Positions 1 through 64,000 of a stretch of 64,000 nucleotides of DNA are shown in pieces. Numbering within the stretch: the stretch's first letter is position 1; each line of letters starts with the position of its first letter. Source of the stretch: Xylographa opegraphella (taxonomy: Eukaryota); assembly GCA_022813865.1 (NCBI GenBank), contig JALDZX010000045.1, positions 62,001 to 126,000 of the forward strand, read 5' to 3'. The position numbers were made by a program, and so were the translations under genes. The notes below the pieces were generated by a model. That model made no database searches, was not told the DNA's origin, and saw only the letters and a list, made by a program, of their open reading frames with translations.

Positions 1-282
1 TTAGGGAAAGGCATTATAAGGGTACAAGGAGTTCCAAGTGAAACAATAGGCCAAACTATAGACAAAAGAACGACCAAGGAGAACAGAGCTGGATGGCATT
101 GTGATGGTGAGATAGGGAAAATACGCGAACAAACCAGTCCGAATATACTATAGTAGCCAGCGCAGAAACCACGTTCTTCGAAACCAAGCGTCCTCACGAT
201 CTTGCTCGACTGTCAGCCCAACATCGAATCCATCTCCACAATAGATCCTCGCAGCGAACCAGACCAGCCTACCCACCCAGAC

Positions 283-507
283 ATGCCGTACTTCCCAACC
301 TCTCTAGAACAGCTCGAAGTTTTCACGCGCCTCCAGACCATGCTTCAGCCATTTTTGGTGGACATGCATCTCCAGTACATCCCTGAGGAACATTTTATTG
401 CCATTGCCCATACCATGTTTGCTGCATCCGCAGAGCGGTTCACAACTGAGCACCTCCTCATGGTTGTAGAGATCCTGCGGCGGGCAAGAATCCGAAGAGC
501 TCCATAG
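283..507 (+). CDS. Short orphan ORF (74 aa), possible small protein or terminal exon
   Basis: ATG at 283 opens MPYFPTSLEQLEVFTRLQTMLQPFLVDMHL...RRARIRRAP*. The composition looks helical and protein-like, but no motif was recognised. Confidence 0.3.
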   Translation: MPYFPTSLEQLEVFTRLQTMLQPFLVDMHLQYIPEEHFIAIAHTMFAASAERFTTEHLLMVVEILRRARIRRAP

Positions 508-1075
508 CCAGCTGGGCTTTTCATTAGTCAAATGTATGGACCAGCAATGTGCCCTAAATAGACAATTGAAGATGTTAAAAGAAGTTAAAATCATTATTCA
601 GGTCAGTGTTGCAAAATCCAATGTGAGGCCGCATGCCTTCAAAAATCGGTATTATTTCCTTGATTTTTCATTCATAGATGCGATACTCCGTAGATAGAAT
701 TATTTCCTTCGGCCGAAGAATTTCAGTAACAGAACGAATTTAGAGAGGTAATCGACAGATCTGCCAAGGCCACAGATGGTGGGCGTTCTTCGTTCTGCCA
801 GTCATCGCTTTCACTGTAGACTCCCAAGAATTGACCTCTGAAATGGCCGGTCCCTTGTACAACGAAGTCTATTACCCTGATCGGACTGTTCAGAAGCAGG
901 GCTGGCAGTGCCAACTGCACCGTCATATACCCGTCCAGGAGGCAGCTTACTGCTGAGCTCAAGACAGTGTTTTCTCTTGTGATCGGAAATTTGAGAAAAG
1001 GGCATCTCAAGTTAATACCGAAAGTGCTAAGGTTCTACACGATAGCTGCTTTCTCCGAAAGACGTTCTTTATAAT

Positions 1076-2945
1076 CTAATCTAATCGGGTCAAAGGCGTG
1101 GATGTTTCGTTAACGCTGAAGCGGGCACCTGAGATCCCCTCAGCGTGCCCAAGTAATTCATACTCACTGCTCTTGCTAGACCGCACGCCAGCTCTGTGGT
1201 TATAGGTAAGTGCTAGATCTTCGCCTTGATGACGCAGACGGACTGCGATACTTCCCGCAATGGCATCATCGGCCCTCCCGTTCCATGTTGAGCGCTTAAG
1301 GGCATGTGCCTCGCGAGTGGCGTCCGCGAGGGCAGTGCCTCCCATCGACGTACCGATTACCACGCTCTTGATGTTCACGTAGTCGAACGGCTTAAGATCT
1401 TTCTAGCCCTTGGTTCTCACAGCCTCCTCGAGAAAGATCAGCGACACCAGAAAATTGAAGGCCGCAATGACGTATATATAAACTGATTCACCAATGCGAA
1501 TTGACCTTACGACCAATGAAGTATTTACTTCATAGGTATCGTCGGCAACAATCAATTGGGCCATGCTGAAAGATAATAAAACATTGTCGAGCATTGATGC
1601 CAAGCTATCCTCGACACCTTTCAGAGTGTCCTCCGATTGGGTGTCTGTGGAGGGATCCGCAGTAGAGTTCCAGGACGAATTGATATTCTCGATGTTCGAT
1701 TTGAACGTGTTACCTATACCCGATGTGTATAGATCGCAAGCGTTTTGTTGTGAGAAAGAGGTGGGCATCCTCATCGTAATAGCGATAATACTCCCGCTCG
1801 GTTCGATATCAATGACCGGTGTTTGCAGAACTAGAGGTGTTACTGCAATAGTCACTTGAACCGTATCAACCTCAATGGTGTATGCCATCGGACTGAAGCT
1901 AACATTGCACTGCGTCCCATTTAGGGCATTGTATGCCAGTCCGGCTGCAATGGCAAATATGTTTTGTCCATTAAATGTATGGCCAACAAGAGCGACTATG
2001 CCATTGCTGTTACGAAATCCACAAGAAGCGTAGCCATCCGACGCACCATTGGGGAGCGTACCGCTCGCCGAATATATATTCGGAGAAAAAGCGTCATCCG
2101 CAAATGTATGATCCGAGATAGTCCAATTAGATGTAGTGTTCATAATGCAACTGACTTGTGCTCGATATCCCGTCTCATTGTAGCTGTAGCTTAAGACGGT
2201 GGAGCTATTGAGCAAATCATCGACCAGGCCTACTGACGCGCCCACGCCATAGGAACGACCCGTATAAGAGTATCGAGTGCTGTCAATTTTGCTGTGGTTC
2301 TGGGGTATGCCATCTTGGCTCGTGGCAGACGAAGCTGCGTTCAATATTGGAGGTCATAGTTGGGTGAATAGGTGAATGTGCCTTTGTCGTTGCGAACAGA
2401 AGGCATTGGACTAAGCCATGTTAGGTCTTGCCAGAAGCTGGCCGATACGCTACTGTATTGCGGGACCTTCAGGTTGGGAGAGAATGGAAATAGCTAGATG
2501 GGGTCGAGGTCAAAGAAGTCGACGTAACGATTGGTGTCAGAGCACCTGCCCATATCGCTCCGGGAAGAAGACCAAGGATACAGAATAATAAAAGTGGGAA
2601 CAAGCGCCGAAATGGCAAAGACCAGTCAAGTCGTACTCCACAGAGAGCATTCCAGAAAGTCAGGTGCTCAAGTGTCACAGCTTGTCTCGTGAGGTGCAAT
2701 CTCGTCGCAAGATTGATCAGAGTACACAAGATGTAGATGTAGATAGCGTCCAAGGCAGAAGATAGCAGCTGCACAACAATCTGGGTACGCGCACGATAGC
2801 CTGTTACGACTTGGCAGAGTTCGCCCGCGCTGGTCCAATTTGACCTGTCACTCCATAGGAGAATCGATGCGACGCTGGTGGTGAGAAGGAGTCCGGCCAG
2901 GATATTCATCCAGGTCTTGTCTCGCGGCAGAGCTTGGGAAGGCAT
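1076..2945 (-). pseudogene. Disrupted gene for a fungal multi-pass membrane protein of unknown function
   Basis: One continuous protein-like sequence is split over four pieces: N-terminal TM helices (2945-2470), LKVPQYSS...GTFTYSPNYDL in another frame, ILNAASSATS...GRSYGVGASVGL (2344-1403), then an in-frame TAG at 1403-1405 in RTKG*KDLKPFDYVNIKSVVIG. No usable introns span the two frameshifts. Confidence 0.7.
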
Positions 2946-3099
2946 CGGTCGATGAATCTAAGTAGCCTCGAAGTAAAGCAGAGAAAGCATGAATATATGA
3001 TAAGTTGGCGCAGCTTATCGGTCTCTAATTAGGTATATATTGGGGGCACAATCGAGATTGAGTATTAAGTCTAGAGTAGAATAATCTACCTAGATAGAC

Positions 3100-3640
3100 T
3101 AGATCACTCTCGCACGAGGCATACTCCGCCAGGATCCTGCGCCACAGCTCACCCCCCTCGGGACCTACCGCTTCCGGAACATCACCCACGTATGCCCAAT
3201 CTCGAAGCCGCCTCAGCGCACCGAGTCCTGGTCGCGCGGGTGGCCGCAATATCGCTGAGATGCGGTGGATCTAAGGGCCGCTCTGCCGGTCGTCACTTTA
3301 TGGCCGGGCGAGCCGTACAAGATCGGCTTCGATATTGGGCGCGATAGGCTCGCGGCGGCGGAGGTGTTGCTCGGGGCAAAGGATCGGGCGGAGGTGACGG
3401 CGAAGGGGCTGGGGACGACGTGGTGGGCGTTCGGGTTATGGGAGGATACCCAGGGGCGGCGGTTCCGCGGGTGGAGGCGTGGGAAGAGCGAGGCTGCGCG
3501 GGGGGTTTTGGGGCAGGGGCAGGGGNNNNGGACGGGAAGGGGTGGACGGGAAGGGGAGATCGACCGCCGGGGAAGTTCCGCCACGCGGGGCTTGGCACCG
3601 GTTGTGGAGTAGGGGGAAGCGATCTTTCGAGATTGGGTGA
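3100..3640 (-). other. GC-rich gene-like fragment containing an assembly gap (NNNN 3526-3529)
   Basis: GC-rich island with TA-rich flanks. It has overlapping Pro-rich ORFs ending in ...LRRLRDWAYVGDVPEAVGPEGGELWRRILAEY, no ATG, and no recognised domain. Confidence 0.25.
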
Positions 3641-3997
3641 AGTTTGGGGTTTTTATGGACTCGATTTACTTATTTCACGGGTGCGATTTGTACGGTACTC
3701 CTTACTGGCTAGTGTTAAGAAACGAGATTAAAATTGATACACCTTATGAAAATATCTAGCCTGCTACAGCCGAACAAAACCCGACGAGCCAATACCTCCA
3801 CGCCCTGTAAACCCCAAGATCAGCATCCAGAAAGCGCACTCACCTCCTCATCCTCCCCCCTCCCCTTATCCGCTTTAAATCACTCTTCAGGAAGCCACTA
3901 TACCATCACAAGCGGCGATAAACAGAAAAGCAAACAGCAGAACGAAAAAACGATTGCCAACACCGGAAACAGGTCGTCGGAAAGCACGGCCGGCAGC

Positions 3998-4165
3998 TCA
4001 GTCGTACTCGTCGTCGAGGATGCGTCGAAAAACGGTGGAGAGGTGGTGGTAGACGAGGAAGAAGGCGTAGACGGTGTAGATCTCGGGCAAGATGACGAGG
4101 ACGGCGATGGCGATGCCGATGAGGAGCATGTTGTAGTTGAAGTTGCGGGTGGTGATGACGGGCAT
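3998..4165 (-). CDS. Putative 55-aa single-pass membrane microprotein (below the ORF-track cut-off)
   Basis: CCACC-ATG context; MPVITTRNFNYNMLLIGIAIAVLVILPEIYTVYAFFLVYHHLSTVFRRILDDEYD*. Codons are strongly C-ending and there is a long hydrophobic stretch. Confidence 0.5.
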   Translation of the reverse strand: MPVITTRNFNYNMLLIGIAIAVLVILPEIYTVYAFFLVYHHLSTVFRRILDDEYD

Positions 4166-4473
4166 GGTGGGATTGGGGAGGGAAGAGAGTAGAGGGGGGG
4201 GGGAGGAGGGAGGTGCGGATTATGACAGGGAAGGGGGGAGGGGAGCGGAACAATGGGATATTGGTTTGAACAGTGGGATCGACTGCAGGGGTTTGTTCCT
4301 TGAGTACATAGACAGCATGATGGATGAACAATAGGGGTTGGTGGAAGCGGATACGAAGACAAAGCATCCATTGAGTTACAAACCTCGTACTGCCAGCAAG
4401 CTATAACAAACAAACTGTCGATGAACGTGGCACACCTACCTCCCAACACCTGAAGGAAACATGCTCCGAACAA

Positions 4474-4785
4474 CTATACGAGCTCCGCAACATACACCGC
4501 GGTGAAAGGGGTGGGAGGCGACCATTCGCGAGAGCGGTACAACGGAATGTCCGTGATGTCGATCTCGAGACCGTCATCGTCGCACTCGTAGAGCACGTCC
4601 ACGACCTGCGGTACCGCATAGCGACCGGGCCGGCTCCGGAGATGCAGTGGGAAGCAGCAGCAGCAGACGACGACGCAGATGGAGACGAACACCAGGACGC
4701 CCATGCCTAGGAGGACCGAGGAGGCGGCGATAGCCAGCGGGCCGGGTTTGCCGAGAGCAGCTATGGTGAAAGAACCGGGTGCCAT
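4474..4785 (-). CDS. Putative 103-aa single-pass membrane protein with a juxtamembrane Cys cluster
   Basis: MAPGSFTIAALGKPGPLAIAASSVLLGMGVLVFVSICVVVCCCCFPLHLRSR...; C-ending codon bias; a TATAAA lies about 45 nt upstream on this strand. Confidence 0.5.
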   Translation of the reverse strand: MAPGSFTIAALGKPGPLAIAASSVLLGMGVLVFVSICVVVCCCCFPLHLRSRPGRYAVPQVVDVLYECDDDGLEIDITDIPLYRSREWSPPTPFTAVYVAELV

Positions 4786-5220
4786 GACTGTGTGGATGCC
4801 GGATTGAGAGGTAGGGGATGGTACATTTATACTATAATTGCCTGGGCCAATACAAGTAGTTGCAGTGGGTTTCGATAATCGACAATAAAGAATGGCAACA
4901 AAGACTTTATAGAGAAGGAGAATGGGATTTATTTGGAACAAGGGGCTTCAAGTTCTACACAGTAGAAGCACAATGCTCCTATCAGGCAACGTACATTTCT
5001 TTCACCAACTGGGACAGTCGCTTCTTCTTGGCATTACACATGCATGCAAGGTCGTGAATGATTCCAGCCGAAAACATTGGACAGATGTCGAAAGAGGTAT
5101 CCAAACTTTCTCATCCTATCTAAGGAGCGCTTATAAACATTAAGTATAGGGTAACTATAGACGCAGTAAGACAGTCAAACCGCAAATGCAGGTGGTAGTC
5201 TAGAAGGGTATCACAAGTCA

Positions 5221-5260
5221 GAAGGTATCTTAGAACATAAGAAGGTATCTTAGAACATAA
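5221..5260. repeat. Perfect 20-bp tandem duplication
   Basis: GAAGGTATCTTAGAACATAA x2. Confidence 0.95.
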
Positions 5261-5369
5261 CGGGGGATCCCATCCCAAAGGTTAACACCCCTCCCAGATG
5301 CAGGGTGACATAGTAAAAAGCAAGCACCGATATTAGAAAATATAGAATCATGCCAGGCGGTTGGTGGGG

Positions 5370-7882
5370 TCACATCATCATCAAGCGTGTGGTTCTCCGT
5401 TCGGGGTGTCGCCGTCCAGGTCCCAAAAGTGATGTCACTTGTGAAGCACTCAAGGCGTGCTGTTCGCAGAAAATCTTGCTGTTGAGCTCAAAGTAGTCAT
5501 TGCGCAAGATCTTGTGGCATTCCTATCGCGGGAAGTCAGCAATAGTGTCAACAATTCCTCACTGGATATATTACCTGGCAAGTAAAGCAATGAGGATGGA
5601 ACTTCTGCTTCACTTCCGTTTCCAGATATTGCCCTTCGATACCTCGGTCGCATGTCTTGCACAAGGAGCCGTTGAGCTCGTGATAGTGGCGAGCGCAATA
5701 AGGATTGTTTTCGATAACATAGAAATCTGTCGTTTGGAAAGGCTCTTTACATGTTTGACACACAAAACATTGTTTGTGATATCGCCCAGTCAGTCTACCA
5801 TCTGCCGAGCTTACCGATTTGCCTTGAATGACCTCCCCACAACCCCGACAGTTCCCCTTGTTGGCTGTGCCTGGTCTCCGAATTGGCGACGCTGCGCCTT
5901 GTTCGCGAAGGAAAGGAGGCACAGGGGCTTGCATTTCTAGGGGTTGTGGGGGAAGCTTAGCAAGGATTGGGTCCGCTGCCCGCATGCGTGGCGAGCTTGG
6001 AGTTGTCATGAGATGTTGTAAAGGATGAACCGGAAATATCTCCTTTTTTGCTTCGAGCTTGACAGTAGTAGTACTGTTTTGTGATTGAGACGAGTGCGAC
6101 CTTTCACTGATGACTGGCCTCGACGGAGGGTACTGATTATCAGGAGGCGGAAGAGGAGTGAATCGACTGCTTTGCACGGCAGGATCCATGGGAGATTCTG
6201 GTGGCGTCGTCTCTGATCCGGGAGGAGGAATCTGAAGCACGGGCCTCGCATATGTCGGTCTGCTAAAGCTCTTTGTAGGGCGCCGTTGAGTCAGTGGCAA
6301 CTCACGCTCAGAGGTATTGATCACAGCTATTGGTTGAGCGTCTTTTAGTATACTTTCAACATTAGTGATATCGTCCAGGAATTTCGACCCCGATAGATGT
6401 GACGCCTCAGATAAAGGAGGGCTTGACCTAGAGCTTCCACTGTGAATGTCTGAGCGAGCGGAACCATTGGACGATATGGACTCTGTTGGCGTATGGTAAG
6501 GGTTGCCAATATCAAAGTCCTCAGCGCGGGTAGGTGCTGGAATTAGAGGAGCGCTATGGAGCCTCGTATCAGTCCGCTCCTCGAGGCTACCAGTTCTCCG
6601 CGGTGCCTCTAATCCCGTTTCGACCTTTGCAGGAACTGTACTCTGGGATGGGGTAGTGCGATGCGACCTGTAGGTACTGGTGCTCCCAATCTCGTACAGT
6701 GGTCGATTCGCAGCCGCAACACTTGCTTGCCTTTGGTGGTTGATTGCGGCGGTATCGGCAATGATTTTCGATGCCAATTCGATAGATCCTGAGCCACTGT
6801 GGTGATTCTGCATCTGGAGTGACAAGGATTCCGACTTATTCCCTTGACGGGAGTGTTCCAGCGGAGGTATTTTTGTTACGAGTTCCGGTACTGGGGGCGG
6901 ATTCATCATTTTATTCGTTCCAGAAAGCCGAGGCGGAAGTGGTTCGGATGACATCAGTGGCCCATGAGACTTGGCTCTGGATAGAGAACTGCGTGGTCCA
7001 CTAGATGTGGTCGAAAAAGAGGCTTTTTTCACATGATCCGATCCTGATGTCGAAGGTCGCTGGAATTCGGTCTTCATGTATCCTGCGCTTGGCGGTTGTG
7101 CCGCTTCTTCTACACTCCTTCTAGTGGTGTGCTGGTTGAAACTCGAATGCGAAGTAACAGCTGTACTTCCGTTAATGTTAAAGGGTCCAGGTGTGATTGT
7201 ATTCATCCTTTGTAGGAAACCCCCAACGTTGTTTCTAGCGCTCATAGGTGCCACTATCCCGTTACCATCAGCCGTTGATCGATGAGCTACAGCTTCAAAT
7301 GATTGCTTCGATGCTGACGGCGTTGTTGGTGTGGCGTTTCGTGACCTTGTGGTTGGAAATACGGGAAAAGCGCAATCTTGAGGTAATGGAAGCTCTGGCG
7401 ATGGGGCTCTGTATGGCAGAGGTGCTGTTGCGCTTCTGGGCGGCATGCGATAAGGCGATTTGCGGCCGCTACCCCCAGCGATCGGAGTGACACTGCGCGT
7501 ATTGCTCGACATGTTGGACCTGGGTGGAGCTGGAGAATAAGGACGATCTTCATTTTGTCAGCATATCCCAAAGTATATAGTGTTGCTATCAGTTCATACT
7601 TGCAACTGAAGCGTCGATTCGTGGTGGAGGCATTCGAGCTGACCTCGATTGGTTAGGCCCATTGAACATGGGAGCATTCATGGATGCAAAGGCATTATTG
7701 AATTTGTCAAATCCCCGAGGGGGAGCTGTTCAGTATATTAGCATGCTTTGCCCCAGTCGACCTTCGGTGGACGTACGCTGGCCGCAAATATGGTCTGCCA
7801 TCATGGAAATCTCCACATCGCGGTTGCAGTTGGAGCATTTGATTGTTGGCAAGAAGCCGGACGTCGTCCCTGGAACTGCCAT
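5370..7882 (-). CDS. LIM-domain protein, paxillin-like (Pxl1-type), 4 exons
   Basis: Exon 1 reads MAVPGTTSGFLPTIKCSNCNRDVEISMMADHIC, followed by a long Pro/Ser-rich region. The C-terminal LIM motifs are CRGC..YHKQCFVCQTC..YCARH and CKTC..FHPHCFTCQ|ECH..FCEQH, ending ERRTTRLMMM*. Introns at about 7776-7726, 7599-7550 and 5577-5523 keep the frame. Confidence 0.9.
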
Positions 7883-9478
7883 TGCCTCCACGAGGTTGTT
7901 ACGCTCCTCCCAGCGCCCGGTTCGAACGATTCAGATTCAACGGGCAATTTCATGAAAGCGTCGTCTTGGGTAACGAAATATTTCTTCTGGTATTTTGGTA
8001 GCTCGGTCGACAGAGCTTATGCAGGTGTAAGGTTCTCATACAGTGTGGACCTTAAAGACCAAGGCGGCGCGTTGTCAGCGGGAATTTCTTTGAGGATGTT
8101 CAGTCAGATGCTGCACAGAAGCTCTGCTAAAACAGCCTGGCGCCTACTCCGGGGCCAGTGGTGTCAACTGCATGGCGAATGGCTGGACGTGGGAAATTAG
8201 GTTAGGGCACGTGCCACGGACCGCACTTTGTAGACGCCCAGAACAGCCAGACAATTTGTTTTGTTCGACAGCGCCAGTCCACGATGGAGGATGATGGGGA
8301 TAAGATTTACTTTGTGATAGGATTCGGACAGACTGTCAACTAAAGTACATAAGGTAGTAGGTATGTTGGCCTATGTCCCAACTACGAAGCTGGCCTCAAT
8401 AATACGGAGTAATGATAATGCACCTCGCGGGTGCCTCCAGGCGAAGCTGCAGGAGCCGACCAAGCTTGGTTAGCTCCTGAAACGGCGCATGAGCCGTGGC
8501 CAGAATCGGTTTCGAAGGAGACGCCAAGACAGCACAAAGATAATGTCTGCATGAGTTTCATTGTTACTTTATGAAAGGCAATTGTCGCATCCGATCATTC
8601 CCATATCCGGTTGCTGTTGAGCTCCGATAATAATGAATATAATAAAGTTCATTCAAGACGATAATGAGCACGCTGGAAATGATATTGACGACGGCGAACA
8701 AATGACAACCACGATAAGCTTGTTGGTACATTTGGCCAATCGGGCGTTAGCAGCGGTCCAGGCCTAGAGATCCACCGCCCCTGATCAACGCCGGCAACTC
8801 TCGATCGAGCGAACTCAGGGGTGGGGGGAAGGGGTTGAAGAAAAGAGAAGACGAAGAAGACAGAAGAAAGAAGAGTCGCAATAATTCCGTTGGACTTCAA
8901 AAGTCAAAGTCGAGCATCGGAGTTTCGTGGGTGCATATCGCTGAGATGGAAGCACGTAATACTCGCCACTGACTTCACTTCATCTCTTATCGCGAGGTGC
9001 AAGCCCTGGCACGAAGAGTATCAATGGCAGGATATCCGGAAGATCAAAGACTTCGGAGATTAGCCTGGAAAGGTGAACGAAAGCGCTGTTTAGAAATAAC
9101 GATCTAAAAGATACGGATATATGTCAGTTGTGAGTTGATGGGAATCATCAAACATATCATGTGATCCACAACCTGTCCAGTCTCAATGTATCTGCTCTGT
9201 AACTACTTTATCTACCTACTATAAATACTTCGACATAGAGTTCACGATGTCCTCCGCCAGTAGTGGGGTTAATGCACCCGATCAATCACCGAGTGTTCCG
9301 CTAGGCAAGGAAGACAATTAGCTTCCAACAGAGACTGCCGTTCTTAGTGGGGGTTTGCCTACCTTCTCAACGGTCAACGAAACTTTTACACTCGTCGTCA
9401 TACATCACCATCCCTTCACGACCATTCTCTCTACCAAGAGGCATCGGCTCGAATCACTCGTATAAGCCCAAACAAGAT

Positions 9479-9717
9479 ACGGGAGACCGCGCCAGTGAAG
9501 CGTGGTCCGCACATCAGTCACCACGTTTTCCAATCTACTCAACTCGTAAGTACCGCCCGCTCCTCAACTCGGTCCTTCTGTAAAGTCTTCATCGTGAGAT
9601 TCCCTTCAAGTGTCTGTCTAAATCATCATGGCAGAACGCACCATCCATATAACGGAGGTAGACGCTCTGCTAGAGGTGGTGCGGGAGATATACCGCTCGT
9701 CAAATAAGGGCAAATAA
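9479..9717 (+). promoter_or_regulatory. Candidate spliced non-AUG uORF in the INO1 leader
   Basis: ACG at 9479, intron 9546-9634 (GTAAGT..CTAAA..CAG), optional in-frame intron 9658-9708, TAA at 9715-9717, which is 36 nt before the INO1 ATG. Confidence 0.6.
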
Positions 9718-9753
9718 TTCGTTTCGCTAAACTCCAACTAATCGAATTGCACC

Positions 9754-11479
9754 ATGGCACCGCATGCTGAAGGTACCAATGGCTACACAAATGGAACAGG
9801 ATCAAGTCGAGTCGAATCGACAGCCAAGGACTTGTTCACTGTCAACTCTCCTGATGTTCAATACACAGAGAACGAGATTTTGAGCAAGTACACCTATCGT
9901 ACCACCTCTGTTTCCAAAGATGGCGAAGGCAAGTATGTGGCTACTCCTAAGGAGACCATTTACGATTTCAAAGTTGAACGGAAGGTTGGGAGAGTCGGGA
10001 TGATGCTTGTGGGATGGGGTGGAAACAATGGATCCACGGTGACTGCGGGTATTATTGCCAACCGTCGTGGACTGGTGTGGGATACCCGAGAGGGAAAGCG
10101 TGCGGCCAATTACTACGGCTCTGTGGTCATGAGCTCGACCATCAAGCTCGGTACAGAAGCAGAGACTGGCAAAGAAATCAACATCCCGTTCCATGATGTT
10201 CTGCCAATGGTTCATCCGAATGACCTTGTCATTGGTGGATGGGATATCAGCGGGATGAATCTGGCCGATGCTATGGACCGAGCAGCTGTCTTGGAGCCTA
10301 CGCTCAAGAGCCTTGTGAAGAAGGAAATGGCCGAGATGAAGCCATTGCCCAGTATTTACTACCCTGACTTCATTGCCGCTAACCAGGAGGATCGCGCCGA
10401 CAATCTGTTGGAGGGTTCAAAAGCATGCCTGGCTCATGTTGACCGTATTCGCAAGGACATCCGGTATACAAACGTTCTCCAATTTCTAAACATACGCGAG
10501 GTATGCTGACAGTCGTTCAGTGATTTCAAAGCTGCCCATGATCTAGACAAAGTTATAGTGCAGTGGACCGCCAACACCGAGCGATATGCGGATATCATTG
10601 ATGGCGTCAACGATACCGCAGATAATCTGCTAAAATCTATCGAAGCAGGCCATGACGAAGTGGCACCTTCAACCGTCTTCGCCGTGGCCTGTATCATGGA
10701 GAACGCTCCATTCATTAATGGTTCTCCACAGAACACGTTCGTGCCGGGAGCCATTGAACTCGCTGAGAAATACGGCTCTTTCATTGGTGGCGACGACTTC
10801 AAATCCGGCCAGACCAAGATGAAGTCCGCCCTCGTAGACTTTATGATCAGCGCTGGGATCAAGCTCACGTCAATTGCCAGCTACAATCACTTGGGCAACA
10901 ACGACGGGATGAACCTGAGCTCCCAGAGACAATTCCGTTCCAAGGAGATCTCCAAGTCAAACGTCGTTGATGATATGGTCGAGGCGAACACTGTGCTTTA
11001 CAAGCCTGGCGAACATCCAGATCATACCGTGGTAATCAAGTACATGCCAGCTGTGGGTGACAACAAACGTGCCCTGGATGAATACTACGCCGAGATCTTC
11101 ATGGGAGGGCATCAAACCATCAGCTTGTTTAACGTATGCGAAGACTCGTTGCTTGCGTCTCCGCTAATCATTGATCTGGTACTTGTTGCCGAGATGATGA
11201 CTCGTATTTCATGGCGGGCCAATAGCGGCGATAGCGCATCCGGGAAAGAGTACAAAGGATTCCACAGCGTTCTCAGTATCCTCAGCTACATGCTAAAGGT
11301 AGCTTGAGCCCTCCCGAACATGAATGACCGAGCTAATTGTATAGGCGCCATTGACTCCTCCCGGCACTCCAGTTATCAATGCCCTGGCTAAGCAGCGTGG
11401 CGCTCTGACCAATATTTTCCGTGCTTGTGTTGGTCTTCAGCCAGAATCTGACATGACTCTAGAGCATAAGCTCTTCTGA
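9754..11479 (+). CDS. INO1: myo-inositol-1-phosphate synthase, 3 exons
   Basis: Signature motifs [39 protein letters not shown] and [14 protein letters not shown], with C-terminus LEHKLF*. Introns at about 10464-10520 and 11299-11344. Confidence 0.98.
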
Positions 11480-11802
11480 GCACATCCAGTACAAGAACTG
11501 GAGGCGGCAACATGGGTTCAAGAGCTGGTATGCGAGAAAGACTGTTTGGTAAGTTCGTGATTTTATTCTGCATCTAAAGTTAGACTTTCTATCATCACAT
11601 TCCTTAGCAAGTTATGAAAACAATTATAAATATATTTTCGAAACCAGTCTGTGATCTTCAAAGCGGTCGTAGTCTTCTGAAAGGGAAACGGGCAACGCGA
11701 ACGGCTAGGGTGTCTCCGCCTTGCCCTAAGCGCACTGCATCAAGCCTAAAATGGTGCTGTTCATTGCCATTTTTCCCACCAAATCGCAGAGTGTCCGAAG
11801 CC

Positions 11803-13767
11803 ATGGCATCTCAGTTCCCCTCAATCCAATCTTTCTTCGAGAAAGAGATTCCAGCCAAGAAAGGCAGGACACGTGGATCCGATCGTCAAATCGACACAAA
11901 TGATGGTTTCAGTGAGGATGAAGTGCAAAGAACCCTTCATCCCACCCTGCACAGATGGAATCCACGCAACGAGTATGAGGATTCCGAGATCAGCTCGCTG
12001 GTCCCAGGCCCCGGGTGTAGAGCTTTGCAAGGCCGAGTTGTCAATTTCTACCAGCAGCAAACGCCGAGTAAGAAACCTCAAGCGGCCAGAGGGTGCTTGA
12101 AGGTGGTCGTCAAGGATGACACAGGGACGCTGATGGTGAGGCTTAAGGACGTTCTGACCTCGAAGGTATATTCAAATCCAGGGCACTGCTGATCAGCTCT
12201 GCTTGGACAGGTGAGGTTATGGTACGCCAAGGTCGACTACAAGCTCCGTCTCGGCCAGCTCGTCTCCGTCTGGACACCCCACATATCGACCAGCGACTTG
12301 GGCTCGTTGACATCACGCGGCACCAGTCTTGTGACCAGTATTTTCCCCGAAAGAGATAACAGCTGCTATTTCATGGTGCAGGATAATAGCGATAGTGGAG
12401 CGCTCTGCAAGACACCGTTAGGGTATGTGGATGGCAAGCAGCTGGCGTCATTGATGACTCTGAAGTCCTTTGTCGATGGTGGTCATGAGGTGGATAACGG
12501 CAAGATCTTGGTCTGCGTCAAAAGTATCGGAGGGCGCAAGAAACGTAAGTGAATGCAGTGAGTGAATGCAGTGAGTGAATGCAGTGAGTGAATGCATGCC
12601 CAACAAGATTTTTCAACTAGGTAGCGTTCATTATAAAAGCTACCTTATGTTCTTAAGCTTCAAAATAGTTATATATACTAATCCTGATGCAACAGTCACC
12701 GACAAGAAGGGCAATCCTATCGAGAAAGTCGATGTCAACGTCTTCGACGACACCTTTCAGGCGACCCTCACTCTCTGGAACCACGTCACCGATTCTGCAA
12801 CCTCATGGAGAGCCTCACATACCGTTCTTCTAATTACAAGCGCAGTCTTCCGCGACGGCGGAAGACCAGGTATCTCAATGTCTTCCACCACACAGGTCGA
12901 GGTCGACCCTCAAATGCGCGATGCGGAGTGGCTGCGAGCATTTGCACAACGGTTGATCAAGAAGGACCATGTCAACCACCCGTTTCCCGAAGACGGTAGG
13001 AGAGCTGGATTGAATCCTCTCGTGTCTGGATACTGATGAGTGAGTCAAGTCTTCGATGTCGAAACAGCCGCGACTGCCCAACACAGGATCCTGTTCAGCA
13101 TTGCCGATATCGACGAGTTGTAAGAACGATAGCGCTCTTCCCCACGCTTTGACTGACCCATTATCTCAAGTGTTCGAGCCTCGCCGAGCGGTAGCCAGCT
13201 TCCCCTTCTAGCTATCATCAGGCACCACTAAAATGCAACCACAGAAATCTATACCGGCTACCTCAATGTCCTCGTGACAGAACTTAGCATCACCCGCCTG
13301 CATCAGCGCAACATGCTCTGCTGCACGGAATGGTACCCACCTGACATCGGTCCCTCCACTCCAACATCTAGCTCACGTCATACCTTAGCTGCGGCGTCCC
13401 TCTTTACGCCAATGCACCCACCGCCATATGCAAGCAATGCGAAACCGACACCCCTCTCCGGCTGAACCCTCGTCTTGTCCGTCTCCAGCATTACTCCTCC
13501 CCCGTCATACAAAACCCGCCGACGTGAGCTAACAACCCCTAGATCGGCACCCTCCTCGACGAAACCGGCAGCCTCGCCGCCGGCAAGCTCATCTGGTCCG
13601 AGCACGCGTGGGAGCAGCTCCTCGGCCGCACGGTGGCGGAACTGGTGGGTTCGAGCGCTCACGCGCTGAGGTACCTTGAGCAGCGGATCTTGTTCCTGCG
13701 GGTGACGCTGCTGTTCGGGTGGAGCGCGCAGGTTGGCAGGCTGGTAGTTTTGGGTGTGAGTATGTGA
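11803..13767 (+). CDS. Multi-OB-fold ssDNA-binding protein, MEIOB/RPA1-like, about 8 exons
   Basis: Segments ILVCVKSIGGRK, VNVFDDTFQATLTLWNH..SWRASHTVLLITSA..TQVEVDP, the Zn-ribbon CCTECCG..CKQC and LLDETG resemble MEIOB OB folds. Canonical introns join the frames, including a 20-nt microexon at 13171-13190. Confidence 0.75.
12545..12596 (+). repeat. 13-bp tandem repeat x4 at an intron 5' end
   Basis: GTAAGTGAATGCA followed by GTGAGTGAATGCA x3. Confidence 0.95.
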
Positions 13768-14356
13768 GATACTGGGTGAAAATGGTGGGGGACGATAGGG
13801 TGGGTGAGGGTTTTGACCGGCTGGTGGATGGAGAGTGGAATCCCAAGGCCACTGCGGAGAGCCGGACAAAGGAGCAGGATATGTGATGATGGTGCTTGGC
13901 ATTCTGTACAATTCAACTCACTCTCACCGTTTCTTGTGCCGTGCTTCATTGACCATCAAGAATCTACCATACATTCGAGCTCACTTCGCTGAAGCTCCTC
14001 TTTGTCATTCTTTTGGGTACTCACAGTTGATGGGCGCCGTGAATGGCGTAGAGGGTAGGAGCTGGACAGCAGGTACACGACAGGCGCGTGGGGCGGGAGA
14101 GACACTGGATGGAGGATAGCAAACTGTCTCACCTAAGGTAGTTTGCTCTCCTCCACGAACTAAACCAGGTGGCCTGGGTTGGTCCGCAGAGGAGCAGTCT
14201 CGGATACCTTAGACGGTGAGGAGGACGAACTCGCTGTGATTCAACGCCGATTGGTCGCTTGCACGTGCCCGGAAAGGACTGTGTGGTACTGCGCAAGGTA
14301 GGCGGCTACCTAACTAGTCTGCCGCAGTCTGGTACTTTTGATTCTCGGAGAACATA

Positions 14357-14398
14357 TCTGAAAGGGCATTTCTGAAAGAGCAAATCTGAAAGAGCATT
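14357..14398. repeat. Imperfect 14-bp tandem repeat x3
   Basis: TCTGAAAGGGCATT / TCTGAAAGAGCAAA / TCTGAAAGAGCATT. Confidence 0.85.
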
Positions 14399-15022
14399 TC
14401 TGGATTCTGGTGATGGCGTTTGCGAGGCGTGGGCAAGTGGGAGATTTTATTGACTGATGGGTGTTATGATCCAGTGCGGAGTTCTGTATGCTCGTGCGCA
14501 GATGATACACGAGCGAGGTATATGTGTGGTTGGTCTACATGAGCGTCTCCCGTCTCGTGGTACGAAATGGGATGTGCTGCCTAAGGACTTTGCGGCGTCG
14601 ACGTCGAGGACTGGGTGTTCGATTACAGAGCAGGGGGGGGGCGAAAGCGTCCGTTTCTAGGGCTCGATGGCTCATTCGTCCTCTATGGCTGCGAAGGCAG
14701 TGAGCCAGCATGTGTGGATTTAGAAACTGACTGGACCGGAAGCGGCTTTTCGGTTCTGACTCTTTTGGCGTGATTTCGGGCTCACGATTATGGTTTTGAC
14801 TGGCCTGGGCGATGTGTGATCTGAGGAGCGGTCCTGGGGGTATATATGACTGTAAGTATGTTCAAAACAGCTGCAGTATTGTCTGCATCTTCAATACGCT
14901 CTTCTTGGATTGTCTGACTTGGGCGAAGTATAAAATCACGTCTCACTCCTTTCCAACAGCTGTGTCTTCATCGGCTTGAATACTCTTTGGTTTACCACAG
15001 CAAGACTCGAATACTCTTGGTG

Positions 15023-15103
15023 TATCACAGCAACTCTATCACAGCAACTCTATCACAGCAACTCTATCACAGCAACTCTATCACAGCAACTCTATCACAG
15101 CAA
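15023..15103. repeat. 14-bp minisatellite, 5 full copies plus a partial copy
   Basis: TATCACAGCAACTC x5 then TATCACAGCAA, flanked by related CACAGCAA.ACTCGAATAC units. Confidence 0.95.
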
Positions 15104-15144
15104 AACTCGAATACCTATACATCATAAGTTACGACGCAGAGACA

Positions 15145-16587
15145 ATGGTTGAAACGAATGCGATGAGCGATGGCGTTTCTGATAAAATGTAAGCAAAACT
15201 TTGCAGTATCAGTCCCTCCAGTTGAAGTAAGGACCATTTTACTGACGAATATCTCAATAGGTGCACCCTCGTGGTCGGAGAAGAGCGCCAGGAATTTCTT
15301 GTCAAGAAGGATTACCTAACCGGCATCGAGTAACTTACTTCAAGTGCGCACTCAAAGACGCATGTTGGAAAGAAGGCAAAGAGAACAAAGTCGAGTTGCC
15401 CGAGGATGCTCCAGAGGCATGGAGAATAGCTATTGGGTTCTTCATGACGAATGATATCCCGCCGCATATTGTACAGGCTTGCGACTGCATGCCAGGGTAC
15501 CATTGTGGCCACCAACGCAAGCTGGATCCTCCAGTCCAGGTAATAGGCGCAGATGATTCGACGGTAGATTTCAACCTCGCCGACCACCAACTTGGTGACT
15601 GGTGCTACCCTGATACTACTCTGGCAACTCTGAAGAATCTCGTGGATGTCTTCTGCTTGGCAAACAAGTACCTCTGGCTGGATCTCCTGACGACTTGCAT
15701 GGAGAAGATTCGGTTGTTCCCGTTAGGTCCAGCAGCGCTCCCAATCCTAGCTGTGACTGAGGTGAGCGCGAATACGGTCTCGAATCTCATACATGCTGGG
15801 ATAAAGGGCTGTGTGAGGATTATCATATACTTGTCCAGAGTGCATTCAAGTATCATGCAGCCAATCACCACAGCGCACCCATACACCCCACCCATTCGTG
15901 AATTCTCGATGGCAGGAAGTACCGAACCCATTTGAGCCACTGAAAGAATTCTTCAAGGCGAACATGACAGCAGAAGCTTGGAAGGCGTTCAGCCTTCTCG
16001 AAGACAGCCGGCTAGAGCAAAGAGAAAATATCCGCACCGTGATTGGTGCAGGATACTGGGAATGTTGCGAGGAGCGGCAAGGTGTTTGTATCGTTGAGTG
16101 GGACAAACATGCCCACGAGCGAGAAAACACTCGCTATCTCAAGCGGAAGCAGGATGCGTCTCGTCAAGGATGTGAGAAAATCGCAGCCGAAACCTCCTGC
16201 GAATCTCACAACGAAGCATGCTTGTGTGGGAGTACGTCTGCCCACAAACAGACGGACGATCAGGCAAAGATGGACACTGCTGGTGACAGTTCTACTGAAA
16301 TCACGAGGGAAAGCTTTGCCGCGGCAGAGGTTGGAGATTTCATCATAGACATAAGAGGTGATCCATCTGATGCCCGCTATGTTACCGGACTCGTCCTTCG
16401 AACTCACAGTCGTGGATGGTTCCTGCGATCAGCTTTGAGGCTTTTTGAGCCAAGAGCGTCGAAGTACTGCAACGGATCATGTTGTGAACCGCGAACGTTC
16501 AAGTATGATGGCTGTAGGCTCTACCTCGACGATCCTCTTAACGAAGGTCTCAAACTTCGCAGAGGAAGAAGGAGAAGTGGCGGGTAA
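15145..16587 (+). pseudogene. BTB/POZ-domain gene with a degenerate SH3-like C-terminus, apparently frameshifted
   Basis: After intron 15189-15260 the BTB start CTLVVGEERQEFLVKKDYLT stops at TAA 15331-15333, while YFKCALKDACWKEGKENKVELPED continues in another frame. Later come LVDVFCLANKYLWLDL and the SH3-like VGDFIIDI..VTGLVLRTHSRGWF. Confidence 0.6.
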
Positions 16588-17223
16588 CGTACTGGAGGGT
16601 CGAAGACGGTAGATCACAGAATGACAGTGGCTAATGTCTGCCGATATAAAGATGGTTGTCGAAGTGGTTCGACTGAATGCTGCTTGTAAAGTCGGATATG
16701 CCTGCTAGCCAGCGGCAATGCGGAAGATTAGTTCCTCTCATAATCATGTAATTAACTTAGCAATACATTTTGATAGACTAGAAGTCATCTCCATGCAGTG
16801 AATGGCACTCCGAGATATGTTTGGAATATCGATAGATGAGAGAAGGGTGAATGAGTTAGGAAATGGAGAAGAATAATAAAAGGTAAACTAGTAGATAGGT
16901 ACTCTGTCCGGGGTCTGATGACGAAAGTTGCATCGGCCCTTAGTTTACCGTCAAGTTAGTTGATCAGATCCCCTAAATCTCGGTATCCCAGGTGGTCTCG
17001 CCCCTATGTCTTCGCGTCCTTGGTTGATGAAGTCGCCTGATATTGTGAACCGATTCGTATTCATAATTCCGCGAGAACTTCACGATAAGAAGGCAGAGTG
17101 CCGAGACTATTCTATGACAAGGGTCACTGCCATCGAACTTCACACATGGTCACCGCCCAAATATCCGCGTCATATTCGCCTTTTTTGGCCAGCGACATCG
17201 CTTTCTGCATCTGATTTGCATGC

Positions 17224-19006
17224 ATGACCAAACAGACCGCATCTGCTCCGGTCAACAGTCCTCCCGCCAGCATTACTGTTTCCCACACTTCAGACTCAAC
17301 AATTGACACTCCCCCATTCGAAGCAGCAGCGCAACTCGCTCATCCTCCACCACGGCGTCCTTCACCACCCGCGTTTGGCATTTGGGGAGCGAAACCCCCG
17401 GTACTGGCTGTAGGGCGCACCCAGGCCTCGGCTGGTTTGGACAAGCAGGACTCCGGAAGTGATTCGGACTCAGGGGCGGAGGAGGACGGCAATATGGCGT
17501 CGGAGAGACCGCCGTTACATAGGCCGACGGACGGCCGATCACAAGTTCCCCTCCTGAAGGAAGAGCGAGGTCGACCTTCCTACGATTCTCCCAACGGGAG
17601 CGCTCGACCAGCCTTCGCGGCACGCCGGTCGACCTTTCGAAGCAGGAGCCCAGACTACGACGCCCAAACCGCAACGAAGAGGAAATATACTTACGCTGCT
17701 TTTTTTCTGGCGCTCAGTCTGGTGAGCTTCGTGATACAGACGGAGACAGCTGTGTATATCCAGCATGAGTTGTGCTGGAACAAGGCTTATTGTATGCTGT
17801 CAGTATTTCATGCCTCAAATAACAGCCCCTCAAGCTGACTTCCTATCTCAACAGCTATTTTACACATGGCTCGTGGTCGTTACTATGGCCGGTGACGTTC
17901 CTAATCCTGCGGGTGCAGAAACGCAAGATACCATGGGCGACTTTCTGGCGGCGACACACCTACCTCCTTCGCACAACGGCGCAGATGGTCCGATCTCAAG
18001 ACCTCCATCTCTCAAACAAAGACGCCCACACATCGCCCATACCCTACATTCTCAAGACCACGGCTTTCGTGACCACCTTCCTCACCATCGCCGGCGGCTC
18101 CTGGTACGTAGCCGTCAACCTCACCTCGCCGAGCGACCTCACCGCCATCTACAACTGCTCCGCCTTCTTTGCCTACGCCTTCAGCATCCCCCTCCTCCGC
18201 GACAAATTCCGCTTCGACAAAGCCATCGCGGTCGCGGTCGCCATCGCCGGCGTGCTCATCGTAGCCTACGGCGACGCGGCGCCGCCCAAAAAGCCCGGCG
18301 GCTCCAAGTGCGGCGGCTCGCAGGACGGGCAGGTGAAGAGCCGAGCGTGGGGCAACATCATCATCGGCATCGGGAGCGTGCTGTACGGCTTGTACGAGGT
18401 GCTGTACAAAAAGTACGCCTGCCCGCCCGAGGGCACCAGCCCCGGGCGCGGCATGATCTTCGCCATGACCTTCGGCAGCCTCATTGGCTGCTTCACCCTC
18501 CTCGTGCTCTGGATCCCGCTCCCCATCCTGCACGTCATGGGCTGGGAGACTTTTGAGCTGCCGCACGGCAAAGCGGCGTGGATGCTGCTCATCTCCGTCC
18601 TGGCCAACGCCAGTACGTCCACATTAACCCCCCCAGTACCCCTGCCCGCCGATATACTAACCCCCCCCCGCGCAGCGTTCTCCGGCTCCTTCCTCGTCCT
18701 CATCTCCCTCACCTCCCCCGTCCTCTCCTCCGTCGCTGCCCTGTAAGCCTCCTCCCCCTAACCCACACCCCAAAACACTCCCCACTAACCCTCCCATCCC
18801 CCAGACTCACCATCTTCCTCGTCGCTATCGTCGACTGGGCCCTCCCCGGCGGCACCGCCCTCTCCGCGGCCGCCATCGCCGGCGGCCTGCTGATCATCGC
18901 CGCCTTCCTGCTGCTGAGCTGGAGCACGTACCGCGAGATGAAGGAGGAGCGCCGCAAGCGGGTCGAGGACGAGGGCGTCGTCTCGGACAGCGACGTCGAT
19001 GCGTGA
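17224..19006 (+). CDS. EamA/DMT-superfamily transporter (SLC35F / Thi74-like)
   Basis: About 10 hydrophobic helices; YVAVNLTSPSDLTAIYNCSAFFAYAFS, YGLYEVLYKK and SLTSPVLSSVAALLTIFLVAIVD; three short introns. The start could also be MASERPP at about 17493. Confidence 0.88.
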
Positions 19007-20418
19007 ATGGCTGTTTGTTATCGAAGAGGCACGTCGGGGATTGTGGAGCGATGGTAACCCGTTGTCGGGGCCCGTGCAGTGATAGCATTGTATAGCGTGG
19101 GCGTGGGGAAGGTATTCCTTGATTGTGCGGTCGTGATAGATTTTAGAAGCGGCCGCGAGCTTGGTGTCGAGATTCGCTCGTGCGTTTTCTACCTCTGCCG
19201 CTGGTGCTCGTTTGCTGTAGATTCTAGGGCTGATGTGCACGCATGCCGACGGGATATGAAACCTTGACCGTATTGCCCCATTGTCGCCAGCATGTTGCTT
19301 CGTCGGAGTGAGGACGGGTGTTCTGCTCTCTACCGCGGGCATGGTATCGGATCCGCGGTGGGGGATGGGGACACGCTCTCGAAGCAGAAAGGCGCGCGGC
19401 GATTTCCAGCGGCCGGGGGATTATTTGCAGCATCAAAAGTCACTTCCATACTCGTAGAGTTCAGGTATAGATCACCAGGTACATAGGTCTACCCAGTCTA
19501 CCTTATCGAGTCCAATCTACATATACATATACGCAAACGACACCGCCCCAGCAAGCATACCTAAGCTAATCTACACACAAGCACATACAAACACAAGCGA
19601 CAAGCATCCCACACCATAACAACGACAAGTGAGTCGATTTTTTTTATTTCGGCGCCGCAGCTCCACGAGCTACGGAGGCGACTGTCTATGAGAGATAAAG
19701 GTAGATAAAGCTAGATACAGCAAAAGCTCGACGCCGCATGCGGCGGAGTGAGAGTGGTATCTCCGCGCCCCCCTCCCACAAGCAAAGCAACGCCGCATCC
19801 CAAGCTGTACGCACGCGCGCACGCAAACGCCCAAACGCAGGAAGAGCGAGAGGGGGAAAAAGCACTTTTGGTGTATGAATTCCGCAGGGGAGGGCGTGAT
19901 CCGCGATTTCTGATGAGAAGCCCGGGACGAGGAAGACAGGATGGCGGAAGCGAGGTCGTGCTCGGTCGTCGGATGTTGAGGACAAGGTGTGTGGTGTGTA
20001 GTGTGGTAAGGATGCTGGTGGAGAGATGGATGGATGGATGACGTGGGAAGAGTTTTGTCGAGGAAACGAGGGTGGTCGTACAGGGGTATAGGAAACGAAC
20101 GGGGCCTAGAAGGCCTGGTATGGGCGTGCTGGAGGATGCGAGCGAGGAACGAATGCCGGGGGTATCTTCCGTCCTGGTTGGTGCAGGACATAAAACGCCG
20201 TAAATGCAAAGAGGTCGTTAAACTTCTGTCTAGGAAGGAGACATTTTTTTGTTTTGATTGCTTGGTTTCCGGGGATAAAAGATTGATGGTAGGAATGATG
20301 ATGGTGGGGCGTTGAATGAGAGACTGCTGTGTAGCGCCTGAGGAGAACAACCGATGCGCCCGATCTTCTGAACGTTCCTGTTGACAAATCCTCCATAAGC
20401 GGCGGAGGCCACAGTGGA

Positions 20419-21903
20419 TTATCCGCGGCCTCCAGCAGGGCTCACAGCCGGCGACGATGTACCAGAATGAAAACCCATCCTGCGTTCGTTCTCGTAGCGT
20501 ATCAGCTTGTCGACGTGCTCTCGCGGCGAGCCCTCTCCCAGCATTAATCCGTGCCCGCCACCCGTCATGTAATCTCCTCCATCCTCTAACATCAACGGTG
20601 TGGCGGGTCCGGGACTTCCACGTGGCAACAGCGATGGTGCTTTGGGCGTCTCTTTCCCATCCGGGCCACTACTGGCCATCGAGGCCGCCAGAGAGGCTCG
20701 AGAAGCATTTGTCAGGAGTTCTCGCTGGTAGCTTTTGAGTTTTTGCTGAGCGTTGGAGAGCTGGCGGTGATGCAGCTGTGGCGACCGTGGCGGCCGATTG
20801 ATGGTGGCAGTGCGGAGTATTGTGTTCTTCTGCTCGGCTTCTGGGATAGCATAGTTCAGTGGGTGGAAGCGAGGGAGTGGGAGCGGCGGAAGTTGTAGAT
20901 CTTTTCCACGCCGGCCGCTGGCAGGAGTACGAGGTCCTGCTGGTGCCAGCACGGATGACGATGATGCCATGGTGGGAGAGAGTGGCGACGAAGGCGTGTA
21001 CATGCGTTCAGATGGCATGCTGTTGGATTGACTCGAGGTCCCCAAAACCGCCTCTGGCCTCGGTGGAAAGTTCCTCTCTTTGGATAGATATTGTTTATGG
21101 GGAGTCGACGGGACGAAGTCGTGACTGCCTCTTGACCTTGGTCGCTGATAGCTCGGCCTCAAAGATTGGGATATCTGCGGTCTTTTGGGGGTTGTTTCGA
21201 AGAAAGGGAAGTATGTGCCGCCTTTGTCCTCGCGTGCGGTCAATGGGGTTGTCGGTCTTGAGGTATTTTCGTGACGCGGCAGCGGAATTGCTATGGGCAA
21301 AGAGGGTGGGGGTGTGAGGGGTGCAGTTGGTGGTGTGAGATCTCCGAGATGTGGTTGGTTCAGGGCGTGGGCCGGTAACGCCTCAGCCGCTGGCGGGCCT
21401 TCGCGGACCACGAGCTTGGGGAGGTTGGCTTGCGGTGATCGGCGTTGGGCAATGCTACGCGTCGGAAGACTGGATGGAATTGTGCACGCTGAAGGGTGGC
21501 TCGGATGTTCGACTTCGAAAGCAGAGCTGATGAGAGACTGTGGTTTTCTCTTCGAGATTTCCGAAGACGGCGGACTCCCAACAATCTTGCTGAAGAAGGC
21601 GGGAAGAGTGTGGTCGGACATGGCGGACAGGCTTTTCCTGACCGACAACTCGTCAGCAAGCTACCTTAGCACCTCGTACCGTGTGTCCTGCTGCAACAAG
21701 TGGAGACCACACGACGTTGTTGGCGAGCTTATGACGGCACAGCTCGATGCAAGTGCTCTCCGTCTGTCTGGAGGGGGTCCACCCTTCACCAGGGCCTGAA
21801 CGGCAGCTGCTTGGACCGGCGTTCTAGCGGGAAGGCATGGCCTGCAAGCGGACGTATCTTCGTGGCTGCCGAAGAATCCGACGCTGCTTGTCCTTGGTAT
21901 CAT
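20419..21903 (-). CDS. Pro/Ser-rich protein of unknown function
   Basis: Open frame of about 400 codons (LPLPRFHPLNY, KLKSYQRELL, GSPGPATPLMLE, PAVSPAGG). It starts either at ATG 21621 or at ATG 21903 via a 42-nt intron (21679-21638). Confidence 0.75.
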
Positions 21904-22469
21904 ATCATCGACGCAATAAGGTAATCAGTACAGATGATCCACTTTCATTACTCCGTGCTATCGTGGTGGTGGAGGGAAGAAAGGGAGAGCAAGACGACGA
22001 CAGCCAAGACCGAGATTTGATCGCGACACGACGCACTCGAGTGAATGATCGGTGAGATCCGGCTCTTGGCTATTGGCTATTTGGCTGGTTGAGCAAGATC
22101 ACTCGCTGTCATCGCGCCTTGACTACAACAGTATCTACCTACCTAAGGTACATAGGTAGCAGTCTAATGCAATGAACTAACCACCTACCTCGCTTCCACG
22201 AAGCGTGCTCGTAAACCGCTTTCCACTTTCTCCGCTCGCACGAACTGGCATTTCCGGAGCAAGGTCCTTTGTCACGCGGCTGACGACGCATACCTCTTTT
22301 AGCCTTGTTTGAGAATCTTCAAGTTGCACACATTATTATTCCCCTACTGGGGGAGGAAGTCAGACAAGGAATGCGACCGTCGATCCCCAGCACGTGACAT
22401 GCAAAACACTTCACATGAGAGAACTCGGTTAAGGCATACGTGTTTGGTGTTCATGATGATACGCCGGAT

Positions 22470-24968
22470 CTACGGCTCCGTATTCTTCGCACCGATTGCC
22501 TTTTTCGTCCTTGGTGCTCCCTCCACCCTAGCGTGTCCTCGTCGTACCACTACCTCGCCCACCGGATCGCCTTCCTCGCCAACCACCCCCCATGAGCCCA
22601 TCCCGACCGCTATGGGGGCTTTCCGCACGCCCCTACCTCCCCCACCGACGATAAGGTTCCCGGGTCTGTAACACTCGTTGCTCTCCATCCGGCGCAGTGC
22701 CGAGTGGTGGATCAACGCGCCCTCGGGGATGTCGCGGACCTCCCCCTTCGGCAGCGGCCATGAGATCGATTTCCACGAGTTGTCGGGCTGGAGGTCCATG
22801 CGTCGGAACGGCAAATACTCCATGAAATTCCACCAGAGCACGCCGCCGACCTTGAGTCCTCCGCCAAACACGAGGCAGTCGTGCAACGTACTCGTCGTGG
22901 CCGAATCTATCAGCGCTTCACGAAAGGCGGACTGAAGATTCCTTTGATCCGCAGTCGCAGCAAGCGCCTCATTCTTCGGACGAGGAATGCCCGGGGAATC
23001 GGCGCCGGTCACCTGGACTTGTGGTATAGGCTGATCGTCGATGTGGCCGCTGGCTAAGTCGAGCTTCACATACTCGCCCGTTGGTTCTTCGATGCACGAA
23101 AGTTTTCGTAGCTTTTCATCGTCAAATCGCAGGCCTGCTCTCTGTGCTTCGCGGACCATCCACTGGGAGGCGGACGTGGTTAGCACTGCTCTTCGGATGA
23201 TGGAAACGCTTATCAGATTGTGCAAAAAGGTGCGTCATCGGAAGCTCATGACTCCTTCATCGGCACAGAGGGATTCGGGAGGAAGAAGGCAGGAGTAGTC
23301 ATACCACCAAGGGGCCATGACTCAACGGAACTTTCTCATTCGGCGACAAATCCCAACCACCGCCGATATCCTACAGCTCAGTCAGCCTGTCTCTTGTAGC
23401 AAGTCCTCCACTCATGCACTGACAGCATGGCACCCGGGAAACCAGACTTCCTGGATATCCTGAGATGCGTCCCCGTCCTCATCGTCCTCAAGCTCTCGAG
23501 GCGGTGGCAGCAGTGACATTTGGGAGCTTGCTGGCCTCGAGCTTGCGGTCCTGATCGAAGTCCTGTCGCATTCCGTTAATTTTGCAGGTGGCCTAGTTGG
23601 GCTGATGGACAACCCTCGCTCGCGTTGTACGCTGAGGCGATGATGACTGGGCCGTCGATATCGTTCATTTGGCGTTGTTGCTCTAGGAGCGTCGACTTCC
23701 AGGTGCGGAAGATCGAGATGGTCGTGACGTTGCGGAGGCTTCTCCGAACCCGCCGGATGAATTGGCTGTTGTGGAAGATGGTGGTCAACGTGATCATTAT
23801 GATCATGCCGATGAGTGGCATCGATTCTTTTCGTCTCACTGATCAGGTCTTGGCGGAACTTGGCACGTCTTTCGTCTATACAGACTTTCCGACGGTCAAA
23901 TTAGAAGTTGAGGAACGAATGGCTAATCAGTACCTACCGGCATGCCGTATGACCAAAGCGGAAGATCTCGCCGTATACGGAAATTTACTTCTTTTCATCC
24001 ATGCGTTCTCAAAGTGCGGTACACTGTTTACGGTATCGAAAAGGCCAAGAAATCGAATTCGGCGCACGGGACGGGAAAAGGTCTCTCTGAATCCTAGTAG
24101 AGAGGTTCAACCATAGAGATAGGTCCGATCAAGCATTACATCATACCCATAATGAAGTCAAACATCTTCTTCTTCGCTTCGTTCTTTTCCGAACCCCCAC
24201 GCCTCTGCTGCCATTTCGCAAACGCTTTCCAGGCAAACCTTGCCTGTTACGGTCAGCCTTCAGGCGTCCTGAGAAGCGCAACGCTGCTCCGGTTACCATT
24301 TCTTCGTTGCCAGCGCTGAGCAACCCAATATAGTCGAGCATTTCTGCCAGGAACCTGGCAATGTAAGCTCCCCGGCTGAAACCGAAGAAGTAGATGTCTT
24401 CCAATTTTAGTGATGTGAACTCGAAGGCAACCAGTAAGGTGTTGTACCGTCACCAGTCGAATAGTAACGCATCAAGAACTTGTAGCCCCCCATAACGTGC
24501 TCGTCAAAGGAAGTGCCAACTGCAGAATCTCTTGCTTTCTGGAACCAAGAATTCAATCGTGCTGGCAGTGAGGTGTGTGCGGACATCTGCTTTGAATCAA
24601 CATAAGTTCTGATACCAGGCTATATCAAAATTAGTAGATGTATCAGGTGGATCAACTGGCAAAACGCGGAGATCATGCATCATGCAATCCTTCTGTTCAC
24701 CGGGATGGACTTTACTTGATAGTAATGCAGATGACTAGGATCGTTCCTATCTAGCATTCTGAATATCTTGAGGATGTTGCTGTCGCTAGCGGTCCCTGAG
24801 AATTTCTGGAACATAAACTTCAGCTTCAAGTCCTCTTGTCTTTACAGGAGTTGTGATTACGTTGCCAGTGCCATCGAAGCAAAGCACAAAAGTCTTTCGT
24901 GCTTGGGCAGGCCCATACATTGGGGGAACCATATCGGTTTTGGTCGCTTGTTCACGAGTGTTGTCCAT
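22470..24968 (-). CDS. DUF2235 (Tle1-like alpha/beta-hydrolase) protein, many exons
   Basis: [30 protein letters not shown] (GxSxG elbow), [29 protein letters not shown] and [22 protein letters not shown]. Confidence 0.9.
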
Positions 24969-26997
24969 CGCTCCACCTGTATAGATTTAGTAGATGGCGG
25001 AAGAGTTTGGGCTTGTAGCTAGAGGACCGGCAGTATTTACCAGGCCCTTTGTCTTGAAGGATATGAATGATAACATAAGTGCTCGCAAATAGAGTAGTAC
25101 ACGGCACAGATAATAGGACTGGCCACGAGGTCCATGAAGAGGAGTGCCGTGCTTACCGATTACGCTGGCATGTGCAGTGCAACTGCTGCTTAATGCTATC
25201 GCGCATATGGGCCAACAGTGAAGATCGATAGTCTACAAGTGCAGTCACCTTGGCCATGCAGACATGCGGTTGGCCAATATCAAAAGTGTGATAAAGAGAG
25301 TAATGAAGAGGCAGAGGTCGAGTGACGCTGTGCATCAGGTTGGATGAAGACTGCTGCCTCATCCACGAACCAGGTCTCATTTCGGGCGTCCTCGTGCAAG
25401 TGCGGCATTACATGAGCTATGCACGAACTCAATGTTGCGTCTGTGCGGGCAAATTTTCTTCATCCGGCAGGCGGAAGTGCTGAAGACTGGCCAAGTATCA
25501 TGCACCCTCGGGTATCATTCCTCAACGCAAGATCTAAAACAACTCGAGGATATCGGAGCACAGGGGTGGCATCGGGTTCACCCAATTACCCTTTGTCCTG
25601 GTATGGCCAATGGAACACCAGCGTTGACGGTGCAACACTACCGAGTGGCTTCATCGAAAAGCTGCTTCCAGCTCTTCTTTCAGCTCTGAAGGCCGACGTT
25701 GGTCGAAGCCATAGCCACCTCGATTGGTCTTAGCCGGAATTGGTGGCGCGCGCTAATTCTCAGCTACATATTGCCGACCAACCTGAGCTTTCTGAACCTC
25801 ACCTCCTCCAGCTGCCGATGTCGATAATGGCTGCTTGCTCACCCACCGATAGAGCTGAGTTACTATCGTCACTGGTATTCCGAGCCCTCAGGACTGGCTC
25901 ACAGCTGCTAGGTCTGTGTGTTTGCATGAACAACGAAAGCCGAGATCCAGGGTTTCCAATATTCGGATTCACGCCTCGAAAGGAAGGAAATGGCCCATTT
26001 GACGCGCTCTTTGATTAGTGCAGAGTACGGTGGAAGCGTAGATCACGGTTCCGCCAATCGCTTTGTTGCTACACAAACACAGTTCTGCATGAGTTACCAT
26101 CAACAAGCCGTGCACAAGCTCCTCCTACTAGTGCTATATCCATACAGCCCATCTGGTCCGCTCTGAACCCGAAGATCATGCTTATCTCAAGTGGTGTAGG
26201 GTTCTTCGACGAGCTCACTTGGTGCTGAGTTATCGTCTTGCTTTTTGTCATCGGGTGCACTGGCTTCTAATATTTATTGGTCATAACTGCTCATCCTGGT
26301 TTGTCTGTGCACCGATAGGTCTTTCGGTTTCTTATCGTGCAGTTGTACTTGCGCGCCATCAGGTGACCGAATTGTTCTCTGATAGGACAGAAGTGTCGTG
26401 ATGGTTATGATCAGCATGGATCTTGTTCTGTTTGCCTGCTTGATTGAGTTTGTTTACACTAGGCACAAAAATTCACGCGTTAACCCCGCTCTATAATTTA
26501 TATGTGCATCCCCTAGTCGATTAGCTCCATGTTCGTGCTAGGTTCATTCAGTCATGTGTCTATAGTAGTCCTGGTCCGGAATGGTCTTTTTGTTGCGCTT
26601 CAATGGATGCTTTGTGTAACAATACCTTAAGCCCATGGTTCCCGGGTTGCCCGACAAGCTAGTTTGCCTGCTTAGGTTACGGAGTACTTTACAGCAATTG
26701 CTTAGTTCCTCCGGATGGCGGGACCGAAATGTGCTTTAATATCGATTGGATATGAGCGCCTTATAAAGGCGTGTTGACCAAACCATATTCTTGAGCTTAT
26801 TTACCTCGTCACATAGAAAACTGCTTGGCCCTTGTCTGCACATTTTTGCGGCCAATATACAGCGTTCGTCATGTCTAGTATAGCTATCGAGCTATAAACA
26901 TATCGGGTGTATGCGAGTTCATCGTTACTATCGCCAGTATCCTTCCTGACACGGTTGTTCTATCTCATCGTCTCATTACTTTGCTTTGATTTCCAAA

Positions 26998-29900
26998 ATG
27001 TTACGGAGATTCTCTACTTTCCGGAAGGCCAAGAAAGATGACGAGACACTCAAGGCCAATGGTACGAATGGTAGCAACAATGGTGTGAAGGGTATCAACG
27101 GTGCCAAGAGTTCAGATGGTTTTGACGTTTCATCAAGTCAGCACCAGGCCATGACGAATGGCTTTGGTCACGCAAAGAAAGAACCAGCAGAAGATCAACA
27201 TGGGATGGCCGATGGGCAGGGTTTACTTGAGCAATTCGCACAGCTTATACATATGTCTCGACGACCACTTCCGACACAATCCGGCGATGGTGCATATTTA
27301 GACCAAGATGTTCCTTCGGGACTAATGGATGACTTGAGGAGCCTTGGATTCAAAGATGTGAAGACTTTGATGCAGGTTATGAGACAAAAGAAGGGTACCC
27401 TACAAGATGACAAAACGTATATTATGGAACGAGTGATACAAGCAAGTTCCCATTTGTTGATTCCAGAAACAAAACAGCGACTGATATATCAAAGCTGGTT
27501 TCAAGTCTTCCTCCTAAGTCCAAAACCAGAGTCGATTTGACAAACTCTTTCATCGATGAATTGTGGAATTCTCTTCAACATCCACCGCAGAGTTATTTAG
27601 GAGAAAAATACCAATATCGTCAAGCGGATGGCTCTTACAACAACATAATGTTTCCGCAACTGGGCGCTGCGAACACGCCCTACGCTCGTTCTGTATTCCC
27701 AGGGACGCTACAACCGGGCTCCCTCCCAGACCCGTCCCTCATTTTCGACAGTTTATTCGCTCGTAACAAAGGATTCAGACCTCATCCAAACAAGGTCTCG
27801 AGTATACTGTTCTATTGGGCGGGCTTGATCATTCACGGTTGGTCATCCGTGCGGTGCTGTAGCAAGCTAGCCCCTGAGCTCTTACATAATCATAGATCTA
27901 TTCCAAACCAACCACCGCGATTTTAGCATCTCCCAGACTTCATCCTATCTGGATCTCTCGACCCTCTACGGTGATAATCAGGAGGACCAGAATCAAATCC
28001 GGACATTCAAAGATGGGATGCTCAAACCTGATTGCTTCTCTGAACCGCGCGTATTGGGCATGCCACCTGCTTGTGGTATCATTTTAATCATGTTCAATCG
28101 GTTCCATAATTATGTGGCGGAACAGCTTGCTGTTATCAATGAAAAAGGTCGCTTCAATAAGCCAAAGGATGGATTGTCGGAAGAATCGAGCAAGAAGGCA
28201 TGGCAGAAGTATGACCACGATTTGTTCAATACGGCCCGCCTCATCACATGTGGATTGTATATGAACATCACACTTCTGGACTATTTGCGGACAATCGTGA
28301 ATCTAAACCGAAGCAATACGACGTGGACCTTGGATCCACGGGTTGAAATGGGTAAAGAAGTTATGGGAGAAGCTTCCGCACCAAGAGGCATGGGTAATCA
28401 AGTCAGTTGCGAATTCAACCTTGTTTACCGATGGCATGCCGCAATTAGTGCCAAGGATGAGAAGTGGACAGAGTCATTGTACCGAGAACTGTTTGGTAAG
28501 GAAGCTCATGAGGTTACATTACCCGAGCTTCTTCAAGGCCTCGGTCAATGGGAGAAATCCATGGACAAAGATCCCCAGAAACGTCCCTTTGCTCATCTGA
28601 ACCGCGGACCGGATGGCAAGCTCGACGATAACGACCTGGTCTCAATTCTCACAGAAGCAGTGGAGGACACAGCTGGTGCATTCGGCGCGAACAATGTACC
28701 TGTTGCACTAAAAGCGGTCGAGATTCTCGGCATGCAACAAGCCCGAAATTGGAATTGCGGATCTCTCAACGAATTCCGAAAGTTCTTCGGACTTAAACCA
28801 CACTCAACATTTGAGGATATCAATTCAGATCCCGCTGTTGCGGACCAGCTTCGTCATTTATACGAACATCCTGATTTTGTAGAGATGTACCCCGGCATAG
28901 TTGCTGAGGAGGCTAAAGTACCTATGATTCCTGGCGTTGGGATATGCCCAACCTTTACGATATCAAGGGCTATTCTCTCCGATGCGGTTACGCTGGTCCG
29001 TAGTGATCGATTCTATACGGTAAGCTCACGGTAGTAATGACATTACCAGAATGATTTGTTAATCTTCTCCAGATTGATTATCATCCCAAGAACTTAACAA
29101 ACTGGGGATACAGCGAAGTACAATACGATTTCAATGTGGAGCAAGGTTGCGTGTTCTATAAGCTCTTCCTGCGAGCATTCCCAAATCACTTCAAGTCAGA
29201 CTCAATATATGCTGTCAGTGCCCTTACACACCTCTGGATCCTATCACTGATCTAGCAAACAGCACTACCCGATGACAATACCCTCTGAAAATAGGAAGAT
29301 TATGAAGAGCCTTGGCCGTGAAGAGCACTATTCGTGGGATAAACCGGCATTTATACCGGCCAGAGTCAATTTGACTTCATACATTGGCGCGAAATATATT
29401 TTAGAGCGCAAAGAACAGTTCAATGTCACATGGGGAGCCGCCACTGAATTCGTGATGGCACCAGGCGGAAAAGATTTTATGCTGTTCGTCTGCAATTTCC
29501 CAGCGACTACTTCCAGAATTGTCTGACCAAAGTTCTAGGTCTGGGGATACAGATTTCCATAGCAGACAACGGCAGCTCATGAGTAAAGCACTATATCGAA
29601 AGGACTGGCATAAGGAGATCAAAGACTTTTACGAACATATTACACTACGCCTACTCCACGAAAATGCGTGCAAGATAGCTGGTATCAACCAGGTCGATGT
29701 CACCCGAGAGTAGGTCAAGAGGTGCTCTAAGGCGGCGATTTGCTAACAATTGATAGCATTGGTAATATTGCGCATGTCCACTTCGCGTCGAATGTTTTTT
29801 CCTTACCACTGAAGACAAAAGAGCACCCTAGAGGCATTTTCTCTGAGCATGAAATGTACGGAGTCCTTGCGATAGTATTCGTTTGTATTTTCTTCGACCT

Positions 29901-30852
29901 TGACCCTGCGAAATCATTTCCTCTTCGTCTTGCAGCAAGGGCCGTTGGTCAGTCTTTAGGCAAAATCATCGAAGCCAATGTGAAGTCGACATCTATGACT
30001 GGTTGGGTTGCCGGTATAGTCGACGGCTACTCTCAAAACCAGAACGCCCTTACCAACTATGGTGTTCACATGATACGACGGCTTTTAGATAGTGGACTAG
30101 GCGCGAAAGAGATCGCATGGTCGCAAGTACTCCCAACGGCAGCGGCAATGGTACCGAATCAGGCACAGGTGTTCACTCAAATTCTAGATTATTACTTGTC
30201 AGAGGAAGGCAAAGCTTATCTACCTGACATTCGGCGTTTAGCACTCGAGGACACGGTTGACGCGGACGAAAAGCTTCTCCATTACTGTATGGAAGGTATT
30301 CGCCTTAATGGTACCTTTGGATCTTATCGCGAGTCTACGATTTCCACCACAATTGACGATGGAGGACGTGCCGTAGACGTCAAACCTGGAGATAAGGTTT
30401 TCTGCAGTTTCGTAAGTCGGAAGTTCCCCGCAAGCATGATGGCCATGTAAACTTATTCAAAACAGGTCGGTGCAAACCGTGACCCAGATGTCTTTCCGTT
30501 CCCCAATGAAGTCCGCATCGACAGGCCTTTGGAATCATATATACACTATGGCGTAGGACCGCATAGATGCCTTGGTGAAGATGCGAGCCGTGTCGCACTG
30601 ACGGCTATGCTGAAGGTTGTAGGTCGTTTAGAGAATCTACGGCGGGCCCCTGGACCTCAAGGGCAATTGAAGAAAATCCCTAGAGCCGGAGGCTTCTATG
30701 TTTACATGACCGAGAATCATGGAAGCTACTTCCCATTTCCGACATGTAAGCAGCCCCGCCTGTTATCATATCAGAGTCGAGCTGACATGTGATGTCCATT
30801 AGCTATGAAAGTCAACTGGGATGGAGAGTTGCCGCCGTTGAGAATGACGTAG
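26998..30852 (+). CDS. ppoC: Fatty-acid dioxygenase-cytochrome P450 fusion (psi-producing oxygenase, PpoC/10R-DOX type)
   Basis: N-terminus MLRRFSTF. Heme-peroxidase domain with YRQADGSYNN, LIIHD, TSSYLDLS, DYLRTIVN and EFNLVYRWH. P450 domain with NQAQ, EGIR and HYGVGPHRCLG, ending MKVNWDGELPP. Confidence 0.93.
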
Positions 30853-32134
30853 AGTAGAGTGTTTTCATTTGTGAGGTTGCTGTGGTAGGACTTCGATATC
30901 GCAAATTTTTGGGATCCGATGCATAATCCGCCCTTACCGCATAGCATTTCTTTTCGTAGTAAGTCCATGGTACATTTGTCTTCTCCCGGCAGAGATCGTG
31001 AAGGTGTTACACAATGACGTCTGCGCACCCATTCTATGATGTTTCAGAAACCTCTGGCCAAAACTGATTTAGCGAAGTGAAACCGCTCTCGGACCTTAGA
31101 TCCTCCCATTAGTTATTCGACACATAGTGCTATATATCACGTCGCAACAATACGTGCTTACATGCGAAGCTATTAGCGGTTCTCTCTACGGCTTCGATCG
31201 TTATCGTCTCCTTCTGCATCTGCCACCATATATTTATTGGTCTCCGCGCTCAACTGCTGCAGAAACACTTGAACATAGTGATTACCCATCCATGATGCAC
31301 CAGTACCGATTATGTTAGAGCGAGCCTGTCCTTGCACCATACCAAGTTGCATTGGAAGGAGCTTATTTGCAATGAAGATCCTCAACCGCAGCCACCAAGT
31401 TCCGGACTGCCGTTTCACAAACAAATGGCGGGATCTGGCGGTGCTTATGCCGAGGTCGATTCAAGGGAAGATCAATTCACTGCCACAACGAGCTGAAGCA
31501 GTGGTAGTTATCATGAATATCACTGGGTAGAGCCATTAGTATCATGCCAAAGGTCGCCAGAGTTACGAGTCTCTGCCGGGCACTCATCACCCAAGCGATT
31601 TCCCTGTGCTGCGGACAGGTTGACTTCACCAAACTCTATGCATCGCAGTGTCACAGCATATTAGTCGGCAGGACGGCGTGGTTCTGGTTTGTGTCCTCGC
31701 CTTTACTTGTGGCCAACTAATGCAGATTGATCATGGCAATACTAGCTATAGCTGAAGCGTCGTCGGACATTTTCCATGCATACTCCTGAGAAGGCTGCGC
31801 ATTGCCTTGCAGGTACTCCGTACCCAGCCTAGTTTACTTCGCCCTTGTCCACGACTATATCAACTACACGCCTAAGAAGAGTCCAGGTGTGGAATAATTC
31901 AGTTATTGCTCGCTCTCTTCTCCGCCATTTCTAGTCTCTAAAATCTTTCGATCTTTGCTGTTGACTTTAGGCCGCTCATTTTGGTGCCTTTTTGCTTATC
32001 TATAGCTTGTCCGATGTTCGCTTGCCAGGGTGTCTAATCGAAAGATCCTGGCGCAGTCCGTTCTCTGCTTCAGAATTGGCATAAGCCAAAACTCTTATAT
32101 ACTTATTTCTGCTGCTCAATACAAAGATACAGAT

Positions 32135-33199
32135 ATGGTCGCTTTGCACGGGCTATACAGTCTTATTCTCTCTCAATTGCCTTTGCTATTGGCGATTCCT
32201 CTACTAAAGCAGACCATAACAGGTCCCGCAATAACCTCCAACTTCCCTGATCCTGCCATCATAACTGTCGGCAACACTTACTATGCATTCGCCACTGGCT
32301 CTGGCGGTCTGAATATACCAATAGCAACCTCTTCGGATGGATCTACTTGGACGAACACAAATACAGACGCTCTACCAAGAGCTGGCTCGTGGTCAAATGG
32401 ACAAAACATTTGGGCACCTGATGTGGTGCGATTGGTAATAATTTCCTGGCCTAATAGATGATAGGTTTTTCTGACTGCTTCTTAGAGTTCGGGAAGCTTT
32501 GTTCTATATTATGCAGCTACCTCCGCTGCCAACACGTCCTCTCATTGTATCGGTGCAGCCACAAGTGACTCCGTTACAGGCCCATATACACCTGTTGCCG
32601 ACGCCATCGCATGTCCTATATCTCGAGGCGGTGCCATTGACCCCGCTGGGTTTGCCGACTATGATGGCAGCCAGTACGTTCTTTACAAAATCGATGGGAA
32701 CAATATTGGCCATGGCGGAAACTGTAACAATGGCAATGCACCCATAGTACCCACACCAATCATGCTACAGCAAGTGTCGTCCTCCGACGGATACACTCTT
32801 ATTGGCCCGGCCGTACAAATTCTCGATCGCGGCGATGCGGACGGGCCTCTGGTCGAGGCACCCAGTCTGGTCCGTGTGTCGAACAGTTCGGCAGCTGGAG
32901 GTTGGATGTATGTGCTATTTTTCAGCAGCAATTGCTACAGTAGCAGCGAGTATGATACCAGTTACGCTATCAGCATGAATGGAATCACTAATGGCGGAGC
33001 CGACTATGCTAAGTCGGCGACTCCGCTGTTGGTTACCGGAAACGACAACAATCGGCTGTACAGTCCTGGAGGTCTGGATATCGATGCTGACGGTGCGCAT
33101 GTGGTCTTTCATGCTGATCTGGATGGTTCTGCAGCTACGCGGCAGATGTGGGCTGGGGTCGTCAATATTGATAGTGCGAGTGGGACCGTGAGTATCTGA
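32135..33199 (+). CDS. Secreted glycoside hydrolase family 43 (arabinanase/xylosidase-like), 2 exons
   Basis: Signal peptide; NFPDPAII, IWAPDV, GAIDPAGF, YKIDGN and LVEAPSL (catalytic Asp/Asp/Glu motifs). Confidence 0.92.
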
Positions 33200-33921
33200 G
33201 ACATGGCGAGGACGGCTGATCAAATGCGTCAAATGCGTATTACGGAGTAAGGTATTATTAGTCGTTCGATACTATATTGAATGGTATTTGAATTTTATAT
33301 TTGTTGTCAATACGAGGCGATATTGGATTACAAGAGTGTGTGTAATGTACATCTAGTAGACAAAACGAATAGGGATGTAGACTAGGTACCTTAGGTACTC
33401 GAGAAGAGACAATGTCTCTATTCCATGCTAAGCCACGCTAGGCTCGTTGCAAGAGGCGGTATCCTCCCTTAGTCCTAGCCTAGCTCGCATAGCTCCGCTG
33501 CTTCGGATCGGAATGGTGCAACCTCAGACCACATTTGACAACTCGTAGGCAATCAAGAGTTCTACCTTGCGTCGTAATATGGTGGTCTCTCGATAAAAGA
33601 CCTAAGGTGCTGAGAAGATTATGATGGCTTCCCGTTTACTTTGTCTTATCGGCTGAGTCGACCAGTTTATCTGTACACGCGTCATCAATATTTGATTGAA
33701 ACTCAATTGGAATATTGCCCATCACCACTCAGGAGCCATGTTCAGACGAAGTGATCAGCTCAATCTCCTTCAAGTCTTGTTGTGCTAGTGGACCTACGCC
33801 TCGTCAATTTGCAATAATATTGAGCACTGATTTGTACTAAATCCTGGCAGGGCCGACGCCAGCCAGCTTTCGTTCTGCTATATCACCTATACATTGTGAG
33901 ATCTGCCCAATCATTCCGGAA

Positions 33922-35367
33922 ATGGAGAGGCGTGACACCGGACGTGGGTTTGAGACGGCAGAGTTTGAGGAATGGTTGAATCTCGATGGCGCACTTGAGG
34001 CCCTGTCTCCTCCATCTCCGGAATTTCATTTCTCCTCAGCTTCTGCTGGAAGTGGTTCTCCAACAGGATTCTCACAGCCGCTGAGTTTTGACTTAGCAGT
34101 GGAGCCGGGCCCTGCGGTATCATCCACGCAAAGGGTCAGAAAGCGCAGGGCTTCCCAAAGTAATGGCGAAGCCAATGGAAAGACTACGAAATCAAAGGGC
34201 AAGAAGACATCTCACAATGTCATCGAGAAGCGATATCGATCCAACCTGAATGAAAAGATCACCATGCTACGGGATAGCATTCCAGTCCTTCGTGTCTCGG
34301 CTCAGCGGGCAGCAGCAAGAGATGGATCTAGTGACACAGAAGATTCGCAATATGGGGATGGACCTACTTCAAAGGTCAAGCTGAATAAAGCTACAGTCCT
34401 CACAAAGGCTACCGAGTACATCAAACAGTTAGAGAGACAGACTGAGCAACTCATGGAAGAGAATGTAAGGTTGCGCAATCGATTAATTGGAGCAGAAAAC
34501 AGTCCTCCAGATTCTACAATTGCAGCCTCATACGAGCCAGTAAAGTCATCGGACAGTCCTATCGCTGATCCGACTGCGTCGCCGCGCAAGCTGGAAGCCA
34601 TAGGAGACGCTAGCGGCAGTACAGTAGGCCCGGTCGGTATGATTAAAGTTCCAGATGACATTGCTCGACTACGCATGGGAGCTTCGGAGGAGCACTACGC
34701 TCCCGATATTGACTTCGGCACTGGTACAAAAGGCCGATACATGAGTAGACTGTTGCTTGGATCCCTTGCCACCCTCATGGTAATGGAAGGATTATCCGAG
34801 GTTGAGGGCGATCGTTCTTCAAATGAGCCAAGTAGCCGAGGTCTGTTTGCCTTACCATCGGAATTGCTTCGAGAGTCCCGCGGCTTTAGAGATCCTATAC
34901 GAAGAAGAATCATCGCCTTCGCATACTCTATCCAACCCCATCAGACTACATCATTACTCAAACTCTTTTTCATCTCCATAATACTGTTCCTTGTGATAAT
35001 CAGCACTTTCGAACTTGGACGGGTGTCGTTGAGGAAATCCCAGCTCTCCAGCTCAACCGAATTAGAAACAGTTGGCTCAACTTCAAAAACAGTACAAAAT
35101 GAGGATCGATCGGTCTCTACGCCGGCGGCTACAGTACTTGGTAGGACGGAAATGGAGGCGGAGATCTTGTCTGTCACAATGACAATACGGGGCTTTTTCG
35201 CAAGGCAGGCCCTTGCGGTAGTCGGCCGCTGCTCGTGGCTACAGACAACCTCCGAGGATGAGGAAGCAGCCAGCCTGCCGTCCATTCGCGCCGAAGATTT
35301 CCGGCGAAGATGGAGGGCATACGCGGAGTTGCTGCCCAAGCTCCTGGAAGAGAGTCATGCTGGTTGA
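33922..35367 (+). CDS. SREBP-type bHLH-ZIP transcription factor with membrane anchor
   Basis: KTSHNVIEKRYRSNLNEKI..LRDSIP (SREBP-diagnostic Tyr), KLNKATVLTKATEYIKQLE, a leucine zipper, then hydrophobic LLLGSLATLMVMEG and LLKLFFISIILFLVII. Confidence 0.88.
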   Translation: MERRDTGRGFETAEFEEWLNLDGALEALSPPSPEFHFSSASAGSGSPTGFSQPLSFDLAVEPGPAVSSTQRVRKRRASQSNGEANGKTTKSKGKKTSHNVIEKRYRSNLNEKITMLRDSIPVLRVSAQRAAARDGSSDTEDSQYGDGPTSKVKLNKATVLTKATEYIKQLERQTEQLMEENVRLRNRLIGAENSPPDSTIAASYEPVKSSDSPIADPTASPRKLEAIGDASGSTVGPVGMIKVPDDIARLRMGASEEHYAPDIDFGTGTKGRYMSRLLLGSLATLMVMEGLSEVEGDRSSNEPSSRGLFALPSELLRESRGFRDPIRRRIIAFAYSIQPHQTTSLLKLFFISIILFLVIISTFELGRVSLRKSQLSSSTELETVGSTSKTVQNEDRSVSTPAATVLGRTEMEAEILSVTMTIRGFFARQALAVVGRCSWLQTTSEDEEAASLPSIRAEDFRRRWRAYAELLPKLLEESHAG

Positions 35368-36749
35368 ATAGGCATAGGATCACGCAGTTCTCTGACTTGG
35401 AAGCGCTTATGAGGTAGCATTCTCAGGCGACTGCTTTGCCATGCGATTTGGATTGTAGCTATACTAACACAACCTTCAGCTACCGTTCAGCAGCTTTTTG
35501 ACCATCGATTATTGCTTGTTGGATGTTTTAGGTATTGTCTTACAGTGAGGAATGACGGCCACAAAGCTAGATTGGCTGCTCGCGTGACTACAAAAACCCT
35601 GGACAATCTCCGAAGAACGAACATACCCCGACTCGCGCCAGGCTTGATTGCTCATGAAGCTGATATTGAATGCTCGTGCAAACCACGCCATAGTATAGAT
35701 ATCTAATCACTACCTTATGATACACGAGCTCCAAGATCGCATCATCACCAGCCTTATTAAGCTGAACATGCTCTATCACAGCTATACCATTTGAATCGAT
35801 GCGCACCGCTTCGTTGCTACGAAGCGGCCTTCACTCCCGTATGGATACACCGCCCTGCTCTGAAGCACGAGCAACTGATTATCTTCTCGGATCGGCCATG
35901 GAGCACATCATCTAGGCTACAAGAACCGCGTCCAAGTTCGTGACGACCTACCATCCGCGCCCCGCAATTGGGACTATGTGGCACAATCTGTGGGAATGGT
36001 AGTCTTACGCACGCACAACAGCTAGTGGGCGGTGGCACTACGGTTGACGCATCCGTGCTGGGTCTCGCAGATGCTTTGGAAGAGCCAGTCCGACACTCCA
36101 AGGACGTGAGCTCGGACCGAAAGTTCGGACAGCGCTGTTTGAACTTTTATAGCTGGGAAAGGAGATAGGAACATGAGCGTTTGGATTTGTACCGCAGGGT
36201 GATCTCATGCCCATCAAAGCCCTACTGAATGAAAACTTGAAAAGCAGAATAGTCCAATTGTAGTCGCTGCCAAAAGAAGACCATCGGCTCTTCGCGCTAC
36301 GAGACCCTTCGACCAATCGGAATGATGCAGATGGTGACATAATCCACATTGCGATAAAGTCGGCGAGGATAAATAAACCTTCGTAGACTGCAGACCGCCT
36401 TTGTCGATTCGCCGGTGGACACGATAGGTAGTCTTCGAGACGGCTGTCAGCGCTGGTTCTTGTGACCCTTCACCCGAGCCACGCGTCTTGAGGTTGCTGC
36501 CTACCGTAGTTACCGTGCAACGTAGGGTAGGGTACCCAGGTACGCAAGGCAGTGTATTTAAATAGCTACTCCTACCCGCTCGTCTATGGTCATAAAAATT
36601 TATGCGTCTTCGTACTATCGGATAATCCATTCCTCAGAAGTATATCAGAGGAAGTAGAATCCACTCTTATATAGTTACCTTACCGAGCAAGGTAGCGCTT
36701 GATACTCGACCCGTACACAACCGCCTCCACCACTTCCCTTTTTCCTACG

Positions 36750-37746
36750 ATGTCGGAAGCGGCTACGTTGTCGGAGAAGAACCGCCAGCATTGGGAGTGC
36801 GTGCTTCCCCCCCGCTCCTCCTCCTTCTCCTCCTTTGCGGCATGCTGGCAGGCGCCTGCTGATGCGGACAGTGAGTTTGCGAGCTCGTACGACGAGAAGG
36901 CGTGGGCGAAAGATCTGGTGCGCGACATCGCCGCTGGCGTGATCCAGCATCGGGCTTGGATCGGTGTGGACTGGGTCACGAAGGACAAGTCGGGGCTTAG
37001 TAGTGAGCGGGAGGTGCGGATGCTGGACTATGCGTGCGGGCCGGGGAATATCGCTAGCGTATGTGGTAAATTTGGGATGCAGAATGGTCGACTCTGGGGG
37101 GGGGGCTGACGAGGCTGCGCAGACTCTCTTCCCCTATGTCACTCAGGTCCGCGGCGTCGATCTGTCGTCCGGGATGGTGCAAGAGTTCAACCGGCGTGCG
37201 GCGGCGTTGGACTTCAGCCCGGACCGGTTTCACGCCTGGCAGGGCGATCTGCTTGCAGATCCGGCGACGCAGTCGGCCATCGGTGGAGAGGAGTTCTTCG
37301 GCTTCGATCTGGTGACTTGCTCCATGGCTTTCCACCATATCGAGAACTCGGAGCTGGCCTGTGAGCGGTTTGTCGAACGGCTGAAGCCTGGGACTGGGGT
37401 TCTGTGTATCATCGACCTGGTTCCTGACGGGAGCCACCATGGTCACGGTCACGGCCACGGCCACGGTCACGGACACGGCCACGGCCACGCACATGGGAAG
37501 GCTCAGGGCCACGGCGCGGAAGCGGCGGACAACAAACAGTCGCCTTGGGGTGCGTACCCTGCGCAAGCCTCGGATTCGACCATTGCGCATGGGGGCTTCA
37601 CCAAAGAGCGTATGGAAAGCTTGCTGAAAGCATCTGGCTGTGAGGATGTGAAGTATCTGGAGCTAGACAAGGAGCTGGCCTTTGGGCCCGACTTTGCGAA
37701 TGTCAAGAGGCGGGCTTTTATGGTTCGTGGCAGGAGAGCGGGATGA
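36750..37746 (+). CDS. Class I SAM-dependent methyltransferase with a His-Gly repeat insert, 3 exons
   Basis: MLDYACGPG (motif I), GVDLSSGMV, FDLVTCSMAFHH, LKPGTGVLCIIDL and AHGGFT. Confidence 0.9.
37435..37497 (+). repeat. Coding hexanucleotide repeat (CAY GGN)n encoding a poly-HG tract
   Basis: Encodes HHGHGHGHGHGHGHGHGHAHG. Confidence 0.95.
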
Positions 37747-38871
37747 TTGGCTGGACTCGGGTTCGACCTATCATGACCATAGCTAAGGTATTCACATGTC
37801 GTCGTTTAGCTTCCGGTGGTGAAAGATGGGGGTGGATCGCTTTCGTTCGGGATAGGAGAAGTCTATCAGTGTTCGTTCCTAGGCAGGTATGCATAATACA
37901 TGAGTCGCTTGTAAGAGTACCTGCATCATGAGATTGGGTTTGACGGCGATGGCTCCACTTCCGGCCTGAGCTCCGGAGAGACTGCCTCGACAGCGGTGGC
38001 AGTGATCGAGACGGGTGTGCGCAGAAGGGGTAAATCGCATCTCGAGCCGGCGTAGTGTGCCACAGTTTGTGGCTTTGTAGCTTCATGCAGAAAATTGATA
38101 GGCTTTCTCCAATCATACGAGCTGGGCTTGGCAGGTTGAGATGTGGAAATAGAAAGCAATCGATCGGCTGGTGATCGTCGCAGGTCATCTGCACAACACT
38201 TCCTTTGGGGCTTAAACGTTAGCAAGGTATCTACCTACCTATCGCCTCTTCTAGAAGAAAGCGCAGCGGTCGGCTGAGCATGCACTCACGGAGAGGCGAA
38301 AGATAAACCGGAATCCGCCTAGGGACGGCGTTAGTCCGCTGATCGAGCACACCACCATTAGTTCGTTGCTTCCCAGATGCTAGAGCCGCGTCGTCCGCAA
38401 GCAATCAACGCCGAGCTATCTCTCTCTACCTTGGAAGCTGCACTGGCGGGGGAAGCGGAAAGGCTCAACCCCCTCCCCCCTCCCCCCCACAGTCAATGGT
38501 GGTTCATCTGGAGCGGCGCCAATAGGATCTGTCGTTGGAGGGCATCACCCAATGGTGCAGAATGGCTGGTAGCAAGACGTTGATTGGCCTATCTCATCGG
38601 GGCGTGAGCGGAGATGTCTCACGCACAGAATTAGGGGGGGGATAATGGGGCAGAGCAAGTAGAGTGGCCCCCTAAAGCAGTTGATCTGAGGGCTGGCGCT
38701 TCGGCCAAGAACAGCCCCCGGACGGCCTTTTGGTTTCATGGCTCAAACATGCGGGGTTAGTTGATCGAGGTCCACTAAAGTCCAACTAAACCCCCTCCAT
38801 TCTAGCTCGGAGCGAATCACAGCCATTGTTCCAATGCAGATGCCACACACCTCCTTAATCCCCGTTGCATT

Positions 38872-38898
38872 CACCACCACCACCACCACCTCCACCAC
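38872..38898. repeat. (CAC)n microsatellite
   Basis: CACCACCACCACCACCACCTCCACCAC upstream of the gene at 39358. Confidence 0.85.
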
Positions 38899-39357
38899 CC
38901 ATTCACTTTCTATTCTCAGCTCAGTCACTCCTTCACGAGATCGTGCTTCTTCCAGCTCGGAGATCGCCACCCTCGGATCTCACTCGACATGCCGTGATGC
39001 GATCGTCCGCTCAAAAGCTATTATTTAATCCTGGCCATATGCTTTGCTTCTGAGAGGAGGCGCCTTGGTGCTATATGATACACCGAACCACTGCCTTACC
39101 TTTGAGCTCGCCTCTCTCGTGCATGGTTGGCTGGCCTAACCATCTCTGACATCTGAGCACGGTTATCACCCTCGTTTAACATCGTTGCACAGCAGCATAC
39201 GCCTAATCTGAATGACATTCCTTCCGGCCCGCATTCCTGCGACTCGATCGCGTTCTGGCAATCCTTCCCAGTAAGTGCCAGTGTGGGAATCGTGATATCT
39301 AGCAGCATACATCCAACTCAGGTCCCCGGAGGACGCCTGCAGTTCACCGACGCCACC

Positions 39358-40946
39358 ATGAACCGCGACTCCATTAATACTCGAGCCGATGTCTCTCGCG
39401 GGTCCGTGGACATGGACATCCTGAAAAGCTCCCCATCCACCAAAAAACGGAAGAACGGTAGCCTCAGGATGATTGTTCGCAAGCTCTTTGGCAGGAAGTC
39501 CGTCAAGAGTCAGATCAGCTTGCCCACGCCAACGAAGAATTTGGAACATGTAAGTGCAATGCCACCCGCACGGCCCCTGTACAATTCCGACTGCGTATGC
39601 TTATTTTGAGGAAGGATCCTTCTGCATTCATAACATCACCCAGGGCCGTGTCCCTCCCGATTCAAGAGATCTCTCGAACAAGTGCTCTGGGTTCGCACTC
39701 GCCCTTCAATCTGCCCGCTGGCCCACGCGTGGTGAGTGGCGCAACTGATGTACCAGAGCGAAGTGTTGCAAGACCACGCGGAGCTTCATTGCCGAGCGTT
39801 ATCATGAACCCTCCCGAACCGGTCGTGCTGCCTGCTGGGGAAGCAAGTCCGAAAGCGGAGCAGGCAGCGGCTCGCACCGAAGAGGACGAAAATATTGGCT
39901 TTGCTGTCACCAGTGGCAGTAATCCTAAGAGAAGATCTAGGAGCGCCGACGCTTTCTACGATGCCACTCGCGGACATCGTCTGTCCCCAATACAATGGAG
40001 ACAATGGCGGCGACGGAGTGATGAGATTAAATATTGGCGGGATAGCGTTGCCGAGAGTCCAGCGCTGAAGTCGAAGTTTGACGATGACGATGGCTCGTCC
40101 GTAGAAGGGGCTCCCGAGGAAGCTCCGGCGCCTGTTGCGGAGACGGGCGACCAGGAGGATGACATCAATCGTGATACTTTCGACTTTGGGATCCTAGCAA
40201 CCTCGATGCAGGAACAAGAACCTGTCAGTATCGAGGAGCGGGTGGTGACGATGGAAGTGAAACTCATGGACCTTGAATATGCGATTTCGAAGATTCAAGC
40301 ACAATCGCATTCACCGGTGAACCTGCCCCCAGACGTCAAGCAGTCGGCTGTTAGAGGACGGAGTCCAAGTTTACGGTCTACAGCATCCGAGTCATCGCTG
40401 CAAGCAAGGGCAATGGAGCAGAGTACAAGCACCAATGAAGGATCGGAGAGCACACAGCCTACTTCGCAGTCCTCAAATGAACCCGTTGGCAAGCAGAAAG
40501 TTCGACCCATCAGCAATGCCCCAACTATCCGTCCTGCGAAAGTCGATCCGCAGTCTCCCAAGGTTCAGGATTCGCCACCGAAACGTAATCGCAATAGCAT
40601 CACGAGCCTTACCATAGACCACTACACTACCCTAATCGGTCTTATCAGAAGGGAGCAAGCTGCTCGTATCCGCCTGGAAGATCAAGTCACAGACCTTCAG
40701 CGACAAATTATGAGCATGAAAACGGCCTCTCCGGCGGACTCGAGATCCAGAATTCCTCGGTGGCAGGGAAATACATATCACCCGAACAGTAGTGCGGTAT
40801 CGGATTACCGTGGTGGCAGGTATACCCATGATCTTGACGAGACCGATACGGATGACGGATTCCAAGATGTCTACGAGACTCCGATCGAACGCAGGGAATT
40901 TGAGGGTGGTCCATTCGCAGGCCCTTACGAGGGGGAGGCATTCTGA
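39358..40946 (+). CDS. Fungal protein of unknown function with coiled coils, 2 exons
   Basis: GCCACC-ATG start and an intron from GTAAGT at about 39550. Motifs LRMIVRKLFGRK, KRRSRSADA, IEERVVTMEVKLMDLEYAISKIQ and LIRREQAARIRLEDQV. Confidence 0.82.
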
Positions 40947-41447
40947 GCATAGCGGACTGAAACAGGGGACGATTGAACGAGTACACTACTAATGGGTGCA
41001 GGTCACCGAGACGAGAAATGTTGACGAGAACATATGCGTGAGGGGTGGCTTCGTGCAGCGTATAGTACAGCATGTCTTGCAGCTTGGGAGGATGTCAGTT
41101 TATACCCTTGGTTGCGCTTGGTTCTCCCAGAGTCAGGCAATGCCTGGAATACGGCTGGGTTTGCGATCTGCGGTGAGATGGTGGATCTATTGTAATCATA
41201 TACAACTCGCTAGGCAAAGGTTTTCCGTGCCAGTAGAAGAATAGCCATCCAGTGTGATTTCGATTTACAATTACATTATTATTGCTGTGTGTTAGACACT
41301 TCGTTCGGACCGGACGTCATCCGCGAGCAATGACGTTGATTCAGGGGCAAGCTCTCCTGGTTCAGGGTCCAAGCTCGAGCTTCAACTCAACAGCTCAAGA
41401 TCGGTGTTCCAATTCAAAGCCCATCCATCCACTCCACGTTCCCCGTC

Positions 41448-42855
41448 ATGCGCACCTCACGTATCGCCCAAGAGACCGCGAAGCTATCTCAAGCAATTTC
41501 ACCAAGCAAACCTGCCATCCGCCGCCAAACCCGCTCCTTTGCCAATTCCTTGTCCGCCTTCGCTGCCGCAGGCTCTCCTATAACAACCAGCACTTCAAAT
41601 CCCGAAGACGACGACTCGTCCTCCCTTTCCTCTACTTCCTCGTCCGCCGACATTGAGGACTACTCGCGCCTTACCCCTAGCAGGAAGCGCAAGCACGGTG
41701 TCGATTCTCCCACTACAGTTGTCTCGAGCGTGAGTATCAGCACTCGCAGCTCGCCACGGAAACGTGGCGTGAAAGCGGAGGATGGATCTACGGAGGGGAG
41801 AGTGAAGCCGGTGGGAAAGGTGAAGCGGCAGCCGGCGAAAGAGGTAGTTGACGACGCGGGAGAAGTGGAGATACACCCGCCGGCGCATTGGGAAGAGGTC
41901 TACGAGGCTGTCAAAGAGATGCGGAAGCGGTTGCTCGCGCCCGTGGACACGATGGGCTGCGAGAGATTGGCGGATGAGGGATTGTCGGAGCGGGTAAGTC
42001 TTCAATTCGATTCTCCATAGCGCTGCGGTCCCGATTCAACAGAAATCGCCAATATCATCCCGCGGCACCACATGTCTCACCGTCCTCGCTTGCTAGCTAA
42101 CGCATTCTCGTTCCCAGGACCAACGCTTCCAAACTCTCATCGCGCTGATGCTCTCCTCCCAAACCAAAGATACCACCACCGCCGCCACGATGCACGCCCT
42201 GCAAAGCACCCTCCCCTCCCCGGGCCTCACGCTGGCCAACATCCTCGCCATCGACCCCGCCACTCTCAACACGCTCATCCACGCCGTCGGCTTCCACAAC
42301 AACAAGACGCGCTACATCAAAGCAACGGCGGAGATCCTGCACGCGCGCTTCGGCGACGACATCCCGGCCACGGTCGCCGGCCTCATGAGCCTCCCGGGCG
42401 TGGGGCCCAAGATGGCCTATCTGTGCATGAGCGCCGCGTGGGGCCGCACCGAGGGCATCGGCGTCGACGTGCATGTGCACCGCATCACGAACCTGTGGGG
42501 CTGGCATCGGACCAAGGCGCCCGAGGAGACGAGGCTGGCGCTGCAGGCTTGGCTGCCGAGGGAGAGGTGGCATGAGATTAATCACCTGCTGGTCGGCTTT
42601 GGTCAGACCATCTGTGCGCCGGTGGGGAGGAGGTGTGGGGAGTGTGTGCTTGCGGAGAGGGGGCTGTGTCCGAGTGCGGTGGTGGGGGCGAAGAGGGTGG
42701 TGAAGGGGAGGGTGAAGAGGGAAGTGGGGACGACGGAGGGGAGTGAAGGGGTGAAGCGGGAGGAGGGTACGCTGGCCGTTAAGGAAGAGGAGGTGCTTGC
42801 GGATGGGCGGGTGGTCAAGAGGGGGGAAGAGGTGGCTGTCAAGGTTGAGGCGTAG
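41448..42855 (+). CDS. NTH1: Endonuclease III-like DNA glycosylase/AP lyase, 2 exons
   Basis: [25 protein letters not shown], HhH motif [20 protein letters not shown] and the Fe-S motif [19 protein letters not shown]. Intron at about 41994-42117. Confidence 0.96.
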
Positions 42856-43173
42856 CGTAGCCGTCGACAGGAGAGATATCATAGAGTCGACGTTCACTGT
42901 TGTCTGGTTTTCCGCTTTAAGCTGCCTCCCTTTGAGAACTCCCTTCATCCGCGCGAGCCCCTTCGCCATGTTTCCCTGCTCGCATTCTTCCACCCGTCTA
43001 TCAACAAGCTTCCCATCTTCCCTCCCCCACCGCACGAGCTCCTCCCCACTCCTCAACCACCACTTCGGCACCACCGCACCCATCGACAGTCCACCACCAG
43101 CCCACCACCAGCCCACCAAACCCCAAACCCCGCCGCCAAACACCCCACCTCACCCCACCACCATCCCTCCGCG

Positions 43174-43773
43174 TTATCCCGGTCCGATCCTCGGCCTAGA
43201 CAGCAACACCCCGATCAGCACAGCCCCAAACACACCCTTCCCCACCCACCCCCCCCTCACCAGCAAAGAAAAGAACAACAACGACATACATATCATGATG
43301 CTCACTCAAATTACTCAAGTAGCGATTCAACTCCTCCACGCGCTCCTTATGCGTCTTGACGCCCTCGCGCTTGAGGCGCTCATCCAGCTGTTGTGGGTCC
43401 TAGCAGTCAGCCCATTCCCCTCTCCCATCTCCCCCGCTCTCCACCCCCAAACCACCATGACAAGAGAACACTCAAAACTCACCCTCCTCCTCCTCCCCTC
43501 CTCACGCCTCCTCTCCGCCTCCGTCTTCCCCACCCGCATTCCCACCTGCCCCCCCCCATTCTCCCCTTTCGATTCCGTAGTAGCTTCCGCGCCCGCTTCT
43601 TGCCCCTCCTCCTCCACGTGTCTGTGGGCGTCCGGAGGAGGTGCGTCGTCTAGCGGCTTCTTCGGCTTCTTTGTTTTGCTGTGCTTGTGCTTGTGTTTCG
43701 TGATTTTGCTGGGCCCGCTGCCTTTGAGCTTGAGGCTGCCGCCCGGGGTTGCGGTGTAGTCGGTGGGTGGCAT
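43174..43773 (-). CDS. FAM32A-like (DUF1754) small nuclear protein, 3 exons
   Basis: GGSLKLKG..K-rich..KTEAERR..|LDERLKREGVKTHKERVEELNRYLSNLSEHHDM|PRIGPG*. Confidence 0.9.
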
Positions 43774-44186
43774 GGTGGGTGGTATTGGGGGGGAGGTGGG
43801 GGGGAGGTGGGGGGAGGTGGATGGGGATGCGGAGCGGGAGGGGGGGATTGTAGTCTCGGGGCCGGATTGGGTTAGTGGGGTGTATAGGGCGCTTAAGGCG
43901 CTTAAAGCATTTTGGGAGTTGGGGGGGGGGTGAGTCAGCGGAGATGGGGGGGTGAATAAGCCGATGAACGGGGTATTTTACAGGATGGAGAAGCGTAGGA
44001 AGCGGAATGCCACTTTTACGCCCGGAGCGCATTGCGTTCTGGATACAAAACTTGTGAAGATTCCGGAAGGCAAAGAATTCTGCCTGGTGGATAATCTCCA
44101 TCTGTGTCCCCCAAGAAGAAGGCACAACACCCCACCCCACCAGTTCCAAACACCACCCCAACTCCGGCCCCAGCAAAGCCCCTAGA

Positions 44187-44972
44187 ATGAGTCCCTCCAC
44201 CCCTCCACCCCTCGCCGCCACCTCACCCCGACCCCGCCCCTTCACCATCGCCCTCTCCGGCTGCGCCTCCGCCGGCAAATCCACCACCGCCCACATCCTC
44301 CACACCGTCCTCCACCCCCTCCTCTTCACCCTCCAGCAAGACGACTTCAACAAACCGATCAACCAACTCCCAACTCAGCCCAACGGCCTCCCCGACGCCG
44401 ACGCCCTCGCATCCACCGACATCCCGCGCTTCAAGTCCGCCGTCCTGCACGCCCAGCGCACGGGGCGCCTACCTCCGGGCTTCACGAGCTGGCAGGACCC
44501 AGCCCAGCTAGCGATGGAGCGCGCCCTCGCGGTGGGCCACGTGTCGGAGGCGCGGCGCGCGGCAGCCACAGCGGCGCTGGATGCGGCACGGCGGGGCCGC
44601 GAGGTCGCGCTCCTCGAGGGCTGGTTGCTGTTCCAGGACGAGGACATCCGCCGCATGGCGGACGTGAAGCTCTTCCTGCGGACGTCGAAGGCGGCGGCGC
44701 GGCATCGGCGCATGACGCGGCCCGGGTACGGGGATCCGGATACAAAGGACTTTTGGCGGACGGAGGAGTATTTCGAGGAGTGCGTGTGGGGGAATTATGT
44801 GAGGAATAGCGGGGGCTGGTTCGTGGGCGGCGATGTTGAGGGGGAGCCGGATGAGGAGCTGTGTAGGCGGGAGGGGCTGGTGATGCGGCCGGGGTTGGAG
44901 ATGGGGGTTGAGGAGACGTTTGAGTGGGCGGTGAGGGTTGTGTGTGAGGCTTTGGATGCGGAGGGTGGTTGA
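44187..44972 (+). CDS. NRK1: Nicotinamide riboside kinase-like P-loop kinase
   Basis: IALSGCASAGKST, LQQDDF, LLEGWLLF, DVKLFL, RRMTRPGY..FW..EYFEECVWGNY. Confidence 0.82.
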   Translation: MSPSTPPPLAATSPRPRPFTIALSGCASAGKSTTAHILHTVLHPLLFTLQQDDFNKPINQLPTQPNGLPDADALASTDIPRFKSAVLHAQRTGRLPPGFTSWQDPAQLAMERALAVGHVSEARRAAATAALDAARRGREVALLEGWLLFQDEDIRRMADVKLFLRTSKAAARHRRMTRPGYGDPDTKDFWRTEEYFEECVWGNYVRNSGGWFVGGDVEGEPDEELCRREGLVMRPGLEMGVEETFEWAVRVVCEALDAEGG

Positions 44973-45264
44973 GGCTTTGATGGGTGGTTTGGTGGTTGGC
45001 CTGGTGAGTGGATGAATCCTTTATGACAACGCACGGGATGTTTGTGTTTGGAAGTTGGATCTGTTATAAACATTTGGGAGACATAGCAAGTTTATATGGC
45101 ACGACGTGTAGACTCGTTCTCTGATATGATGTTTTGACCACTCTTTTGGAAAGGCGCAGGCAAGCCCCGGAAAGTGTTTTGCCTTTTTCCTGTACACGAA
45201 TAAAGTACACGGTTTGAATAGAATCATGTCTGATCTTCATTTAGTAGCTAAAGATACTCAGATA

Positions 45265-47643
45265 TCAATCAAGATCCAGGTCCGAGACATTTGGATATCT
45301 TAGATCGGCATTTTCCTCGAGGAATGCCATCCACCGTTTGAGAAACTTGCTCCCCCTTTCCACAATCAGTGAAGAACTCAAAGGGCGTGAGCATGACCTA
45401 CCTTCCTACGGTTTCAGAATCGCCAATTACACAGAGATGACGTTTTGGACGTGTCATGGCAACTATCAGATATTAGCGGACGTTGGATCTGATTCGAAGC
45501 TGACGGTGTTCTTACCATTGAGCCGTCTCTTCTCGCCTAGAAAGCCTACTTCATGGTCTGGATTGCTCCGCACCAGACTCACAATGATAGCTTCTTTCTC
45601 ACGGCCTTGGAATCCATCAACGCTCCCCAGCTCAATGCCGGGAAACCGCTCTTTCAGGTCCTTAGACAGCAGTGAAAGCTGAGCGTTATAAGGTGTCACC
45701 ACTGCGATTTCCTCGGCATGTATACCGGCATCTACCAGATTTCCAACGTGGTATCTCACCAGAGCGGCTTCCATTTCATTGCTTTTGCTGTCACCAAGAA
45801 GGGACGACTTCGTCTGTTTCTTGTCATTGCCAGCATCCTCGCTCTTCTCCGGGAAGTCACCCCCTTGAGTGTCCCAGAACACCAGGGGTTCCATGGTATC
45901 CTCTGTTTTCGTAATCTCATATGGTAATTCTGTAAGTATTCTGGCTTTTACCGCATCGGCAGCAATCAATTTGGACTCGTATAGTTCGTCTGATGGGAAT
46001 CGCATGATTTTCTCGTGCATACGGTATTGAGTGGTGAGCATACGCTTGATAGATGGCCCATGAAGTGCCAATAGTCTATCGAAGAGCGTGATTTCCAACG
46101 TCCCCTTGTCCACTATAGTCGGCAGTTCGTCTTTTGACAGTGATTTGACTTTGTCTGTGGGGGATTTTGTGTTCAATGACATGATGGTCGGAGGAAGTTG
46201 CAGATGGTCACCAGCAAGTACTACTTTCTGGGCCGAAAGTAATGCGACCCAGCATTGAGCTTCTAGTGCTTGACTCGCTTCGTCTATGATGACAACATCA
46301 AACTGCTGATGCCGAAGTTGGAAACCCCCTGAGCCATGGAGTGTTGCGAGAACCACCTTGCTACCGCTGACTAGATTGTCCACACACTTCTTTTCCCTTT
46401 CCCGATACTCTTTGCGAAGCTCTCTCATCTCTCCATAGATTGCTTTTCTCTCTCTACCATTTCGTGTTTTCTTGATACTCGCCTGCTTGTCATCCATCTC
46501 TTTTCTGACGTCCCTAACTATCGCTGACGCTTCTGAAGTTTGTGTCAGAACATCTAACGAGTGGTTAAGAACACTAGGAAGCAGCCGCGCTGGATGACCC
46601 AAACGAATGATAGGCACTTTGTGTGGTGCAAGCCTCTCAACAATGTTGTCGACGGATATATTCGAAGGGCCACATACTAGAATTCGGAGCTTGCACTGGA
46701 CAAGTTGGAGGATAAGCTCAATCAAAGTATAGGTCTTGCCAGTCTATCTCTTTTCAGCAGGAATAATTTGTGGTGGAAAGATGAGCACTGACCCCTGGAG
46801 GGCCATGGATTAGAGCGACCTCTCGAGAGGCTAGAGCAAACTTGACAGCATTTTTCTGTGAGTCATTGAGCGTAGGATCGATGAAATCGACCTTTCCGGA
46901 GCCAATCTCCTCATCTTCGAGGTTCGACGGAAGAGGCGTGGGCGAGTCCAAACCGAATAGAACTCTGATCAAAGTTGTGTAGTCTTTTTCTCCCATCTTC
47001 TTCAACCTTTCCATGGTCTGGTTCATTCTTTAGTAGCCATTATCAGCACGAAAAGTCGGACCGAATCCTCCTAAAGAAGAACCCATACCTCTTGTACGTA
47101 ACATCGTTGGCCAACTTGACCCTATAGATTATAGTCAGCACTCTTCATAAGTCTCCTATCAACACAAAAGACGAGAGCTCTGTCTCACATCACTCACACC
47201 CAGACCCTACCCCCAAGTCCCTCCGCATCGTCTTCTTCCCTCCCAAGCGCTACCTGCACCCCCTTCACTCCCACTCTAACCACAACACCCTGTACTCCCC
47301 TCCCTTCCATACCAGCCTTCTCTTTCTTCCTCTCATTTCCCTTGGGCTGCTCTCCCACCCTTACGATATCCCCGACCCGAATACCATGCTCCCCTATCTC
47401 CACATTATTACCGATTGCGGGGTCCTGCTCAAGCTCGAGAACTGTTTTCCCGCCGAGACCGGTACGTTGAGAGGAGACAACGAGGTTGAGCAGCGCAAGG
47501 CCGGCGCGGGACAGGGTGCTAGGAGAGGTGGAGGCGAGGAGGGTGGTGGTCGAAGCTGTTTCTGCGGCGAGTTCGGCGTCAAGGAGGGTGAGTTGATGTG
47601 TAGCGAATGTGGGGACATCAATCAGCGGCAAATTCATTATCAT
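45265..47643 (-). CDS. HCS1: SF1 Upf1-like helicase (Hcs1/SMUBP-2), 5 exons
   Basis: LIHGPPG|TGKT, PSNISVDN, IIDEASQALE, LAGDHLQLPP, LTTQYRMH, VTPYNAQ, SVDGFQGREKE and RRLN|VAMTR. Confidence 0.95.
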
Positions 47644-47935
47644 GAAGGAATAACGTAGAAGTGGTGCATTATCAAAGAAAAGTTCGGTTACGTTGACGAA
47701 GGCATGGTAGAATATGCGGGTATCTGTTATCGGGAAGTGCGGAGCACCAGACAGCTCCTCATGACTCTATTTATCGCGTAGCAAGTTTACCACCCAATCA
47801 GAGATAACGTTTACTACTTATCAATACTCAATTTCATGTGGTTTCACACGAAAATTGTATTTCACCCGTGCCTTGCAGCTATAGAGCTAGGTTAAATCTG
47901 TGATCGTCAATACCCCAACACCTTTATCATTCCCA

Positions 47936-48590
47936 TTATAATACTTTCGGCTTTCCTGCTTTCTGTATTACCGCCAGAATCGGCTCTTCTAAGGACTCTG
48001 GTTTTGTGGTACTCGCCCAACGTCCCTTCACCTGCCCATCTACACCAATCAAGAACTTCTCAAAGTTCCATTTGATGCGCTTCATACCCATCAGCCCTGG
48101 CATTTCCTTCTTCATCCATTCGTACACCGGCTCCGCTTTGTCGCCATTGACATCTGTTTTCTTCATGATCGGGAAGGAGACGCCGTAGTTGACCTGGCAG
48201 AACTCCTGGATTGTGTCATCTGTGCCAGGGTCTTGGTTGCCAAATTGGTTGCAAGGAAAGCCGAGAATGACAAATTGGTCGGGGTGTTTGGAGGTGATGT
48301 TCTTGTACAGCTTCTCGAGGCCTTCGAACTGCGGAGTGAAACCGCTAACACAAAGAATAAGTGCATGTGCCGATGGCGGAAATGTCCGGAAAGATCTACC
48401 ATTTTGAAGCGGTGTTCACGACTAGCACCGCCTTGCCTTGAAGATTGGCGAGCTCATATGGCTGCCCTTTCTCTGTGAAATAAAACCGTATTAGTAAAAG
48501 GAACTCGTGAAAGGAAACATGGTGGCTTGTGGAGTCAGTCGACTGACTGTCTAATGGCGTAAAATTGTAGAAAGTCGTTGCTGATGACAT
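47936..48590 (-). CDS. HYR1: Glutathione peroxidase (Cys-type, Hyr1/Gpx3-like), 3 exons
   Basis: VVNTASKC|GFTPQ, LGFPCNQFG, FCQVNYGVSFP and IKWNFEKFLI. An in-frame upstream ATG lies at 48692. Confidence 0.93.
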
Positions 48591-49170
48591 AGCTGGGTAA
48601 TGTCTGCGAGCTGTTGGAGATATGATGTACGACGGTGAAAGCCGCGTTGCTGTCGTCCAACTCGATCGTATCGTTACCTTCAGAACTAGCATATGTGGAA
48701 CGTAAGTCGATGCGTGCAACAAAATCCTACATACCTCGGTCTCAGGGTTTAAAGCCGGAACTAGTGCATCTTCACACGCGGAAACATCTCTGCTCTTTCG
48801 CCGACTTTGCCAACCCTGATCGGGTATCGGGTAACGGGTATCATAAGCGCCACTGGACGAATTAGATCAAGCTCCCGAGTGAGGCAAACACCTTCCTCAG
48901 CCTGCCCAGAACTGAAGCAGCACACAAGCATATTTCAGTAAGTTTCCCGCCACTCCCGGTAGACCCTGCCTGGATACAGCGTCTGAGCACCGGTCAAAGG
49001 GTCTTAATCAAAAACCCTGAGGATAACAGTAGTGGTCCGAGGCCCGATGAAATCGATACGTGTATTAGGAAACAAAAACGATGCGACTAGAATCAGCTAC
49101 CCTTCATCAAAAGTGGAAAACAATTACCTGGGTCCGAGAGAGTATCAAGCCCACGAACCTTGTGAAAGGA

Positions 49171-49190
49171 CTAGGGCTAGGGCTAGGGCT
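49171..49190. repeat. (CTAGGG)3 telomere-variant microsatellite
   Basis: CTAGGGCTAGGGCTAGGGCT. Confidence 0.8.
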
Positions 49191-49317
49191 AATTCATCAC
49201 GTGTGTGATGCTTTCATCCGGGTTAAAAGCGAGTATGCAGAACCTGAAATCCGCCGAGGGTACGAGAATTACCTCGAGAAATACCTCGGCCGACTACCTA
49301 CTCTGGTTGACATCTAT

Positions 49318-50390
49318 TCACTGAGTCTTCTTTTGATGACCTAGATACCATTTACCTCCTCTCTTGATACCCTCCTGCGTATTCACATCTACATAGTATT
49401 TCAATCGATACCGGCCCTTATCAATGCGGAAGGTTCTCGTCATGCACGCAAACCGTATAGTGCTTCGATTGAACGTTGAGGTTTTCGTACCGAAGGTCGT
49501 AGCCCATACAACCCATTCAGCGACTGTCCCAATCATATACCCCAGTCTCTTAGGTATAACCCATACATTTTCGTTCTTTACCGGGTGTCCGGCTGCAGCC
49601 CCAATGGCACGAGCAAGTCCCAGAAAGGCATCGGCTCCCCGTCAGTCACGACGAATGTCTCTCCATCTACCCGCTCGCCCGGAAAGATTGGGGTGAGAGA
49701 CTTGACTGAGCGAAGGAGAGCTTTAACAGCAAGGACATGCGCGGATGCGGCATTTCCCAAATAGGTAAATCAAACTTATTTGTACCGTCACCGATTGGAT
49801 GCTCAACTTTCTTCTTGAGCAGTCCTCACCATCCTTTTGATCAATTTTGATCAAGACAAGGTCGCCTTCTGGAAAGATCCTCGCAGGTCAGATGGCGGTT
49901 GTCATCATATCAAGTCAGACGTTGGCAGCCAAGACAAGGGATTCGACCACGGCTTTGGTATGGGTATAGTATTCCCACTGCTCGGGCGTGTACACGAGAG
50001 GGAACCCCTCGTCTCTATAAGACATGTCGTGGAAAGCGTCATGCACAACGGAAGTACTCGACATACAGACGAAAGCCTTCACAGTTCCGACTTTTTGAGC
50101 GGATTCCAACAGATTACGCGTTCTTTCAATATTGACCTTGTCATAAAGACTTTGCGTTGAGGAAATAGCCTCAGGAGATGCAGTGTGCATGATGGCTTGC
50201 ACGTCAAGTTCCGATGTGAAGTTGCCGTCATAGTATTCAACGGATGGAAGCCGAGTACAACCAGTGCGGAGATCCAATACAGAGACGTCAGCGGCAGAAT
50301 CTTCTCCAAGAAGCTGTGATACAACACGCTGTCCCAAGAAACTACAGCCTCCAATCACGAGGATTGCACCAAGGGTTGTTCAGAACTCAT
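49318..50390 (-). pseudogene. Decayed ERG26-like 3-beta-hydroxysteroid dehydrogenase/decarboxylase
   Basis: ILVIGGCSFLG, HTASP, VKAFVCMSSTSVV, YTHTKA, TTAI*PARIF, IGDGTNKFD, GNAASAHVLA, GETFVVTDGEPMPFWD and TRTFRIDKGRYRLKY. In-frame TGA codons at 49915 and 49888 and several frameshifts. Confidence 0.88.
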
Positions 50391-51426
50391 TGAAGTTTTA
50401 AAGAAAGCATAAGACAAAGATCAGGTGACAATCGATAGAAAGCACGGTAGGTACGTTCGAATGTGAATCATTCCAAGATTGCCTACCCAGATTCATCCAT
50501 CCACAAGGGCATGAACTTGATTGGCCCTCGCAATACGGTAGTGCAGTAGCTTATTGTGCAGACAATCTGAAAACTGATTGCCTCACTGGTAGATTTGGTT
50601 CCTTGGTTTGCAGCACATATGTTGACAGGATTGATGTGGAACGGCTGCAGTAACGATTTGGTATCCATGTACCTCGATAGGTAATTCGTTCCAACATGCC
50701 ATTGCGCCAAGGACACGTGCGGCTACCAAAGCTATGGGAGAAACGCTTTCAACGGAACTGAAGGCGAACCTTTTGAATTTCCAGCTCACCCGTCTACAGA
50801 CCTGCTGCCTGGTTGCCGGGAGAGGCAGTGAAGTATAATAAGCTGTAAGTGCAGGTTATCTTGTCACGGGCCTTCGCCAATCGACTTGATCGGCTCCTAT
50901 GGCAAACAGCACACGTGAGTGCATCTTAAACTGGCTATACAGGGTAAATTCCCAGTTGGGGCAAATCCTCCAATATGCAACCAAAAATTGGTTAAGGTTC
51001 CCTGCCAGCACTAACACGTACAACCAATGAAACACCTTGCCCAGTAACCTATTCCGTACATTAACGGTTAATGCGAACAGGATCCCGTCTTTTCCAATGC
51101 CGAGCGAGGCTGTAAAATCTAATTCCATGTGTACCAAACCACGCAAGCATTAGAAGTTAGTAGCCTTAGAAATGGCTTGCAGGCCTGTCCGCCAGACAGA
51201 GCCATAGCCAGAGCTGTGAAGCACCCTCGGTCGTTCCGGGTCCACCGTGTTGCCCAAGTCTTTTCGGACCTAAAGCTTCAGAAAATCTCACAGCGTGCTC
51301 CCCTCGAATCATCCTTGCAAAATTACCAATAATCCTCGGTCTCTGATCGTAGCCTCTCCATCCTTAATAAAGCCAGCCCGCTTGCTCCCCACAGCTCGTA
51401 GTACTACGTCCATATCTTCCACTAGC

Positions 51427-51903
51427 TTATCCACAATAAAATCCCCTCTGCATCACCATCCACGTGGTACTGCCCATCGCAACTATCATCACCGTCGCAC
51501 ACCCTGCATCCGCTTGCATTGTCCCATAGACGAGCCACTCGGACGAGAAGTGCAGCAGCGCGATCACGAACGTGCCCAGCGTGACCATGTAGAAATCCGG
51601 ATTATCGATGTGGTAGGCGGCGTACAGGCGAATCACAGCGGACAGAAACGTCCAGGTGCCGTACACGCGCGCCGCAAAAGGCGTCACCTGGCTGGCAGCG
51701 AAGGGACTGGCGTAGGTCTGACGAGGCCAGCGGAGGGAGCGATATGAGTTGATGCTGTTGCTGACGGCGGCGACGGAAACCTGTGGAGAAGAAGTCAGAG
51801 TGGGTGATAGGCGCAAATGGGTTAGGACGTGAGCCGTAGTTGAACATACGAGGAGCAGCCAATAAGGTAGAAGACCTTGGTGAGCGGGGAGGTACGAGGA
51901 CAT
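51427..51903 (-). CDS. ERG28: Ergosterol biosynthesis scaffold protein Erg28, 2 exons
   Basis: GLLPYWLLL|VS..NSINSY, VTPFAARVYGTWTFLSAVIRLYAAYHI and HFSSEWLVYGT. Confidence 0.95.
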   Translation of the reverse strand: MSSYLPAHQGLLPYWLLLVCSTTAHVLTHLRLSPTLTSSPQVSVAAVSNSINSYRSLRWPRQTYASPFAASQVTPFAARVYGTWTFLSAVIRLYAAYHIDNPDFYMVTLGTFVIALLHFSSEWLVYGTMQADAGCATVMIVAMGSTTWMVMQRGFYCG

Positions 51904-52206
51904 TCTAGTTTCGAGGTCGCAAATCAATTGTGACCACAATCATCTAATGTCTCAAAGTGTGGGAGCCCGTAGTTGCAGAGGAAATACAGGTAGTGACACA
52001 GATAATCACGAGAAGGATTTATGTACGACGGATATGATTTACGCAGCGAGGAAGCTTAACGCGTTTGCAATTTATGACCTCAAAGTGGTGAGCGCGCTAG
52101 CGCTAAGTAGCGTAATTACCCGCGCTATCTACCTTACCTTATTAAGTTATTCCGTTACGGAGTACAAGCTTTCGCCTTACAAGTTTCGCGAAGCAATTGG
52201 TAGCAT

Positions 52207-54480
52207 TCAGCCTGCTGCCTTGTACAGCCGTCCCAATAACCTCTTAACTCCAGCCCACTCCTCCATCTTGACAGCTTCGCCTGACAAATCAGCCCCTGCT
52301 TCGAACACGGTAACCAGCCCTCCCACGCCTCCAACAGCAAGCCTCTTACCCTCCTTCTCATCCCAGGAAACTTTGTTAAGGCTGTTTGGAACATAAGCTC
52401 CAGCCAGTCCGACCACTTTTTTGTTGGCAGATGGCGTCACTTTGGCAGCCGGGACTTCAACATCATACATCAAGTCCCACACTTCGAGACTTCCGGCGCC
52501 ATCGACCAGAGCGAAGACAGCGGGTTTATGAGGAGACCAGCGAGCGTCATAGACCACATCTTCACGAGCGAATTCCATAATTGGATGAATCTCTTGCACG
52601 TTAGAAGTGCTTCCACCGGACAACGAGCTTGCGAAAGCAGAAGACGATGTGGGTACCGCCGAAGCAGCTGCCGCAGATGATGGTACACGAACCTTCCAAA
52701 GTCTGACCGTCCAATCGAGAGAACTGGTGAGAAGCATGTCACTCAGATCAAGGGGTCCTCGTGCCGGGTGAAAGCTCAAGCTCATCACTGGGGCGGCATG
52801 TCCTTTGTAGCGAAGACGAGTATCCACTCCTGCTTTCGCACCGGCCCGATCATAGCGATGACACGGGTAGATCGTGCCCTCTTCAGTTCCTACAACGAAT
52901 GATGTTGGGTCAGATGGAGGAAAGGCCATACACGTAGGACTGAGATCCTCAGTTTTGGTAGGCGGAGGACTTATTAGCTCCAGATACTCTTGTGGCTGGG
53001 AAAGCATGTCGACCGTCCAACCGCAAACGACACCATCAGTGGAGCAAGAGATGATGTTATTGGCATTTTGGGTACCAACGATATCAATACTGTAAATCGG
53101 ATGCGCATGTCCACCTGCGCTAGCACCAGTTAGGGGCGTTTTCTGGACTGGCATAGCTGATCTTGATCTAGTATCCCACAGAAGAACTTGACCGCTGTAC
53201 GAGCCGCCCAATATGAGCGATGGGTGAAAAGGAGAAAACTTGGCAGTCAGTATATCGGAAGTACTGTGGAAGGTATACTCGGGTCGTGAGTGAAGGTGAA
53301 GATTCCAGACTTGCACAAGTCCTGAAGGGTCTTGAGGTGCAGCAGGATTCTTGGTATACGAAGCTAGAAGCAATTCAGGGAACTGCACAAAGGTGAGTTC
53401 ATGTGCTGGAAGGGGCGAAAATTGAACATACTTTGGGCGAGAAATTAATATCACTTATCATACGCTTTTTACTCCACCTTTCATCATAGAACTGCGCTAT
53501 CTCTCTAACTCTTCTGCCCTTTCTCCCTCGTGAACTCCCGTAGCGTTCATCATCTTCGTCGCTTAAATCATCGAGACCTTCGGGTGCGTAATTTGCCAAT
53601 ACATCGTATTCTTGTTCCAGAGCGCGCTCAATTACTTTGCTAGACCTTTCGAGAAAATCTGCAAAGTCATCCGACGATGTCACGGCATTCATCTCATCCC
53701 CAGTCAATGCTCTTGCCGGAAACCTTTGCTTTGTAGTCTGTTCATTCGTGTCGGCGGTTGTAGGGTCTTTCACAGCTTTCAATTCCTCTTCGATCTCTCG
53801 TCTGAGGTTCCTGCGTAATTCCTCTTCTCTATCTCGCTCTCGCCGGCTCAATCTTTTGGACGCTCGGGGTGTACGCGCTGTTGACGGAGAGTACTCGGTA
53901 TCAGAGTCGGAGAAGTTGTCTCGTGATCCTTTGAGCATCGACGGTGACCACGATTCGGTTGTTTGTATTCCAATGCTGTAAGAGAAACTTTCGGCCTTGG
54001 GAGCAGTGATAGGAGGTGTTTCGTAATTGACAGAAACTTCGATGGTAGAGAGAGTCTGTGTGGCTATAGAGCTTGTTTGAAGTTGACCCCTTTTTATAGG
54101 TGTGCCCGGAAGCTGATCAGTGTATTCCCCAATATTCTGACTGGAGCTCACGACCGAACTTGGTCGACTGCTACGGCCGGCTGGAGAGGCATTCCCAGAT
54201 TCCCTCGGTCCAACAGAACCAGGTCTCCCATCTCCGACTAAGCTAGAAATCAAACTATCGAGCTCTTTCCGATTGTCGGCACGTGCAGGCACTGGAGCTG
54301 CTAGCTATGTTAAGAATGATCAATTGGCGCTTCCTTATTTCAGGATGGTTATCTCACCTCAGAAGATCCTTCACCGATCTGCCCTCGTTGTGTGAGTTCC
54401 CTTTGTCTGAGCTCTCTTTGGCGCTTCAGCTCTGCGAGCTTCGCCTTCTTCGCCAATATCTCGTCTTTGCGTTGCTGCAT
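52207..54480 (-). CDS. PAC11: Cytoplasmic dynein intermediate chain (NudI/Pac11-type), 3 exons
   Basis: N-terminal coiled coil MQQRKDEILAKKAKLAELKRQRE, FLERSSKVIERAL, and WD40 repeats (FPELLLASY, GGSYSGQVLLWD, VGTEEGTIY, TSSLDWTVRLW). Confidence 0.94.
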
Positions 54481-55030
54481 TGTACTACAGTGGGCGTTGC
54501 AAGAAGCTTGTGATGCAGAGTGTATCAATTCTCCAGCAGTCAGAGAGTCTCCGCTAAAATTAAAGGAACAATAGCTGGAAGTGCGGGAAACGCGTTCTTT
54601 GTTATCAAGAAAGTGCCGGGAGCATCACCGTCACATCCTAGGGGTTTGAATCGGCGCTTTCTTAAAGTCAAGCGACCAAATAAAATGTCCTAAGCACGAG
54701 AATTCCAACGCTTTGTTCAATGTAAAGTGATTGCACATCAATCGAGTACGACAGAATATGATCCAAAACTGAAATCACATCGGTACAGCTATGTAGATAG
54801 GGCTGACAATTACGGCGCCGAAAACCACCGAGGAAACCCAATCTTGATCAACCTCTACGTCGAATTTCCTAACCTGTTCAACCACAACCCCTCGTCCTCC
54901 CATTGCATCTCCATCTTCTGACCCCCGACGATCCCTTTCTCAGCGCAACCGTCCCAGACTCCTAACCCCTCAGTACCTGCCTACCGCCGCTCCTCTACCG
55001 CCCGCAGTGTACCCAAGGGCGCAAGTAACA

Positions 55031-55510
55031 ATGGCTGCATCGGGGGCAAACGTCTGCTTTACCTCCAACTACGCACGTAATTAAGATTAGTATTGACATA
55101 TCCGCTGCATAGGTCCTCCGCTATACCGCGCTCGGCTCCGGCGTCTTCTACGGCCTGTTCCACCAACGGACGCTCAACGCGCATGCCGAGCAGCAGGAGC
55201 TGCAGCGGAAGTACCAAGCGGAGGAGTCGCTGATCGCAAAGGCTAAGGCGGAGTATGCAAAGAAGACGACGCCGCAGGAGAGAAAGACGACGGGTGGTGG
55301 AGGTATGTTTTCCGTGTCTCATCACGTGTGTGTCTGGGGCGCAATTTGTCAATGGTTGTTTATGGGGAGACTGCTGTGACGCGAAGTACGCTTTGAGGCG
55401 AGAGAGTCCGGGACTGATTGTGTGAGCTTCTAGTGACATCAGATCCGGATGATCCCAAATTCGACCTGGAAGCTTACCTGACGATGAATATGGCGGACGG
55501 GGCGAAATGA
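55031..55510 (+). CDS. ATP21: Mitochondrial ATP synthase subunit e, 3 exons (not in the ORF track)
   Basis: MAASGAN|VLRYTALGSGVFYGLFHQRTL..LIAKAKAEYAKK..|..DPDDPKFDLEAYL; introns 55052-55112 and about 55303-55432. Confidence 0.92.
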
Positions 55511-55759
55511 TTATGTGGTGTGGGAGAATGGTATGCCGCCCAGCTGGGGCATTCGCCAACTACGCTTACAAAACTGCAGTATGCATTAGACTGGCGGACC
55601 CTATAGCCGATAGCAATGTAAAATGTAAATATTGTACACTAAATACCACATCTTCGATGACATTCTTATATGCCCTATTGAAATGCACACGCATATATAT
55701 TTAGATGCAATCTCACCAGTGTTATGATATTAGCTCACTAATCACTCTAGTTCCGTAAC

Positions 55760-58234
55760 TTATTTCGCAAAATGTAGATCGTACCCGAGCCATTTCCGCG
55801 CGTTCACTCCGGCCACATCCAGTCCCGGCTTCCCATAGGTCAGCGGCAGGAAAAAGTACCATCCCCAAAGAACCGCTGCCATGACGACCCCAACAGCAGC
55901 CCATAACCCCAGCATGTTTCCTCCCATCCTCTCCTTGACCGATAAAGTGCGTCGGTGAGTGACCCCGGTTCCTTTCTTCTTTCCGCCCTTGGCCTCTGTA
56001 ATAGCAACATTATTGGGCTCATCCGAGGCCACCGGATCTACTGTAAACACAAACTCTAGCAGGGCTCCAGTGACGAGAGCCGAAGCGAGGTGGGCAGGGA
56101 GATAGTGGTGAAGAAACAATTGACGACCCATCAGGAAGAACGGGAGATAGTGTGCTGCCCACGTCAAGAAAAAGAACCCAGTAGAATTGTAAAGTCGTGA
56201 TCGAGTTCCTGATACCCAAACTAATTAGAATGACAGTCAATGTGATGAATAAGGTGAGGTAAAGGATATTCTTACGTTCGTCTAGAGCGTCCACACCTCT
56301 TCGTAACGATAGCTGATCGGCACCAATGATACCAGCAAATACTGCTAAGATACTACTAGTAATCCACCACCCAATCGGGTTTCCGAGGAAGTATATTTGA
56401 CGTCTGGTGTCATTTTGAGTCCAGAAGCTGACACCTCGCAATAAGAAAGGCCATTGTATAGGATGACTTGCGTAAGGATGGCTGCTTGTCAAAGCATTGT
56501 TATGGTAGAACATTGCCCTTTGAAGCTCAAAATATTTCTTCAAGAAAGGCAGTCGCTTGACCTTGCGAGGTTCTCTCTTCCTACGGTCACTTTCCTCGGG
56601 TAGGGAAGGTATTGTATCAACGAACCAAATATTACTCGATTGAGCCACATTTTTGTTTCCATTGATTTCCGCTTGCTTGAAGGCCCAGTCTGGCAGTGGT
56701 GTAGTGTGGGTCCACATAGCAACTTTTGTTGGGTGGTGGATAAGTTTAAATTGGCCAGACATTGTCTTAAACTCCTGTTTTCCTTTCCCTTGTTCTATTC
56801 TCAGCTCGAAAAGTGTATCATTGAAACGCCCACCATTGGCTTCATCCAAAGATACAGTGGTGAATTCTTGGTTCGTAGGATAGTAAGGTGACGCTACATC
56901 ATGGGACAGCAAAATCGAATCAGTAACAACGTGCCGGAGCTTGATCAAATCGCCGTTTCGTACGTGCTGGCCACTTTTATTGTCGTCAGGAGTAATGTGG
57001 CCAGGTAGAATTTGCCAATGATTGTTTATGTCTTCAAATGGATATCCGGTCACTTGTTGACCTTGGCTGGAGACTCTACCATCATCGTATCGCAGCGGGT
57101 ATTTGTCGTAATGACTATGAAGATAATTCTTGGTCTCCTTGTGCTTGATTGCAATTGTATCGTAGTAGTCAATTCCAACCGATTGCATAGTCATGATATT
57201 GTCACTCAGAGTCTCTTGAAATTCGGGTGACATGAAGTCATCTCCAGGTCCAGACCGGGTAAGGATGGCAAAATGTACCTGAAACCAGAAGAGGTAGAAA
57301 AAGAAAGGGACAACGATGAGTCCGAAAAGGCGTGCAGCAAAGTGCTTCCCGAACTCCGGCAGGGTTAAAGCCCCTTGCCTTCTATTGATATCCATCAGTC
57401 CCCAAAGATCAATGACAACAGCACAGCCAATGGAGAAAAAGGTAAACGCGCCGACGTATTTGGTGGAGATGACGCAACTAAGAGCTACGCCTGTAAGGAG
57501 TAGCCATTTCCACCATTTTCTTCCAAAAGGATCGTGCCGAAGTTTATAGAAACGCACGTAACATAGCACACTGACCGACATGGCAAATACCAGCGTGGCG
57601 TCCAATAGTATGAGGCGCGTTTGCCCAATGTGCGCATTGTCGAAAAGTACGAGGCAAGCGGCAAGAACAGCTGCAGGCAGCGAGTAGCCAGATTCCCACA
57701 TAATCAGGAAGACGGTTGGCACGGTAAGAGCGCCTAGAAGTGCCGGCATAGCTCTGAAAGCTACGTAGGGGACTTTGTTGTCGATATACGAATCTCCAAT
57801 ATTATCAAACAAGAAATGTCCATCGTAGCCCACAAACCAGCCCATAAGGGCAAAGAGCAGCTTCCCAAAAGGCGGGTGGACATCGAAAAAATAAGTTCTT
57901 TGTAGGTAATATGACGCGAACTAAATACAAGCTAAGAATCAGTGACCACATATATGTATCAAAACACTGCGCCTGGAATTACCTTTCCGAAGTGCACCTC
58001 ATCAAAAACAACTTCATTTGGATGCCCGATGCCCCAGAATCGTGTCACAAACGCCAGTATGGTTATGCAGCCCAAAGCCAGGTTGTAGTCCCATTCTGAA
58101 CTGGCACTTGAGGCAGGGTTCGTTGTCCCCAAAGTACTTTCCACTTGATCGTCACGTGTGGGAGCCGCAGTCATCTGTGTCTTTTTGACGTTGTGGCCAC
58201 CTCGCTGACGCACTGAGCCTGAAGTAGTGGACAT
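55760..58234 (-). CDS. PMT4: Dolichyl-phosphate-mannose:protein O-mannosyltransferase, PMT4 subfamily
   Basis: VVFDEVHFGK|FASYYLQRTYFFDVHPPFGKLL, RLILLDA, MIR domains (YPLRYDDGRVSSQGQQVTGY) and GRQLFLHHYLPA. Confidence 0.96.
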
Positions 58235-58973
58235 ATTCTGGTAATGGAGGTAAAGACTGGAGTTGGGAGAAGCCTGTCAACCGCCATAGTCAGTGATGTT
58301 GTTGGAAAGCTTTCCACCAAACATATCGAGGATTACGGAGTCATACAAAATATTAACTTGGCATCCGGACAGCAGGATGCTACCAGCAATGAAACCTGAG
58401 CCGTAAGTCCACAATGGATTCGTGTTCTCAAGAAACTTCAAGGCGCCCTGAAAGTCAAACGCTTGGCACCCCTGCAGCCTTGCGGTAAATGGTCTTCATC
58501 CCTTTTCTGGCTAAGTGGCTCGCTAAAGATTCGTGCTACTAAGGTACCTACGTAGATGTGGAACACGAGCATGTGAACAAACAAATATCAATCACCATGA
58601 TCGAAATCCCGTGGAAGTGTACAGGTTTCCGCCCACGTTGCACGTCAACAACCTTCAGGTGCGATAATTTACGCTGGTGGTATGCCCGACGATGACTAGT
58701 CTTTCGAACAATCACTTCAAACCATTTGAGCCATTGCATGCGCCCGACAGAATCATTAATAACTGGACTCGGGCGAATGGAGGCCGAACTAGTCTATTCA
58801 TATAGCCTTCTATACATTGGTGCCGTGCGAGAAACTGAACAGCAAGACATCTCCACGATCGTTCAGTAACTGGTGCGTCAACCACTTCACTTACTGACGC
58901 GATCCACTTCTTCGTCTGCTCATGGAGGTACGAAGCATACAGCTCCTGTCAATTGTCTCTGTCGAATTCCAAA

Positions 58974-60128
58974 ATGGTCCAAGCGATAGCAACACCCGAT
59001 CCAGAGTCTCTCATACCACCACTTCTCGCGTGTCTCTCAATCGCTTTTGCTTCTAGGAGTCCGCCTTCGTCTCTCATGCCTCTTCTCTCTCCGATTCTCC
59101 AACAACGAGTGCAACTTCTCTCAGTGACTACCTCACAGTCAGAATCATGGCTGCCCCTACTCTGCTGGGATTCTGCACAAGCTTCAAGATTAGCAGAAGT
59201 TGTCGAGAGCAATTCATTCGAGCCACACCCTGTTTCTGGCGAAGTGGAAGTTGGTGAAGTAGCACAAGTCCAATATAGAAGAGTAGATGAGGAGACGTTC
59301 CACTCTAGGATCAGGCTGGTTGATTTGGGTCTTGTGGTGATGTATTTGTGGTGTGGAGGTGACCCGGAAGGAGGAGGAACTGGCTGGCGCATTTCAGAAA
59401 TCCAGCCGCTATCATCACTCACCAGCGCAGTGGATACTAGTCGTCTCTGGTGGAATACAATATCCGAGGCAGACGAGAAACCTGATAACAAAGTGTCAAA
59501 GCGTCTTCTGGAACCAGAGACGGCAACCGGTCCTCTTTCGTGGTCAAGCTCTTCAGTGCAAAATGGGGGGGAGAAGGATAATGACGATGACGATTATTGG
59601 GCACAGTACGACACTACACCGGCTAGGACACCAGCTATGAAAAGCTCTCCAGCCCTCGATAAGAACTGCGATCGTACCCAACATAATGCATTGGCAACCT
59701 CCGATGCTGAATACTACGCTCAGTATGGTCAAGTCCAGCCGGCAATGGAGAATCATGACCCTTCCGAAGGCATTGATGATAACGGACAGTCGACCTTGAA
59801 TGGCAATACAATACTCGATGCGATGACCATATCGCGGGGCCAAGGTTCACAGTGGACGACGCACGAAATGGCCAATGGAGCCCACGTCACGGACCAGATT
59901 GTGCACACTAGACCATCATCATCCGCTTCGTCAATCTCAGCCGTGGCACGCCTGGAGAATTCGGCGGCTACTCAATCTCATGGTGAGATTGCAGTCCAGC
60001 AACATATCAGCACAAGCATGAAAAGTCTCTTCCGACTTGCATGCGGCATAGGCATGGAGAGGGAGGAATTCGATCGAATTGTGACGAATGAACTGCGCAC
60101 TCTGAGCATGGTGATGGATGATGATTAA
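58974..60128 (+). CDS. Fungal protein of unknown function
   Basis: 384-codon ORF with LIPPLLACL, LLSPILQQRVQLL, WLPLLCW, YRRVDEET, DDDYWAQYD, YYAQYGQVQPAM and HISTSMKSLFRLA. Confidence 0.85.
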   Translation: MVQAIATPDPESLIPPLLACLSIAFASRSPPSSLMPLLSPILQQRVQLLSVTTSQSESWLPLLCWDSAQASRLAEVVESNSFEPHPVSGEVEVGEVAQVQYRRVDEETFHSRIRLVDLGLVVMYLWCGGDPEGGGTGWRISEIQPLSSLTSAVDTSRLWWNTISEADEKPDNKVSKRLLEPETATGPLSWSSSSVQNGGEKDNDDDDYWAQYDTTPARTPAMKSSPALDKNCDRTQHNALATSDAEYYAQYGQVQPAMENHDPSEGIDDNGQSTLNGNTILDAMTISRGQGSQWTTHEMANGAHVTDQIVHTRPSSSASSISAVARLENSAATQSHGEIAVQQHISTSMKSLFRLACGIGMEREEFDRIVTNELRTLSMVMDDD

Positions 60129-60795
60129 TCATGTAGAATATTCTGCATTGGTGGTGTTGCGAGCGTCGCTGAAATGTGTTCGGTCTTGAATTAATCAATC
60201 TGGAACATGGCTCAGTTCATATGAATGGTTATGTTGTGATGTACTTGATCAATATCAAGCTCTTTCGTAAAGAAAGTAACATTGTGAAGTTGCTGTTCAT
60301 AGTAATAGTGATGTTTATCCTGGATGTTCAAATTGACATCCAGTCTCTAACTTTCATGGATCGAAGAACGGCCGGAAAATCACTCCGAACACCGGAAAAC
60401 CTGTGGTGAAAGTCTATTATAACCGAAGCTATTCCACAAGTCAAAGGTACAGCTGATACCTGGATGATGAAGACGGCCTGGAGCTTTATATCTTATGGGA
60501 CGTGACTGACCGTGCAGAAGCAGTCCTCCTCTAATATAACCCTAGACCCTGGTTAGCCTAGCGTAGTCTCATCCGTTTACTACCAATACGTCAAGCGGAC
60601 AAAACAGCCCGGTGTATATCACGAGTGACCAAGGCTTGGAGTGCGTAAAAAGGGCTATCGTAACCATCAATAGCCCGAAAGTCATTCAGATATACTAATG
60701 TTACTAACGCTGGCTAAGAGGTGCGACTGCCTTGACAACATTCGGTGATTGGTGGCTGACCGTCATTGTGAATAACGAACGAGAAGCAATCCATA

Positions 60796-63700
60796 ATGGT
60801 CTTTCTGTCGATCTGTACGGCACTTTACGACTATGTGCCCCAAGGTGAAGGAGAGCTAGCAATAAATGAAGGGGAACTAGTTTACATTGTTGAGAAAAGT
60901 ACAGAGGATGACTGGTGGAAGGCGAAGAAGAAGGCCCCTGGCGAGGAGGACGAGGAGCCGGTGGGCCTGATACCCAATAACTATGTAGAGGAGGTGAGGC
61001 AAATCCAAATCATTGAATTGCGAACCTCCGCCAACGAAATCCGGCCATTCCCCTAATTCGCAGTTTTCGTTGCTCAGTTGCAGAGCTTGCCACACGAACT
61101 ACAACTAATAGTACTTCATCTGCAGGCTCAACCGTTACTTCATGCGAAGGCGTTATACGATTATTCTCGGCAAACTGATGAGGAGTTGTCCTTCTCAGAG
61201 GACGCGGAGTTGGAAGTTTATGATATTTCAGATCCTGACTGGACGTTGGTGGGACTCGACGGAGAGTATGGATTCGCGCCATCAAATTACATCGAAATCA
61301 AGCATTCGACAGAGCGCTCTTCTCCGCAGGATTCTGTGGCTCCAAGATTGCCTGAACGCGATTCAGAGCAAGAGCTACCATCAACCTCATCATCCCCTAT
61401 CGGCTCGCCACAGAATCCCGCCGCCGCTCTTGCCGGCATACTCCACAAACAAGCAACTGGCGCGTCCTCGAGTACCCAAAGATCTTTGCCGCCAACTCCC
61501 AACCTGCCTGTACGAAATCCGCAGTATACACCGGAAGCATCAGATGAGGAGAACCCCCCTCCTTCACTTCCTCAAAGACCCGTCTCGCAGCAAACGTCAC
61601 CAAATGTAGCGCAGTACGAATCGCCTCGAAGTCCCGACACTCCAGGTGTTATTGCCTCTCCACCCTACAATCGAGCTCGAAATAATGACGATGAAGAGCA
61701 ACCTTCGCGAGGAGGGTTTCACTTGTACAACATCAATGAAATGGTGTCTGTAATGGGGAAGCAGAAGAAGATGCCCACTACGCTTGGAATCAATCTTGCC
61801 ACTGGGGTCATTATGATTGCACCAGAAAAGTCCCGGGATGGGCCACAGCAAGAGTGGACGGCCGAAAAGCTTACTCATTATTCGATCGAGGGCAAGCACG
61901 TTTTCATGGAGCTTTTACGACCCAGTAAAAGTCTTGATCTCCACGCGGGCGCAAAGGATACTGCTCAAGAAATAGTCGGTGCTTTGGGCGAATTAGCAGG
62001 CGCCGCAAGGGCAGAAGGCTTACGAGAAGTTATCGCTGCAGGCTCGGGGACTAAAGCGCAACGAAAGGGCCATATTCTCTATGATTTCATGGCACAGGGA
62101 AATGATGAGGTGACGGTGGCTGTTGGCGACGAGGTGATTGTCCTCGATGATAGTACAGAAGAATGGTGGCAAGTACGGCGTCTCAAAAATGGGAAAGAGG
62201 GAGTGGTGCCTGGCAGTTACGTGGAAGCCACAGGATTCGTCGCGCCAAATCCTCCGAGTAGTTCCGGCCTAAACGCAGGCCGGTCTACAACAGAAAAAAA
62301 CCGACTTGAGGAAGACCGTCAGACTCGGGAAGCTATCAGGCTCTCAAAGAAAAGTGAAGGCACTGAATCAAAGGGTTCAGAGGTAGGCCCAGGAGTGAAA
62401 TTGCCCACAAGAGGTAGCAGCTTGATGGGAGCTCAAGATAATAACGATTCGTCTTTACAGCAAAACAAGCGAGATAGCCGCTCCAGCACCAAGCCGAGTA
62501 CATCTTCGTCCTCGAAGTCAAGTATGTTTCCTTTCCGGATGTGTGAACTTTGACTGACACAAGTACAGAGCCTGAGGTAGGAAGAACCCGTACGTGGACG
62601 GATAGATCTGGGTCTTTCAAGGTTGATGCAGAATTCATTGGTTTGAAGGATGGAAAAATCCATCTACACAAGCTTAACGGAGTAAAAATCGCAGTACCTG
62701 TTGTAAAGATGGCTATCGAAGACCTTGAATATGTTGAAAAGATGACGGGCGTATCGCTCGACGAAGATAAGCCTCTTTCAGACATTCGACGAAAAAGCCA
62801 GAAAGAAACTCAAGCAAAGGAAAACGGCAAGGTACAGTCCTCGAACGCATCTGAATCTAATATATCGGCACTACTGGCAGCACAACAGACAAAAAAACCC
62901 GACTACGACTGGTTCGATTTCTTCTTGAAGTGTGGCGTCAGCCCTTATCACTGCGACAGGTATAGCTCAGCTTTCAATCGTGACTCCATGGATGAAAGTG
63001 TACTTCCTGATATTACCCCACCAGTGATGCGTACACTTGGTTTAAAAGAAGGGGACATTCTCAAAGTTATGAAATATCTCGACAGTAAATTCGGCCGCTC
63101 TAACACCAAGTCAAAGTTGCGAAATGTTAGCTTTGGAGGCGAAGAATACTTCGGGAATGAAGATGGAAATGGCGCTGCAACGTCTCCAGGAGGGGGATTG
63201 TTTTCCGGTCCTGGCGGAGCTTTAAGAAACAACACACGAAAGGGACGTCCAGCTCCTACTGTCCAGACGAATGATACCGTTGATCCGGAAGCCTTCAAGC
63301 AAAGGGGCGAGGCGTCGCCCCCAAAACCTGTTGCAAAGGACAAATCTATCACACCATTAGCATCCGTTCCACCACCCGTAAGTAAGAGTTCTGGTGGTTT
63401 TGACGATGACGCATGGGACGTAAAGCCTTCGAAGCAGCGAAGAACCGATACACTGCCACTGACTGTCACGACCCCTGCGCCTACTGTGGCTACCCCTCAG
63501 CCTAAGCCCGCCACCGCGCCATCATCTCAACCTGCGTTGACTGGAACAATGGCAGACCTCTCCTTGCTTTCGCAGCCCTTGCAGCCTGTGGTAGCACACA
63601 ACATGGGGCAATCCTCCGCGACTCAAAATCAGCAACAGATAGGGCCACAGCAGACAGCCCAACAACAGGGACAGTTCCAAAACCCAGTACAGCAGCAACC

Positions 63701-64000
63701 ACTACCCACTATGCCTCAACAACAGCAAGCTCAACCGTTGCAGCAGCCCCCTGGAGCGTCTCCATCTTTCTTTGCCTCTCTCGGGCCCCAAACGAGCGGC
63801 GGACAGCAGCAATTAAATTATGGTTCACAGCCTCAATTTCCTCAAGTTTTCAATGCACAACCTACTGGCATAAGTCAACAGCAGAACTATAACCCCCAAC
63901 AGCAACAGCAACAACCACCGCAACCTCAGAGCTTGAACCCACAATCCACAGGATTCAATCAACCCCAATTCCAGCTCAATTCAGCGCCACGCCAGCGGCC
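60796..64000 (+). CDS. SLA1: Endocytic adaptor Sla1 (runs off the window end)
   Basis: Three SH3 domains (ALYDY..DDWW..GLIPNNY; ALYDY..FAPSNY; LYDF..EEWW..VPGSY), SHD1 (RTWTDRSGSFKVDAEFIGLKDGKIHLHKLNG), SAM-like YDWFDFFLKCGV and a Gln/Pro-rich tail. Confidence 0.96.

Follow-up and report, generated by a model that had tools for sequence, protein, structure and literature searches.

The leader of INO1, the gene for myo-inositol-1-phosphate synthase, raises two linked questions at this locus: whether a translated element precedes the enzyme's own start codon and, if so, in which frame it is read. The window, that is, the whole stretch of 64,000 nucleotides that was analysed, carries the INO1 coding region at 9754-11479 on the forward strand, the strand of all the features described here. 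In the reading of the window's open reading frames (ORFs), INO1 begins at the ATG at 9754 and ends at the TGA at 11477-11479; two coding introns, 10464-10520 and 11299-11344, were read by eye from the exon-border sequence. The gene downstream of the leader is INO1, as both expected Pfam domains (NAD_binding_5, Inos-1-P_synth) are present in its product, with PF07994 matched at 7.3e-63 and 1.7e-53 and PF01658 at 2.4e-36.

The initial annotation had proposed that a spliced, ACG-initiated upstream ORF (uORF) with a conserved peptide lies directly before INO1. The sequence features on which it relied are all present: an ACG at 9479-9481, a GTAAGT at 9546-9551, a CAG ending at 9634, an ATG at 9628-9630, a GT at 9658, an AAG ending at 9708, and a TAA at 9715-9717, with 36 nt between it and the INO1 ATG. 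The general idea is borne out by the comparison of orthologous leaders described below, while the start, the frame, the peptide, the stop, and the second intron are all different from those first suggested.

Orthologous leaders were collected by a scan of metagenome contigs in which the exon 1 product of INO1 served as the query. Of the 390 matching stretches, 270 proved to be relatives, and the best 80 of these were kept. In the best 80 of 270 loci, INO1 exon 1 is 69-83% identical to that of the window, and the identity between pairs of loci over the first 230 INO1 residues lies between 65 and 100% (median 74%). The 80 loci are mutually related, so that the counts given below are not independent events. 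The INO1 tree was built with FastTree and midpoint-rooted, and clade placements were read from it without support values. ATG-started uORFs upstream of the INO1 starts encode similar peptides in all three frames at different loci. Conservation of the DNA follows from this, but the frame that is read, if any, cannot be told from it alone.

The conserved uORF was located by motif searches and by inspection of the leaders. The motif of its first exon, ACG-TT(T/C)/TAT-TCN-AAY-YTN-CTN-AAY-TC with a GT splice donor immediately after, occurs in almost every leader; the second motif, an AG followed by N-xxx-CAY-CAY-CCN-T(T/A)Y, lies 56-319 nt further on. In the window, exon 1 spans 9523-9545 (23 nt: ACG TTT TCC AAT CTA CTC AAC TC) and codes for (T/M)FSNLLN and the first two bases of a Ser codon. 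Exon 2, at 9635-9707, supplies the third base of this Ser codon, THHPYNGGRRSARGGAGDIPLVK, and the stop codon TAA at 9705-9707. The spliced uORF of the window consists of 31 codons plus the stop, with the predicted peptide (T/M)FSNLLNS + THHPYNGGRRSARGGAGDIPLVK. It lies wholly within the INO1 leader, its TAA ending 46 nt before the ATG at 9754, and the spacer of 46 nt between the two (9708-9753) is free of ATG. In the other loci, the distance from the uORF stop to the INO1 start is mostly 34-74 nt, reaching 164-202 nt in a few.

A complete uORF was found by script in 71 of 81 sources, namely, the best 80 of 270 loci and the window. One more, at L064, was added by eye because its intron of about 467 nt is beyond the limit of the script. 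When only the leaders with enough upstream sequence are considered, leaving out L026, L027, L029, L049, L060, and L079 with their 0-150 nt, the count becomes 72 complete uORFs in 75 informative leaders. Two of the three exceptions are partial at the contig edge: L080, which has exon 2, is cut within exon 1 by the start of its contig, and L020 has exon 2 and no exon 1 within its 445 nt of upstream sequence. The third has lost the element. This INO1-like locus, L067, retains only a degenerate relic in which ACA replaces ACG and the second part is missing, so that at this locus, if nowhere else, the element is dispensable. Neither the exon 1 nor the exon 2 motif has a further copy in the 406,724 nt of the window and the loci.

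These leaders contain 50 distinct nucleotide versions of the uORF, which encode 43 peptides. Their length is nearly fixed at 32 codons (27 versions) or 31 codons (22), with one version of 28. The stop codon is present in 50 of 50 (TAA 41, TAG 7, and TGA 2). FSNLLNS is nearly invariant, and the variation of exon 1 falls mostly at third codon positions. Exon 2 follows the consensus.HHP(F/Y)(N/A)G.R.S...GGaSDSP.t., with the end of the pattern being G-G-A-S-D-S-P-x-T-R/K-stop. The N-terminal and central parts of the peptide are the best conserved, and the last three residues are the least conserved.

The frame that is read can be recognized from the pattern of substitution. Pooled pairwise pN/pS over the 50 distinct spliced uORFs is 0.39 in the frame of the ACG at 9523, compared with 1.36 in the +1 frame, on which the initial annotation relied downstream of the intron, and with 1.45 in the +2 frame. 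When exon 2 is taken alone, the corresponding values are 0.48 against 1.35 and 1.38. The codon alignment was built from the peptide alignment in the frame of the ACG at 9523, so a slight bias toward that frame is possible in these values, although gaps are very few. As a control, the first 230 codons of INO1 from 49 of the same loci give a pS of 0.70, a pN of 0.17, and a pN/pS of 0.25; L047 was left out of the control because it contains stops within the first 690 nt. The pS of the uORF is 0.65. With this value so close to that of INO1, silent sites of the uORF drift nearly as freely as those of the enzyme, which argues against a constraint at the RNA level as the cause of the conservation. 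The predicted peptide is thus under purifying selection specific to one frame, and the uORF in the frame of the ACG at 9523 is almost certainly a real, selected coding uORF.

The same data bear on the view that what has been conserved is an element acting as RNA or DNA without being translated, for instance, a structured leader, a promoter site, or a splicing enhancer, with the open frame being incidental. Conservation is indeed visible at the nucleotide level, ORFs occur in all three frames in different species, and a real RNA hairpin adjoins the uORF. An element of this kind is nevertheless difficult to reconcile with the summed entropy at codon positions 1, 2, and 3 of the 50 distinct uORFs (22.9, 18.6, and 42.6), as the third position is about twice as variable as the other two, and with a silent-site divergence close to that of INO1. 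It would also leave without explanation both the presence of a stop in all 50 versions and the rule that links the start codon to its context (described below). A search of positions 9200-9800 against Rfam with E up to 1 gave no match. This explanation is therefore regarded as very improbable.

The two parts of the uORF are joined across a putative spliceosomal intron of 89 nt at 9546-9634, which begins with GTAAGT, contains a CTAAA branch-like site, and ends with CAG. At the same codon position, 68 leaders have GT..AG introns of 56-319 nt. All 50 distinct introns begin with GT (GTAAGT in 18, GTCAGT in 9, and other forms in the rest) and split the same Ser codon after its second base. Three leaders, L059, L071, and L078, are intronless; in these, FSNLLNS (FANHLNS in L071) runs directly into the HHP part in the conserved frame. 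The three sit at separate places on the INO1 tree, a distribution in which the predicted intron is lost three times without loss of the uORF. A candidate feature, a conserved stop codon inside the 5′ splice site, was rejected, since no more than 34 of 50 distinct introns have it and the GTAAGT consensus accounts for its presence.

The distribution of ATG triplets also bears on splicing. Introns contain 131 ATG in 6,433 nt (2.04 per 100 nt), and at least one is found in 48 of 56 introns; in the window, the ATG at 9628 falls inside the intron. On the other hand, in 59 distinct leaders, the exons of the uORF past the start codon contain none in 5,701 nt, and the 45 nt upstream of the uORF contain one in 2,748 nt. 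The spacers contain four in 4,089 nt, all of which abut the main ATG in one group of leaders. From base composition, 1.1-1.3 per 100 nt would be expected; the mature leader is thus kept free of AUG, and the intron is not. Judged by the intronless orthologues and by this density of ATG, the intron at 9546-9634 appears to be precisely removed. Here the initial annotation was right, and the shared position of the intron in the orthologues is added to its support.

Less remains of the reading built around that intron. It would start at the ACG at 9479, encode GDRASEAW...PRFPIYST followed by QRTIHITE, contain an optional second intron of 51 nt, end at the TAA at 9717, and have an AUG-started isoform from the ATG at 9628 when the first intron is retained. 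All of its letters exist in the window, and several orthologues have ATG-started ORFs in its frame. The surroundings of the ACG at 9479, upstream of the hairpin, are nevertheless unconserved in the MAFFT alignment of 52 leaders, and the conserved start is the ACG at 9523. The near-cognate start that leader alignment was expected to reveal is thus found (ACG in 43 and CTG in 1 of 50), at this other position. The anticipated dN/dS below 1 is replaced in the proposed frame, which is off by one base, by a pN/pS of 1.36 against 0.39. The peptide under selection is (T/M)FSNLLNS + THHPYNGGRRSARGGAGDIPLVK rather than GDRASEAW...QRTIHITEGK, and it terminates at 9705-9707 rather than at 9717. The GT of the supposed second intron (9658-9708) lies on positions 2-3 of a variable codon, which is GGT in only 3 of 50, and with this intron removed, most of the conserved peptide would be gone. 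Among the ATGs inside introns, those with an open frame into exon 2 show no preference for a frame: they are found in 17 of 50 in the conserved frame, in 20 in the proposed one, and in 12 in the third, which gives no support to an AUG-started isoform made by intron retention. Since they occur in all three frames, the apparent conservation of ORFs in the proposed frame is read as spill-over from the neighbouring coding frame. This version of the uORF can hardly be correct. The ATG at 9628 opens a plain ORF of 29 codons that runs to the TAA at 9715-9717.

The start codon of the uORF in the frame of the ACG at 9523 deserves separate consideration. At 9523-9525, the window has ACG; among the 50 distinct versions, this codon is ACG in 43, ATG in 6, and CTG in 1, and no other codon is used. 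It is preceded by a linker of 15 nt (9508-9522) with the conserved consensus ..CCG(Y/G)CAA(G/A/C), which places an A at −3 (9520) and a C at −4. In 55 distinct leaders, the base at −3 is A in 44 of 44 ACG leaders and in the one CTG leader, whereas it is T in 10 of 10 ATG leaders; the base at +4 is T in all 55. In 12 of these 55 leaders, an in-frame stop occurs at most 30 nt upstream of the uORF start, in five of them directly before an ATG, and in the window, an in-frame stop lies 27 nt upstream of the ACG at 9523. Such nearby stops imply that initiation cannot be far from the start codon. The ATG-started uORFs fall in three separate clades of the INO1 tree. A conserved non-AUG start in a strong context is thus exchangeable with AUG in a weak one. 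This pairing of a weak codon with the best context, or of the best codon with a weak context, indicates selection for an intermediate rate of initiation.

Upstream of the start, most leaders contain an inverted repeat of 7-9 bp, examples being GATCGCAC..GTGCGATC, GGATCAC..GTGATCC, and GACCAAGG..CCTTGGTC. In the window, it forms a predicted RNA hairpin at 9485-9507, with the 5′ arm GACCGCGC at 9485-9492, a loop at 9493-9499, and the 3′ arm GCGTGGTC at 9500-9507, which ends 15 nt before the ACG at 9523. RNAalifold predicted no structure from the MAFFT alignment of 52 leaders, because the 3′ arm is dispersed by differences in loop length. For this reason, the helix was entered by hand on this alignment and its pairs were counted. 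Pairing was found in 87.3% of 322 cells, compared with 23-49% when the partner was slid by 1-3 columns. Both sides have changed in 8 of 8 pairs, and the observed covariation score was reached by none of 500 shuffles; given the relatedness of the leaders, this shuffle count is not a probability, and the slid controls are the fairer comparison. The fold of the window alone (−15.8 kcal/mol, z −1.3 against shuffles) is not exceptional, and the support for the predicted hairpin is comparative rather than energetic. G-U cells (36) exceed A-C cells (8), which places the pairing on the sense strand, i.e., in the INO1 transcript, and a sense-strand hairpin implies that transcription starts upstream of it.

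The hairpin is associated with the type of start codon. A stem of at least 6 bp ending 13-16 nt before the start is present in 33 of 41 ACG/CTG leaders and in 0 of 10 ATG leaders, where the stem ends at 8 nt in four and is absent in six; these counts are phylogenetically nonindependent. A distance of 13-16 nt is about the stretch of mRNA that extends from the P site to the exit of the small subunit. The association with non-AUG starts, together with this spacing, suggests that the hairpin may aid start-site selection.

How might such a leader work? Scanning ribosomes would first pass the hairpin of 7-9 bp and then meet the good-context ACG 13-16 nt downstream. A minority would initiate there, while most would scan on to the INO1 AUG through the AUG-free leader. 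The ribosomes started at the ACG would make a peptide of 31-32 residues, just filling the exit tunnel at termination. In response to some signal from the cell, for which inositol or a derivative is the most plausible candidate, the nascent peptide would then slow the ribosome during elongation or at termination. A ribosome stalled in this way would block later scanners or make them queue, thereby raising the use of the ACG and lowering the translation of INO1. The hairpin might, as a guess, help to hold the scanning complex over the weak start. The distance from the start to the last codon corresponds to 3 × 30-31 nt, which would fit three queued ribosomes placing a fourth on the ACG, although this is arithmetic and not evidence. 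The variability of the last three residues counts against a stall at termination, as it is unusual for stalling peptides of this kind.

Different parts of this proposal deserve different degrees of confidence. That the uORF acts in cis on the translation of INO1 is probable. It is somewhat less secure, yet still favoured, that the leader carries a selected, cis-regulatory peptide uORF of the kind found in plant GGP and in AZIN1, where slowing by the nascent peptide would lower the translation of INO1. A response of the uORF to inositol status is a tentative suggestion, whose sole tie is the identity of the downstream gene. More speculative again, and on the whole unlikely, is the complete picture of a metabolite-sensing arrest peptide of filamentous ascomycetes. 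In this picture, FSNLLNS..HHPF.G.R.S..GGASDSP would sense inositol or a derivative and stall, the fixed length would queue a fourth scanner on the ACG, and the hairpin would re-form at the mRNA exit of that scanner and lock it in place. If true, it would represent a new cis device that boosts near-cognate initiation, the mirror image of the known boosting effect of a downstream hairpin. It would also explain inositol feedback on INO1 in fungi without the yeast Ino2/Ino4/Opi1 circuit.

Two other readings accept a translated uORF and differ in its purpose. The uORF may act in cis without sensing inositol, as a constitutive damper, through coupling to nonsense-mediated decay (NMD), or as a sensor of start stringency or eIF2 status (eIF1/eIF5 balance, stress); in that case, the state of the translation machinery would set the output of INO1, and the product of the pathway would not. 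A weak-start design, with ACG in a good context or AUG in a poor one, is just what makes a uORF sensitive to stringency, and the variable C-terminal residues agree with it. In addition, the available part of PMC12934609 describes an increase of INO1 mRNA in an NMD mutant of a distant fungus, C. neoformans. Such functions need no particular peptide, yet the peptide shows roughly the degree of conservation seen at the start of the enzyme and the length of the uORF is fixed at 31-32 codons, which makes this reading unlikely.

The peptide could also be released as a micropeptide with a function of its own, for example, binding to the synthase or to a lipid-regulatory factor, in which case its position before INO1 would reflect coexpression only. 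Selection is indeed seen along the whole peptide, the N-terminal FSNLLNS included, and the three intronless versions of the peptide match no Pfam family with E up to 10. A deliberately weak start is, however, a poor way to produce a peptide, and the AUG-free spliced leader and the fixed spacing between hairpin and start point instead to a control of scanning. A released micropeptide is accordingly rated as quite improbable. With regard to the favoured reading, i.e., a peptide uORF that lowers the translation of INO1 in cis, several known systems offer a comparison.

In AZIN1 and ODC, the uORF known as uCC has a conserved near-cognate start in good context, or an AUG in poor context in some lineages; its conserved peptide undergoes polyamine-dependent pausing, and following scanners queue over the weak start. 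The INO1 uORF obeys the same pairing of start codon and context. It differs in that the C-terminal pause motif of uCC has no counterpart in the INO1 uORF, in which the last three residues vary, and in that the hairpin and the intron are extra in the INO1 leader. The uORF of the arginine attenuator starts with AUG and is unspliced, whereas that of INO1 has a near-cognate start preceded by a hairpin. In Saccharomyces cerevisiae, the control of INO1 is transcriptional (Ino2/Ino4/Opi1), and a uORF sits on the regulator INO2 and not on INO1; that system nevertheless regulates the same enzyme.

The arginine attenuator peptide of arg-2/CPA1 is a fungal uORF product which, as described in the part of PMC5640933 that was available, stalls ribosomes in response to the pathway product and lowers translation of the enzyme. 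The INO1 uORF resembles it as a fungal uORF with a conserved peptide on a biosynthetic enzyme. In plants, the uORF of GGP/VTC2 has a noncanonical ACG start and a conserved peptide, for which a stall has been proposed when the product is abundant (PMC11066809, available part). Like it, the INO1 uORF combines an ACG start with a conserved peptide and is located in the leader of an enzyme that catalyses the committed step of a small-molecule pathway. Kingdom, pathway, and peptide are different, the INO1 uORF having 31-32 codons, and the two are likened by description. The available part of that account mentions neither an internal intron nor an upstream hairpin at fixed spacing, both of which the INO1 leader has (PMC11066809).

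The full-text literature that was searched yielded no uORF on the INO1 leader of filamentous fungi, a description in subscription journals not being excluded, and none is reported in the titles and abstracts of the papers found on INO1 control. The published uORF of filamentous-fungal INO1 to which the initial annotation alluded was not confirmed by this search. Among individual sources, the available part of PMC5487733 is confined to cpc-1 and lacks the word “inositol”, that of PMC5640933 does not mention INO1, and that of PMC11550727 does not mention inositol. The INO1 uORF thus appears to be a new near-cognate-start, conserved-peptide uORF in a class that was already known, one in which an upstream hairpin and an intron are unusual.

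Why this matters can be appreciated from the small number of comparable cases. Few uORF peptides of eukaryotes are known to link translation to a metabolite, with arginine, polyamines, ascorbate, sucrose, and a few others as the metabolites concerned. The INO1 uORF is deeply conserved and sits on the committed enzyme of inositol synthesis. It combines three separable features, namely, a tuned near-cognate start, a hairpin at fixed spacing, and an intron, each of which can be mutated in the reporter or cell-free systems of model filamentous fungi, so that the regulation of fungal inositol synthesis becomes testable. The leader also offers a natural case for the study of start-site selection at non-AUG codons. 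For annotation, the INO1 leader is predicted to contain a coding uORF and a 5′-UTR intron, features that escape standard gene callers.

A minor observation concerns the first coding intron of INO1, in which a 12-mer at 10472 echoes the start region of the uORF; it is found in the window only and was judged to be due to chance.

The introns of the spliced upstream ORF (uORF) in the INO1 leader are rich in ATG triplets. Taken together, those of the metagenome loci carrying INO1 orthologues (the best 80 of 270 confirmed relatives) and that of the window (9546-9634) contain 131 ATGs in 6,433 nt, or 2.04 per 100 nt, whereas 1.31 per 100 nt would be expected from base composition. An unspliced leader would therefore be AUG-heavy, and no frame preference was found among these ATGs in the introns of the loci and the window. 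A Cryptococcus neoformans mutant of the NMD factor gene upf1 shows up-regulation of INO1 along with other inositol genes (PMC12934609); the account of this mutant does not say whether the INO1 of this species has a uORF.

Upstream of the uORF, the last ATGs ahead of the INO1 leader are located at 9248 and 9272, and none was found in the window between 9272 and the intronic ATG at 9628. Together with TATAAATA at 9220-9227, this gap is consistent with a predicted transcription start lying anywhere from about 9275 to the co-varying RNA hairpin at 9485.

The distance from the uORF stop to the INO1 ATG is 164-202 nt in six loci (L031, L048, L050, L056, L057, and L059) and 34-74 nt in the others. 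Four of the long-spacer loci, L031, L048, L056, and L057, have uORF forms that start with ATG, and their hairpin is placed just 8 nt upstream. The long-spacer loci may represent a lineage which uses reinitiation instead of leaky scanning.

At one further locus, L067, an INO1-like gene at 2501 has a divergent N-terminus (MVAYAEN..). About 90 nt upstream of it, a relic of uORF exon 1 occurs alone, with ACA in place of ACG, and the conserved exon 2 segment (the HHP part) was not found upstream of this gene. L067 clusters with the uORF-bearing loci on the INO1 tree. It represents either a loss of the uORF or a paralogue.

Within the first INO1 coding intron (10464-10520), the window repeats 12 nt of the uORF start region at 10472-10483, namely the ACG and the following nine bases in their consensus form. 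This echo is probably due to chance, since it is absent from that place in all 80 loci.

Divergent to INO1, the minus strand of the window carries a 654-aa ORF (5548-7512) with repeated Cys/His spacing at its C-terminus, which by this spacing looks LIM-like.
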